Source of the DNA: Vitrella brassicaformis CCMP3155
Lineage: Eukaryota; Protista; Chromerida
DNA length: 64,000 nucleotides
Assembly (NCBI GenBank): GCA_001179505.1
Contig: CDMY01000436.1
Coordinates: forward strand, 1 to 64,000
Direction: 5' to 3'
Below the pieces are notes generated by a model. It did not search any database. It was not told the origin of the DNA and was given only the letters and a program-made list of their open reading frames with translations. The first letter of the stretch is position 1; the number at the start of each line of letters is the position of its first letter. Below, piece after piece: positions 1 through 64,000 of the stretch. Position numbers and translations under genes: made by a program.

Positions 1-283
1 GCGCTTGTGATTCCGGCAGTCACATCGTCGGCTGCATGTGGACAGCGCAGACGTCCCTTTCTCGTTGCATGCGCAACAGGGGGGCCCGCCGCCGTCTCGC
101 GGGATGAGGGTAGGTGGAGGGGGTTGGGTGTAGTCCGATACACGCTCGCTCATCCGAAAAGGAGGAGAAACAGCCGAGAAATCACCAACTCAATCATGGG
201 GGGTACGTCTGAGGATGTGGCTGCCATTCTGACAGTGTTGCTGTCATCCTGCTGGTGATAGGCTCGTAAAAGGAATATATATC

Positions 284-668
284 ATGCCGCGAGTCAATGA
301 CGCGCTGAACGGTGAGTGAGTGATAGTCAATCCACTCTATGGCTAAGGTGGCTGTCGGATGGATTTGTTCAGAACCGGACGCAGAACCAGAACCGCCTCT
401 TGGTCGCCGCGCAATGGCATGCAGGCATGACATGACAAGCGCCACTGACACGTGAGCGACACACAAACACACACACACACACTCGATCACATCAGTACTG
501 CGCTACTCTCTCGTTTCATGCAGGCCTCTTGCACCCCGATCGCCGTCGCCCTCTGAAGATCCGGTGATGTGTGATCCTTCTGAAGGACGCCTGCCGCCCG
601 TGAGTGAAGATCCAGTCATGTGCTTTGATGATGAGGGCAACCTCCTCGGCTGTTTCCGTCCAAGATAG
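284..668 (+). CDS. Small hypothetical protein (~85 aa), 3 exons
   Basis: ATG 284; exons 284-311, 373-451, 524-668 join in frame across GTGAGT...CAG and GTGAGC...CAG introns giving MPRVNDALNEPDAEPEPPLG...SEDPVMCD...SEDPVMCFDDEGNLLGCFRPR*. No recognisable domain; could be incomplete at the 5' end. Confidence 0.35.
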
Positions 669-1630
669 GCAGGCACACGTGTTGTGTGTGGTGCTGTGTG
701 GTTTCGTCGGTCGGTGTGGACTCACACTTTTCGACCGAGGGGCGTGACCCAATGGATGATGGATGCCTTGTCCCCTCTGATGGTGACTTTTTTTTTTTTG
801 TGGGGAGGAAGGAAGGGAGAATGGCAGGTGTACTGTCTGTGTCCTCAGTGATGTGTGTATGTTTTCCTTGGATTAGCCTTGCCTTGCTTTGCCTTGCCTG
901 ATGCTGGCTGACGGGGTGCTGGGTGGTTGGTGATGAGACTGGGTCGTTATTAGTGACACATTGATGACCGCCCTGTCTCACCAGTGGCCTGCAACCACTT
1001 CCTCAACTGGCCGGGCGAGGAAGGCTGAAAGAACGAGGGCACATTTTGTTGAAAGACCGGTTTTGTATCTCAGTCGATGTTGTGTTACATAACCCAAGAA
1101 AATGACTACGATTCTCTCTCTTCGTGTTTGAATTGTGGCGCATGGCATCATGCGGAGGATATTAAAGTCACACGTACATGGCGTGCAATGCATTTCCCCC
1201 ACACCCAACTGATGTATGCTATGCAATCCTCCGTCTGTCTCTTCGTCCGTCGATTCACCCATTGCACGCAGGTAGGTAACAAGCAGCAGCAAAGCGCGAG
1301 AGTAAGTGTTAGCAAGCTCCAAAATGCATCTGTGTGTGTGTGTATGCTGGCCCGCCTCTCATCGATAGACACGTTGACATCACAAGTGCACCGCCGTCCC
1401 TCCCGCCCTCAGTCAGCTAGAAGTAGTAGACTGGCGACATTTGCTGCTGTCTTGGGGAGTTTTCCACACTGATGCCGCGGATCGCAGACAGGTCGAGCTC
1501 CATGGCTAGCTCACGCATCAGCTCCAGGTCGGGGCTCCTGTCGAAATACGCTGCAATCAAACAATCAATCAGAGAGCGCACATGCCATGCCAGCAATCCC
1601 CTCACTCTGTCCATAGATAGGTGGGTCATC

Positions 1631-4600
1631 CTATTGTGCCAGCTCACGTTGTGGGGCAGGCGAGATTGACTCATGGACAGCCTCATCCACCATGTCACAG
1701 TCGGCTGGGCCGGGCGACAAGTCCACCACCACTGCATGGTCTGGAGCGATGCCCATTTCGATGTCTCGCCCATAGTCCTGCGTGTCTCGTCTGCTGACAG
1801 GCCTAGCCGCCTCACTATACCAGTTGGGGGACCTCTGCACAGGCGACCGCTCCAGTGGCGTCACGAATGCGCTCCTCGAGTGCAGGGGTGGGTGGAGGCT
1901 GACGCGTGGGGTCATGGACACACTCTTGACAGAAGGCACTGGCTTGAGGTAAATGGGAGACAGGGCCCGCCTCAGCTTCGACTTGAGGTCGCTTCCCGGC
2001 GGGGCGTTCTTCCGAGCCTCAGCGACGTTCTCCATATGAGCCTGGACGGCCCGCCAGAACATGCTGCTCTTGTCGAAGCAGCAATATATGATGAAGAAAC
2101 AGATGGGAACCAACACGATCAGCGGGATGGCCACACTGTTGAACACTTGCTCCTTGTCTCTGGGCTTCTTGCCGCCCCTCAGGGAGGGCAGCTCTGAGCC
2201 GTCGACGTCCACTGGCGTGTTGCGTGGAGGCACGTCGTCGTCACTGACCCTGTCTATCTGGTATGAGAATGTCGCTTCCGAGAAGCCGTTCTTAGAATTG
2301 GCGTTACTGACAGAAGAGTCGTTGTCTTCATCGACTTGGCTGGCAGACGGTGACGGCGACGGAGTGAGAGCATGGGAGAGAGAGCCGGCAGCAGAAGTTG
2401 TAGGGGCGGCATTTGTGCTGGTGTCGTCCTTGGCTGCAGCATGGTCTGTGACTGCCGCATCAGCTTCCGCTCTTGTCTTTGCCGGTGCGAAGCTGACATC
2501 AGAGGAGGCGTCGTCGACAGGGCCCATGCTATCGGCTTCCGTCTTGCCCTCGGTGCTCTCTGCCGCCTCATGCTGAAACTCATGTGCCGTCTCCTGCGTC
2601 ACAGGATCTGTATCTCTCTGCTGTTCCTGAGACGCGATCTGCTCGTCAGCAGCTGCCGGGACGTCGGCAGCTGGATCGCTGACTGTCGCTGGGGCTCCAA
2701 GAGGTGCTGCTGCTGGTGAGATAACGGGGGCTTTGGTGGTGGTCGGGGCACTGGCTGAGACAGGATCGGGCTGCCCAGGTGAAAGACGGACAGGTTCGGG
2801 AAGGTTGCTCTCTTCAGCAACATTTGAGGGCTTCTTGATGCTCTCGCGCACCGAAGCTTCTTGTTGCTTCTTTTTCTCTCGGAGAAGGTTGCCCTCTGGC
2901 GTTGGTGTTGGCTGGGCGTCCTCGTTTGGTGGGCTGCCCTGAGTGGGCTGTTGTTTATCCTTCTTGTTCTTCTCCCGTCTCTTGCTCTTTGGTTGTCCTT
3001 CCTTCGACAGCACCACAACCACCTTCCCACCGGACGATCCAGTCTCGACATTCTTGGCCGGAGTAGGCTCCTCATCGGCCGATTTGGCGGCAGAGCCACC
3101 TCCCGCGAATGTCACATTCGCCGCTGAGGAAGTCTGCGAGACGCCTTTGCGGCCGCGTTTCTTGTCCTTGGTTTCCTTCTTGCAGCATTTCTTGTCCTGT
3201 TTCTTTTTGCCTGTTGTGGGCGAAGGGAAGCCTTCGATGTGCGGTCTCTTCTTCTTCCCCTGCAGATGGGGCGGGACGAGGTTGGCCAAGAGATCCTGAC
3301 CAGGAGAGAGAGCACCATGCAACTAACTAATGAATGCCGTCGCTTGAAGGTTCTTGGCTGTAGGAGCGCATAGCATACCTTTCTGCATCCGCCAGTGAAG
3401 CCCTCAGATGAGAATGTGCCCGATGCACTCCCAACGGCCTCTGAAAGATGGAGGGGAGGAAGGGAAGGCAGCAGACCGCCAATGTGTGATGTGGCGTGCG
3501 CCGTATGAGCAAATCTGAATGCGTGTCTCACCGCCGAGCTTGGCCCTGACCGTCACAGTGTGAACCTTATCGTTACGTAGAGCAGAGCAAAAACCTGATG
3601 GAATGGACATAGAGAGGTCAGCAAGCTTGGTTTGCTGGCGGGCAGCACGCCGCAGTCAGGACATACCGATGATGTAGTAACTTCTTGTGACGGCATCGAG
3701 ATTCCGAAAGAGATTCTTGAAATGGGTCTGCAGCTGATGGTTATCCTGCAAAGAACCAGACGAGATTTTGCCGCCGTGGCCACCGAGCTGGCAGTGCCTT
3801 ACTACTGATAGACACATACCCTTGGCTGATAGATGGCGCCGCCTCTGCCGAACTCTTGGAGGAATTCGGGGTCGCTGCGAGAGCCGTAGGCGGGAGGGAC
3901 GGCCACCTGCGAGACAAGGCAAGCTTCCGTGCCGTAAGGCGCCTCGGGCAATCACTTCATTGGTATTCAGCTTACAGAGAAGAATGAAATGCGTCTGCGC
4001 GCTTGCTGCACTCGATGGAGGGCATACTGCCGACTCCTGCGTTTGGCCAAGTCCTAACCGACAACGAGGAAGAGGCCAATGGATGCGTGCGCTGTCCCCC
4101 TCTGGCGTCTCTCACGTACTTTGCCGTCTGAGAATAGTATCATGGCTCCTGCCTGCAGCAGGGACTCGTGACGGCGTTGCTCCTCGTCCATCCTATCCTG
4201 GGCGGAGAGACACCAGCACTTCTCAATGCAGTCAGCCTTCGAAGGATGTGTGTGAGAGCGAACCTCAAGGACTCTGATTGCCTGGCCGATGCTGCCGTAG
4301 AGATTGGTTGATATGTCCTCTGAGCGATAAGTCACGATAGCCCTCTGCGCAAATGACATGTAGGCAAGGGACGCGGGCTCACAGAGACACAGGTCTCTCA
4401 TTCTCGCCGCGTCTGGCCTTACCGCGAGAGTTTGAGAGAAGTCATCTTGAGAGAAAGGTATGAGCATCTGAAGGTCCCTACGTCCGTCGAAAGCATAGAG
4501 GGCGCACTCCACTGCGCCCCTGCACAGCTGCAGTGAGATGCGCGTTATGGTAGGTATCGATGCGTTGAGCGAGGCCCGCGCAGAGCCGGACATGTCCACC

Positions 4601-5481
4601 AGGAACAACACGAAGGACCGAGACGTGCGATTCTGGTGTCAGAAATACGGCACGCATGAGTAGGGCGCTTGTCGTTAAGGCGTACATCACTCATCACCTG
4701 CAGAAGGTACCATTCATTCTCATTTCCGTCCCAGCGGCCGTCCTGATATGCAACGCAGCAAAGAAGGAATGTCTGCGATGAACGGTCATGACCCAAATGC
4801 GGTGTAGACTGACTGACCTCTTCAACACGGAAATCGACGCCCGATGATATGGGTGTGCCCCTGCAGTCCTCAAGGCGGAATGCCGTGTAGACTTGGGCTG
4901 GCAAGAGGGTCTCAACGGTGAAGTGCTTGAGGGAGAGGGAGCAGTTCTTCTGTGTCGACACACACACGCCCCCCAAGCCTTTGTCAATGCCCTCGCCGAC
5001 GCAGCGCTCATCGTCTCCACAATCCGTTGACTGCACATACGGACATCAGCACACAGAACACGATTCGAAGCCAATCGAGCCCAGCAGACTCGGGTGCTCT
5101 GCTGACCGTGATGCATGGCGTGACATGTGATGTGTCCAAATCGACTGCGGTGAGATTGAACTCCACAGATGCATTTCTGCCCCGCACGACAACTACTGTC
5201 GCGTTACTCGGCGGACGAGTGACAGCCACTGTGCGATTCCCCAGAGAGATGGCCGCCGTCCCGTTGTGGACTTCCTGCCCTGCCGTCTCGCCCTCACAGT
5301 TGCACGAAGTGGGAGGAGGATGCGGACAGGTGCAGTTGGTGCTGTTGATCATACTGGTAGTCGGCTCAGCAGTGCCGGTGCCTGTTGCGTTGATGGGCTG
5401 CTTTGCAAAGACGGTAGCCGAGGAGACGGCAAGAAACACGAACGCTCTTGCAACATTGCAAAGGGGCGGCATCGTGGTCAT
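1631..5481 (-). CDS. Type I membrane protein with signal peptide, vWA (MIDAS) domain, Lys-rich and acidic low-complexity stalk, one TM helix and cytoplasmic tail
   Basis: Signal-like start MTTMPPLCNVARAFVFLAVSSATVFA with many N-x-S/T sequons; LFLVDMSGS (DxSxS, ~4582-4611), STNLYGS and MILFSDG complete a vWA MIDAS set; further exons DLAKRRSRQYA, YYIIGFCSALRNDKVHTVTV and SGTFSSEGFTGGCRK splice in phase 0 (intron 3296-3378) onto the large exon DLLANLVPP... of ORF 1631..3322, which holds TM IPLIVLVPICFFIIYCCF (~2080-2135). Confidence 0.75.
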
Positions 5482-5956
5482 GAAAGCCTGACACGAGGAA
5501 GGCAAACTGTGATTCAGCTTGCCTCTTGCACTGCAATGCATGCAATTGGAGAGCGCTTACGTGAAATGGCGGTCGTTGGCTCACTAAGCAATGCTTCTGA
5601 GACGCTGTCAGCAAATGTCAAGAGGAACACTTGAGAGGAGCAATCTTCGCGGGGAGGAAAGGAAGCGGTCGGAATGAGATTGCGAGCTCGGCGACGTCTT
5701 GGCCGTTTCCGGCCCGCATCAATACACGGTTCCGATCTTTGTCAGCTGCGGCAACCACCCAAATAATCACAATCAAACTCATATATGTCCAAAAATCCTC
5801 ACGCAAAGCGCACACATGCATGCCGCCTAGCAACAATCGTCACAGCCGACATAATACCGACACGCATGAATACGCTCAACGCCTCCTTGCATTACCACAA
5901 GGGCTGCCGGGGAAGCACCGCACGCCTCTTGCCGATCCCGCCCTGTCATCCTGTCG

Positions 5957-8900
5957 TCAGCCGACGATCCTCGGCCCTCTCGCGTGCACGGGCCTTGCAG
6001 CAGGACGCATAGGGTAGGAACGCGATGGTCGGGGAGGCACCATTAGAGGCGGCGGCGGACGAAAGTATGGAACCCGTGTGTCGAAACGCCTCACTGCGCT
6101 CCTCTCACTTAAACCTCTTTGTTCATTCGCAGGCGGAGGGATCCCATGCGCAGTTGTCCTCGCTGGGCGGGCCATTCGGGCGCTGTGAGGCGCTCTCTGC
6201 TTGGCCAGGCGGACAGCAAGGTCAGGGATCATGGGAATCCTCGGCGGCGAAGGTATGAGGGGCGGAGAGGGAAGCCATGCGATAGGACTGCGATTTACGA
6301 GAGGCGGCACAGGCCGAGGGGTCCCATGCGGCGGCGGGGGTAGCACAAGCTGTACAACAGACTTTGCAGCCTCCATCTCCCTCACGGGCGGCCTTTGGCC
6401 TTCCTCAAAGTCGCGCACGCGGAATGGCGATGCCGGTCGGGAGGGAGACGGGCTGGGGGTGCGTCGAGCCACCAAACGAGACGCGGAACGACCACGGTAT
6501 CTCGGACTTCTCGATCTCTGGCTCACTACAAGAGGGTCGCCGAGGCCTAGAGACCCGCTGGGCGGAAATGGGCTGCATCTCTCCACCAGGGGGACAAAGG
6601 GCTCAGCCAAGGGGAGAAATCGGTCGCTGGGGCGGGACTTGGGCAGAGGGTGTCGTTGCAGTTGCTGAATAGAGAATATCTGCTTCGGAGCTGGCGTGAA
6701 GAACCGCCGATGATAAGTTGTCGTGACATACGGACGAAGAGGATGAGGACGCCTCGCGAACTCAGGACTGAGACAGAGCCATGGACACATGTCTTCGCTG
6801 TGGCCTGGTCATTGATGGTTCTGTCTGACCCACCCGAGGGGACGATAGAAGGTCCTCCGATGCAAGGGGCCCGACTGCATGCGAGGAAGCGTCCTGAACA
6901 TCGAATGCGGAGGCGCAGAGGGGCTTCTCCGCAGCGCCGGTGGGACGGACAACAGCTCCCTGTGAGACGTCGTCGGCGCAGGTTCGGGCAGAGTGGACGC
7001 CGGCTCCTCTTGCGGCACCTGTGCACTTATCTGGTCAAGGGCGCCTGACAGCATCCCTTGCACCATCTCACGAGCAACCGCTGTTGCGATGGCACGGCTC
7101 ACTGTCTCACGCGCCAGCTGCTTCACCTTCTCCAGCTTCTCTATCTCCTCCTCAGTGGGCTCCACTGCCACGACTTCCTCCTGGTAGTCGCTGAGCAGCA
7201 GGATAGACGAGCGAGATCGTTTGGTGATAAGGGGATGCTCCGATGGTGGCTCTTCTTCTTTCTCAGCCTTCATGGCTGCCGTGTCGGACTCCACCTTCAT
7301 CTCCTCGATCTCCGCCCGCTCCAGAAACCTCTTCCCCTGACAACACAAGATGGACAGAGAGAGACACACACATACTGTATGGATCTCCCTCTTGGTCTGC
7401 TTCCTTCCATCTGAGTCAAACCACGATCGGGCTCCTCGGCCTCAGACTTGCTCCCTCATCTTCGCTCTCTTCCTCTTCGTCTTCTTCGTCCTCTGCAGAG
7501 AGAGGCTCGCCAAGGCCCATCAGCTCGGCCGCAAGGGATTTCCTGGGGACGGGACACACCAAGTGAAGCAAATCCATGTCGACCATCAGTGCATGACATG
7601 ACATTCACAAGAAAGTGCACCTTCTTGTGAAGCCGCGGCCAGGGACTTCCTCCAGCGGCTCGGCTTCAATGGCTGACTCATGCTCGCTTGATTCCAAGTC
7701 ACTCTCCTTGTCATCAGACCATTCTGATGCGAGAAAAGCGCGAGACACCCACACCACTTCGTATATGTTGTCGTCTTCGACTTTTGTTTACGCTGGTCTG
7801 GTAGTGGAGTGAGGGCGATTGGCATGACGGCTGCGGGGCTGATTGTGACAGCGGTGCGCCGCTTGAACTTGTAACTCGAACGAGCCTCTATAATAGCCTT
7901 CAACTCCAACTGCACAGGAACAGACAGACAGACCGACATGTATATGCTTGGCAACGGAGCCAGGCAAATGGCTACGGCGTGCAGAATCATACATTTTCAT
8001 TCTCAAGTTTGTCGTGTTTTTGTGTGAGTGCATCGAGCTCCTTGCGCAGCTCCTCGAGCTCCTCCTCGAGCTCCTCTTCGCGCTCAGACCTGCACAGACC
8101 AAGGCAGTGACTTTGATCGTGTGCCAATATGTCTTGCCTCGGCTTACGGTCCTTCGCACTCTGCCAGTGCCTGAGCCTTCGTCGCCTCGATGGCTTCGGC
8201 CTTTTTTTCAACCTCCTGCTCGTGGAGATCGCGCAGCTCGTGCAGCTCCTTCAGCCTGTGCTGAGACTCGCGCTGAGACAAGCAGGCAACGCAAGACAAC
8301 CGGTCAGTTCTGTGAAGCCGGCAGACACTCCATGTATACGTGTACCTTTTGTCTCTCCAGCAGTCGTTGGAGCTCGCTAATGCGGTTCTCGTATTGCCTC
8401 TGGAGCTCGCGAGACTCGTACAGATCCTGACAGACACGACAAAGATCGACTGGTTCCTTGTTCGTCTTGAAGTGGCTCCCTCGCTTCGACATACGTTTTG
8501 GGTCTTTTCGAGCTGCCTTGTCACGGCCTTGCTCTCTTCAGCTTGCTCCTTGTATTCACGCATGCTCTGCCGCGAGGCATTCAGCTCGGACCGCAACTCG
8601 TTGATCTCCTCCAGCAACGCGTCGTACTCCTCAGCCAGAGAAGCCTCCTGCAAACAGCCGAGACAAAAGCAGGGATCATGTCTCGGCCGCTCCACTCGTC
8701 CGCCTACTTTTTCTTGCTTCTCCAGTCGCCGCATCTTCTCCTTCTTGACGAGCTCGTCTTTCTCCGCCCTGATGTGCTCGATCATGGCATAGAGACGCTC
8801 TATCTCACTCTCCTGCAGATGGACACACATACCATGGTGTTGTCGGCGAGGACATACGCAGCCCCACCGAGGCTCTCTTACCCTTCTGCGTTGTTCCTCC

Positions 8901-9778
8901 TGCAGTTCACGCACCACCGACTCAAGCATACCCGTCCTGGATCTCATCCGCTTTGGCTCCGCCATGGTGGCGGCCCTGGTTTCCTTGGAAGCCCTTGCAA
9001 TACCCATGACCAGGGCCTTGGTCTTGGCCCAGCCCCTCTTCTCATCCGGCCTGCCCTCGCCCCCAGGCCTCTCACTTCCAGACCTGCCCTCAACAGACAG
9101 GTCCCGCGTCTTCTCCCGCTGCAGCATGGATGCGGGACGCGGCCTATCCTCCACATGCCGGCCGTCCGCTGAGGACGGAGCTGCGGCTGCATCCAAGTGA
9201 TCCCTACTGCCGCTGCCCTTCTTGATGGCCGCTCGAAGGCCCGCCGTGTTTGCAAAGACCGGCATTTTCTCCTCCCGCTCCTCGCTCTGCTTCCTCTCCT
9301 CGCTCTGTCTTCGGTACTGCATCGTCGTCTGCCGCTTCACCTGATGCATCGCTGGCTTTCCACTGGCAGGTGGTCTGTCATTCCTTGGCAACGGTGGGCG
9401 GCCTGCTTTGGAAGCGGCGGGGGCGGCCGGTGGCGGCTCCCTTCTCGACGGCTGGTCGGCAGGCATGTCGGCAGGGGTCAACTCTCGTGCGGGAGGTCCG
9501 CTGCTGGAGCGCAAGGCACCCAAGGCCTCCCGGGCTTCCTGCATGCCTCTGGCGCTCCATTGTCTTCTCAGAGGGGCCAGCGCTCCCCTCAGGCCGACTC
9601 CTCCTCCGAGGACGTCAGGAGTTGCCCGTCCTTGCAGCCGAGGGCCAGACAGGTCCGCTGACGCCAACTTCTTGAGGGAGGGGATGGAGGGAAGGGCTGA
9701 ATGGCTTCCTCGCCGCGTCCCAGTGAGTGATGCCTTGCTGAAGGTGCGTTGCGGTGCTCTCGGGCGGCTTGTATCCAT
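5957..9778 (-). CDS. Large multi-exon coiled-coil / low-complexity hypothetical protein
   Basis: Start MDTSRPRAPQ at 9778; successive heptad-rich exons (ESEIERLYAMIEH, LAEEYDALLEEINELRSEL, SEREEELEEELEELRKEL) separated by GT-AG introns, then acidic exons and a Pro/Arg-rich last exon (ORF 5957..6790). Confidence 0.7.
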
Positions 9779-9987
9779 CGGAAGGTTGGGGGCGTGGGGG
9801 CAAGACTGCGAGCTGGGGATTTGGAGCGATCATGACAAGATCTGGTTCTCTTTCATTGCATAAGCAATTGCGAACGGCAAATGCATTCGTATGCATTCGT
9901 ATGCACACGTATCTTCAAGAAAAAAGAGAGCCTCACCCGCCAAGTAAGTCACCAGACGCATCCATATGTCAGGTCTCTTAAGCACTC

Positions 9988-10040
9988 ATACGCCCCTTCA
10001 TTGTACATGCACACCACACTGAGTGACCCCCTCCCTGTGC
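9988..10040 (-). promoter_or_regulatory. Conserved ~50-bp 3'-flank element (TGTACAATGAA core), copy 1
   Basis: Near-identical to 14150-14203; both lie just 3' of minus-strand stop codons. Confidence 0.5.
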
Positions 10041-10114
10041 GCGACATCCTTGACGTGGCACCACGTCGCCTCCCTCCCTCCCTCGCCCTCCCCTGTCTAC
10101 ACTCACTCACTCAC

Positions 10115-13100
10115 TCACTGCAGCAGTCTGAACACCTCTATCTGATCGGCATCAATCTCCTCCTCATGATACACCTGGGGATCAATCTGCAGCAGTTCCC
10201 ACGCCGCTTCCCCGTAGCAACCCCCCGTCCCCGTAGAGGCCGCCATCTGCCACAGCCCCAGCCACATCCGCCCCACGGACTGGCCCACGCTCAGTTTGTA
10301 GTGGCGGCGTGAGCGGCTGTCCGCCCGTGCGACAGTCACACACTGCAGGGTGGGCGACGCCGACTGGAATGGGGGAGTGGCCTGATGCTTTGAAGATGAG
10401 GGCGGGCGTCTCGTAGTCGTTGAAGAAGCGGGGACCGGCCGGGGTCTCCACATGCGGGGGCGGGGGCGGCTTGATGCTGTCGTCGATGAAACAGCCGTGC
10501 ATGTCGCCGTTGCTTCGGACGAGGAACAGCAGGCAGGTCGCACCGCCCACACGGGTGAGCATGTCGGTGTACCGATCGCCGTGCTCAGTCGCTCTGCATG
10601 TACGGCCATCAAATGCGCAGGTTCGCGGAGTCCCATTCAGTGCCTCCCTTACCTGTACAGTAGCTCGATGCCTGTGATTTGCTTGCCCGTCGTCTGCAGC
10701 ACGGCCACGAGCTGGCTGGCGCATGCAATGGCAGATGGGCTCGGGCGGCAGGCCGAATTGCCGTGCAGCCGCATCATGGGCTTCATCCGCATGCCGCGTC
10801 GCCGCATCGCGGCCACTAGCGACTCCATGAGACGTCGAGGCGCATAGGGGGGGTCGATCACACTCATGGGCGAGGCAGTGCGCATGCGGGCGGCAAAATC
10901 GATAGCGAGTGCCTCGGCTGAGACGCCGGGAGGGACGGAGGGGAGGTAGCGCCTGACCATGGAGGAGAGCTCGTTGACGGTGGCCGCCAGGTTGGTGAGC
11001 ATCGCCAGCCGCCGCTGCGGGGCTGCTGCTCCCACCAGCGCCTCGAGCACGTCGGCGGCTGATGAATGGGCGAAAGCCTTCTCACACAACTGGTGGGTCA
11101 ACAGAGCGACGAATTATCCACCCATTCATTTCCCCCTTCCCTCCAATCCTTGTACACTTACCGCTGCGATGTCAGTAGCCATCATGACGATGTGCAGCTG
11201 GTCCTCCACGATATGGACCTGCCCTATCGCGCCTGAGAGGCGGCGCTGCACAGCCGCGTTGAGGTCATCCAGATGGTGTTGCTCAGGCAGGACCACCGTC
11301 AGCTGCGAGATGGACTGCATCTCGAGGATGGACCAGATACTCGACAGAATGAAGGCGCCTGGCTCGACAATGTCCTCAGACGGTACTGAGACGGTACACA
11401 GATGGACGGATGGACACATACGGCGTTCAGTCCCCGTATGCTCGCCCCCCACTTACCATCTACGTGCATCTCTATGGTGTCGATGTGTGGCAACCGGTCC
11501 CTGTGGTCGCCCAGTCTGATGCCCTCCCTCTGGTCCTCGGCCTCGATGAGCTCGGGGCCATGTCCAGACATGAACCCCAGCGAAAGCCGTTTGATCGCAC
11601 CAAAGCCCCCTCTCAGGAGGACCTGCCGCGCCTCTGTTTCGCTGCCGGCGATGCGGAGTACCTGCAGCGAGGGCATCTGCTGGGTCAAGGAGGCCGCCAA
11701 ACGCATGGCGACGTCGCCGCTCGCGGTGAGGGCCTCGACCTTCTGTAAACGCCGCTTGAGGACAGGCAGAGGCTGCTGCTGCTGCTGCTGTCCGTCGGCT
11801 GTCTGCAGGGCGCCGAGCACCAGGTGCGTCGGTACGGTCCATGCACGAAGCTGGCTGAGCAGGTCGAGCACGTCTGTGGTCAGCATGTCTTCTAGCTGCA
11901 GGTCCTCGAGGCTCGGTAGCCTGCTCAGCAGCTGTCCCGCCATGGGCAGCCCGATGCGGCCAAAGACAGTCAGGCCCCCCACGGCATCGAAGGCCCTCGC
12001 TGGGAAAATGTTGTCGAATGCGCAGAGCTCGGGGGGCGGGGGCGCGACAGCATTGGCAAGCGGTGTCCAGCCCTCGGCACACTGGATGGCTATGCTGCAT
12101 CCCCTGCTCCGCTCGAACATCAGCACATCCAGGCCCCGCTGCCGGCCGATGTGGTTGATGCCGCCCTGCGATCCGGCGAGGTGCTGCGGAGTGACGTTCC
12201 ACACGTACCGGAATGTAGGCCTCACACCTGGCAGGAGGGTGTCGATCTTGGGGCAGGTGAGGTAGCTGTGCGAGGTGTCCAGCCGCATGTTGTACGATTC
12301 GAGCAGCGAGCTGACCAGGCGGGGGCTGCAGGTGGGCAGGTTGCGGAAATCGAAGTGTGTGAAGGCCAGCAGTTCGTTGAGCGGCACGTCATGCGGCTGC
12401 TTGGCAGGGGGGAGGGGGCGCAGAAGACCTTGACCTTGCCCGCTCGCCAGAGGGAGCCAGGGACGACGGTCGCGTCGATGAGCGACGCCAACGCCCTGAA
12501 TGTGGCGAGTTCGTTGAGGATGAGCGAGTGACAGTCGATGCGGTCCACCACGATGCACAGGCAGCCGTCCGAGTCGCCGGCGTCGAGAGACCTTGAGCAG
12601 CCTCGCTGAACCAGCACCCTCTGAATGAATGCAGACCACAATCAAGGAACGACGGTATCAGTGGATGGCATGGTCTCCTTCCCCCCTTTCTGTCTCACTC
12701 ACCTGCAGGTCCTCGAGGCCAATTCTGAGATCGGTCGAGTCGAGTCCGTAGAGTTTCATGCAGCCGCGAATCCTCCGCAGAGACGCCAGAGGGCCCACAC
12801 TCCCCTGCTGCCCCACCGGCAGGTACCCAAAAAGTTCGGCCATCTCCGATGGATCGAATGGGTCGCTGGCAGTCACCGTCAGGTCGGCTAGGGACCGTGT
12901 CGTGGCCACGAATGGCCTGATGTCCTGTATCTCGGACGCATCTGGTGCCGTCACCGTCTCGACAGCCGGTGTGCGCCATCCTCGCCCATCAAACACGGAG
13001 TGGCCGTTCTGGACCCCTGTGACCTCTGTGAGGGCCGGGAGATTGATGGACTGCGAAGGGGCGGCTGGAGGGGGGTCGGCGTTGGTGTCGCTCAGCTGCT

Positions 13101-13807
13101 GGGCCTCCAGCTGTCCGATGTTGGGAATGGGCACCGACTCAAAGCTGAGCGACTCGAGGGAGCCCTCGCTCATCGTAGTGGATGGCCCCTCCTTCTCGCG
13201 CGCCATTCGACGTCCCACCACATGCCCCTCCACCAGTGCGATGACAGTCCCACGACACCACCCCTGCGCAATCGTGTGGAAGCCATCAGCAACCCCCTCC
13301 GCCCCCTCAGCCGTCCGGGGAAATCGATGCCGGACCCGCTTCAGGTTGATGAGGTGCTTCCCGAGCTCATGAGCCGTCTGCGGGGCTATCTGCTGCCAGG
13401 ATGTTCGTTGGCCTGGGTCGCTGCTGTCGATGGTCAAATCTGTGTGGTGATGCAGGACGGCTTCGCTGAGTGGGGAGGGCAGGGGAGGCGGGAGGGACCA
13501 CACCGGGTTGACCAAGGCGTACACACCAATCTGAAGCTCACGCGGCTGCACACAAGGGCACCACATGGATGGAGAGAAACGGGATGACTGCACCTGTCCA
13601 GATCTTTCTGTGCCGAAGCTTACCACAGGGATGCCGTGCCACCCCTGTTTCCGAATGGCCTGCAGGAAACCACCCACGAAAGCACACAAATGACCTTCCA
13701 TGTCTGCAATGCATCTGTACGTGAAATATGCGTGTGGTTACCGTGAAGGCGGCCTTGACAGCTTCGCTATCAGCCGCGCTGCCAGCGGCAGTAGTGGCGC
13801 CACCCAT
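10115..13807 (-). CDS. Lineage-specific protein with C-terminal TLDc-like domain; two apparent frame breaks
   Basis: Exons from ORFs 12658..13701, 12222..12641, 11299..12645, 11126..11452 and 10649..11101 (the last two join in phase 0, GTAAGT...CAG). C-terminus LLYR|ATEHG...VGGATCLLFLVRSNGDMHGCFID...RMWLGLW...EIDADQIEVFRL resembles TLDc (LLYRAS.HG, FG.F, EIEVF). Frame switches near 12407-12418 and 10371-10375. Start codon uncertain. Confidence 0.7.
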
Positions 13808-14149
13808 TGAACCGGAAGCGGCGTCATTCTGACCACCACCTGCGGCAGGAAGGAATGCGGAGGGGAAAAGTGCAAGGTGCACATGGTTGCGCATCGTTCC
13901 AGCGTCTTTCACCTTCCTGCTGGGAAAGCGGTCGCCAGATGCGTCGCGGCGCCATCTATTGGCTACAACTCGTCAACACCTCCCCTTCGCGACTCTCGAT
14001 CGGGGCCAATAGCCAGGATCATCCTGGCCGATTTTTGGACGCATCCGATTTTGACGGCGCCTCGGCATCTTTGTTGACCGCATGTCTGTTTCTCCTTCCC
14101 TCCCCTCGTTACATCTGTTTCTGTCCATCTACCCACCTGCCATCGGTGC

Positions 14150-14203
14150 CATGCGCCCTTTCATTGTACATCCACATCACACTGACTGACCCCCTCCCTG
14201 TGG
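14150..14203 (-). promoter_or_regulatory. Conserved ~50-bp 3'-flank element (TGTACAATGAA core), copy 2
   Basis: Begins immediately after the GTF3C3-like stop codon; matches 9988-10040. Confidence 0.5.
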
Positions 14204-14205
14204 GA

Positions 14206-17200
14206 TCATTTCCACACGATGTATTTCTTCTGCGCCCGCGCCTGCATCTGGGAAGTCCGCTGGTTGATGAAGATGATGGTGCGGTTGTAAGCAGTGCACT
14301 GAAACCACATAAACACAGACAGAAAGAGAGAGAGAGAGAGTCTTTGTTGCTCTCATCAGCGAGTGTTTGGCTCTCTGACCCTGAGGATCTGGATGATGTC
14401 CTCTGCGTACGGGGGGTCGGGCATCTGTCCAGGGGGGGCCTTGCTGCGGGCCTCTTGTGCTGCCTCCTGCAAGGGGGTCAGCAGCTGCAGCACTTGCCGA
14501 TACATGAGCATCGCCTCGTTGAACACTGAAAGCGCTTGGAACCACCTGCAGGATACATACATTCGCAAGTGACACCAGACGGGCAGACACCATATCTCTG
14601 CCCGTATGTATCTGTGTGCACACGTCGTCTCGTGCTCACCTGCCCTTGTTGTAGCGTATTTCGGCCTCGTAGACAGTCGGCAGCACATGGGAGGCGTGCA
14701 GACCTCCCTCCTTCGCTCCGTCCATCGTGACGTCTCTGCAAGGATCAGAGGTGGGGGTGGGTGGGGGTGGGCCTGGTGGTGCTGCTGCTGCTGCTGCTGC
14801 CGCTGCTGCTGAGGATGATGGCTCTGAGGCGGGTTGTCCTTGCCCTTGCCCCTGCCCTTGCTTCTCCTTCTCCAGCCGCTCTCGCCGCTCCTTGTCCTCG
14901 AGCAGCTTCATGCAGCGGTGCAGCTCGCCGAACAGATGGCGGAGCTCAACATACTTGTACAACATCACCTCCGCCTTCTGCACAACCTCAAGCTTGTCCT
15001 GACGACACAGACGGACAGGTGTGTGCACCCCACACACAGAGGTCTGTCTGTCTGTCTGTCTGTCTGCAGTCACCGTGGTGGTCCGTGAGGTGGCGAGGAG
15101 CGTGTAACAGACGGCGAGGCAGAGTGAGTTGAGGGGATCCTCCGTCTTGAGCAGGTGGGCCTTTGTGTAGGCCTTGACGGCCAGGGGATAGTTGGAAGCC
15201 ATCAGACAGAAGTGGGCGGCGATCATCATGAACCCGTAAGAGTTGGGGTGCTGGTGCAGACGACGCACTATCCACGTCCTGACAGAACAAACACATACAC
15301 ACACACATGTCTTAAGACAGACACATGGACACAAAGGAGGTGCCTGGCTGGCTGGCTGGCTGGCGTGACCTACCTACCTCAGGTCGCGAACATGCGGGAT
15401 GCGGTGCACAGCTGTGGTGACGGCCGGTGTGTATGGGTGCATGAAGAGCAGCCAGCAGAAGGCCTCGAGCACTTTGGTCGGTGGCGCCACCACCTTGTTG
15501 CCCCGCACCGAGGTCCGCACCAGCACCCACTTGACGCGCTTCAAGGCCACCGTCTGCAGCTCACGGCCGCCGGACATACAACACTCTGTGGTGGGACGCA
15601 CATGACATTGAATCACACAAGAAAATGGATGCCTCTCTCTCCTCTCTCTCCCTGTGTGTTGCTCGCAGGGCCCACCCAATGAGAATTTCCGCAGCTGGAT
15701 GAGGAAGGCCTTTTTGGGTTTGTCGATCGCGTCCCCCGAGTGCAGGCGGAGTTTCCTGTGTGATGCGACGATCTCCTCCATGAGCCTGACGCCCTCCGCC
15801 ACCCGACCTGCCCGCCTCATCAGGTCGACGCCCTTGCAGATGAGGGAGCCATAGCCCTCATAGCCTACCAAATCCTCGACAGACTTGAGACCCAGCTCCT
15901 CTGAAAGGCCAACCAAGATAACAAGACAATGAACACACACATGGTGCGGCTGCAGGCCTCCCCCGATCCGTTCGTTCCCCAACCCACCTTTGCTCTTGCT
16001 GATCATGACGTGAGAGAAAAGCTTGTCCGTGCCAGTCCACTGCCCCCCCGCAGCCCTCCTTTTGCCCCTCCCCGCCCCGCTGCCCCGCCGCTTCCGCTTC
16101 TTGCTCTTCATCACAAACAGCCCATCCTCCCCCTCCTCGCCAAGCAAGTCACTGTCGTCCTCATCCAAACCGACCGCGGCGCTCTCATCCTGCCGAGCGA
16201 TCAGCCGCGAGGCGCGCGCGACGTCCAACTCTGAGTCGCGCACTAGGTGCAGGAAGTGCTGTATGCACTCGGTGATGGGGGGGAGGAGGGGATGGGTGGT
16301 CGGCAGGGGGGCGGGGGAGGTCTGGGAGAGGAGGGTCTCGAGCTCGCTCTGCAGACGGTGGAGCAGGTCCTGTCGCTGCTGTGTGGTCAGTGCCCTGATA
16401 ACGGACAACACAACACGCACAGTGAAGCCGAATGAGCGGCATCAGGCATATATTTGTTCGGTAAAACCGTACTTTGGGATTTGTTTGGCCTCCATGATCT
16501 GGCGGAAGTTGAGCGAGAAGGAAATGGCGTCGGCGTCTGCCCTCCTGCCCAGCCGCTGGTACACGTCAGCCAGCGGTGCGGCGATCTCGGGCGGCATGTT
16601 CTCGTAGCTGGGGGCGCCGAGCAGCTTCAGAGCAGTCTCGAGAAGCTCCGCTGCCTGCGCATACTGCCCCAGCTTGATGTGACAGTAGGCAAGCTTTGAC
16701 CACACCTGCAGACAGACATCGACACACAGCCAATTTGTGTGCGGCCTGCCCTCATCAGGTTAGGTGTGCAGTGCAGACCTCAATCTCGTTTCTGGTGAGT
16801 GAGAGCTGGAGGCTGTCGACGGGGAGCTTCTGCACGAGCATCAGTGCCTGCTGGTGCTGCTGGGGGCCGCCGTCCGCGAGCGCATCCGCCATGGACAGAT
16901 ACAGATCGGCGTGTGTGCTGGCGGGGTAGTGCTGCAGCACCTCCAGCACGTCGTCCGCAAGGGCATACTGACGCACACACATCACACAACATACATACAG
17001 AAGGAGAAATAAAGAGAGAGATGAGGACACAACACACTTCATGGACATACGTATGTATGTGTACCTACCTTCTGCAGGTGGCACGCGGCGACCCCGAGTT
17101 TGGTGACTAGGTCGGCGGGGAAGGTGTTGAGCGGCCTGTCCTGGAAGAGGCTCGTGAGGGTGTCGAAGGCCTTGCTGTACTCCTTCTGGGTGATGTACAG

Positions 17201-19205
17201 CTCGCACAGCATGTTGAGCGTGTTGGGGTCCACCTCTGCCGACGAATCCAGCACATCCTCCAACACCTGGGTTACCGCACCGCACGCACAGGCAAGGAAA
17301 CTCTTTCTGTCTGTGTGGGTGGTGTGCGCCGTGCCGTATTTGCTGACCTTGATGGCCTCGATCCGCCTGTCCAGCTTGTGGTACACCTTGGCCAGCTCAC
17401 GACCGACATCGGGATCACCTGAAGCAAGCAATAACACACCACATGACGACAGACACGACTTGGAGCCAAGTCGCCCCAATAGGGAGGGGAGGCCGCCGAT
17501 CACCTACCTTTGTGCACGTCGAACAGCGCTTGCAAGTGATTGGCAGCCTTGACGCTGTCCTCGCGACCGCCCTGCACACAGATACAGCCGCCCAATGCCT
17601 GTCTGTCTGTCTGTCCGTCTGTCTGCTACCTTAGCCAGGTGGCAAAGGGCCATTTCCCACGTGACGGTCTGGCGCTTCTGGGTGTCATCCTTGGGCACGT
17701 TGACCAAACAACGCCCGTAACAGTGAATCGCCTGCTGCAGGTCGCCTGCGTGAACGAACGCACACGCGCCTGTCTGTCTCCATGCAGGCAGGCACGTGTT
17801 TCCATTCACACCACACCCACCCACCCACCGATTTCCTGTGCGAGCCTTGCGACGTTGAGCCACTGGTCCTCGTCCCTCTGCACCAGGCTGGCGGCGATGA
17901 GGTAGAAGTGGACGGCCTTCTTCTTGTCGCCCAGCTCCTCGTAGATGAGGCCCAGTGTGTGGAAGGGGTCCGACAGCCCGGGGGCCCGCCGCACGATCTC
18001 GTTGAGCACCGTGATGGCCTGCTGGTGCTGCTTGTTCAGGAAATACTCGTTGGCCTCGCCGTACATCTTGGCAATCTGATCAATGGGAACATGTGTGTGT
18101 GGATGGAATGGCTGTGTGATGGGTGGGTGCATGGGGTAAGGTGGGGTAGTTGGCCGCTGACTGACCTCTGGGGACATCTTGGTGGGCTGCGAGGCGAAGT
18201 ACTTTTTCTTCTTTCTCCTCTTGGCCTTCGCTTTGTCCTCACCACCTTCTGTGCGAACACCACACACAGGCAGACAGACAGACAGACCGAGACGCTGCAT
18301 CTGGTCAGTCGGCGTATCACAATCTCTGCTTACCTCCAGCAGCACCAGCAGCTGCAGCCGCCGCCGCCGCCGCCTTGGCTTTGGGTTTGCCCTTTCGTTT
18401 CTTGGGTGCGCCTGGCTCGCCGGGCCCGCCGGTGAGGAACTCATCCACCTCACTCGATGAGGCAGACGACTCCTCCAGCGCACCACTGACACACAGACAC
18501 ATAGACGCACACAAAACAAACAGAGGGACAGCACGTTGCGGGCAAGCCGTCTGTGTGTCGATTGGGTGTGTGTGGTGTCCATACGTACAGTTCCGACTCT
18601 GAGGATCGTAGGCTTTCGTCTGACGGCTTGTCCTCAAACGGGTCGTAGTCCTCATCCGCTATGCTATCATCTTCCTCCTGATGACCACGATGATGAATGC
18701 CACAGGACACACAGGATGAAGAACACATGAGTGCGTGCATGCAGACAGACCCACCGCCCGACGCCCTCACCTCGCTTTCCACATCTCCGCCCTCGCCCTC
18801 CAGGAAGAAATCCAAGTCCTCATCATCGACGCCCTCCTCGTCATCCTCCTCCTCGTCCTCAACTCCACCGGCCCCTTCCCCCGCTGCTGCAGAAGCTGCA
18901 GCCGCCGCTGCCCCAGAAGAAGCCTCAGCGCCCTCTCCCAGCGACACATCCATCATATCCTCCCCCTCCATCTCCGCCATCTGCCGCTTCCTCGACGCCC
19001 GAGGCCCTCTCTTGGCCTTGGCCTTGGCAGACTTGGCCTTCGCCGCGCCCTTGGTGCGCGCCTTCGGCTGGCTCTGCTGCAGCTGCGGCAGGATGGACGC
19101 CATATGTGCCATCGCGTCGTCGTCCTCGGCCAGCGGCTGGTCGGGAAAAACGATGGGACGCGCCTTGGCGCTGGCAACGCTGCGGCGAGAGCGAGGCGCA
19201 CTCAT
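14206..19205 (-). CDS. GTF3C3: General transcription factor IIIC TPR subunit (GTF3C3 / Tfc4 / tau131-like)
   Basis: Acidic N-terminus followed by TPRs GEANEYFLNKQHQQAITVLNEIVRRAPGLSDPFHTLGLIYEELGDKKKAVHFYLIAASL, DLQQAIHCYGRCL, WSKLAYCHIKLGQYAQAAELLETAL; C-terminal EAEIRYNKGRWFQALSVFNEAMLMYRQVL and ALAYNHRTIIF match the GTF3C3 C-terminal TPR block; stop at 14206. Confidence 0.85.
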
Positions 19206-19399
19206 GATGAAAACTCACCACGGCGATGAATCGGGAAGGCTCAGGAGCAGCAGACACCGTTCATTTGGTTTGGTTTGGTCATTCTTCCTTCCCCTCGTGC
19301 CGCTTAGCTCGCAGACTTTGGCGAGCTTTGAGAAAGATCTGCGCATTTTATCTGCATTCCCCGGCGTCTGCGACCCCGAGCAAGGCTGTGCAGCTGAAG

Positions 19400-22019
19400 A
19401 TGCCATTGAATATCTTCAAGGTGTTCAAGAAGACCAAGTTCGTCCGCCCAGCATCGCTGCAGGACCAGGTGCCAGTGCACGATGTTGCCGCCAGCCTGGA
19501 GCGAGGCCTCGCGTCAAGGCCCAAGCCGCGGAATCTGCACCAGGACATTGAGGGCTTTCTGCCCTTTGGCGTGGTCCTCGCCATCACATCCACAGCGTCT
19601 GCAGCGGCCTGGGCGGCCCTGTTCTTCTGCTGGCACAAATTCGACAAGGAAGAAGTGCCCTACGGTGAGTGCATTAATGCCCTATACTGCAGATGATCCA
19701 ATGGGCAGGAGTGTATCATCTATCTGGGTCGGGATGAGTTGCTCGCTCCTCAGGTATGCTGCAGCAGGTGCTCTCATCCCGCATCGTGTCCCATCTTGGC
19801 CCCTACTGCCTGCCGCACATCGTCCGCTCCCCTGTGCACGACACCGCCCTCAACCTTGTGGCCGATGACCTTATCCTGGACCACGAGCGCAGCAACGCTC
19901 TCGACGTCATCGAGGGCATCACGCAGCGGCGGGCGGCCGTCAGGGAGCTGCTAAGGATAAAAGAGGAGCAGGTGGCGGATGGGCTGCTCTCATACAAGGC
20001 CTCACCGACCGGTGTGTTGGTATATACATGAAGGGCAGATCCATGCACCCACAGTCATGTGTGCCCGCGTGTATAGGTCTTGATTCGGCCGTCAAGCCGA
20101 GCGACTTCGGCGGGGATGACAATGACGAGACGGAGGGGCTGGTGCGGCGGGGCCTGATGTGTTTCTGGCCGGTCGTGAAGGACCTGGTGAGGAACCAGAC
20201 GCTGGGTGGCGCGAGCAAGCCGTACTCGCACCTGGAGTCGCAGACCAGGATCATCCTCGACCTCATTGCCGAAATGCCGCCAGAGGTAGCCAGCCACATG
20301 AGCATTCACACATCCATCCATCCATCCATCCAAGCATCATGGCATGGCGTGCTGCGTGTGTCTGTGCGTGCGTGTGCAGGACCGTGAGGTGCCGTATTGG
20401 TGGCTGAAGGCCCTGGTCAACCAGCACTCAAAGCTTTGGGGACAGACGCCCAGCAATGAGGAGCTCAGGGCCACACTCCTCTGCAAGCTATTGCAGGTTT
20501 GCGAGGGGCGACGAGAACAGACAGACAGATAGACAGACTCCTTCCTTCCCCTCCCCTCCCCCCTCACTGCTTGTTGCCTGTCTGTCTGTGCAGTGCCCCG
20601 CCAACTGCGTCAAGGTCTACCATCGCGAGTTCGACGACTTCATGGCCAAGCTCACTTATGACGACGAACCCGAAACAGTGCCATCACCACCTTCGCAACA
20701 GAGTGCTGCACCCAGCAGCAGCAGCAGCAGCAGCAAACGTGGCGACACGGCTTCCGGCGAGCGTCTGGGCGACAAGGAGGACATGCCAGAGAGCACGGAG
20801 GCGAGCAGCAGAGCCACGACGGCCACGGAGCCGCCCCCTGTCCTGGTGATGGAGTACCTCTATCAGCCGGGGAGGGTGGTCTACTGGGGCGGCATCATGG
20901 TAGGGCGACTGAGACAGCGAGAGGCAGGCAGGTCATCCATGTGCTGTGCTTGGTGTGGGTGTGGGTACGCAGGGACTTAGCCACTGGCTTCTCTCTGGCG
21001 AGCAGCACGACCTTTATCGCAGGGCCATCCGGCTGATCAATCGCAGCGTCAAACGACACTACTACGCACAACATCAGCAGCAGCAACAGCAGCAAGAGGC
21101 GCAAGAGACCGCCTCCCCCGCCCCACACACACCAGCCCCATTGCCATCCTCCGAGCAAGAAGCTTTCCGTCTGGACCGGCTTCTTAGCGCCGCGATGTTC
21201 ACTGAGGGCAACAAGGAGATGGACGAGCCAAAGGACGACGGGAGAGGGGAGGGTGACGAGGGCAGCAAGAGCTGGGAGCTGCCCAAGGGCACAGAGGAAG
21301 TGCTGACGCTGCCAGTGCCTTTGCCGCGAGAAAGGAAGAGTCGGTCGCTGCAGACCAAGATGGCTTTGAGGGTGCAGGAGACCAATATGGAGATCTGTGC
21401 GCTGGTGGCCCTTCTCTCGCTGGTCTTCAAGGGGCACATCAGGAAGGAAGTCTTCTGGCCAATCGTGAGAGCTTAGCTTGACTGAGATGAGAGAGGCAGG
21501 ACAGAGAACCTTCCTTTGTGAGTGCTGTTCTGTGTTGTGTGTGTGTGTGTGCAGCTGATGAAGGGCGTAAGGCGTTGCGTGACGGGTTTCGCAGTGCTGG
21601 AGCTGCTGTGGCGGGCGCAGGAGTACATCATCCAGACGGACAGATACTACAACGACCCGCAGTTCATGGTTGGTAATCATGACAACCACACACACACACA
21701 CACACACAAGAGACAGACGCACAGGCCAGACTTTTCCTCCGCCTGTTCAGCTGTTGACCAGCGCGGCGATGTGTGTGACCAACGTCCTGACGTGGTCGAG
21801 GATATTCAGCACACACAGATATGGTGGGTGGGTGGGCGAGGAGGGGGGCAGCACGGGACGCTCTTTGCTGAGCTCTTGCTGCTATCTATGCCGTGTGGTG
21901 CTCTGCTCTGCTCTGCTCTTGCTGCTATGTCGTGTGGTTTGGTGTGTGCAGTGTTTGGGCCTTACCTGTTTATACGGACCGTCAAGGACGGCTCATCTGA
22001 CGCATACAGGCACTTATGA
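19400..22019 (+). CDS. Multi-exon hypothetical protein with N-terminal hydrophobic segment (probable membrane / organellar)
   Basis: MPLNIFKVFKKTKFVRP... then hydrophobic FLPFGVVLAITSTASAAAWAALFFCW; about 9 phase-compatible exons ending RYVFGPYLFIRTVKDGSSDAYRHL* at 22019. No family recognised. Confidence 0.65.
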
Positions 22020-22516
22020 GCGTGTCGATGTGTGTGGGTATGTGTCGGTATCGCTCGTGCTGATTGATGGACCTATCTACTGGTGCGGTGCGCACCTGCC
22101 AATGTCCAATGTGCTGTGTGTGTGTGGCTGTGCATTTCGGTGGTGTACATTGACTGACCTACCTGCCCGCAGCGACCGACATGAAGTTGCCTTGTAAGAG
22201 GCCATTCATGAAGTCACAACTGTCAGCCTACCGGTTATCATCCCTCCCCCCTGCAGCTATACACGATACATATAACACACACATCCATCCATCCAGCCAG
22301 CCGTGTGCCCACCTCCTCCCTCCCTCCCTTATCTACATCCACTCACACACACACACACACACCACTCACTCACTAGCCAGCCACACACGCACACAGCCTT
22401 CACTCATGCACTTGACAGCAAGACAGCAAAACCCTCCCGAGCAACGAACGCATCAAACCCATGCATGCATTGGGTCATCATCCCTCCCTCTCTCCCTCCG
22501 TCCCTCCGTCCGTCCC

Positions 22517-23691
22517 TCACGCGACGCTACAGTTGAATGGGAATCGGGATTTCTTGCCGCCCGTCCGCTGCACCTTCGGCTTCTTGTGCAGAGATATCGG
22601 GGCGCTCGGGCTGGACGCAGACGACGGCACGCCGCCCTGCCGTCACAACAACACATCACAACACAACACAACACACACTCACCCGAGATGAGCAGCATGA
22701 AAAGATCAATACACTAACTGAGTGGAGCCGCGGCTGTAAATGTATGTATACCGACCGGTGTGAAAGATGGGTTGGCGTCGCCCCCTGCGGCCGCCTGAGG
22801 CGACGCGCCACTGGACGTCCCGCTCGACGCTGGAGGGGCCGTGGATGCCAACTCCTGGACATACACACAGCACACATCACACAGAAACCGCAACACAGAC
22901 AGAGTGTCTGTCCGCCCGGCCGTGTGGTGTGTGTCGTGGGTAAGAGTACTTTAATGTCTGTGATTTGTTTCTGCTGCAGGGCCGCCTCGCCCCCCCGGCG
23001 GAGGAACTCATCTCCCAGGTACTCAAACACCTCCGACACGTTCAGATTGTCCTTGACACACGTCCTGCACGGCATGCAGCACAAGACACACAGACAGACA
23101 GACACACACGACAGAGAGAATCGAGCTTGTCTGTCTGCTGTGTCACTCGCTTTGCCCCCATACGTGCTGCTGCACATGTGCGTGTACCGGTATAGTTTGA
23201 GCGACAGTTTCCTCGCCAACCCCTCCACCTCGCCAGCGCTCATCTCAGCCTGAGAACAACACAAAGGTCATCTCAGCGCCGGTCGCTCTCCCCACCCTGC
23301 TGGCTGACATGACCCACCTGGTCGAGCAGGTCCACTTTGTTCTGCACCAGCGCCATTGCAATGGGGCCGCACTCCTCCGCCACCTTGCTGCACCAAATAC
23401 ACCAACACAGAGGAATCGCCCCTCCTTCGCATCTTCCATCCATCCATCCATCCATGTGCCTCCCTCCTCACTCACGCACTCACTTGTGCCACCTCTCGAC
23501 GGCGTCGAAGCTGTTCCTATCGTTGGTGCTAAAGCTGACTATGGCCGCCCCGGCGCCCTTGTAATACGCACGGGTGACGGCGTCGTACTCCTCCTGCCCG
23601 GCCGTGTCCCACAGCAGGAAGGTGATCTCCTCGCCCGTCGACTTGAGCGTCGTCCGCTTCTCCAGGAAATCTACCTGACGACCACCGCCCG

Positions 23692-23725
<34 letters not shown>

Positions 23726-23902
23726 GCACATCAGCCGGCGGATCTGTGGTGGTTGTGGCTGCCTTTGGCTCACAGCGAGTGTCTTCTTGTAGTCGTCTGT
23801 GAAGACGCCCTTTGCGAATCGTGTGATCATGGAGGTCTTGCCCACTTTGCCATTGCCGACCACTATCACCTTGAGCGTCGTCTCAAAGTCCTCCTCTATC
23901 AT
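22517..23902 (-). CDS. RAB23: Rab23-like small GTPase
   Basis: MIEEDFETTLKVIVVGNGKVGKTSMITRFAKGVFTDDYKKTLA|VDFLEK, WDTAGQEEYDAVTRAYYKGA, VQNKVDL, TCVKDNLNVSEVFEYL and C-terminal VQRTGGKKSRFPFNCSVA* (CaaX). The GNG.VGK.SMI.R..KG.FT.DYKKT, VQNK.DL and TSVK-like G5 features are diagnostic of Rab23. Confidence 0.92.
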
Positions 23903-24483
23903 CGCTATACCAGCCTGCACAACTCCTCAAACAGGCCAGAACAAGCCGAGAGCGACGCCTGACGCCACTCTTTCTTTAAAAGCTATGGCTCCTTCCGTCT
24001 TGGATGCACCAGAACACCCGTATGAGGACGTCCGAAAGGCACAGAAAGCTGCATCGGCTTCCTCGGATGTGTTCGACCGTGATCGCGGAGGAGGCGAAAT
24101 TAGGGGAAAAGCCAAAGGCGAAGGTGCTGCCATGCTCACGCCACCATCAGCTGCCGAAGTCTCTTATCTCAACTCATAACAAGCCGCCGCTCCTCCCTGG
24201 TGACGACTGTGACGACCTGACGAGAGGGCCTGCAGGAGGTCCACGGCTCTTCAAAAGGGCGCCTCTCGAACAGCAGGAGGTCAGCGAGGAGGGAAGGCAA
24301 GGCACGGGCTCACGCATCGGCTGCCATGTGCATGTGTCTGTGTTGGTTTCTTCTGGCGTCGCAGGCAGGTGGCTGTGAGTGACACTGTGTGTGTTGTATC
24401 CCATGCATTGGTGATACGTACTGTCCGTCTGAGAGAAAGCGCCCGGCAGACAAGGTCAAGCAGACAGCAGATGATGGAATGAG

Positions 24484-26505
24484 ATGTCTGGTGCCAAGGA
24501 GCGAAGGAAGGGTGTGTGGCAGCCCGTTCAGCCCACACGATCCTCGCTGCTCGCCATAGACCAGATGATCGCACGGCTGGACACCGCCAGGACATACGCT
24601 CAGGAGAAGGTGGGTGGGGGGGTGGGTGCTCTGACAATGGATGGCATTTAATTGTGCAAGTCTCTTGATCTGGCCACCATACATACACAGGTGCTCAAGC
24701 GTGGGCGCCCCAACCTACCCTCTCTCGGCTCTCTCGCTAGGGCCAACGCCGCGCTGGATAGCTACAGGGCCGGCCTAGTAGACGACATCAATAGCCAGCT
24801 GCAGGTAGGTGTGTATGATGTGTGTGTGCCGTACACACAGATGTATGGCGTGGTGTGGTGTGGTGTGGTGTGTGCGGCCGGCAGGGGGCGATTGGTGTTG
24901 CTGATGTGCGCCATTTCTCCCCTGGTTCACAGAAAATCTCCCAACAGGTACACACATTCACACGCTGATCTGATCCATCATGAAGCCACACTGTCTGTCT
25001 GTCTGTCTGTCTGTGTTGCCTGTCTGGCTGTTGTCGTGTGTGTGAATCCAGGTTGGCGGGCAGCCTGCCCACGAACCGGATGCCGCCACAGGTATGTACC
25101 CTTCTGCAGGCAGAAGTGTGGACGCACTCAGATACCAGCTGTGGGGTGTGTGTGTAGTTTCGCTGACAGATGGTGCTGGATACCCCTCGGAGCTGTTCAG
25201 ACAGCCAGACGCCGTTCTCGAGAAGATCGTCGACCAGCTGCCCGCCCCGGATCTCGCCACCTACCGTGCCACCTCAGCCGACTCCGCACACACCGCCGAC
25301 AGGACCTACCTCAACCGGCGGCTCCAAGGGCACTTGCACACCCAGGGCCTGGCGGACGTCCTGCGGCTGGACATTCGTCGGAACGAGTATCTCCTGGAGG
25401 CTGTCGACATGATAGAGGGGTCCGCGGGCGGGCCGGGGAGGCGGCAGAAGGGGGGGTGGCGGGGTGGCATGTGGGCGCCCCATCTACGGCTGGCGAGGCA
25501 CCATGGGTGGGTGGAGTCGCTACCCATCACCGTGAGGGGCAGTGACTTCGACAACCTCGAGCTCGACGTCCGCCGTCTGCAGCTCGCCGACCACCAGGAG
25601 CTCCCCGAGGCCATGCGGCAGTACATGCTGATGGGGCGGTCCATCACGCACGATGATGATCCCCCGCTGACCCCTGGCACGACGGACGACACATACCAGC
25701 TGGGCGGCCACAGGATGGGCTACGTCGGGATGTACTATCGCCCGTCGACGCTGCCCCAGGACTACCCCTTCGATCGCGATGATTTCGACAGCGACGATCC
25801 CCCGTGCCTGGGTGAGGGGAGCGGGAGGGAACGAAAAGGTCAGGCCTGAGATGCATTCATTGCGTCCGTATGGCTTTTGTGTGTATACGTGTGCGCAGCC
25901 CCACTGGATCCGGGCATCAAGGAGCTTCCGATCGTGACCTTTCCCAGGTTCTCAGATCGCATCCTAGACCGGTCGGTGTGTAAACACAAACAAGGCACTC
26001 ACTCTATGCGTGTGTGTGTGGTGTCATTCATGTGTGTCTGTCTGTCTGTGTGTCACCACCAGCATCCAGACGGCCAGGTGCAGGGTGGTCATGTGCAGCA
26101 CCTTCCACCGCAGTGACGTTCGGTACGAGCGCTGCATCCAGATACTGGACCAGATAGCCCGCAAGCGCCTGCCCATATGGGGCAGCACAACCGTCGTCCA
26201 ACACTCTCTGGGCGGTAGGTAGGAAAGAGGGAAATGACCGACGACACACACACAGACCAGACCACGTATGTGTGTGTTGGTTGTTATGTGTGTCAGTGCT
26301 GGTGACGCTGTGTGGTGCCGAGCGCGATGACGCCTTCGCCATGCACGTGTCCATCACCAAGAGCGCCACTCAGAAGGACGAGCTCACCGTCCTGCTCCGG
26401 TCGACCGAGCGCTGGGAGTATGTTGGCGACCAGTTTGCCCTCAGCCTGGGGATAGCCAAGGACAAGATGGGCAAGGATTTCACGCCCTTGTTCGACCAGC
26501 TGTAG
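24484..26505 (+). CDS. Lineage-specific F-box-like family protein, paralog 1
   Basis: Exons MSGAKERRK...IDQMIARLDTARTYAQEK|VLKRGRP...; F-box-like LFRQPDAVLEKIVDQLPAPDLATYRATS; motif WAPHLRLARHHGWVESLP; later PIWGSTT and DAFAMHVSIT; stop 26505. Start uncertain. Confidence 0.7.
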
Positions 26506-27101
26506 AGCGATATCTATTGGTTGCAGTCAGTCAGGAGCGGGCAAGAGGGAGGGAGGGAGGGAGTGAGGAGCCTGTCATGTATGTGTTGATATCAGGTGGG
26601 GGGTTTTCGTGTCGGTCTGGTTCATCCATCAATACATGGTGCTTGTACAGGGAGGGGACGGACGGGGCAGCGGACTGACTGGCACATGTCCCATGTATGT
26701 GCGTGTCGCTCTGCATTCGGAGCAACGAGCTGCTTGGATGGTTGAACTCATCAGCTGCATTGCAAATCGTCTTGGCAGCGTCCCCGTGACATAGTCAACC
26801 ATCAAACAAACGCAGATATGGCGCCTTCCCCCCCCCCTGCAAATCGTCGACCACCGATCCGCCCATCTAAACCCTAAATCCACCCATCTTGCGAGAGCCG
26901 CGAATAGGCGAATAGATGAAGGCCTGTACGCGGCTTTCTCCCTGGCAGATGGCGACGGTTTCTTCACATTTCATCTGAGCAGCTGGTGCGGACACCCACA
27001 CCTTCCCTCGGACCAGAGCAGATCTCATGCATGCCTTTGAGGTGCTCTGTGTGTGTGTGTGTGTGTGTATGTCATTCAGGTTGCGTCATTTTTCCATCCT
27101 C

Positions 27102-29251
27102 ATGGCGACTGGTGGTCGCAAGCAGCGAGCGGGAAGTAGCCGAGGATGGGCCGAGTATCATCCGCTGCAGTTGATGAGCACCCGCTTTGGCCACACTAGC
27201 CACTTTGTTGATGAATACCGCCCCCTCCCGCAGCACATCGTCCCCCCGCCTCCCCGCAACCTCCTCGGCCCCGCCAGCCCGATGCCCCTGATGGGTCGTA
27301 CACAGCTGCTCGAGAGCAGGGGCAGGGAGGTCTTCAAATGGGTGGGGCGCGACGAAACTGGACAGGTAGGTCAGCCTCCGGAGGCTCTTGGTATCCGTGT
27401 GTGTGGATCGTGTATGCTATGCGTGTGCAGGTGGGCAACCACACCAAGGGCATCAATAAGGTCATAGCGAGGCTGCGGGACACCCAGACGCTACTCCGTG
27501 CCTACGTAAGCGTGCTGAGTGATATATTGACACCCAAGCCCTCCCTGCACCATTTCGATTCCTCTCTGCAGCCTGAGGTGCGGCCGTCAGAGTCCACCAA
27601 GCGGTCCCTCGCCACACTGACCAGCGCCGTCGATGAGTACATGGACGATATCCAACACCACAAGTCGGACGCCGTGGCAGAGGTGAGCTGGCACGATGTT
27701 GGCTCAACAAATGCTGTGGTAATGCTTTGGTGTGTGTGCAGGGTGGCGCGGCCGTCCACAGTGGTTACGAGCTGGAGTTGTGTGGTGTCGACTCGCGCGA
27801 CGCGAGCACACAAGTAGACGAGTACCAAATCGCAAACCACTTCTACGCTGGTGGGCGAGCACTTGATGATAGAATAGATACCCAGACACAGACTACGCTG
27901 CTGTGTCTGTGTCTGTGTGTCAGATTCAGTGCCGTCCATCTACGGCATGGACATCTGCCCCCTCCACACGATGTGCGACTTCCTGCAGCCCCGCCACCTC
28001 GCCGCCCTCCGCGCAGCAGCCAAGACCCCCACCGCAGTCACCATCAACACAGCATACGGCTCCAATCGACTCAAGGCCTACACGGAGAAGAAGAAGCTCG
28101 ACTCGGCCTTCCGCTTCGACCTCCACAACATGCACAGCATCCTCTGCGCGCTGCATGTGATGGAGGGGGCGGTGCTGGAGGGGCCGGTGGGGCTTACGGT
28201 GATTGAGGGGTGGGGCGAGGGCGAGTGGGTGCCCCACATGCACTTGGCCAAGCACCATGGTTGGGTGAAATCCCTGCCACTGGCGATCAGGGCGGCCGAC
28301 GTGCGTGAGGCGACCATGATGCAGCCTGACTACGCCACCTTTCCCAGGGGAGTGCGGCAGTGCTTCCTCTTCACGCACCGACTGCGGAAGCAGGACGCGG
28401 GCAGCCTGGTGGTGCGGGCGGGTCGCGGTGTGGGCGGCCACAGGTACACAGTGGGCGGCAGGGGGCTGGTCGACACATCCCCATTCTCAGGTCAGTCAGC
28501 ACGGCAGGCACGGGACAGCACATTGGAGGACAGACAGCAGGACTCACATATCGTGTGTGGGTACATTTGTTGATCTGGTCTGGTTGCCGCAGGCGTCACA
28601 TACGCTCTCATGCAGACGTTGCTACGCCGGCAAGCGAGAAGAAGAGACCACCTGCCGATCATTTCTCTCTCTCTCTCTCTCTCTCTCTCCGTCTCTGCCT
28701 TTGCGTGACGCACACAGAATTCAGGAGTCACCACCGGGCATCGTGGCGCAGATGTCGAGAATTCCGAAGACTGACCCCCGATTTGACTGGCTCACCGGCA
28801 TCCTGAGCAAGCAGGACTCCATCCATAAGCTCCCGGACTACTCCGACAATCTGCGAGACTACACGCCGATATGGGGCACCACCATATACACCACAGCGGC
28901 CGTCGGCCAGTCCGGAGGCTCACGTAAGTGATCCAAACAAGGACACGGCAGCACGCACTCACACATGACGTGCTTATTGTCTGTCTGTGTGTCTGTTTGT
29001 GTGTGTGTATTCCAGGCATCATCACTCTGAGTGGTGTCCGTCCAGGCGACGCGTTTGCGCTGCAGGTGCGCATCACCCGGAAGACCAGGACTGCAGTGTC
29101 GATTCAGCTGACCACGACGGAGGAGCGACAGGCTGGCCCGGTGCCCTACCCACTGTCCGTCGAGCTCACACGGGAGATGGTGGGGTGGGAGCTGGACTGG
29201 CTCTTGTCTCACACTGATGATGAGTGGGGAGGTCTCTTGATGGACGTGTAG
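27102..29251 (+). CDS. Lineage-specific F-box-like family protein, paralog 2
   Basis: Shares INKVIARLRDT, LHTMCDFLQPRHLAALRAA (F-box-like), WVPHMHLAKHHGWVKSLP, PIWGTT and DAFALQVRIT with the upstream paralog; stop 29251. An acceptor just 5' of ATG 27102 means the gene may start earlier. Confidence 0.7.
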
Positions 29252-29810
29252 CTAAGGGTACAGCTGACTGACCGACGTGAGTGGATCTCGAGACGACAGA
29301 CAGACAACGGGCCGTGCGTCTTGAGATGCTCCCTGTGGTGGCGGCGGCGTACAGAGAAGGGCGGTTGACCTGATGGCAGCCTTCTTCTATGTGCTACTAT
29401 CGCCACAGGGAGCGTTTCGGATGTTGGCGGTCGGTGTGCACAGATGGAGGAAGAGGAAGGGCTCAGTGTTCTCTCTGCATGCGTGTCGCATGTTGTTAAT
29501 AGCGGGAGGGGCGTTGCACTGGTACACCATGGATGGTACAGCAAGTATACACACGGCTGTGATGAGTGAATGCGCGCAGGCTCAAGCCACAGTCCACTTT
29601 TCATTGCAAACATGAATCGTTTGATCTGTCCAGCCTCAACACCAACCCCCTGATCCGAGCAGACTGCTTTTCTTCTTTTCGCTCCCTTCCCTCTTCGCCT
29701 CTGAGCTCGCGTTCTGAAAGGCAGCACGAAATGGCACCATGCGAGGGAGAGGCGTTGGTGGCCCACTATGTGATGGTGTATACTGATTCATCTGCCCTGA
29801 GGAAGCGCTG

Positions 29811-31865
29811 ATGCTGAGGAGGGCCCCTCTATCTCTGCTCGCGAGAGATCTGCAGGCTCTCGGAGGGCGGCAACTTAAGCAATGCAAGCAGCTCGCTGTC
29901 TTCGTCCACAAGGCGATGGCTGCAACCAACGCGACGCGCACCGCCCCAAGCCGTGCAGAAGTGGCAGAATCCTCGTCCGACGACGAGATGATGAGTGAGT
30001 CAGCCGCCGCATCGTCAGCCGACATCGGGATGGGCACCACCACGACCGAATCTCCACGCCGAGTGATCCATATGGCACGACGGAGCGACCCGCCTGTGCC
30101 AGACGAGGCGCTTGCGTCGATTCCCTGGATGGGCCGCTCACGGCTGGCGCGAATGATGACCATCACGGCACAGAGGGGGCCGTTCGACCAGTCGACGTGG
30201 CAAAAGTACATTGCTCGAGCGGACGTCATCCTCCCTGCGCTGAGGGAATACCACCTGGCCTTCATTCTCAACAGCCTGGCTGAGTCGGGTCATCTCTATC
30301 CGACCAAAGGCGACCTGAAGACAACGAAGGCGACACCGATGCAGCAGGGGAATCTGAAGGGCTTTATCGACCGTGCCTTGGTGCAGCTAAGGGGCGTCTA
30401 TGATGAGAGCGCTCTCCCTGACAGCGAGGCTACACCTGACGCGCCACCCGAGTGGACTGGCAAAGGCGCCGCCAGCATCGCCCGAGGGCTCTATCGGCTC
30501 AACTGCCTCGACCCACCATCGTTTGTTCTGCTCGCATCCGTGCTGCAAAGGCCCTTGCCCACTCCTGCAAAAGACCCCCGTCAGCCGCCCCAGCCGCCAG
30601 CCTTTGCCCGAAGTGGTGGGAGGAGAGCCGGGAAGGCCGCTGGCGGTAAACATGCCACACTGGTGGATGATCTCGGCGGCAAAGAGGCCACCTTGGCCAT
30701 ACACACCTTCACAAAGGCGTATCGGCAGACGAGAGCCGCTAACAATGAGGCATCACGGGCTGTCTATGCAGGACTCTTTGCCTTGTTTATGCGGCGGCTG
30801 GGGCATCCTGATGTGCTCAAAGACCTGACGGCTGCCAATGCGGCACTGCTGCTCAACGCATTGGCTGTTGCGTCAACACGGCATCTACCTGTGGCAAGGG
30901 CTGATGGCGGCGACAACCAAGACCAGACCGAAGACCACAAGACCCCTGCCGACCTCCCTTCGACGCAAGACGGCAACTCGCCACCTGTGCCGAGCTTCAA
31001 CAGGTCTGTCACATCCCCTTCGTCAGCTCTGCAGACCCTTCTCGATCGGCTGGCGTCCAGCGGCTTCATTGAGGAAATGAATCTCCATTCGCTCAGCCTC
31101 GTCATGGACGCCGTGGCCAAGCTCTGCTCCCAAGCACAGCAGCAGCAGCCGCAAGAAGACGTCAGGTTTGTATCGTTCTGCGACGTCGTGCTGGAAGAGG
31201 TGGTCGACCGTGTGAGAGGCCTACAGCCGGTGGAAAGAGGGAGGAGACCGACGGATGCCATCCATCCTCAGTCACTGCTGATGATCCTGATGGCGTGCGC
31301 GAGGCTTCACTATCACGGCTCTGTTGCTACCGTCTATGGAAGCCTCCTGCCGCACGCTACCCACCTCATGGAGGCCAACAAGTTGGAGCCCTCCATGCTC
31401 GTGTCGCTGGCGCGTGCTGTGGCTGATTTGCATCAGGAGGGCCTTCTCGCAGCGTCAGGCGGCGATATGTTGGGGCGGCTGCTGGCGGCTCTTCTTAGGG
31501 CGGCTGGGAGGAGGCTGGGGCAGATCGAGCTCAAGGAGATCGTCATGCTGCTCGACTCGTGGACAAGGGGACAATTCGATGATGCACTTGGGCTCTATGT
31601 GGAAAGAAGCGAAGACAAGAGGACGCACATCGCCTCTGCACCGATCAAGTCGACTGATGGCGGTCTCTTGCGAAGAAGCGACTTTGGGAGTCCTCTACAT
31701 GAGCTGGTCAAGAGGCGGGTGGTGCGGTTGATGCAAGAGAAGACGCAGGCCGGGAGCTCGGATGAGCTGATCCGCCTGCATGGGAAGGTTGCGTGGTGCT
31801 ACCAGCAAGCAAATCTGAGCAAGAGTGACACGGATGATGTGATGCGGCTGATCCATGGATGTTGA
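29811..31865 (+). CDS. Intronless helical-repeat protein (heptatricopeptide/octotricopeptide-like), probably mitochondrion-targeted
   Basis: Single 684-aa ORF; Arg/Leu-rich, acid-poor N-terminus MLRRAPLSLLAR; degenerate helical repeats TWQKYIARADVILPALREYHLAFILNSLA, MNLHSLSLVMDAVAKL, IHPQSLLMILMACARL, LEPSMLVSLARAVADL, IELKEIVMLLDSWTR. Family assignment by eye. Confidence 0.7.
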   Translation: MLRRAPLSLLARDLQALGGRQLKQCKQLAVFVHKAMAATNATRTAPSRAEVAESSSDDEMMSESAAASSADIGMGTTTTESPRRVIHMARRSDPPVPDEALASIPWMGRSRLARMMTITAQRGPFDQSTWQKYIARADVILPALREYHLAFILNSLAESGHLYPTKGDLKTTKATPMQQGNLKGFIDRALVQLRGVYDESALPDSEATPDAPPEWTGKGAASIARGLYRLNCLDPPSFVLLASVLQRPLPTPAKDPRQPPQPPAFARSGGRRAGKAAGGKHATLVDDLGGKEATLAIHTFTKAYRQTRAANNEASRAVYAGLFALFMRRLGHPDVLKDLTAANAALLLNALAVASTRHLPVARADGGDNQDQTEDHKTPADLPSTQDGNSPPVPSFNRSVTSPSSALQTLLDRLASSGFIEEMNLHSLSLVMDAVAKLCSQAQQQQPQEDVRFVSFCDVVLEEVVDRVRGLQPVERGRRPTDAIHPQSLLMILMACARLHYHGSVATVYGSLLPHATHLMEANKLEPSMLVSLARAVADLHQEGLLAASGGDMLGRLLAALLRAAGRRLGQIELKEIVMLLDSWTRGQFDDALGLYVERSEDKRTHIASAPIKSTDGGLLRRSDFGSPLHELVKRRVVRLMQEKTQAGSSDELIRLHGKVAWCYQQANLSKSDTDDVMRLIHGC

Positions 31866-32094
31866 TGGGCGTTAGCGTCAGTAGCGTGAGTAGCAGAGCT
31901 GTTCTTCAGTTGGTGCCGTTTAAATTTCGAGACGCGAGCCTCACCATAGCCCAGTTCTCACCGTGGCATCGTCCTCTGCGTGCAGCTCGGCACGATCACC
32001 CAACACAACAAACAACTGCATGCACTCTGCTTCACGTAACAGGGCTGAGTTTTCCGGACATGATGCGAGCTCAGTTTGGCCCACTTCGCCCACC

Positions 32095-32780
32095 GGGCGT
32101 CTCAAGCCTCTGTTCCGCTCCACGAACAGATGACGCAAGCAATGATCTCCCTTGGCGAGAATTGGAGACGGGACGAGAAATTCAATTCGAGCCATTTTTT
32201 GGATTCGAGACAGAAATTTCGTCCCGTTTCTCACATTTCCGGCTCCGCTCGGCTTCTCAGCCTTCTTTCGGCCACAGATGCCCCGGTTCTTTTTGTTTTC
32301 ATCCGCTTTCTGGCTCGTGTGGTCCGCCTCATCCCCTTCCGCCCCTCCCAACTCGTCCGGATGAAATCTGACCATTCCCTCCTCTACCGCCGCGCCACGA
32401 GGGAGGGCGAGCGAGGGCTCGTGGCGCCCTGCCGAAACGCGAGCTTCACGATGCTCAGTGGGCGTCTCGAAGCCGCCGATCTCCTTCCCGAATCAGACGA
32501 TGCAAGCAATGATTTTCCTGGCGAGAATTGGAGACGGGACGAGAAATTCGAGATTCGGAGACAGAGATTTCGTCCCTTTCTCACAATTCCCGTCCGCTCG
32601 GGTTCTCAGCCTTCTTTCGGCCACAGATCCTCCGTTTCTTCTTCTTTTCATCTGCTTTGTGGCTGGTGTGGTCCGCCTCATCCCTTTCTGCCCCTCCCAA
32701 CTCGTCCGGATGAAGTCTTATTCTTCCTTCCCCTACCGCCGTGCCGCGAGCGAGGCCTCCGCCGGTGGCGCCCTGCCGGC
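32095..32780. repeat. Two diverged direct repeats (~340-365 bp unit), each containing an internal inverted repeat
   Basis: Shared blocks gggcgtctc(g)aagcc, gcaagcaatgat, ggcgagaattggagacgggacgagaaattc, ttctcagccttctttcggccacagat, gtggtccgcctcatccc, gcccctcccaactcgtccggatgaa, ctaccgccg, ggcgccctgccg occur in the same order at ~32095-32435 and ~32460-32780. Confidence 0.85.
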
Positions 32781-33262
32781 TGCTGAGCGGGTGGCGACTG
32801 CCTGAAACCTGTCTGGCGTCAGCTGAGTAGGCGGCGCACACCTTCGTTTGTCTTCAAACTTTGAGCATCCTCAGGTGAGTATATGCGTCGTGTCATGTGT
32901 TGGCTGCGGTGATGGTATGGGGTATGGAGAATGTTAAGGGATGACTGCGTGGTCTGTTTCATCGCTGTGGTGATCTCATCTGCTGTCATTCCTGTGTGCA
33001 GATGGAATTTTGGGTTTCTCTCCTGCTGGCCGTCTCCTTTCTCGATGGAGTCCTCAAGAGGTCAGTTCATTTGTGTGGTGACGTTGTGTGGTGCGCTCAT
33101 GTGTGGTGGTGAGTCAGCCCTGCCCATCGCCTCTGCCCTCTGGGCAAACCTCACATGTGTGGTGACCTGGCGATGGATTCCATGGGTGGCTGTCGCCTGG
33201 GGCGATGGTAGTGTGGAGTTGGATGGTGTGTAGGTGAATACATGGTCGGGGGGGGGGGGGGG

Positions 33263-33562
33263 NNNNNNNNNNNNNNNNNNNNNNNNNNNNNNNNNNNNNN
33301 NNNNNNNNNNNNNNNNNNNNNNNNNNNNNNNNNNNNNNNNNNNNNNNNNNNNNNNNNNNNNNNNNNNNNNNNNNNNNNNNNNNNNNNNNNNNNNNNNNNN
33401 NNNNNNNNNNNNNNNNNNNNNNNNNNNNNNNNNNNNNNNNNNNNNNNNNNNNNNNNNNNNNNNNNNNNNNNNNNNNNNNNNNNNNNNNNNNNNNNNNNNN
33501 NNNNNNNNNNNNNNNNNNNNNNNNNNNNNNNNNNNNNNNNNNNNNNNNNNNNNNNNNNNNNN
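33263..33562. other. Assembly gap (300 N)
   Basis: Run of N flanked by poly-G on both sides. Confidence 1.
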
Positions 33563-33940
33563 GGGGGGTGTGTGATCATGGCCTTTCGTTGGCCAATTCT
33601 GTCTGTGTGCAGATGGAACCTTTTTCTCCTGATGGCCGTCTCCTTTTCTCGACGGAGTCTTCAGCAGGTGAATGGAGTATTCAATGAATCAGGTGTTCAG
33701 AATACTCCGAATTTTGCCTTTGCTGCTCCACAGACAGCCTCTTCCCTTCCTAGAAAAATAGCAGAAAAGCAAACCTGGTGAGAGAAAACAAACGAGGGAA
33801 GTTGAGCACATTCTTTCTGTAGCGCCGCCGTCGACGACAAAGCGAGACCGCCGAAGTCCCCATCGCCCCTTTCTCTCAAGATAGAAGGAAGAAGCGCCAA
33901 AACTCCCGCTCGCTCCTCAGCTCTCTCTCGATCCACGCTC

Positions 33941-36900
33941 ATGGCTGCATCGCCCGCCCACCTCATGGCCCTCTACGCTTCAAACAAATGGTAACGAAAC
34001 CCGGCCCCGACTTGTGGACGCGGATCGACGCCACGGCAACAAGCACCCAAACACCGACGGCCCTCTCCTTTTCTCCTTTATGAAAACCATCAAACTAACA
34101 AACTCCTCCGTTCCTCCACAGACGCATCGCATCGCATAATTATCAAATAGAGAATGGAATACCAAAGACAGCATACGTGTATGTATATGTATGTGTAGCT
34201 AGCTAGCTCTTGTCAGTTTGTTGTTTGTGAGGCTTTGCTTTGCCCTTTGTTGCTTGCGGACGTAGACAGACAGACAGACAGACACACAGACAGGCGGGCT
34301 GTCTTCCTTCCCTGCTTCCTTGATAGCTTGGTTGGTTGGTCTGTATTAGGACAACAGCTGACTTACCTACCTTGGCGCAGGTACGTACGCAAAGACAGAC
34401 AGACAGACAGAAGAGAGAGGGAGGGTGACGTCTTCGACTGTGTTCCTCACATTACTTCCACATTCTCTTTGTCTGTGTGTCTGTCTGTCTCTCTTGTCTC
34501 TCTGTCTGGCCTGCTCGTAGATGCAGGCAGGCCGGCCGCTATGGGTGGACCAGCTGGAGAGGAGACAACCTGATCAGCCACGGCCCACCCTGCTGCACGT
34601 GGGCACCACACAGGAGACACGAGAGGCGGGCGCTGAGTAAGTGTGTCGGTTGGCCTGTCTGTATGTGGGCGGTGCAGCTGGTTTGACGAGGTCACTTGTT
34701 TGTTTGTGTGTACACATGTGTGGACAGATACTGCTCAACCACTACCCTGGTCGCTTCGTTGAGTATCTCGACCACCACTTTGACGAGCTATGGACTCATA
34801 TTATTATGCGCTACTACGCCGAGGCCCTCCACAGGTACGATCAGCCAGCAGTGAGCGACACACGAATGCTGCACGTGCAACACACAATCTCTGCGGGCGT
34901 GTATATTCGTGTCGACAGGTCATCCCATGTGGGAGGCAATGTGTACATTGCGCCCGTGTCGATCGTATGCCATTTCCTCTTCGATGGCCTGGACGGTCTG
35001 GCGGCCATGGAAGACGCGTGAGCAAGAAACGAGAGCAGAGAGGACACCATCTCATCTGGTGCAGGAAAAATAGTTAAAACACGCGCGCAGGAGGCCCCCA
35101 GAACGCCCATCCCTTCCAAGATAGAGATCGTGACGAAGGCGCCACCGAAGAAGGCCAAACCCAAACCGAAGGCCAAGGCCAAGGCAAAGGGTGCGGACGG
35201 CTGCACAGCACGCGCACATGCAGTACATACTGTGCACAGACAGACAGACGCACGTAGATCTCTTGGTATCGCTGCATGCCGCGGCGAAGCGATGACTGAC
35301 GCCTCCGCCTGTGTCTCTGTGCGTGTGGTGTGTCTGTGTGCAGCCCCTCCTATCCAGCCCCTCCCCCTTCCCCGCCTGCACACCTTCGAATTTCTGGTGA
35401 GCAGCAGAATGACGTGCTGGTGTGACGAGCTGAGATCTCTGCCTTTTCGTGGCTCCTCCATTGTTTCTCGCAGCCCCAGAGTCGCGTCCGCATCATTCAG
35501 CACTGCCCGGTAGGACCTGACACGCAACAGGACGCATCGGTATATGTGTGTTTGTGTGTTTGTGTGTCTATGTGTGTGTGAATGTGTGTGTGTGTATATG
35601 TTGGCGACGCGCGTCCCTCCCTTCGTGTCGCCCAACCAAAAAGAACGGGGAAACGGTGAGTGGGATCGATGTGAGGGAGGGAGGACGGGTTTTCAAGGTC
35701 ACGCCCTTTCTTTGCGTTTTTTGCAGACGACGACTACGGTGGATATTGGCTCGATTCTGGACGTGATTGGGGGGAACCAGCAGATGCAGGTACGGAGGGG
35801 GGATGGGTCCAGGGGGCTTCTCTTACTGTTTCGTTCCCGTTTTCCTGTGTGACTGGCTTGTCAGGAAGCCTTCATGGCCTGCTTGCTTCAGAGTTCGACC
35901 AACTCAAACAGCTACTCCAACAGCAACATCAACAACAACACCACAAACAACAGCCAGGTAGGATGCGACCACTCCCCCTTCCCCACCCACCCACACAAAC
36001 ATACTGTGACGGTGCTCTGGGTGCTCTGTGGTTGTGTGGTGTCAGGTACGTGTAATACACTTCATCCGACACACATCGCGCCACGACGAGAACCAAAACA
36101 CCAGACACCATCACCCACCCACCCAACGACACACAGAGGGACGTGTGTGGACGTTCAGGCCGGTGGGGGCGGTGCGGGCGCCGGGGTAGCTAGCAGTGGT
36201 GTTGAAGGTGTTGCTGTCGGGTCTGTGAGTGAGCGTGACGGTGCTTGTGGTGGCGTGACGGTACGCACAGGCGGCCAACCCACCACACACACAGGCACAT
36301 GTGTGAATGGCAAGATGGCTGTGCCTGTCCTTCTGTGTGCAGGTGGTTGGGTCGCAGGATGCACACTCGTCAGCAGCAGCAATAGTTCATCAAACACCAG
36401 GTGCGACACACCTCATGACCGTGCTTGGCGCAACGGCAAACAAGATGCGTCTCAACAGACAGATGTCTGTGCGTGTGTTGTGTTGCCTTGGACGAAAGGT
36501 TGTTGCATCGTGTCGTGATCATGGCCACGGTCGCTCGTGGAGGTGGAGGTGGTGCTGGTGGAAGGAAGGGAGGTGGTGGCGGCAAGAGGCCGCCGAAAGG
36601 TCCTGGAGGTGGCCCGCCGACGGACGGCGGCTCGGGGTCCAAGCCCGGTGTCAAGTGGGCGCCAGTTCGTCCAGATTTGTTGGTCGAATTGAGCCGGTAA
36701 AGTGCACGAATGGCCGATGGATGGCGGAGGAGATGAGATCTGTGGCTTCCTCTCTCTTTCTGCCTGCAGGCCCCGGTGCAGGGCCCTCCCCCGGCTAGGA
36801 AGATCAAAGTGAGTAACGTGGCGCGGCAAAGTAACATACACGCACGCCACCTCAACAGCACCCAACCATTTGCTGGATGGATGGATGGATGGTTCCGTTG

Positions 36901-38521
36901 TGTGATCCTTATGTATTTTGGCGGGGTCTCCCTACCATATACCCACACAGAACGGCAACTTGGTGAATGGGATGGATGGACGGAAGGAATGAGCTCACGC
37001 ACCACACCCCTTTTTCTCTCCGTGCAATGCAGCGGACTGAGTTGATTGAGTTTTCGGATCTGCCCCGAGTGCTGGCGCAGATAGAGGTGCGCGGGGGGAG
37101 ACAACACAACACAACACAACACAACACATGGAGGGGGGGGAGGGGCAGACGTGACAGAACGGCCTTTCTCACTCACATCTAGTGGTCTCTTCTCTTGTTT
37201 GTCAGTCAAAGTTTGGCGAGTGGTGCCTCGGCGACGACGCGGTACACACACATACACACACACACACATATACACATCTGGAGGACGGTGCTCTCTCTCT
37301 CTCTGTCTTTTGTGTGTGTCAGGTACGTGCGCGTGTCGCGCTCAACATATGCAACCGAAACACCGCCAGACACGCGGAGGGACACGTGTGTGTGGCTGGT
37401 CAGGCTGCGAGTGCAGGTGGCGGTGGCGGCGTAGCCAACGGTGCGGGCCCCGGCTCATCGTCTGCTGGTGGCATGTCGAGTGCGGCGGGGGGAGGGGGCG
37501 GGGGNNNNNNNNNNNNNNNNNNNNNNNNNNNNNNNNNNNNNNNNNNNNNNNNNNNNNNNNNNNNNNNNNNNNNNNNNNNNNNNNNNNNNNNNNNNNNNNN
37601 NNNNNNNNNNNNNNNNNNNNNNNNNNNNNNNNNNNNNNNNNNNNNNNNNNNNNNNNNNNNNNNNNNNNNNNNNNNNNNNNNNNNNNNNNNNNNNNNNNNN
37701 NNNNNNNNNNNNNNNNNNNNNNNNNNNNNNNNNNNNNNNNNNNNNNNNNNNNNNNNNNNNNNNNNNNNNNNNNNNNNNNNNNNNNNNNNNNNNNNNNNNN
37801 NNNNGGCGGGGGCGGAGGGGCTGGGGGCGGCGTCGGGAGTGGTACGCACGCCACACACACATTGAGGGAGGGATTCATTCAACACACACCCAGAAGGGGC
37901 ATGCCTGCAGCCATGCATGAGTGCGTCTATGCGTGCCTGCAGTTGCCCAGCACGGCGGCAACGCCGGCGGTTCCATCCCGGTATGGGCAAATGACAACCC
38001 ACTAGACACACACGCGGCAAACAAGAAGCGTCTCAACGGATGTCCGTGTGTGTGTGTGTGTTGTGTTGCCATTCTGCAGACACGTACGAAGACACAGATA
38101 CACCAGCCAAGAGATGCATCCATCCATCCAACAATCCATCCACACAAATGTACAGCTCTCCCTGTGTGTGTGTGTGTGTGTCACTGACTGCAGCGCTCTC
38201 CAACACCTCCAACACACCCGCACCCCCGGTCGTGGTAAGCCATCACACAACACGCACATACACACGTACCCACAGTGGGCAGCCATACCATCTGTTTACC
38301 TGTCTGTGTGTGTGTGTGTGTGTGTGGTGCAGGACGCCATTCAGGAGCCCCCCACACCTGGCCTGGCCACGGGCGGCGTCCATGGCCCCGGCCTGCGCGG
38401 CACGTTGGAGGACAACTACGTGAACGTCTACGACGCACACGGCGTGGCCTCCACCGGCAAGACCGCACACCCGGCGCAGAGCATCACGGGCACTGCGTGG
38501 GACCCTGCCAAGAAGCGCTAG
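33941..38521 (+). CDS. Multi-exon hypothetical protein with Lys/Pro, Gln and Gly low-complexity tracts, spanning the second gap
   Basis: Phase-compatible chain MAASPAHLMALYASNKW|TTADLPTLAQ|MQAGRPLWVDQ...TLLH|ILLNHYPGRFVEYLDHHFDELW...|...KIVKTRAQEAP...KAKPKPKAKAKAK|...|DAIQEPPTPG...GTAWDPAKKR*. Several middle exons are uncertain. Confidence 0.55.
37505..37804. other. Assembly gap (300 N)
   Basis: Run of N flanked by G-rich sequence within a Gly-rich exon. Confidence 1.
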
Positions 38522-39047
38522 ATGCAACACCGTACACACACACACACAATCATGAGTGCAAAGATACATGGCCGCCGAGGGTAGACGAAAGACACCAACT
38601 AAGAGATGCGTCCATCCATCCCATCTCTGTGTATGTGTATTGGTTTGATATGTGCTGCGTGAGCGTCTTTCAGATTGCTGTCTACATTTTATATTCCGAG
38701 GCTCATTGATTGTTCACCGCCACGCGCAATGGAGGCCAGTGCCAGCCGTCCATGCCGCGGGCCTGCTGGTCCACTCGGTAGCCACGCGCGGCCGGATGTG
38801 GCGACGCTCGTGGCTTGTATGATCACAGACCACTTGGCCGCTCACAGAATGCCTGACAGCAGCAGAGACACATCGAGAGAGACGTATCAGATTGGTCTGC
38901 AGGACGGCAGTCGACGGGCGCACGCAAGAAGCACGGCGACACGGAGCATCATGAGGCCTCTCATGACAGCCGCGGAGCAGCGTCTGTGTGTACACATAGA
39001 TGCACACAAACGCCTCTCTCTCTCTGTGGATGGATGGATGGATGCAG

Positions 39048-41009
39048 ACGGACAACACGCTGCTCGAGTATGAGCACCTGCCTGAAAGCGACGTGTGTGT
39101 GCTGCGCAGCCGTCTGGGTGATTTCGGCAATTCGTCAAGAGGGCCGGCGACGGGGTCAGTCCATCGCCACCAACAGAGAGAGAGAGAGAGAGACGCGGGT
39201 TTGGGTGTGCAAATGTCGTCTCCTCTTTGTCTCTCTGTCTCTCTGTCTGTCGGTCAGGCGCCGTTGCCTCGTGATGTACGCGGCTCCCGAGGTGCTCAAA
39301 GCAGGCGGCAAGCATACGCACCAGTCAGACGTGTTTTCGCTGGGTGACTGAAATGACAGATATCACACACACACACACACACACACGTGTGAATGCGACA
39401 GCCATGTGCACCCCTGTCTTTGTGTACCTGTGTGTGGGTCTGTGTCGTGCAACGCACAGGAATTATCATGTTCGGTGTGCTCACGTCGCGAGAGCCGTTC
39501 GACATCGCCAAGCGCTACGGCTGCCACGACAAGGACGCCGAGAAGGAACACATCAGGGTACGCACACAAACACACACACAGATGGTCGCCCGCCCACTGA
39601 ATGGATGACGTGTCTGTGTGTGCTGTGCTCGTTCCGAATGACTGACAGATGGCACAGGAGCTCAGCGAGGGCGACCCAGCTGGCCCAGGGGCGTACTACT
39701 GCGAGAGATCATGTCGTGCATGGCGGCGAAGGGCGTCCATGAGCACCGGCAGCCCGAGCTGGAGAAGCTGTTGGACATGCTGGGAATGTTCATGGCCAAG
39801 AACCCCGACGAGCGCCTCACGGCTACCGAGGTAGGTCACATGTTTGTCTGTTTGGGTGTACCCACATGTGAATGGATGAGAGAGAGAGGGATGCACGCAG
39901 GAGGGGCAGACAGCTCACGGCCAAACAACCACTTGAGTCGTTGTCTGTTCTTTTGTCCGTGCGATGCGCATTGCCTGGATGGATGGATGGATGATTATGC
40001 TCAGGCGACGGACCCCCGGTGCACTCATCCGGCAGTGCTGGAGGTGCGGCGCATCAGGGACAACATGCTGGCGGGCAAGAGCGAGCACGATCGGGAGGAG
40101 AGGAAGTTGATAGAGGGACGACCCAACGACATGACGTAGGCGGGGAGGGAGGGAGGGGTTGATGCACGGCTGAAGCGACACACATACATCCGTGTCTGTG
40201 TGTCGTTGGTGTGTGTGTGTGTGTGTGCAGAGCGGCGCCATCGAAGCGTGCCCCCCTGCCCAGCCGCAAAGACCCGCGTCGCATCCAGAAGCAGGTACAT
40301 ACGCCTTCTCGGGTGTGTGTGAGGGATTGGTGTCTGTTTGCGTTGGGGACGCACACACAAACGGATGCATTTGCTTTGTTTCTTCCCTGCCTGTCTGCCT
40401 ACCTGCCTGCCTGTCTGTCTGTCTGTCTGTCTGTCTGTCTGCAGGCCCTCATCGATCGAGCCCTCAAGGACGAATGCGCCAAGCACGGTAATGCACACAG
40501 ACGCACAGACAGACAGACAGAGAAACAGGTGTATATGTGTGTGGTTTGGCTTGGTGTGGCGTGGTGTTTGTGTGTGCATGCAGGAGTTGAGTTCAAGCGC
40601 TTCACCATCACCTGTGGCCCCAACATGCCTACCCACATCAGCCACTTGGGCGCCATGTACCTCTTCAAGTGCAGCGATGACATCGTGCGCGACCTCCGCG
40701 TGCGTCTGTAGGACCACTCCCTGGAAGGTAGGTGAGAACAGACAAGAGAACCACGCAGCCAGGAGCACACTCGTCCATCCATCCATCCATCCATATATGT
40801 TGTGTCGGTCCTCTCATTTGATGTCTGTCTTCTCAGTCCTGCTGTGCAACTGGAAGAGGCAGCCGGCCGACTGGATGACCTGCCAGGCCTCCAGCACCTT
40901 CAGTCTACCGCCTCCACGCCAAACGAGCGCCTCTCGCCGGGGCGCCGGCAAGATGACTCGCCGGGCCAGCATCAGGAAGCTGATAGAAGGGCCGATGACC
41001 AAGAAGTAG
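39048..41009 (+). pseudogene. Partial protein kinase (C-lobe only), probable pseudogene
   Basis: Spliced DNTLL...RLGDFG...|RRCLVMYAAPEVLK...HQSDVFSLG|IIMFGVLTSREPF...KNPDERLTATE gives subdomains VIb(end)-XI; no Gly-loop, VAIK or clear HRD found upstream; in-frame TAG at 40709-40711 just before a good donor. Confidence 0.7.
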
Positions 41010-41166
41010 GCGGGCACGCAGGCAGGGAAGCGACACTCATCCATACACACATACATCCATGTTTGTGTGTCATCGGGGTGTGTGTGTGTGTGTGTGTCAG
41101 ATCGCTGCTTACATATTATATCTGTGGGTCCCTTCACTCTGAGCGGACAGAACCACCTGCAGCAGC

Positions 41167-43020
41167 ATGGCGACAAGGCGGAGTTTGAGGAGGGCACGCA
41201 GCTGGGTCAAGGGAAGGGGGAGCCCGTGGTGCTGGGGCAGCTCCGCCGGCCTCTCCCGAGTGGCGTCGGGATGCCGGTCAGCGTGGCGATCAAGCGCGTG
41301 ACGCTGATTGAGGAGGAGCATCTCAGCGGGCAAGGCCTCAGGCAGCAGAGGAACGAAATCGCCGAGCTTCAGGCCGAGGCCAAGGCGCTGCGGCGGATGG
41401 AGGGGTGGCCGCCCTTCATCCGCCTCATCGCAGCCAACACGGACCCCTCCAGGCCCGCCACCCTCGAGAAGCCCGACGCCACCAAGAGCAAGGTGCTCTG
41501 CATAGCTATGGAGCCGCTGGGTGAGTGAACCACACACAGCACGCGCACACACATTTGGATGCACCATGGGGGCAAGGAAGATCAGGCCAAAGCAGATCAG
41601 ACCAGCGGGATGACGGAAAGACCCTTCAATCACTGTTCTCCCTGTTTGTTGTGTGTGTTGCTCATGGTGCTGCAGGGAGCGACTTCGTGGAGGGATGCAA
41701 GCTGTTCGGCCTTCTGGGAGCCAACAGCCGCCCCATGAACGCGCGGGCCATCTGGCTGCGATTCCAGGCCAGCATTGCCGCCAAGAGCCTGGACGAGAGG
41801 GCGAAGGAGCTGCAGCAGGACCTAATCGTCCTCACCAAGGCCCTCGCCATGATCGTCCAGGCGCAGAGGGGGGCCGTGTCCCGCGGGACGCTGCACCCAG
41901 ACGCGCCGGCCAAGAACGTGATGCTGCCCCAGAGCGTCCTCGGCGGCGACCGGCCCCTGCAGCCATATCCGGCTGACAATGGGCAGAGGTTGATAGACCT
42001 GGCCAGTCTCGTCAATCTCGGCACACAGGACAGCGGCACCACCACCACCAGCAGCAGCAGCAGGACGAACGACGGCCCACCGCCCTTCCTGGGCAAGAGG
42101 TGCCAGACGGCCCTTGTGCCACTCGACCCGGAGAAGCAGCGCGCGAGCCTGCAGATCGCCGGCAGCACGCCCTTTTATCGAGACCCCGAGCTCATCCTCC
42201 TCGGCCTGGAGCACGACCAGCCGGAGCTGCGGACGACTCCATCCCGGTGCTGGCGGCCAGGGCCAAGGTGCGGGGCGCCGCACGTGACAAGGGGGTGCTG
42301 GTGGGGACGGGCGACAGGGAGGGGGCTTGGGTGGGGGTCCCAGCAGCTGTCCATTCGGTGGGAATGGCCATCTCCGCCGCGGCCTCACGCGGCTGGAGCA
42401 TTGAGGGGGCGCTGGGGCAAGGGGAGGACGTCGACGTCTGGGAGGCGGGGCGGTGGCAGACAGTGGAGATGCTCACCATCTCCGGCCAGAGCGACGGCAA
42501 GCTCTTCCTGAAGGACGGCGGCCGTCCTGTCTACCCCGACGGCAAGGTCCAGAGCCCCCTGGACAACGTCGGCCTGGCCTTCGTCGACGAGTGGTCGGCC
42601 ATCATCTGCGACGTGGTCGCCAAGGGCACCAAGCTGCACGAGGGTGACAGGCTGACGCTCAAGGAAGTGGAGGACCGGCTGTTCGAGGCGCTGCGTCTGC
42701 TGGAGGCCCCCGACCTCCAGCTGACTGCACCCAGCGGCCATGCCTTCCGGCAGCAGCAGACGGCCAGCCCCTCGCCACCGCCAGACGACGCACACCCCTA
42801 CCACAGCCCCGAGGACGACAGGCGAGAGGAGCAGGCGCCACCACAGCCACAGCAGCCGGCGCAAGACGTGCAGGCCGTCATCGCCACGCAGGAGCAGCCA
42901 CCAGTGAGCCGGAGCACCACCCAGCCCCACCACCCCTCCCCACCCCCCCGAGACAGGACCTTCGCGAGCAAGGATGCCTTGCCGCTCTCTCACGGTCGTC
43001 GTGGCCCTCCTCTCTCTCTC
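41167..43020 (+). pseudogene. Divergent protein kinase-like gene copy A, frameshifted
   Basis: LGQGKGEPVV (Gly loop), VAIK, ELQAEAKAL (alphaC), HPDAPAKN (catalytic loop), IDLA (DFG position), YRDPE (APE), AVHSVGMAI (IX). ATG 41167 is out of frame with KAEFEEG, and the frame breaks again at ~42205-42230; intron 41521-41675. Confidence 0.8.
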
Positions 43021-43739
43021 TCGCTGGCCTTTCAGCCCCTCCTAATGCGTCGCCGACTGACGTTCGTCGTCACGGCACGGACCGAGGTGGGTGGATCGCA
43101 TCCATCCACGTGCGTCTGCATTCATGGTACTCACAACACGACGACACACACACGACACATCAAGGCATCTTTCCGTCATCCACTGCGTTGTCTGTCTGGG
43201 TGTGCCTCAGGTGGTCAAACCGCTCGCAGATATGTATCATGCCACAGGCGGAAGCGGTTCGTTCCTTCGCGGCGACTGACCCATCCGGATTGGTAAGTGC
43301 CTTCACATCAAGGAGGCATGACAGGGTGGCGGAGACATGTTTGGGATGGGCTTGGTGTGCCTGCAGATCGTTGTCTACATTTTATATCTCGGAGTGTCAT
43401 ATTCCATTACCATCGCTCGTGTCCTCCGGCCAAGCTGTCGGGGTGGCTGGCCAGATTGGGCCATCTACAGCTGCTGATGAGTCCCCTTCACTTATGTGAT
43501 TCAGGTCAGCAGAGAGCCCCGCACCAGAGCCCCGCACCAGCCGAAGGTTGGCACGAATTTCCAGGCGAGAGCCAGAGAACAGGTAAGACGGGTAAGGGTG
43601 CAGTTAGCCAGGTGGGGGAGACAACAGAGAGAACAAGGCAGCGCCGCACCAATGTACGTGTCTGATGTGTGTGTGTGTGTGTGTGTGTGCACCTTCGCAG
43701 CAGAAGCAGGAGCAGCAGACAGCAGCTGATAGCAGCAGG

Positions 43740-46428
43740 ATGCCGAAGGGCACCATCAACTTCAGTAGCGGCTTAAAGGCCGAGTTTGAGGAGGGCACGC
43801 AGCTGGGCAAGGGCAAGGGGGAGCCCGTCGTCATGGCCAAGCTCTGGCGGCCACTGCGTGATGCCCGTCAGAGCGGCCATCAAGCGGCTCACCCTCCACG
43901 AGGACCCACGCCTGCGGCACCTGCAGAAGCGGGACATCACCGAGCTGCGGCAGGAGGCCAAGACGATGAGGAAGATGATCGGCCGGGCGCCATTCATCAA
44001 GCTCATCGCAGCCGACACAGACGACACCAAGCCGGCCGAGTATGTGAGTAGCGACGGGGTCAAGATGCCGGTGCTGTGCGCAGCTATGGAGGCACTCGGT
44101 GAGTGAGCCCTACACACAGCACGCACATATGCGTCAGATCAGATCAGACGAGCGAGATGAAGGGGATGAAGGGTCATTCATCGTGTCAGTCAGTCATTGT
44201 TTTCTCCCTGTCTGTCTGTTGTGTGGTGTGTGCGTCATGTCCCGCATTGCATGCAGAGGGCAGCCAATTCGAGGAGATTAAGAAGGTCTTCGGGTTCGTC
44301 CCTGGTAGCCTCGGCTACAACGCGCGGGCCATCCACGAGCGTTTCGCGGCCACCGGCGGAGCAGCTCCGCCAGGACCTCATCGTCCTGACCAAGGCACTG
44401 GCCATGGTCGTGCAGGCGCACCGGGGAGCCGTGTGGCGCGGCGGGCTGCACCAGGACGGCTTCAACAAGAACATCATGCTGCCCAAGGCCGTCCTCAGAG
44501 GCGAGCGCGCCCTCAAGCCGTACCCGGCTGACAATGGCCAGAGGATGATAGACCTGGCCAACGTCATCCATCTCGGCGCCACCACCACCAGAACCGGCAG
44601 CGGGAGCAGCAGCAGCGGGAGCAGCAGCAGCAGCGGCCCACCCCCGCGCTTCGTGGGCAAACCCGCCCGCACCGCCCTCGTGCCCTTGGACCCTGAGCAG
44701 CAGCAACGGCGAGGGCAGATCGCCGGCAACACGGCCTTCTTCAGGTCGCCCGAGCTCATCATGATCACCACGCGCCACGGTGACGCCGCGCCCGACGGGC
44801 TCCAGCCGAAGGATGGCGAGTCGGCTGAGGTCCAGGCGCAGAAGGCGGCGCTCATCGCGGCGAGGGCCGAGGTGCGGGACGACCTGCGGATAGAGACACA
44901 GCTGAAGGTCACGTGCGACATTGTCTTGATGATGTGTATGTGTCTTCAGATCGCTGCCTACAGCTTTATATCTGGCGACCTCTTGTCTCTGCACTGTGGG
45001 CACTGTCGTGCAATTGGTCACAGGTCGAGCTCAGACAGTTGCAAACACACATACAGAATACCCGAGACATTGTTCTGATGTTGTTTGTGCCTTTAGACTG
45101 CTGCCTACACGGAGAGAGAGAGACAGACGCTCCCCAGTAACCAGCCCACTAAACAGCCACAGCCCTCCACATGCCTGTCGTCCCGAGTTCCGGCTACCAA
45201 CTACGACAAGGAGCACCGCGGCAGCCTCCAGGATGTCGAGGACACCCTCTTCGCCCTCCTCATTGCCGAGGTGCGGGACGACCTGCGAGAGAGGTGGCTG
45301 CTGGTGGGGAAGGGCAAGGAGGAGGGCATCTGGGCGGGCGTGCCGGCTGCAGTCCACGGCGTAGGGCTGCTCATAGCCGCAGCGGGGACGCTCGGCTGGA
45401 GCATCGAGGGGCCGGTGACGGAGGGGGAGGACCAGCAGCTATGGGACAACACGAGGCGGTGGCAGGTGGTGGAGATGCTGTCGGTGTCCGGCTTCACCGA
45501 CGGCAAGGACTTCATGAAAGAGGACGGCCGCCCCAACAGCGTCGACGGCTGCCCCCTGGACAAAGTCAAGCTTGCCTTTGTCCAGAAGTGGCATGACTGC
45601 ATTTGCGCCATCGCCGCCAAGGCCACCAACTTCGAGGAGCAGGACCGCGGCACCCTCAAGGACGTCGAGGACGCCCTCTTCGCCGCGCTGAAGGTGCTCG
45701 AGCGGGCGAAACCCACTGCGTCGACTGCCCACACCACTCAGCACCCCACCCACGGCCGCCGCAGCACCTTCTGAAGACGCCAACCACGCCGAACAGCAGC
45801 AACAGCAACAGCAGCAGCAGCAGATGGTGAGTGAGGCCGCCCCAGCCGGACCGCAGCAGCCATGCGTGAGCCGGGCCACCTCAGAGCCCGAGCTGCCCGA
45901 TGACGCCCGCCCACAGCACCCGCACATCAGCATCGCCGCGCGCATCGCCATGCCATGGCACCCACCAGCCCCTGCCCCGCTTGCCAAGCCATCTGGGGAC
46001 TGCATCGATGTTGGTGACGAGGAGGAGGATTACGAGGACGAGGAGGCCGACAACACGCCCCCGCAGCACCGCAGCACCAGCCACCCCACCCACAGCTGCA
46101 CACGCCCCTCCAGTGCCGATGCGCCCCACCCCCAGCCACATGGCCCCACCGCCACCGGCATATGTGCCATATCATGGCATCATTATGCAGACGGGGGGGG
46201 CCCATCAACCACGCCCGAGAGGCCCACTGGCGGCCCAGCGAGTGGACAGGGGAGTGGGAGTACTGGCAGCCATACGAGGACTGCCAGCGCCGAGGCCTGT
46301 GGATCGTGAGGTCCGCCACACAGGACCTTACCATGCGCAGCTGGGCCGTCGTCACCGACGTCATGGAGGGCGTAGAAAAGATAGGAACGGGCATCGCCAA
46401 CGCCATCGCAGGCCTGTTCGGGCAGTGA
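43740..46428 (+). pseudogene. Divergent protein kinase-like gene copy B, multiple frameshifts and an internal insertion
   Basis: MPKGTINFSSGLKAEFEEGTQLGKGKGEPVV, AAIK, HQDGFNKN, IDLA, FRSPE, AVHGVGLLI; intron 44099-44256 in the same position and phase as in copy A; ~11-nt and ~26-nt deletions relative to copy A at ~43857 and ~44354; insertion at 44889-45264; further frame changes in the tail. Confidence 0.8.
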
Positions 46429-47687
46429 GGAGGAGAGAGGGGGGAATGGCCTAAGATAGATAAGGCCGAGGGAGCAGAGCAGCAGCAACAGCAACAGCAG
46501 CTGTGAGATGGAGAAGAGACACAGTTGGAGATTACCGGACGGAGACATGGTCTTGATGATGTGCGCATGTGTGTGTGTGTGTGCCTTCTGCAGATCGCTG
46601 CGTACATTTTATATCCGACGGCCTCTTTTCTCTACATTCCGTGTTGGCTGCCTTGTCGGCCCCGCTCGAGACAGCCGCTGTCGGTCCCGCGTAAGCAACA
46701 CAACACCAACAGAAAGGGTGTCCCATGCCTGTGTGTATGGTGTGCTCTGTTCCTGCGTGTGTGTGCTGCTGCAGGTGACGATGTGTGTGGGTGTGCCGGC
46801 CTAAGTACGTAATGCGAGGAACCCCCTAACTCGACATGCAATACGCCAGTTCAGGTGAGATGAGGACAGAGAGGATCGCATCGCGTGTCGACTCACACAC
46901 AAGTGTGCTGCTGTGCTGGGTGCAGCTGGCTTTCTTTTTGCTCACTACTGCTCCATCAAGAGGGCCCGCATTTGCTCTGTTACGCTCCATTTTGCATGAG
47001 TGAGACAGTGGCGAGTGACGTGAATAAAGTCGGCGTGTATGGACGAGTACGTGTGCGCTGTGGCTGCTGCTGGGGTGGATGGTCGATGGAGGGTGACGGG
47101 ATGGTGGGTGCACAGAATGAATGAACCAGCTCACGATGACCATTATCAAAAGAAGAAGATGTGTGCCGTTGACGCATACACATTCGAGCATCGGTCACTG
47201 CGCTCGCCACGAGCTGTCATCCATCTGGCGCTGCAGACGGATGACACCGAGTGGCCAACGACAGCAAAGAATCGCAACAATGAGCCAACGATACACACAG
47301 CATTTGTCGAGTCCATGGACGTGCTTGCACAGTGTGTCAGCCAGCCATCCTGTGTGGGCATCGTCTACTGTGACGTCAAGAGACGATTGCATCATGAGCG
47401 AAGAGATGCGACCGCCGTTGCCGACACGGAGGACGATCCACACACAGGACAGCTTGCACACATGGCATGCAGAAATCGAATTGACCGGAACACCAGAGTC
47501 TTCGTTGTTTCTGTGCCGACATCCCGACACAGACAACCCATGGAACCGAATCAGCCACACTCTTAAATGACGGCCGACTCCCTCCCTCCCTCGCTCAACA
47601 TCTACACAGCCAGCATATATATCAGCCCTCCCCTCCCTCTCCCCTTCGTATGCACACGGCCCCCTCTCCCCCCCTCCACCCCCTCTC

Positions 47688-48330
47688 TTAAACGGCATAC
47701 AGTGCGAACACGTTTGCCTGCCACGGGTGCAGCTTGAACCACACGCCCTTGTGCTGCGCCTCGCCGATCCTCCGCCCGTAGTTCTCGATGCCCAGCAGCC
47801 CGTGCAGCAGCACCTCCGGCTGGTCGCGCGTCTTGTGCGGCGGCACCGTCGCCAGATATGACGGCAGCTTGTCCGTCACCTGGCCAGGGAATTTGACGTG
47901 GCAGACGGCCTCGTGGCCGCTGAAGTTGCTCACGCACAGCAACGGGCACGCGTAGTACACGCCGCGGAATCCGGCCGGGTCGATGATGGGCCGGCCGCTC
48001 TCGTCGGTCAGCTCGGTGGTGGCCGTGGTCTCTGGCACGGCCTTGAGGGGCAGCGGTGGGGCCCAGAAGTGGGCGATGACGTTGTGCCAGGAGTCGTTGC
48101 CCTCGCCGCCGGCGTACACCTCTGCCTTGATCCAGTCGCCGTTGCGGATGGCGGGGCGGCGCAGGATGTCGAGGATGCTCATGTACAGGCCACTTGCCTC
48201 GGGGTTGGGCGCCTCGGGCGGACGCACCACTCGCTGCATCTCCAGGTGAAACTTGCGACCTGCAAAAAGGAGAGGGAGGGAGCAGGGGAAGGTGCCATCT
48301 TTGTTCCTCTCTCTCCCTCCTCTCTCTCTC

Positions 48331-48365
<35 letters not shown>

Positions 48366-49824
48366 GTTGTGCTTGCGGACCTTCGAGTTGTCCATCGTAG
48401 AAGAACCGGCAACCAGGCGACGTGAAGCAGGCGACGGCCGCGGCGCGATGCTCGTTGATGTGTTTGAAGGTGTCGGCCGAGCGGTCCTCGTCGTGATTCT
48501 CCAGGAAACGCACCAGCTTGGACTGATAGCCCAGATCTGCACCACACAACAACCAGAGAAAAAAGAGAAATACAGCCAGCCAGCCATTACTGATACATAC
48601 CCATTGGCCTGATCTCGCTTTCATCTCACTGACCTGCATGGAGGTGCATTCTGGCTTCATTGCCCTCTCTCAGCTTGAGCCGGTCGAACAGCCGTTTGTC
48701 GTAGCAGTAGTCGAAGCCCTGCTTCTGCAGGTGGAACTCCATGTCCCAGTACACCTCGGCCATGAAGATGAACTCGGGGTTCTTCGACTTGACGCTCTTG
48801 ATCGCCTTGGGCCAAAACTCCTGCACCAGCACCCACCCACCCACACACACCACACACAGGCAGAGAGAGGGGTGGTGTGCATATGTGAGCCGATCAGTGC
48901 CACTATGTCATTGTGTCACGCACCTCGAAGTGTCCGAGGTCTCTGCCCGTGGCCTGGTGGTAGAGGCCGCCCCAGGTCTTCCTGAAGATGTCGGTGGTGA
49001 CGAGCATGGCCATGTCGCACCGCACGCCGTCCGCCATGGTCGATATCTTCTCCAAAACCTCCGTCTGCTGCCGCCTCAGCGCCTCCTCGGCGTAGTTGAG
49101 CTGGCACGTGTCCTGCCACCCGTCGAAGTAGGGATCCTTGCCGTGGGCGAAGATCTTGCCATGGTGGCCCTTGAAGAAGTTCTGGGGCTGGGTGTGCAGC
49201 AGGTGGTCGTTGCCGGGGAAGATGAAGTGGGGCGAGTCCTGCACCCACGGATGGTCATGTGCGATGTGGTTCGGGATGAAGTCGACCAACAGACGCATGC
49301 CACGCTTGCCTGCTCGAGAGAGAAGACGCACATGCAGTGGGAGAAGGCTGTGGCAGGTGTGCTGGATTCCCTCCCTCCTCCCTCACCGAGTCTCATCCGC
49401 AGTGTCTTGAGGGCCTCATTGCCGCCGAAGTCGGAGTGGACGTCGTAGCCCGTGACGGAGAAGGGAGAGGAGCACACGTGGTCCTGAGGTGTCTGGGGCG
49501 AGATCTTCTTCATGTGCTTGCGGGCCTCCTCCAGAGACCTGCACGCGGCACGCATCCACGGTGACACATATAGTCCTTTCCCTCTGCCGGGCTGTGTTTC
49601 TTGCGCCGGTCGTCTCACCTCTGCCCTGTACTCCAGACGCCCAGCAGGTAGAAGATGTCGAAGCCCAGCGCCGAGATGCGGTCGAGGTACTCGTCTGGGA
49701 TGTCCTCGAGCGTCGCCTTCCTCTTGAGCACATGGCCGAGCTCGAACGTGATGATCCGCGCACTCACTTGGAACAGAGTGGGATGCTTTGGAAGGGGCCG
49801 GATAGAAGCAGATGGAGCGGACAT
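47688..49824 (-). CDS. Glycoside hydrolase family 13 (alpha-amylase family) enzyme
   Basis: Conserved regions LLVDFIPNH (I), DGVRCDMAML (II, nucleophile Asp), FMAEVYW (III, acid/base Glu), FLENHDE (IV), plus SPFSVTGYDVHSDFGG and HGKDPYFDGWQDTCQLNY; about 6 exons; no signal peptide. Confidence 0.93.
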
Positions 49825-50027
49825 CTTGGAAAACTGCAGATCTCTCCAGGCCTGCGACGCGAGCTTGGAAGCGCGCTTCCGTTGTTTTTTCCAGCTCTTC
49901 CCCCCTTTCCCTCCCTCCTCCTCCTTACTCTCGCTGTTACTCCTGCTCCTTAAAAGCATCCACATATCCGTCGGCGATGACTTCCAGAGCGGGCCCCCCT
50001 GGCCTGCCGTCTTTGCCACAGAGTTTG

Positions 50028-53000
50028 ATGCAACGACTCGGAGATGATGCGCCCAGTGCAGCAGGAGGGGACGCCGAGAGCCGGAGCGATTCCTCATCGC
50101 AGCCTAGGCAGCTAGCGCTGCCGAGTGTAGACAGCGGCAGCAGCCCCACCAGTCAACTAAAGACTCTTGACCAGCTCAGCTGGGTCAAGTAAGCAGGAGA
50201 CGGGGGAATGGAAAGGACACGAAACAACGGCTTCACGGCTTCCTCACTGCATGTACGCCTGGTGGCTGTCCACAGCATTCCAAGGGTGCTCTATCAGGCG
50301 TTGCTGATGCTTGTAAGTGACGGTGCAGACTTTGATTCATTGGTGACTTGGATGTTGCTGCAGGACCGACGGACGAAGAAGATGGCTCAGGACATGGAGA
50401 GCACTCGAAAACTTCTCGTTGATGAGCTGAAGGAACTGAAGCAGCAGGCTGCAGCACCATCCCCTCCAACCAAGGCGCGTCCGCCCTCCCCGCACGTGCT
50501 CCTTGGCGCTGCGGGTTTTTCACCCGAGGCAAGCCGCCCACCATCGGCACGAAGTGCAGTCCGCCTCCCTCCGAAGCCATCGGGCGGTGAGGCGTCCCCC
50601 GACTCTGCACCGACGCCTCATTCTGAGGAACGACTGAATGAGATGATCGAGAAAAAGGTGGAGAAGGTCGTGGACGCGCGGCTCATCGACATCAAGAAGG
50701 CAACCAGTGAAATGGAGACAAGGTGACAGAAGGAGACTCATTTCAGGAAGTCACGGCTTTCTCACCTGGGCTTTTTGTCTTATAGGGTATATCGTGTGGA
50801 GCAGACAGCTGTGAAGTTTCTCCGTCTTGTCGACAATGTTCGCAACGATGCGTCAGCTGCCATCTCACGAATGGAGCCGATCGAAGCTGAGTTGACAGAG
50901 ATAAAGGCGCATTTGGAGGCACAGCAAAAGAAACTCGAACAGCTGGACGAGACATGCCAAACAAAGGTAAGAATGCAGGCAAGGAGAACCCTTGTGTAAT
51001 CTACCTGCTGTTTATTCATCAGGCCCTTGAGACGATGGCGAGGAGGGTTTTCTCGATTGACATGAGCATCATCCTGAAGTCAGCCTTCGATCCGCTCCTC
51101 AAGGACGTCGCTCGAGAGTCAGGCAAGAAACCGGAGGTCTCTGACCTTGTCGGCATCCAGAGAGACATCCAGGAAGGCATCAAGCAGATGATTGGCAGTA
51201 TCAAACACGCCACCGATGACATGGACAAGCTGAAGTAGGGCGAGACAAGACAAAAGACTTGCACAGGAAGAAATCATGTGTGAAATGGTCATCTGCAGGA
51301 GAGACACGACCCGCATCGATAGCCACAGCGATCAGCTGGCGAGCCTTCAGGGCATGAAAGAGACTGTGGCAGCGCTGAAAGAATCGATGGAGCACATGGC
51401 GGACATTTCACCTCGAGCAGCGATCGCAGAGACACCGTCAAGTACGGGGGCAGCTGAGAGCTCAGAGATCCTGCAAGCGATGCGTGAGGATCAGAAGAAG
51501 TTGATGGTCAAGATCTCGCAGCAGCAGAAGGCAATGGCTGAGATGCAGAAGAAGATTGAGCAGCTCGAGAGCGATGTGCGTCGCCCGAAGGCAGTAGAGG
51601 AGGCCCCGGCAGCCGTGACAGAGGCGCCGAGTGGGGAGGAAGCGATAACAGCAATCGATAAGGAAGAGATGAAGGCGCTTTTGCAGCGATGTGAGCAGCG
51701 GGCGCTGAACACGATCGAGATGACAGGTACAAAGAGAGACACACAATCAAAGTCTTTGTAAGGGCTTCCGTGTCTTGACCTCGTTCCGTGTCTTGACCTT
51801 GTGCCAGAGCAAAGGCTTCGTCAAGAGTTCAGCATCAGGCTTGGTGAGGTCCGTCGATCGTCGTTCAGCGAGACCAATCGCATGGATGAAACAGTCAAAC
51901 GACTGCAGCGAATGTGGGACGTAAGCATACACAAGCAGCGGCATCAAGCGCAGTGTCAGAGCTGCACAATGGCGATTTCTTCTCTTTTGTTCGCCTGCAG
52001 GACATGCATGAGGCATATGAGATGTCAAAACAGACAGGAGTCGATTTGTCTGGGGCGAGGCTGCACCACGTGGAAAGCCGAATCAGGAACCAAGAGGAAT
52101 ACCGCATCCGGGACCATACTGAGTATGCCATTTGAACAATGGAATGCATTCATCGCCCCGGCATTCTCTGATCGGTGCTTTCCTTCTTGCAGAATTAATG
52201 AGCGATTCGCCATGCTGGAGAACGCGCTCCAAAGCGTTATAGAGCAAGCAATGCCTCCCCATTTGCTGCCCCCTTCTCGTCGACCAAGCCAAAGCCGAAC
52301 CTCACCTGTCACTCCCCGTGACAGCACGGCTGACGTCCACGCAGCTGCAGAGGAGACGGCGCCCTTCGCTATCCCCACCGGCTTTCGCTTCAGCGTGGGC
52401 TCGGCACCCGGGACCAGAGGACGCTTGGGCTTTGGATTGGATAGGACTCATCATAGGAGTGGCATGTCTCGTCCTGCCGGTCCGTCACTGCCTGCGTCGC
52501 CGCGACAGCGGGACAAAGAAGGCGACCTACAAGACATCGCACAGCTGCGGCCATCATCGGAAAGAATGCGGACGAGAAGGGATACGACACCGGTGAGGTT
52601 CGAGGCTTCAGCAGCGCCAATGTCTGTCTCCATCCCGTCAGCGGCTCCTGAGAAAGGCGGTGAAGGGGGGTCCGCTGAGCGCATGGCTCACAAAATGTCC
52701 CTGCCGTCAACCCCCTATCGCACTCCTCGACCTCTGCGTGGCGGCATTTCGGCACCTCGGTGGTCCAACCTCGCCATGTCAACACCCACAACAGACAATG
52801 TATCGACAACCGCATCGCGAGCGGCTAGTACGGGCTTTCAGCAGTCGACTCTGCAAAGAACGCGCGTCGACACGGAGGAGAGCATAAGGGCGTCGCGTGC
52901 CAGGTCTATTGTGAACGCGTTGGAGGTGTCATCCCCTCTGACTCCCCTCCCACCTGACGGCCGCCAGCTTTTTCCCACCAGCAGGCCCAGCTCCCGCGCA

Positions 53001-53780
53001 CGGATGATGAAGGAGAGGCCGAAGACGCCGCCCGCTGTTCCTGAAGAGCCCCTGCCTCTCCTACCCGAGACACACGAGGATATGGTCGTCACCGAATCAG
53101 TGCGCCGCCCAATCGTGGAACTGACTGCCACGGGAATGCAGGTGGCAATACCCGAGGCACAACGGAGAAGAGCGAACACGCCAGCGGCGTATTCCCATAG
53201 TGCCGCCACTGAGGGGGACCAGAGCGCTGTCGGGAGCGCTGTCGGGATGAGCGAGGACATGCTAACGGAAACTGGCCGACAGCCTGACCAGCTCCAGCCG
53301 GCAAGGGACGAACCTGCAGAAGAAGTCGTGATTGAGGAGATGGTGACATTCCAGCCGATCCCATTTCCGCTAATGGAGAATCTGTTCAGGCCACAGACTG
53401 CTCCTCGGCCCGTCGGAGGCACGGAAGGTGACACACGAGAACCTGTCCAGTACCTTACCGCGACGCAGTACACAAGAGATCTGACAGCGCCTCGGGCGAA
53501 ATATTCGGCGCGGCTACTGAAGAAATTGAGCGAGTCTACGGAGACAGAATTGAGGCAGCAGAGAGGGACTTTTGTGTCGGTGCTTGGTGTGTCTACACCC
53601 GCACATACGCAGCGGTTTTGGTCCACAATTACCCCGCCACGCTTCCATCGCTCTGTGGCGGAGGGCCAAGCGCCAGAGGAGGCACGAGTGGCTCACTATC
53701 TCTCTCTCGTAAGCCCTCCTGTCTCGCCCCCGCAGACAAGCCGAGCTGTGACAGCGCCACGACCGTCATCGGCGGGATAG
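50028..53780 (+). CDS. Multi-exon coiled-coil hypothetical protein with Ser/Pro/Arg-rich C-terminal half
   Basis: MQRLGDDAPS...WVK/N|IPRVLYQALLML|DRRTKKMAQDMESTRKLLVDELKELKQ... joins in phase; heptad-rich exons from ORFs 50775, 50954, 51276; large last exon from ORF 51801..53780. 3' end may extend if a further intron exists. Confidence 0.7.
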
Positions 53781-54459
53781 ACTACACGAAGAGGAATATG
53801 TACATGACGAAGGTGCTTGATACGAAGTTAGAAAGGGATCGATAGGTCTTTCGGCGGTCGATGTTTGATCGGTCAGTCGTCACGAAGAAGAAGAGTAGTG
53901 CACGCAGACGGACACACATGAACCTACACGAAGATAAACACCTTTGCCTCTCGACCACTGATAACAAACGCGGGTTCCCATCAGTACATACACACGAGCA
54001 GACACCGCCAAACACGGCTCACTTGGACCTGACAAATCTCACCTCCACAGGGCCTACAATTTCGTGGCGTTTCGGGTGAGGGGTCATGTAATGTACCTTC
54101 TTGGAACATTTCGTAGTACCAGCTCTCTTACTACCAAAGGGAGATGCGGCAGAGAAAGTATTGGCTGCACACACACTCCACACACTCGCAAAAGAAAAGC
54201 CAGACAAACACCTATTCTTCTGGTAAGACCATAAGAGTGCACGAAATATGGACCACGGAGTTGACAACGCATACACACACAGACACACAGGCCATCATAA
54301 ATGAGCACATGAAGAGGGACACAGACACATTCAGACATACACACACACACCGGCGCAGGAAGAGAACAGGCACATGCACAAAATGCTCATTGAAGACACA
54401 CGCGCACTAACGAAACGGCGATTCATACGCCAGCTGACACCTAGCTGCCTGCGATCGCA

Positions 54460-55905
54460 TCACCTAGTTCCTGTGACCCAGTGCAAGAAGTCTTGAAACG
54501 AGCTCCCTCGACTCGGCCGTCTCTCCGACTCCTTGGCGCCCTCCTCCTGCTGCTGCTCTCTCACCATTTGGTACAGCCGCTGTGTGGCCTGCATGGTCTT
54601 GAAGAGGAGGGTCGGCACATTGACGTAGAGCGCCTTCTCTCCGTCAGCAGACGACTCGAAAACTGCCTCGGGAAACTCCTTCTTCAGCTCATCGGCCAAC
54701 ACACCTGCACATGCCACGACACCAGCGAGACATACACAGAGAGATCAACCCTCTTCCCGTCTGGAATGTGAGAACAATCCTGCTGACCGAAATGCTCTTT
54801 GCGGGAGTCGACGGACCGGTCGTCCCCGTGTTTCCACCTGTATGTGTGGAACTTGACCCTCTCGAGGGCCGCCAGAGCGCCGGCAGCCTCCCACTCAGAC
54901 TTGACTGTCACCTGTGTCTTGTATCGGCCGTCACTCAGCGTGCCGAGTTCGGTGCTGAACAGCTTGTTGGCAAAGACCTCGTTGATTGGTAGATCAATGC
55001 CGCAGCCGATGTAGCCCTCGCCCTCAGCCAGCGTGTCGGATGCTGATACACACACATATATAGGCAGTTGGCGCAAGAGATCACTGTCGCGTCTGTGTCT
55101 CTGGCATACCGCCGTCTGCGAAGTCGTATATGCCAAGAGCAGGTGTCCCCCCGCATTGGTACGTCGCCCACTGCAGGTCACCCTTGCGCGTGCCAATGAG
55201 GTCCTCCTCGACTGGCAGCACGACGTCGCCAATGGTAGCAGACGTGTCTCCCGGGACGTCATCACCGCCCGTGTCGGTTGTCCCTCCCCCTCCTCCACCG
55301 CCAGTGGGAGGCGTCCCTCCACCTCCTCCACTGCCGTCAGTGGTCGGCGAGTCAGTCGTTGTAGTTGGCCCCTCAGTTAAAGTGCTGGTGGGCGAGTCAG
55401 TCGTAGTCGTTCCGTCGCCGGTTGCTGTGCTTGTGGATGTGGTGGTAGCGGAGGGCGTAGTAGCCACCTGAGGTGTTGTGCTGATAGCTGTGACTGACGG
55501 CGTAGTCACCACAGCGACGGTATCGCCTGGCTGGTCTGGTGTGTCGCCTGGCTCATCAGCAATGGGCTCATCCACAGGGGTGTCATCAACTGTGTCGACT
55601 GGTTCGGCGACAGTATCGTCTGGTGTGCCGCCTGGCTCATCGACAGTGGGGTCGTCAACAGTTGGCTCATCGACAGTTGGGTCATCGACCGGCGTGTCGG
55701 CCACTGGGGCGGCTGGTGGCTCGTCAACTGGGGCGGCTGGTGGCTCGGCCACTGGGGCGGCTGGTGGTTCGTCAACTGGGGCTGGCTGCTCGAGTGGATC
55801 TGGCCCTGGAGGTTCTTCGCCTCCTGGAGGTTCTCCGCCTGGAGGTTGCGCCCGCACATTCGCAACGAGCAGGAAGGCAAGGATGACCAGCCGAAGGAAC
55901 TTCAT
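54460..55905 (-). CDS. Secreted Pro/Asp- and Thr-rich protein with C-terminal peptidase S74 (intramolecular chaperone autoprocessing) domain
   Basis: Signal peptide MKFLRLVILAFLLVANVRA; repeats (EPPAAPV, DDPTVDEPT), Thr/Gly-rich stalk; 3 exons with phase-1 joins (DFADG|ASDTL; EHF|GVLADE) give LSDGRYKTQV...ALAALERVKFHTYRWK...HFGVLADELKKEFPEAV...ALYVNVPTLLFKTMQATQRL, matching the S74 pattern SD.R.K...AL..L......Y.WK...IG.IAQE....PE.V. Confidence 0.85.
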
Positions 55906-55992
55906 ACGGAGAAACCTGCAAAGGCAAACACGCTGTACATTACAACGGCTGCGAGCTGAGAATTTGCGCGCGCCTGGTATCTCCCGAATAAC
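55906..55992. promoter_or_regulatory. Putative 87-bp bidirectional promoter region
   Basis: Spacer between divergent start codons 55905 (-) and 55993 (+). Confidence 0.55.
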
Positions 55993-58683
55993 ATGCTCTC
56001 CTCTGTTGTCCTCCTCGCCTTGCTGCTCGCCCTCTCTCACTCTGGCTCTTGTTTTCCCAAGATCCCCTACGCGTGCTCCAGTGAAGGACGTCCGTGGTGC
56101 GACACTCATCGTCCACTTGATGAGCGGATCAACCTCCTCATTGACGCCCTCCCCAAGCCTTCTCCCGTCACGGGCGTCCCATCAGTCCTCCGCTTCATGC
56201 TCACGGCTCGTGGTGCGGTTGGAGGAGGTGAAGACGACAAGATCGGCCTCCCGCGCTACGACTGGGGAGCCAACTGTGTGCACGGCGTCCAGAGCAGATG
56301 GTGAGCCGTGCATAGATCGCACAGGAGATGGATGGATGCACGTGGTCATTTCGCCATGCATCTGGTTTGGTCCTTGTGTGGGTGAATGCAATTGCAGTAC
56401 TTCCGATGGTTACTGCCCTACAAGCTTCCCGAATCCTATCGGCCTGGGAGCGTCATTCGATGAGCCGTCGTGGCGGAAGATGGGCAACATCATCGGTCGG
56501 GAGTTGAGAGCGCTCTACATGGCTGGTGTGGGCGAGAACAACCCGCAGAGCATCCCCAAGATCGGCCTCGACTGTTGGTCGCCCGTCATCAACATCGGCA
56601 GGGACCCCAGATGGGTAAGTGGCGTGGGCAGGCTGGTCAGTCAGTCAGTCAGCCAGTGCGTGTATGCAAGGATGCAACAATCTAATTCCTCGTATTGAGG
56701 CCAAGGGCCTCTGAAAAGAACTCTGTTACCCTTTGTCTGAGCTCATACTCGACTGCTGCATGATTTGATTTGTACATTCAACACACAGTCAGCCTGTCGC
56801 CTGATTTCCTCTTTCTTGTCTTTGTCTGTGTCCATTGACAGGGGAGGAATTCCGAGGTGCCAGGCGAAGACCCCTACCTCACCAGTCGCTTCGGCGTGGC
56901 CTATACCCAAGGCATGCAGAACGACCCAGCCGACCCGTCCCGCCTGCTGGCCATCACGACCCTCAAACACTTCGCCGCCTACTCTCTGGAGGGCAATCAC
57001 GCCTTCCTCGGGCCCGTCAATCGGCACAACTATGACGCCAACGTGACCAAATACGACCTCCTGGCAGACTACTTCCCCGCATTCGAGGCATCGGTCAGGG
57101 AGGGAGGCGCCAAGGGCATCATGTGCTCTTACAACGAGGTCAATGGGGTGCCTGCGTGTGGCTCCTCTTACCTGCTGACGGAGGTGCTCCGAGATCAGTG
57201 GGGGTTCGACGGCTATGTGACATCTGACTCTGGTGCTGTGCGTGACATCTTCACACCCCACAACTACACCAAGAGCGACGCTGAGAGTGTCCAGCTGGCG
57301 CTGCGGGCGGGCTGCGACGTCAACAGCGGCAACATTTACTTTGTGCACATGTCAGAGGCCCTCAAGGCTCGACTGATCAACACAGACGACATCTACCGGG
57401 CCCTTCATCGCACACTCAAGCTGCGCTTCCAGCTGGGCCTGTTTGACCCCATTGAGGACCAACCCTTCTGGCAGATTCCCCTCAGCGACGTGGGCAGCAA
57501 CGCGACCCAGCAATTCAACCTCCAGCTGACGGAAAGGACCTTCGTCCTTCTGCAGAACCCCAACACCATCCTCCCGCTCGGCCCGCCGGCCGGCAAGGAC
57601 AGGAAGATCGCCGTCTTGGGGCCATTTGTGGCGCGAAAGCAGGACATCATCGGCAGCTACCTCGGCCAGATCTGCCCGGGCAGGTATGGCGCCTTCAGCT
57701 GCATGCTCAGTGTGGCGGAGGGCATCGAGCAGCGCGCTAACTCGCTCGGCTGGTCTGTCGAGTCGATGGAGGGCACTGGAGTGCAGCATGGCGACCCGGC
57801 CGAGATGCAGAAAGCTGCTGACATGGCCGCGAGCGATGATGTGGACATTGTCATCGTCACTTTGGGCATCACGAAGCAAATCGAGAGCGAGAGCCGCGAT
57901 CGGAAGGATGTCCTTCTGCCACAGACGCAGCTGACCTTCGTCCACACCGTGCTGGAGGCCGTGCAGCAGGCGAACAAGAGCAAGAGAGTGGTCGTTGTGC
58001 TGTTCGGCGGTGGCTCGATCGATGTGGGCTTCCTGACGGACCAAAACGTGGCTGTGGTAATGGCCTGGTACCCATCCTTTCTCGGCCCCCAGGCACTGGC
58101 GCGTGTCGTGTTCGGCGACACGAGCCCGTCCGGCAAGCTGCCCGTCACTTTCTACCGTGCCGCTGATGTGGACAAGATGGACTTCCTCTCGATGCACCTC
58201 CACGAGGGCAGCGGTCGCACACACCGGTATTACAAGGGCGACCCTCTGTGGCCCTTCGGCCACGGGCTCACCTACACACACTTCACCATCGTCCTGAGTG
58301 GCCACACAGAGAAGAGCGGCAACACACTCGTGATTCGCGGTGACGAGAAAACGGCCCAGCTGGCAGCGGACGTGACCAATGACGGCGAGAGGGACGGGGA
58401 AGAGGTCATCATGGTATTCTTCCGGAGGACTGACAGGCCCACTCGAGTGTTCCGGCAGCTGATGTCCTTCCGTCGAGTCGCCATCAAGAAGGGCGGGCGG
58501 GAGAGAGTCACATTTAGTCTGACGAAAGAGGCCTTCAGGCTGTACTCACATGTGGACGGGGCGGCGCTGCCCCTCGCCGGCCAATACGAGGTGGAGGTCA
58601 CAAATGGTGTGGATCAGAGGGCCGTGTGCAGTGTTACGATCGAGCACAGCCAAGTGACAGACGATGTGATTGTGGCCAAGTAG
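55993..58683 (+). CDS. Secreted glycoside hydrolase family 3 (beta-xylosidase / beta-glucosidase type)
   Basis: Signal peptide MLSSVVLLALLLALSHSGSC; WCDTHRPLDERI, YDWGANCVHG, PTSFPNPIGLGASFD, WSPVINIGRDPRW|GRNSEVPGEDPYL, KHFAAYS, IMCSYNEVNGVPAC, GYVTSDSGA (nucleophile), ESESRDR, PSGKLPVTFY, PLWPFGHGLTYT and C-terminal Fn3-like RQLMSFRRV; two introns. Confidence 0.95.
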
Positions 58684-59073
58684 AGTTAGTACGTGAGTTA
58701 GTTAGTTGGCCACAGTGTTTTTTGTCGTCAGTGATGTTTTTTCCTCAATTTTCTGCGTGGAGGGGCTGGTGGATACCGTCTGTGTCGGCCAGGGGGGATT
58801 GGTTGCTCAGTGGTTGTTGCCGCAAAGGTGGACGTACAGTGCATGTATGTCGATTTCATTGTGTGTCTCCTACGATTACTGGTGTGTCTCTGAGCAAAAA
58901 TGTGAAAAACATCGTTGAAGCAGATGGTCGTTTCTTCAGCAAACACATATACACATTGACTCATGGGTCCAATAGCACTCACATGCTGAGACGTCGGGAA
59001 GAGACGCCCACCGCGGCCCCCGGCAAAGAAGCTCGCCAAAGAGCTCTGACGATCATCCCAGGTGTTCTGCGGG

Positions 59074-60449
59074 ATGGGGAGGAATCAGGAGCTGTTGGAT
59101 GCCTTGAGCAAAACCATAAGTGATGCCGAGGGCCGTGAGATCTCCGTGTCAAGGTCACGCTTCTCAAGTGGTTGAGATCTCCATGCTTTCCATGCTGTTG
59201 CAGCTGTGGCGGCCATGGCAGCTTCTTCAGTGGAGGCGGCGCCTCAACGTGCAGTGTGCAAGACGAAAACACCGGACAGAAGTCAGTTGGGATGCTGGAC
59301 GGACGCACGACGCATACGACCATCCATCTGATCTGCTGTTGTCCTGTGTGCCAGGTATTTCGTGAAGGTGGGCAGCACTCGGCAGTACGACATGCTCAAG
59401 GCCGAGTACATTGGCGTGCGTGAGATGTACAACACCAAGACAATCCGCGTACCGAAGGCCATCGGTCACGGCAGCACCGCCACACAGGCCTACGCCGTCT
59501 TCGAACACCTCAATCTATCGGGCTCTCGACGGGTGAGCAGGGCAGGAGAGGTCGTGAATGAAGGCGACACCATCTCTGCCATGCCTCTGTGTGTGTGTGG
59601 TCGTCAGGGCGGTCGTGCGTATGAGATGGGCGAGAAGCTGGCGGCCATGCATCGGCACACCTCCGCCAACGGATGCTTCGGCTTCGACATACCCAACACA
59701 TGCGGCGTGACACCCCAGCCCAACGAATGGACAGAGAGGTACATAGCCGCACACGCAGAGAGAGGCAGTCAAGCCACGAAGCCGGTGCACCGACCGCTGT
59801 GCAGCTGGCCGGTGTTCTTCGACACGTATCGACTGCACAATCTGTTCGAGAGGCTGCGCAAGAAGAGGGGCATCACATTCGCCAAGGAGGAGGAGGTGGG
59901 TGGTTCGGTGGGTAGATTGGCGGCCTCTTCAATGAACTAGAGTGTCTGGTGTTCTTGCTCAGGTTCGTTCCAAGATCAAGTCAGTTCTGGAGGACCATGT
60001 AGCCAAACACAACCCGCCTGCATCACTTGTGCATGGTGGGTTGTCAGCAGCCCTCCACACGTATGTCAACGCCTGCCTGCCATCTTTGCGTGCGGTCAGG
60101 TGACCTGTGGACGGGCAACGCCGGGTTTCTCGACACCGGCGAGGGCTGCATCTACGACCCAGCGTGTGCATACTGCGACCGCGAGTACGACCTCGCCATG
60201 ACCCACCTCTTTGGGTCGCTCCCCCGCCCCTTCTATGAGGGGTATGAGAAGGCGTGGCCGCTTCCAAAGGATGGACAGCAGCAGCGGCAGGAGATCTACA
60301 ACCTGTGAGCCAGTCAATTCTGTGCATGCGTGATGTCATGGGGGGGGCGTGATGTGTGCAGGTATCACGTGCTGAATCATGCGCTGGTGTTTGGCGGGGG
60401 CTACGTCCAGCAGGCGGAGGCGATGATGGACGAGATACTCACCTACTGA
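59074..60449 (+). CDS. Fructosamine / ketosamine-3-kinase family protein
   Basis: Spliced KYFVK...KAEYIGVREMYNTKTIRVPK, GEKLAAMH, FGFDIPNTCGVTPQPNEW, SLVHG|DLWTGN, IYDPACAYCDREYDLAMTHLFG, FYEGY, RQEIYNL|YHVLNHALVFGGGY are hallmark FN3K-family motifs. An extra upstream exon is possible. Confidence 0.93.
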
Positions 60450-61777
60450 TGACTGAGTGAGTGGTTTTACGAGCCGTGTGCGTGTGTGTGTGGTGCTGTT
60501 TTCTCCCCTTCTGCTACTCGGCCCGAAGGTCAGCTCCTTTCAGGAGACGAGCACACTCCTGCAGAGCACTTGCCTTTGGGTCCGGTAGGACAAGGGGAGA
60601 GGGAGTACGAGCACACGCGAAGCGAAGGGGTGTCTCGTCCCGGTGGGGTTGGTTCTGTGAGTGGCTAGTACATGAACGCCTTGTACTGAGTCATTCATGT
60701 GGACCGACAGACTCTGGGATCGTTCGATGAGTGGCTGGTGCCGTGGGGGTGCGATGGAGCTACAAAAGAGTATCGGTGCGATGGACCTTTTCATTGTACA
60801 CTTCTGTCCATTGACCATCCAGCGTCCTGCATCCATCCAAGCACCCACCACTGGAAGTCGTTACACTAAACATGAATAAGAACCGTGACGCACCCCTCCT
60901 CCCCCTCCTTGCCCACCAGTATCATCCGCGCTCCACGAACGTGTGTGCACACCGCTCGAAGAAGGCGGAAGAGACTGCAGAGGCAGAACGGGTCGGAGTG
61001 GGCGAGTGCACCGCGTGTAGATCAAAGGCCAGCAGTCAACGAGTTGGCCAGAGAGACAGCGAGGGAAAAGTCATTCATTCATCCATCCATCCATCCATTA
61101 TACAAAAGACAGGCCGCACCCGCACCGCCAGCAATTTCTGCACTGCTATCTGCCTGCCATCCACCCATGCTCTCTTCCCGTCTGTCTCTCTGTGTGCCTG
61201 CACCCTCACCTGGCTGCCTGCATTTGTCAACACACATGTCACCACACATCCGTGCTGAAGAAGAAAGGCGACCAGACCGAGGACGACACGCAGAGGCACG
61301 GAGGAAGGGAAGGAAAAGTCAACAAGGGCAAAGATCACTCCTCGCTTGACAGCCCGTAATAGTCATCTACATCAGCAGTTCACCCAGCCAGCCAGCCAGC
61401 CAGCCAGCCAACCAGCCATGAGACATGGACAGCAGCCACATGAATGCACGCAGGCCGGAAAGCACACCGTCTTCCATTACGCACACACCAGCCAGCCACC
61501 CACCCCCCTCTCTCTCTCATTATTCACTCACAGTCAGCTAAATGCCCCCTTAGCCCCTGCCCATGCACCATCACGCTTTCCTATCTGGCTTCGGCTGTCT
61601 CTGTCACCCGATCAGCACCGGCAAACCGAGTGGTGTCCACTTCGCTATTGACAAAGTGGAATGCACTCGAGAGCTCGATGCTGAACGGCGAAGGGAGACA
61701 CCCGCTGATATCTCTGATCTGATGGGCGGAAAAATGTCGAGGTAGCTATGCTATCTGCGCTCTCTTCTCTCCCTCTC

Positions 61778-63316
61778 TCAGCGCCTCTTCTGTGTGCCGC
61801 ACTTCTCATCCGACACGTCCAGTCGCGACGCAGTGGCACTCTGCGAGTCCGACGGCCGCGACACAGCTAGAGGACAGGACTCCGGCAGCAGACCCCGCCC
61901 AGAAAACTGGCTGCCCGACAGCCGAGCATCGCCCTCAGAGTTGCTCTCGGAACGCATCACCGCGGGGGGCAGAGCGCTGGTCGATGAAGCGGGAGGCGGC
62001 TGCTGCTGCTGCTGTTGCTGCGGGTACATGGGCGATGGTGAAGCGGCGTTGTCGCAGTCGTTGCCATTTGGCGTGGCGGGGGCGCCCTCCACCTCTGCCT
62101 CCTGCGGAGGAGGGTGCGACAGCTGCAGACCTGACCCGCCCCCCGCCGCTCCCCCCTGTTGCTGGGGGTTGACAGCCGCACCATCGGCCACCGGCTCGCC
62201 CTGCGCCACGGACGACTCCTCGCCTCCCTGGCTGCTGCTCGAACCCACGCGATTCTCCTCGTATGCGTGGAACAGCGGGCTGGGCTGTGTGGTCGTGTTT
62301 GGCGTCTCGGTGGCCTGAGGTGCTGGTGGTGCGGGGGAGGATGGGGCGGGGCCGGATGGACATGGGGAGGGTTCTTCCTCGGTGACGGCGGCCTGGGTGT
62401 CCTTCTGCTGCCGCAGGAACCAGTCGCAGTAGCGCTTAAGCTGGGCGGCCTGAACGAAATGGAATGGATGGACGGATGGATCCCACGACAAGGGAATGGG
62501 TGGATGGTCGGAGGATGTCTCGCAGCCATGATGATTGTGGTGTGTTTACCTGGTACTGTTCGGCGACTTGTTTGACGGCGAGGACGTTCTGCTGAGTGAT
62601 GCGCTGGTAGAGCTCCTGCTCACACATCTCCTTGACGGGCTCCAACATAAACTCATCAGACACCTGCACATACACATAGACACACCAACCACACACACAT
62701 CACTGGCTGGTCTCGCACACAAGCCACCTAATCTATCCCTCCCCTACTCTGCGCTCACCTGCAGCAGCTCGACCAGGAACGGTATGTCGTTGGGGTCGCC
62801 CATCAGGCCGCCCGCCGCCCCAGCACCAGCACCAGCCCCACCACTGCCCCCACCGGCCGCAGCAGCAGCAGCCGGGCTGGGCCCGCTGGATGCGCCCATG
62901 CGGTATGCGAAGGGCTGTGAGTTGTTGATGGATAGGGAAGAGAGTGAGAGCGGCAGGGGGTTGTAGATGGACGAGAGGGCGAATGGGCGTGGGGGCATGA
63001 CTGAGGGGCGGTAGCGGAACTTGACCTCGCCCGAGTACAGGAAGTCCATCATCGACTCAAACACCTCGTAGCGCACACCGGGGATCTGCACACATACATA
63101 CAAGGGGTGAATGGATGGATGGATGAATTGATGGCCTTCTCTGTCCGGGTGTGTGGGATGTGTGTGAGTGCTTTGTTTGTTGACCTCGATTTCCTTCTCG
63201 GATGACTCCTTCATGCCGCTGGTGAACATGGCGCGGAATCGGTCGCTCAGCAGACACAGAATGATGCGGTGGGCGTAGTACTGACGCCCCTCCACAATCT
63301 AGTACGACACAAGACA

Positions 63317-63351
<35 letters not shown>

Positions 63352-64000
63352 CATCATCTGTGCTCTTGAGGGCCATGTCGTGTATGTGTCTCTGTGCCTT
63401 ACGAATGTGATATCAGAGAAGGTGGGGTTGTTTCTGAACTCCATGAGTGAGGTTCGGAGCTTCTCCAGGCTGGACGAGGTCTCCGAACGGGACACATCCG
63501 GCGCGGGATCTGAACAAACGCAATCAATCAATGCCGGGGGGAGGGAGAAGGAGCTATCCATCCATCGACCCGCTTCTGCTGCTACACATCCATCCGTCGA
63601 TCTCCACACGCACCCACCTGTGTCGAGTATGTGGCAGTCGCGGAAGTATGTGGGGCCGAAACTCCCACCCAACACAAACACCTTGCGGTCAACCTAAGGA
63701 CACACACGCACATGCACACACTCGTGAGTGAGTGACGACGGTGTCCTTGGCTGTCTGTCTGTCTGTCTGTCTGTGTGTCTGTCATACCACAGCAGCGACG
63801 TGTCCGGCCCGTTTGTCCGGTCGTGGCATGTCCTCGTCCATGGGCGGCTGAAACCACGTCTGGTTGTCTGAGACACCATCAGATGAACACACACGACACA
63901 GAGAGACAAACAGAGAGAGATGCATTGACTGACACGGCTGTCTCTTGTTCGTTCGTCAGCTCAATGCAACGGGTGGTCATTTGCTGACTCACCAGGGTCG
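61778..64000 (-). CDS. Kelch-repeat and BTB/POZ domain protein, 5' part outside window
   Basis: Kelch exons DNQTWFQPP...RAGHVAAV|VDRKVFVLGGSFGPTYFRDCHILDT; BTB FSDITF|IVEGRQYYAHRIILCLLSDRFRAMFTSGMKES...IPGVRYEVFESMMDFLYSG; BACK-like LEPVKEMCEQEL...AEQYQ|AAQLKRYC; low-complexity tail to stop 61778. Confidence 0.9.

What the first reader, a model, noticed from the sequence alone, without database searches (positions are those of the whole stretch)
54460..55905. Secreted eukaryotic mucin-like protein carrying a phage-tail-type S74 autocleaving chaperone
Seen: signal peptide, acidic Pro repeats, a Thr/Gly stalk, a short beta-rich segment, then LSDGRYK with Ser (codon 54933-54935) and Lys five residues later (54918-54920), followed by ALAAL..Y.WK, HFGVLADE, FPEAV and a terminal helix. 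The gene has two spliceosomal introns, so it is an integrated nuclear gene. Established: S74/ICD domains trimerise, chaperone folding of triple beta-helix fibres in phage tailspikes and fibres (K1F endosialidase, GA-1 neck appendage, T5 L-fibre) and self-cleave via a Ser-Lys dyad; the known eukaryotic carriers are MYRF/MrfA transcription factors. Inference: this is a secreted trimeric fibre or adhesin that matures by autocleavage just before SDGRYK, an architecture unlike MYRF (no Ndt80 domain, no C-terminal TM).
Basis: partly seen in the sequence, partly recalled or inferred. Interest (0 to 1): 0.88.

Follow-up and report, generated by a model that had tools for sequence, protein, structure and literature searches.

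The report
Secreted self-cleaving phage-type cap protein, Vitrella
A coral-associated alga (Vitrella brassicaformis) expresses a real, spliced nuclear gene for a secreted, mucin-like protein that ends in the self-cutting, three-chain "chaperone" domain known from phage tail fibres and the animal factor MYRF. It is one member of an undescribed gene family in this alga, and its function is untested.

Summary
A three-exon gene on the minus strand (55905-54460) encodes a 431-aa protein identical to a public Vitrella brassicaformis model. An RNA-derived contig skips both GT..AG introns exactly, including the EHF|GVLADE junction.

The spliced protein matches Pfam Peptidase_S74 over the whole model (E 1.6e-10, 41.6 bits against a cut-off of 22). 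The Ser302/Lys307 dyad is intact. A model of residues 225-431 matches only solved ICA structures (MyRF, GA-1, endoNF, T5).

It is not MYRF: it has no Ndt80 domain and no transmembrane segment. It is also not a resident virus gene. Its neighbours are cellular and its GC3 is host-like. A phase-1 intron inside the S74 domain is shared with two paralogues on other contigs, and the three group together in a tree. The nearest outsiders, at about 30% identity, are bacterial secreted tail-fibre-domain proteins.

The passenger is not a long fibre. It consists of about 205 acidic Pro/Thr/Gly-rich residues plus about 77 beta-rich residues.

Secretion, trimerisation and cleavage at L301|S302 are inferred, not shown.

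This scan had already noted the same family on other DNA of this genome (32 notes). UniRef already labels the protein by domain. S74 fibres are also published for polinton-like viruses integrated in protist genomes. I rate it a new variant of a known kind, of moderate interest.

The parts
54460..55905 (-). Whole coding gene (ATG to stop): 3 exons, 431 codons. Equals P0001 of Vitrella brassicaformis CCMP3155.
55110..55905 (-). Exon 1 (codons 1-265 plus 1 nt)
   Evidence: RNA contig joint
55043..55109 (-). Intron 1: 67 nt, GT..AG, phase 1
   Evidence: skipped in X6 record 17
54788..55042 (-). Exon 2
54705..54787 (-). Intron 2: 83 nt, GT..AG, phase 1, inside the S74 domain at HF|GVLA. The position is shared with paralogues P0082 and P0020.
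54460..54704 (-). Exon 3, including the TGA stop at 54460-54462
55849..55905 (-). Predicted signal peptide, residues 1-19 (basic start, Leu/Val/Ala-rich core, VRA|Q)
   Evidence: Sequence reading. It is the only strongly hydrophobic 19-mer in the protein. Both paralogues also start with such a leader.
55501..55848 (-). Acidic proline-rich repeat region, residues 20-135 (net charge -32)
55234..55500 (-). Thr/Ser-rich (136-190) and Gly/Thr-rich (191-224) low-complexity stalk
54936..55233 (-). Beta-rich pre-S74 segment, residues 225-301 (interrupted by intron 1). It carries Cys251 and Cys279 and the GYIGCG stalk motif.
54918..54935 (-). SDGRYK: Ser302 (54933-54935) and Lys307 (54918-54920), the predicted catalytic dyad. 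The predicted scissile bond is L301|S302.
   Evidence: Mechanism taken from PMC8326128.
54661..54935 (-). Peptidase_S74 (PF13884) match, residues 302-365 (interrupted by intron 2)
54520..54618 (-). Long C-terminal alpha-helix, residues about 380-412 (predicted trimerising coiled coil of the ICA domain)
   Evidence: this part of the model is mostly at pLDDT 79-95; compare PMC8326128
55906..55936 (-). Minimum 5' UTR covered by the RNA contig
   Evidence: X6 record 21

Best explanation
This is a domesticated nuclear gene of Vitrella brassicaformis for a secretory-pathway protein. Its C-terminal 130 residues are a genuine intramolecular chaperone / autocleavage domain (Peptidase_S74, ICA).

Proposed course of events:
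1. The signal peptide (residues 1-19) takes the chain into the ER. This is inferred.
2. Three chains associate through the ICA domain and its long C-terminal helix. That association templates a short trimeric beta structure from the 77 residues just upstream (225-301), which keep the G-x-[IV]-G-x-G stalk motif of bacterial homologues and MYRF. This is inferred by homology.
3. Once assembled, the Ser302-Lys307 dyad cuts the L301|S302 bond and frees a 15-kDa C-terminal fragment. This is inferred.
4. The mature product is a trimer of residues 20-301 (27.7 kDa per chain before glycosylation, pI about 4). It is a small beta 'knot' holding three long, acidic, Pro/Thr/Gly-rich and probably O-glycosylated arms. 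I read this as an extracellular-matrix, cell-wall or adhesive glycoprotein rather than a rigid fibre. This reading of the function is speculative.

What is shown: the gene is transcribed and spliced, the domain is S74, and the gene belongs to an intron-sharing paralogue family that entered the lineage once. The source was most likely a bacterial (or viral) secreted tail-fibre-domain protein.
For: Gene and transcript:
- The splice model equals the public protein.
- Both introns are removed in an RNA contig at depth about 100.

Domain identity:
- PF13884 matches the full model at E 1.6e-10.
- S, D, R, K, G, A, P and V at the near-invariant columns are all present.
- The AlphaFold2 model built with 50 homologues has pLDDT 74 overall and mostly 79-95 across the S74 part.
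- The only significant PDB fold matches are ICA structures: 7dc3 MyRF (E 1.6e-5, TM by target 0.60), 3gud, 3gw6 and 4uw8.
- BFVD and AFDB matches are dominated by entries annotated as S74, tail-fibre or endosialidase-chaperone proteins.
- phmmer against PDB finds the GA-1 neck appendage chaperone.

Host gene rather than virus or contaminant:
- GC3 is host-like (0.755 against 0.796 in the neighbouring GH3 gene).
- Neighbours are cellular: GH3, fructosamine kinase, BTB.

Family:
- Paralogues P0082 (309 aa) and P0020 (215 aa) have signal peptides, the same two Cys, and SDxxYK.
- They share the phase-1 intron at HF|GV.
- They group with this protein in the tree (100/95 and 89/42).

Mechanism of the family: Ser-Lys dyad, cleavage N-terminal to the Ser, and trimerisation by the C-terminal coiled coil, from PMC8326128 and PMC3742443.
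Against: - There is no experimental evidence here for secretion, trimerisation or cleavage.
- The signal peptide was judged by eye and hydrophobicity only.
- The structure model is a monomer, and the pre-S74 segment is only at pLDDT about 50-64.
- The near-invariant Gln of the IAQE motif (47 of 50 homologues) is Asp355 here and Glu in P0082. The effect is unknown.
- The passenger is mostly disordered low-complexity sequence, unlike the beta-helical passengers that known ICA domains chaperone.
- The scan's notes say other family members have lost the Lys (not tested by me). So the family may use the domain as a permanent scaffold.
Confidence: 0.6

Rival explanations
1. Uncleaved scaffold: the S74 domain is kept as a permanent C-terminal trimerisation module and does not cut itself off, or cuts inefficiently. 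The functional molecule would then be the full 412-residue trimer.
For: The conserved Gln of IAQE is replaced by Asp355. The passenger is short or disordered, so there is little beta-helix to 'chaperone'. In two paralogues the ICA part is larger than the passenger. An earlier follow-up in this genome describes relatives lacking the lysine (untested here).
Against: Ser302, Asp303, Arg305 and Lys307 are all intact and sit at the canonical spacing in this gene and in P0082. P0020 keeps Ser, Asp and Lys but has Lys in place of the Arg. In MyRF, cleavage does not depend on the upstream stalk (PMC8326128).
Confidence: 0.2
2. Endogenous virus gene: the locus is a fibre gene of an integrated polinton-like virus, virophage or giant virus, either still viral or a recent relic, rather than a host gene.
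For: PF13884-capped fibre genes are reported as ubiquitous in PLVs integrated in protist genomes (PMC12220804). Giant-virus S74 clusters lie near this protein in the Atlas and BFVD searches.
Against: It has two spliceosomal introns, one shared with paralogues on other contigs. It carries a signal peptide. No viral hallmark domain appears in ORFs from 41.5 to 63.3 kb. GC3 is host-like. The best IMG/VR matches are only 26-27% identical, no closer than bacterial proteins at about 30-33%. There is no tblastn hit in 50,697 phage records. A viral route for the original transfer is not excluded.
Confidence: 0.07
3. Bacterial contamination or a mis-annotated gene model.
For: The nearest non-Vitrella relatives are bacterial metagenome proteins.
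Against: The contig is 379,606 bp with eukaryotic neighbours. The introns are removed in RNA. The same sequence is held by several independent runs. Identity to any bacterial protein is no more than about 33%.
Confidence: 0.01

Closest known systems
Bacterial secreted 'tail fiber domain-containing' / Peptidase_S74 proteins (e.g. Haliscomenobacter MBK6949332.1; metagenomic P0007/P0016/P0035/P0084; Bacteroidota proteins with a Por_Secre_tail signal)
   Same: They are the closest in sequence (about 30-33% identity, E 1e-7 to 1e-3). HMMER alignments run from the G-x-V-G-I-G stalk motif, and often 20-50 residues further upstream, through SDxRxK, HxGxIAQE, PE.V and the C-terminal helix. They are secreted cellular proteins rather than virion parts; the P0084 context is a P-type ATPase and a PAS gene.
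   Different: The bacterial proteins usually have long beta-rich or repeat passengers (YadA_head, LVIVD). They have no introns and no mucin-like region. Their Cys pairs lie at other columns. They have Gln, not Asp, in IAQE.
Phage tailspike and tail-fibre C-terminal intramolecular chaperone domains (K1F endoNF 3GW6, GA-1 gp12 3GUD, T5 pb1 4UW8, S16 gp37 6F45)
   Same: Same Pfam family and fold, the same Ser-Lys dyad, and the same C-terminal position.
   Different: There is no virion context and no triple beta-helix or enzyme passenger. This protein enters the eukaryotic secretory pathway. No tblastn match was found in the phage collection at E 1e-3.
MYRF / Dictyostelium MrfA (ICA domain, PDB 7DC3)
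   Same: The only functionally studied cellular eukaryotic carriers found in the papers consulted. 7DC3 is the best structural match. Both have a short stalk motif directly upstream of the cleavage Ser.
   Different: This protein has no Ndt80 DNA-binding domain, no MYRF_ICA or C2 regions and no transmembrane segment. Here the ICA would act in the ER lumen or extracellular space, not on the cytosolic face. There is no phmmer hit to 7DC3 at E<=1, so it is an independent capture rather than a MYRF derivative.
S74-capped fibre proteins of polinton-like viruses and giant viruses of protists (PMC12220804; HaV53_86, PMC13659346)
   Same: The S74 domain sits at the C-terminus of an adhesive or low-complexity passenger, encoded in or integrated into protist DNA.
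   Different: Those are virus genes in PLV or NCLDV contexts with laminin_G3, collagen or adenovirus-fibre modules. This is an intron-bearing host gene among cellular genes with a signal peptide.

Membership tests
Peptidase_S74 / intramolecular chaperone autocleavage domain (PF13884, MEROPS S74) | Significant full-length match to the family profile | tested here: met
   E 1.6e-10, 41.6 bits (cut-off 22), profile positions 1-57 of 58, residues 302-365
Peptidase_S74 / intramolecular chaperone autocleavage domain (PF13884, MEROPS S74) | Catalytic Ser and Lys five residues apart in S-D-x-R-x-K | tested here: met
   S302, D303, R305 and K307. The same columns hold S 49/50, D 49/50, R 46/50 and K 49/50 in homologues.
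Peptidase_S74 / intramolecular chaperone autocleavage domain (PF13884, MEROPS S74) | Fold of solved ICA/CIMCD structures, including the long C-terminal helix | tested here: met
   Foldseek against PDB: 7dc3 E 1.6e-5 (TM by target 0.60), 3gud, 3gw6, 4uw8; nothing else below E 0.5. Helix 380-412 is predicted with high confidence over most of its length.
Peptidase_S74 / intramolecular chaperone autocleavage domain (PF13884, MEROPS S74) | C-terminal to a trimeric beta-structured passenger | tested here: inconclusive
   The domain is C-terminal, and the 77 upstream residues are predicted beta and keep the stalk motif. However, pLDDT there is only about 50-64 and the rest of the passenger is low-complexity.
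Peptidase_S74 / intramolecular chaperone autocleavage domain (PF13884, MEROPS S74) | Trimerisation-dependent self-cleavage | not testable with these tools
   Needs expression of wild type against S302A and K307A, or a multimer model.
MYRF / MrfA membrane-bound transcription factors | Ndt80/PhoG DNA-binding domain N-terminal to the ICA | tested here: not met
   PF13884 is the only Pfam hit at E<=1.
MYRF / MrfA membrane-bound transcription factors | Transmembrane segment C-terminal to the ICA | tested here: not met
   The only hydrophobic 19-mers are at residues 1-6.
Integrated polinton-like virus / giant-virus fibre gene | Viral hallmark genes (capsid, packaging ATPase, integrase) beside it | tested here: not met
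   Pfam scan of 30 ORFs between 41.5 and 63.3 kb found only GH3, fructosamine kinase, BTB and weak amylase and zinc-knuckle hits. ORF-based scans can miss spliced genes.
Integrated polinton-like virus / giant-virus fibre gene | Closer to viral than to cellular homologues | tested here: not met
   IMG/VR best match 26-27% identity; phage tblastn none; bacterial proteins 30-33%.
Mucin / hydroxyproline-rich-glycoprotein-like secreted proteins | Signal peptide plus long Pro/Thr/Ser-rich low-complexity region | tested here: met
   Composition and tandem repeats. The Extensin_1 Pfam hit is not significant (E 0.12). Glycosylation is not testable.

The most novel reading that the evidence does not exclude
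Vitrella (and perhaps other myzozoan alveolates) has captured a bacterial or viral fibre-capping module once. It then expanded it into a family of intron-bearing, signal-peptide-led genes. Their products trimerise and cut themselves in the secretory pathway. This would be a second, independent eukaryotic domestication of the ICA domain besides MYRF, used here to build extracellular trimers (wall, sheath or adhesion/recognition molecules) with interchangeable N-terminal passengers, of which this mucin-like one is a variant.
Probability: 0.5. Interest if true: 0.7.

Novelty: new variant of a known kind. Interest (0 to 1): 0.55.

Why it matters
In the literature I consulted, the ICA/S74 domain has been studied functionally in cellular eukaryotes only as part of MYRF-type transcription factors, where its phage ancestry is a well-known curiosity. 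A second, independent capture working on the lumenal/extracellular side would show that the module is a portable 'assemble, then cut' device for eukaryotes too. This capture sits in an expressed, intron-sharing gene family of a free-living relative of apicomplexans.

It would also give a tractable small system (73-282-residue passengers) for studying trimerisation-gated autoproteolysis. And it would point to unknown surface or wall biology in chromerids.

The limits on excitement are real. The domain call is already in UniRef. S74-capped fibres are already reported from viruses integrated in protist genomes. This locus is one of many such genes in the same genome already flagged by this scan. 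No function is known.

Tried and rejected
- Single-sequence AlphaFold2 of residues 225-431 was too poor to use (pLDDT 47). It was replaced by a run with a 50-sequence alignment.
- Word-indexed protein search with the C-terminal region found only the protein itself.
- The exhaustive phmmer search found only Vitrella sequences below E 1e-10.
- The genome-contig scan with the three-paralogue alignment found no bacterial or archaeal relative carrying the Vitrella-specific motifs.
- The metagenome scan gave one locus (L010). It is a chance match in an alternative frame of an unrelated gene, with no S74 following.
- tblastn against 50,697 phage records gave no match.
- MYRF membership was rejected: no Ndt80 domain and no TM segment.
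- Plastid targeting was considered and rejected. The region after the leader is strongly acidic (net -32), unlike a transit peptide.
- The chromerid genome paper and its 16 held supplements do not mention S74, endosialidase or phage.
- I could not include MYRF, PLV or giant-virus sequences in the tree because no referenced copies were available. The donor lineage is therefore unresolved.

Full report
**What is there.** Reading the minus strand of 54200-56200 and assembling the exons in a script gives a 1296-nt coding sequence.
- Exon 1 is 55905-55110, exon 2 is 55042-54788, and exon 3 is 54704-54460.
- The introns are 67 nt and 83 nt. Both are GT..AG and both are phase 1.
- The 431-aa product is identical to P0001. 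That is an 'unnamed protein product' of Vitrella brassicaformis CCMP3155 on a 379,606-bp contig, which UniRef already calls 'Peptidase S74 domain-containing protein'.

**Transcription and splicing.** Of the public runs holding this stretch, X3 and X4 carry it unspliced, like DNA. X6 behaves as RNA. Its 4577-nt contig (word depth about 100) skips exactly 55043-55109 and 54705-54787, and residual depth inside the introns is 3-18. Independently, exon 2 alone scores 22.6 bits against PF13884 (profile positions 1-41), while the spliced protein scores 41.6 bits over positions 1-57 of 58.

**Domain identity.**
- PF13884 is the only Pfam family hit (E 1.6e-10).
- In an alignment with 49 homologues, the columns for S302, D303, R305, K307, G351, A354, P362 and V365 are invariant or nearly so, and this protein has the consensus residue at each.
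- The one departure is the Gln of the IAQE motif (47 of 50 homologues), which is Asp355 here.
- An AlphaFold2 model made with that alignment reaches pLDDT 74 overall and mostly 79-95 in the S74 part.
- Foldseek against the PDB returns only ICA structures as significant matches: MyRF 7dc3 (E 1.6e-5), GA-1 3gud, endoNF 3gw6 and T5 4uw8.
- BFVD and AlphaFold-DB searches return mostly proteins annotated as S74, tail-fibre or endosialidase-chaperone proteins.
- phmmer against PDB sequences finds the GA-1 chaperone (E 3.8e-4) but not MyRF. The domain is therefore not specifically MYRF-like in sequence.

**Relatives.**
- An exhaustive phmmer search of 1.84 billion cluster representatives gives 75 hits at E<=1e-3. 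Only two are below 1e-10: the protein itself and P0002.
- P0002 is a fragment of P0082, a 309-aa Vitrella paralogue also seen in two MMETSP-type transcript contigs.
- P0020 (215 aa) is a third Vitrella member.
- The other hits that could be traced (about 30% identity) are bacterial 'tail fiber domain-containing' or adhesin-like proteins, from genomes, MAGs and metagenomes. One of these has a bacterial gene context.
- IMG/VR viral contigs reach only 26-27% identity, and the phage collection gives no tblastn hit.

**A host gene family, not a resident virus.**
- All three Vitrella proteins begin with a hydrophobic leader. They share two Cys in the pre-S74 segment and keep SDxxYK.
- Mapping each protein onto its genomic locus shows a phase-1 intron at the same place inside the S74 domain in all three: HF|GVLA, QF|GVLA and HI|GVSA. 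A second phase-1 intron, before G[YM][IL]GCG, is shared by P0082 and P0020.
- In a maximum-likelihood tree the three group together (100/95 for P0001+P0082; 89/42 with P0020). The sister group is unresolved.
- The paralogues lie on other contigs among cellular genes.
- Around this gene I found GH3, fructosamine kinase and BTB domains, and no viral hallmark.
- GC3 of the C-terminal half (0.755) matches the neighbouring GH3 exon (0.796).
- The window contains no second S74 copy.
- Together these argue for one old acquisition followed by intron gain and duplication.
- The scan's own notebook lists 32 notes on S74 genes in this genome. They include giant repeat-bearing ones and ones said to lack the Lys, and two follow-ups call it an undescribed family. 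I verified only three members plus one decayed transcribed copy (L011).

**The passenger.**
- After the leader come 116 acidic Pro-rich residues (net charge -32; 8-aa and 5-aa repeats). A Thr/Ser block follows (T 44%), and then a Gly/Thr block (G 47%).
- Only residues 225-301 are predicted beta (pLDDT about 50-64).
- HMMER alignments to bacterial homologues start 25-60 residues before the cleavage Ser, and the G-x-[IV]-G-x-G stalk motif is conserved. The transferred unit was therefore 'short stalk + ICA'.
- The mucin-like part is specific to this paralogue. P0082 and P0020 have passengers of only about 108 and about 73 residues.
- 'Fibre' is therefore not an apt description. A trimeric knot with three flexible acidic arms is closer.

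**Mechanism.**
- From the family's established behaviour, cleavage falls N-terminal to the dyad Ser, the dyad is active only in the trimer, and the C-terminal coiled coil drives trimerisation (PMC8326128; PMC3742443).
- On that basis I infer ER entry, trimerisation, and cleavage at L301|S302.
- This would release a 15.0-kDa fragment and leave a 27.7-kDa (unglycosylated) acidic chain in a trimer.
- None of these steps is shown. The Asp355 substitution and the largely disordered passenger keep open a rival in which the domain stays attached as a scaffold.

**Comparison with what is known.** The protein is a member of Peptidase_S74 by every feature I could test. It is not a MYRF family member: it has no Ndt80 domain and no TM segment. 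It is not a current viral fibre gene. S74-capped fibre genes are reported as ubiquitous in polinton-like viruses integrated in protist genomes (PMC12220804) and occur in giant viruses. The presence of S74 in protist DNA is therefore not new in itself. The searched literature held no description of intron-bearing, signal-peptide-led cellular S74 genes in algae or chromerids.

**Verdict.** This is a real and correctly read feature, and a new variant of a known kind. It is of moderate interest (0.55) rather than 0.88. The domain call is already public, the locus is one of many in this genome, and the function is unknown.

Noticed in passing
window 55993-58683 (+), first exon 55993-56304: A secreted-looking GH3 glycoside hydrolase gene (Glyco_hydro_3 N and C domains plus Fn3-like; own N-terminal leader) lies head to head with the S74 gene. 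The two ATGs are 87 bp apart. RNA contigs leave at most a 55-bp gap (55937-55991), which suggests a very compact bidirectional promoter for two secretory proteins.
   Followed up: partly
L011 (Vitrella transcript contig, sample 3300017148), about 1727-2357: This contig carries a frameshifted remnant similar to the P0082 paralogue's S74 domain and C-terminal helix, downstream of an unrelated 483-codon ORF. No SDxRxK motif is readable in frame. It appears to be a transcribed decayed family member.
   Followed up: partly
L008:8001-9139 and L009:8001-8990: Paralogues P0082 (3 introns) and P0020 (5 introns) share intron positions with each other and with the window gene. All introns are 64-83 nt.
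   Followed up: yes
window 55154-55214 and 55703-55763: Assembly graphs of all runs break here, and word depth rises two- to three-fold. These are the Gly-rich and Pro-repeat coding stretches, so they are probably repeated elsewhere in the genome or within the gene.
   Followed up: no
window 50466-54300 (approx.): The RNA contig carrying the spliced S74 transcript continues about 3.8 kb past the stop codon into the region of a 659-codon plus-strand ORF (51801-53780) that has no Pfam hit. This is probably convergent transcripts merged by an unstranded assembly.
   Followed up: no
window 59362-59937 (+), 62747-63295 (-), 47605-48660 (-): Fructosamine-kinase, BTB/POZ and a weak alpha-amylase-like ORF: ordinary cellular neighbours.
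   Followed up: no
AlphaFold-DB cluster hits (ranks 2, 3, 29): Several short 'Peptidase S74 domain-containing' entries have accession styles typical of protist genome or transcriptome submissions. Organism names were withheld. This hints that other protists may carry standalone S74 proteins.
   Followed up: no
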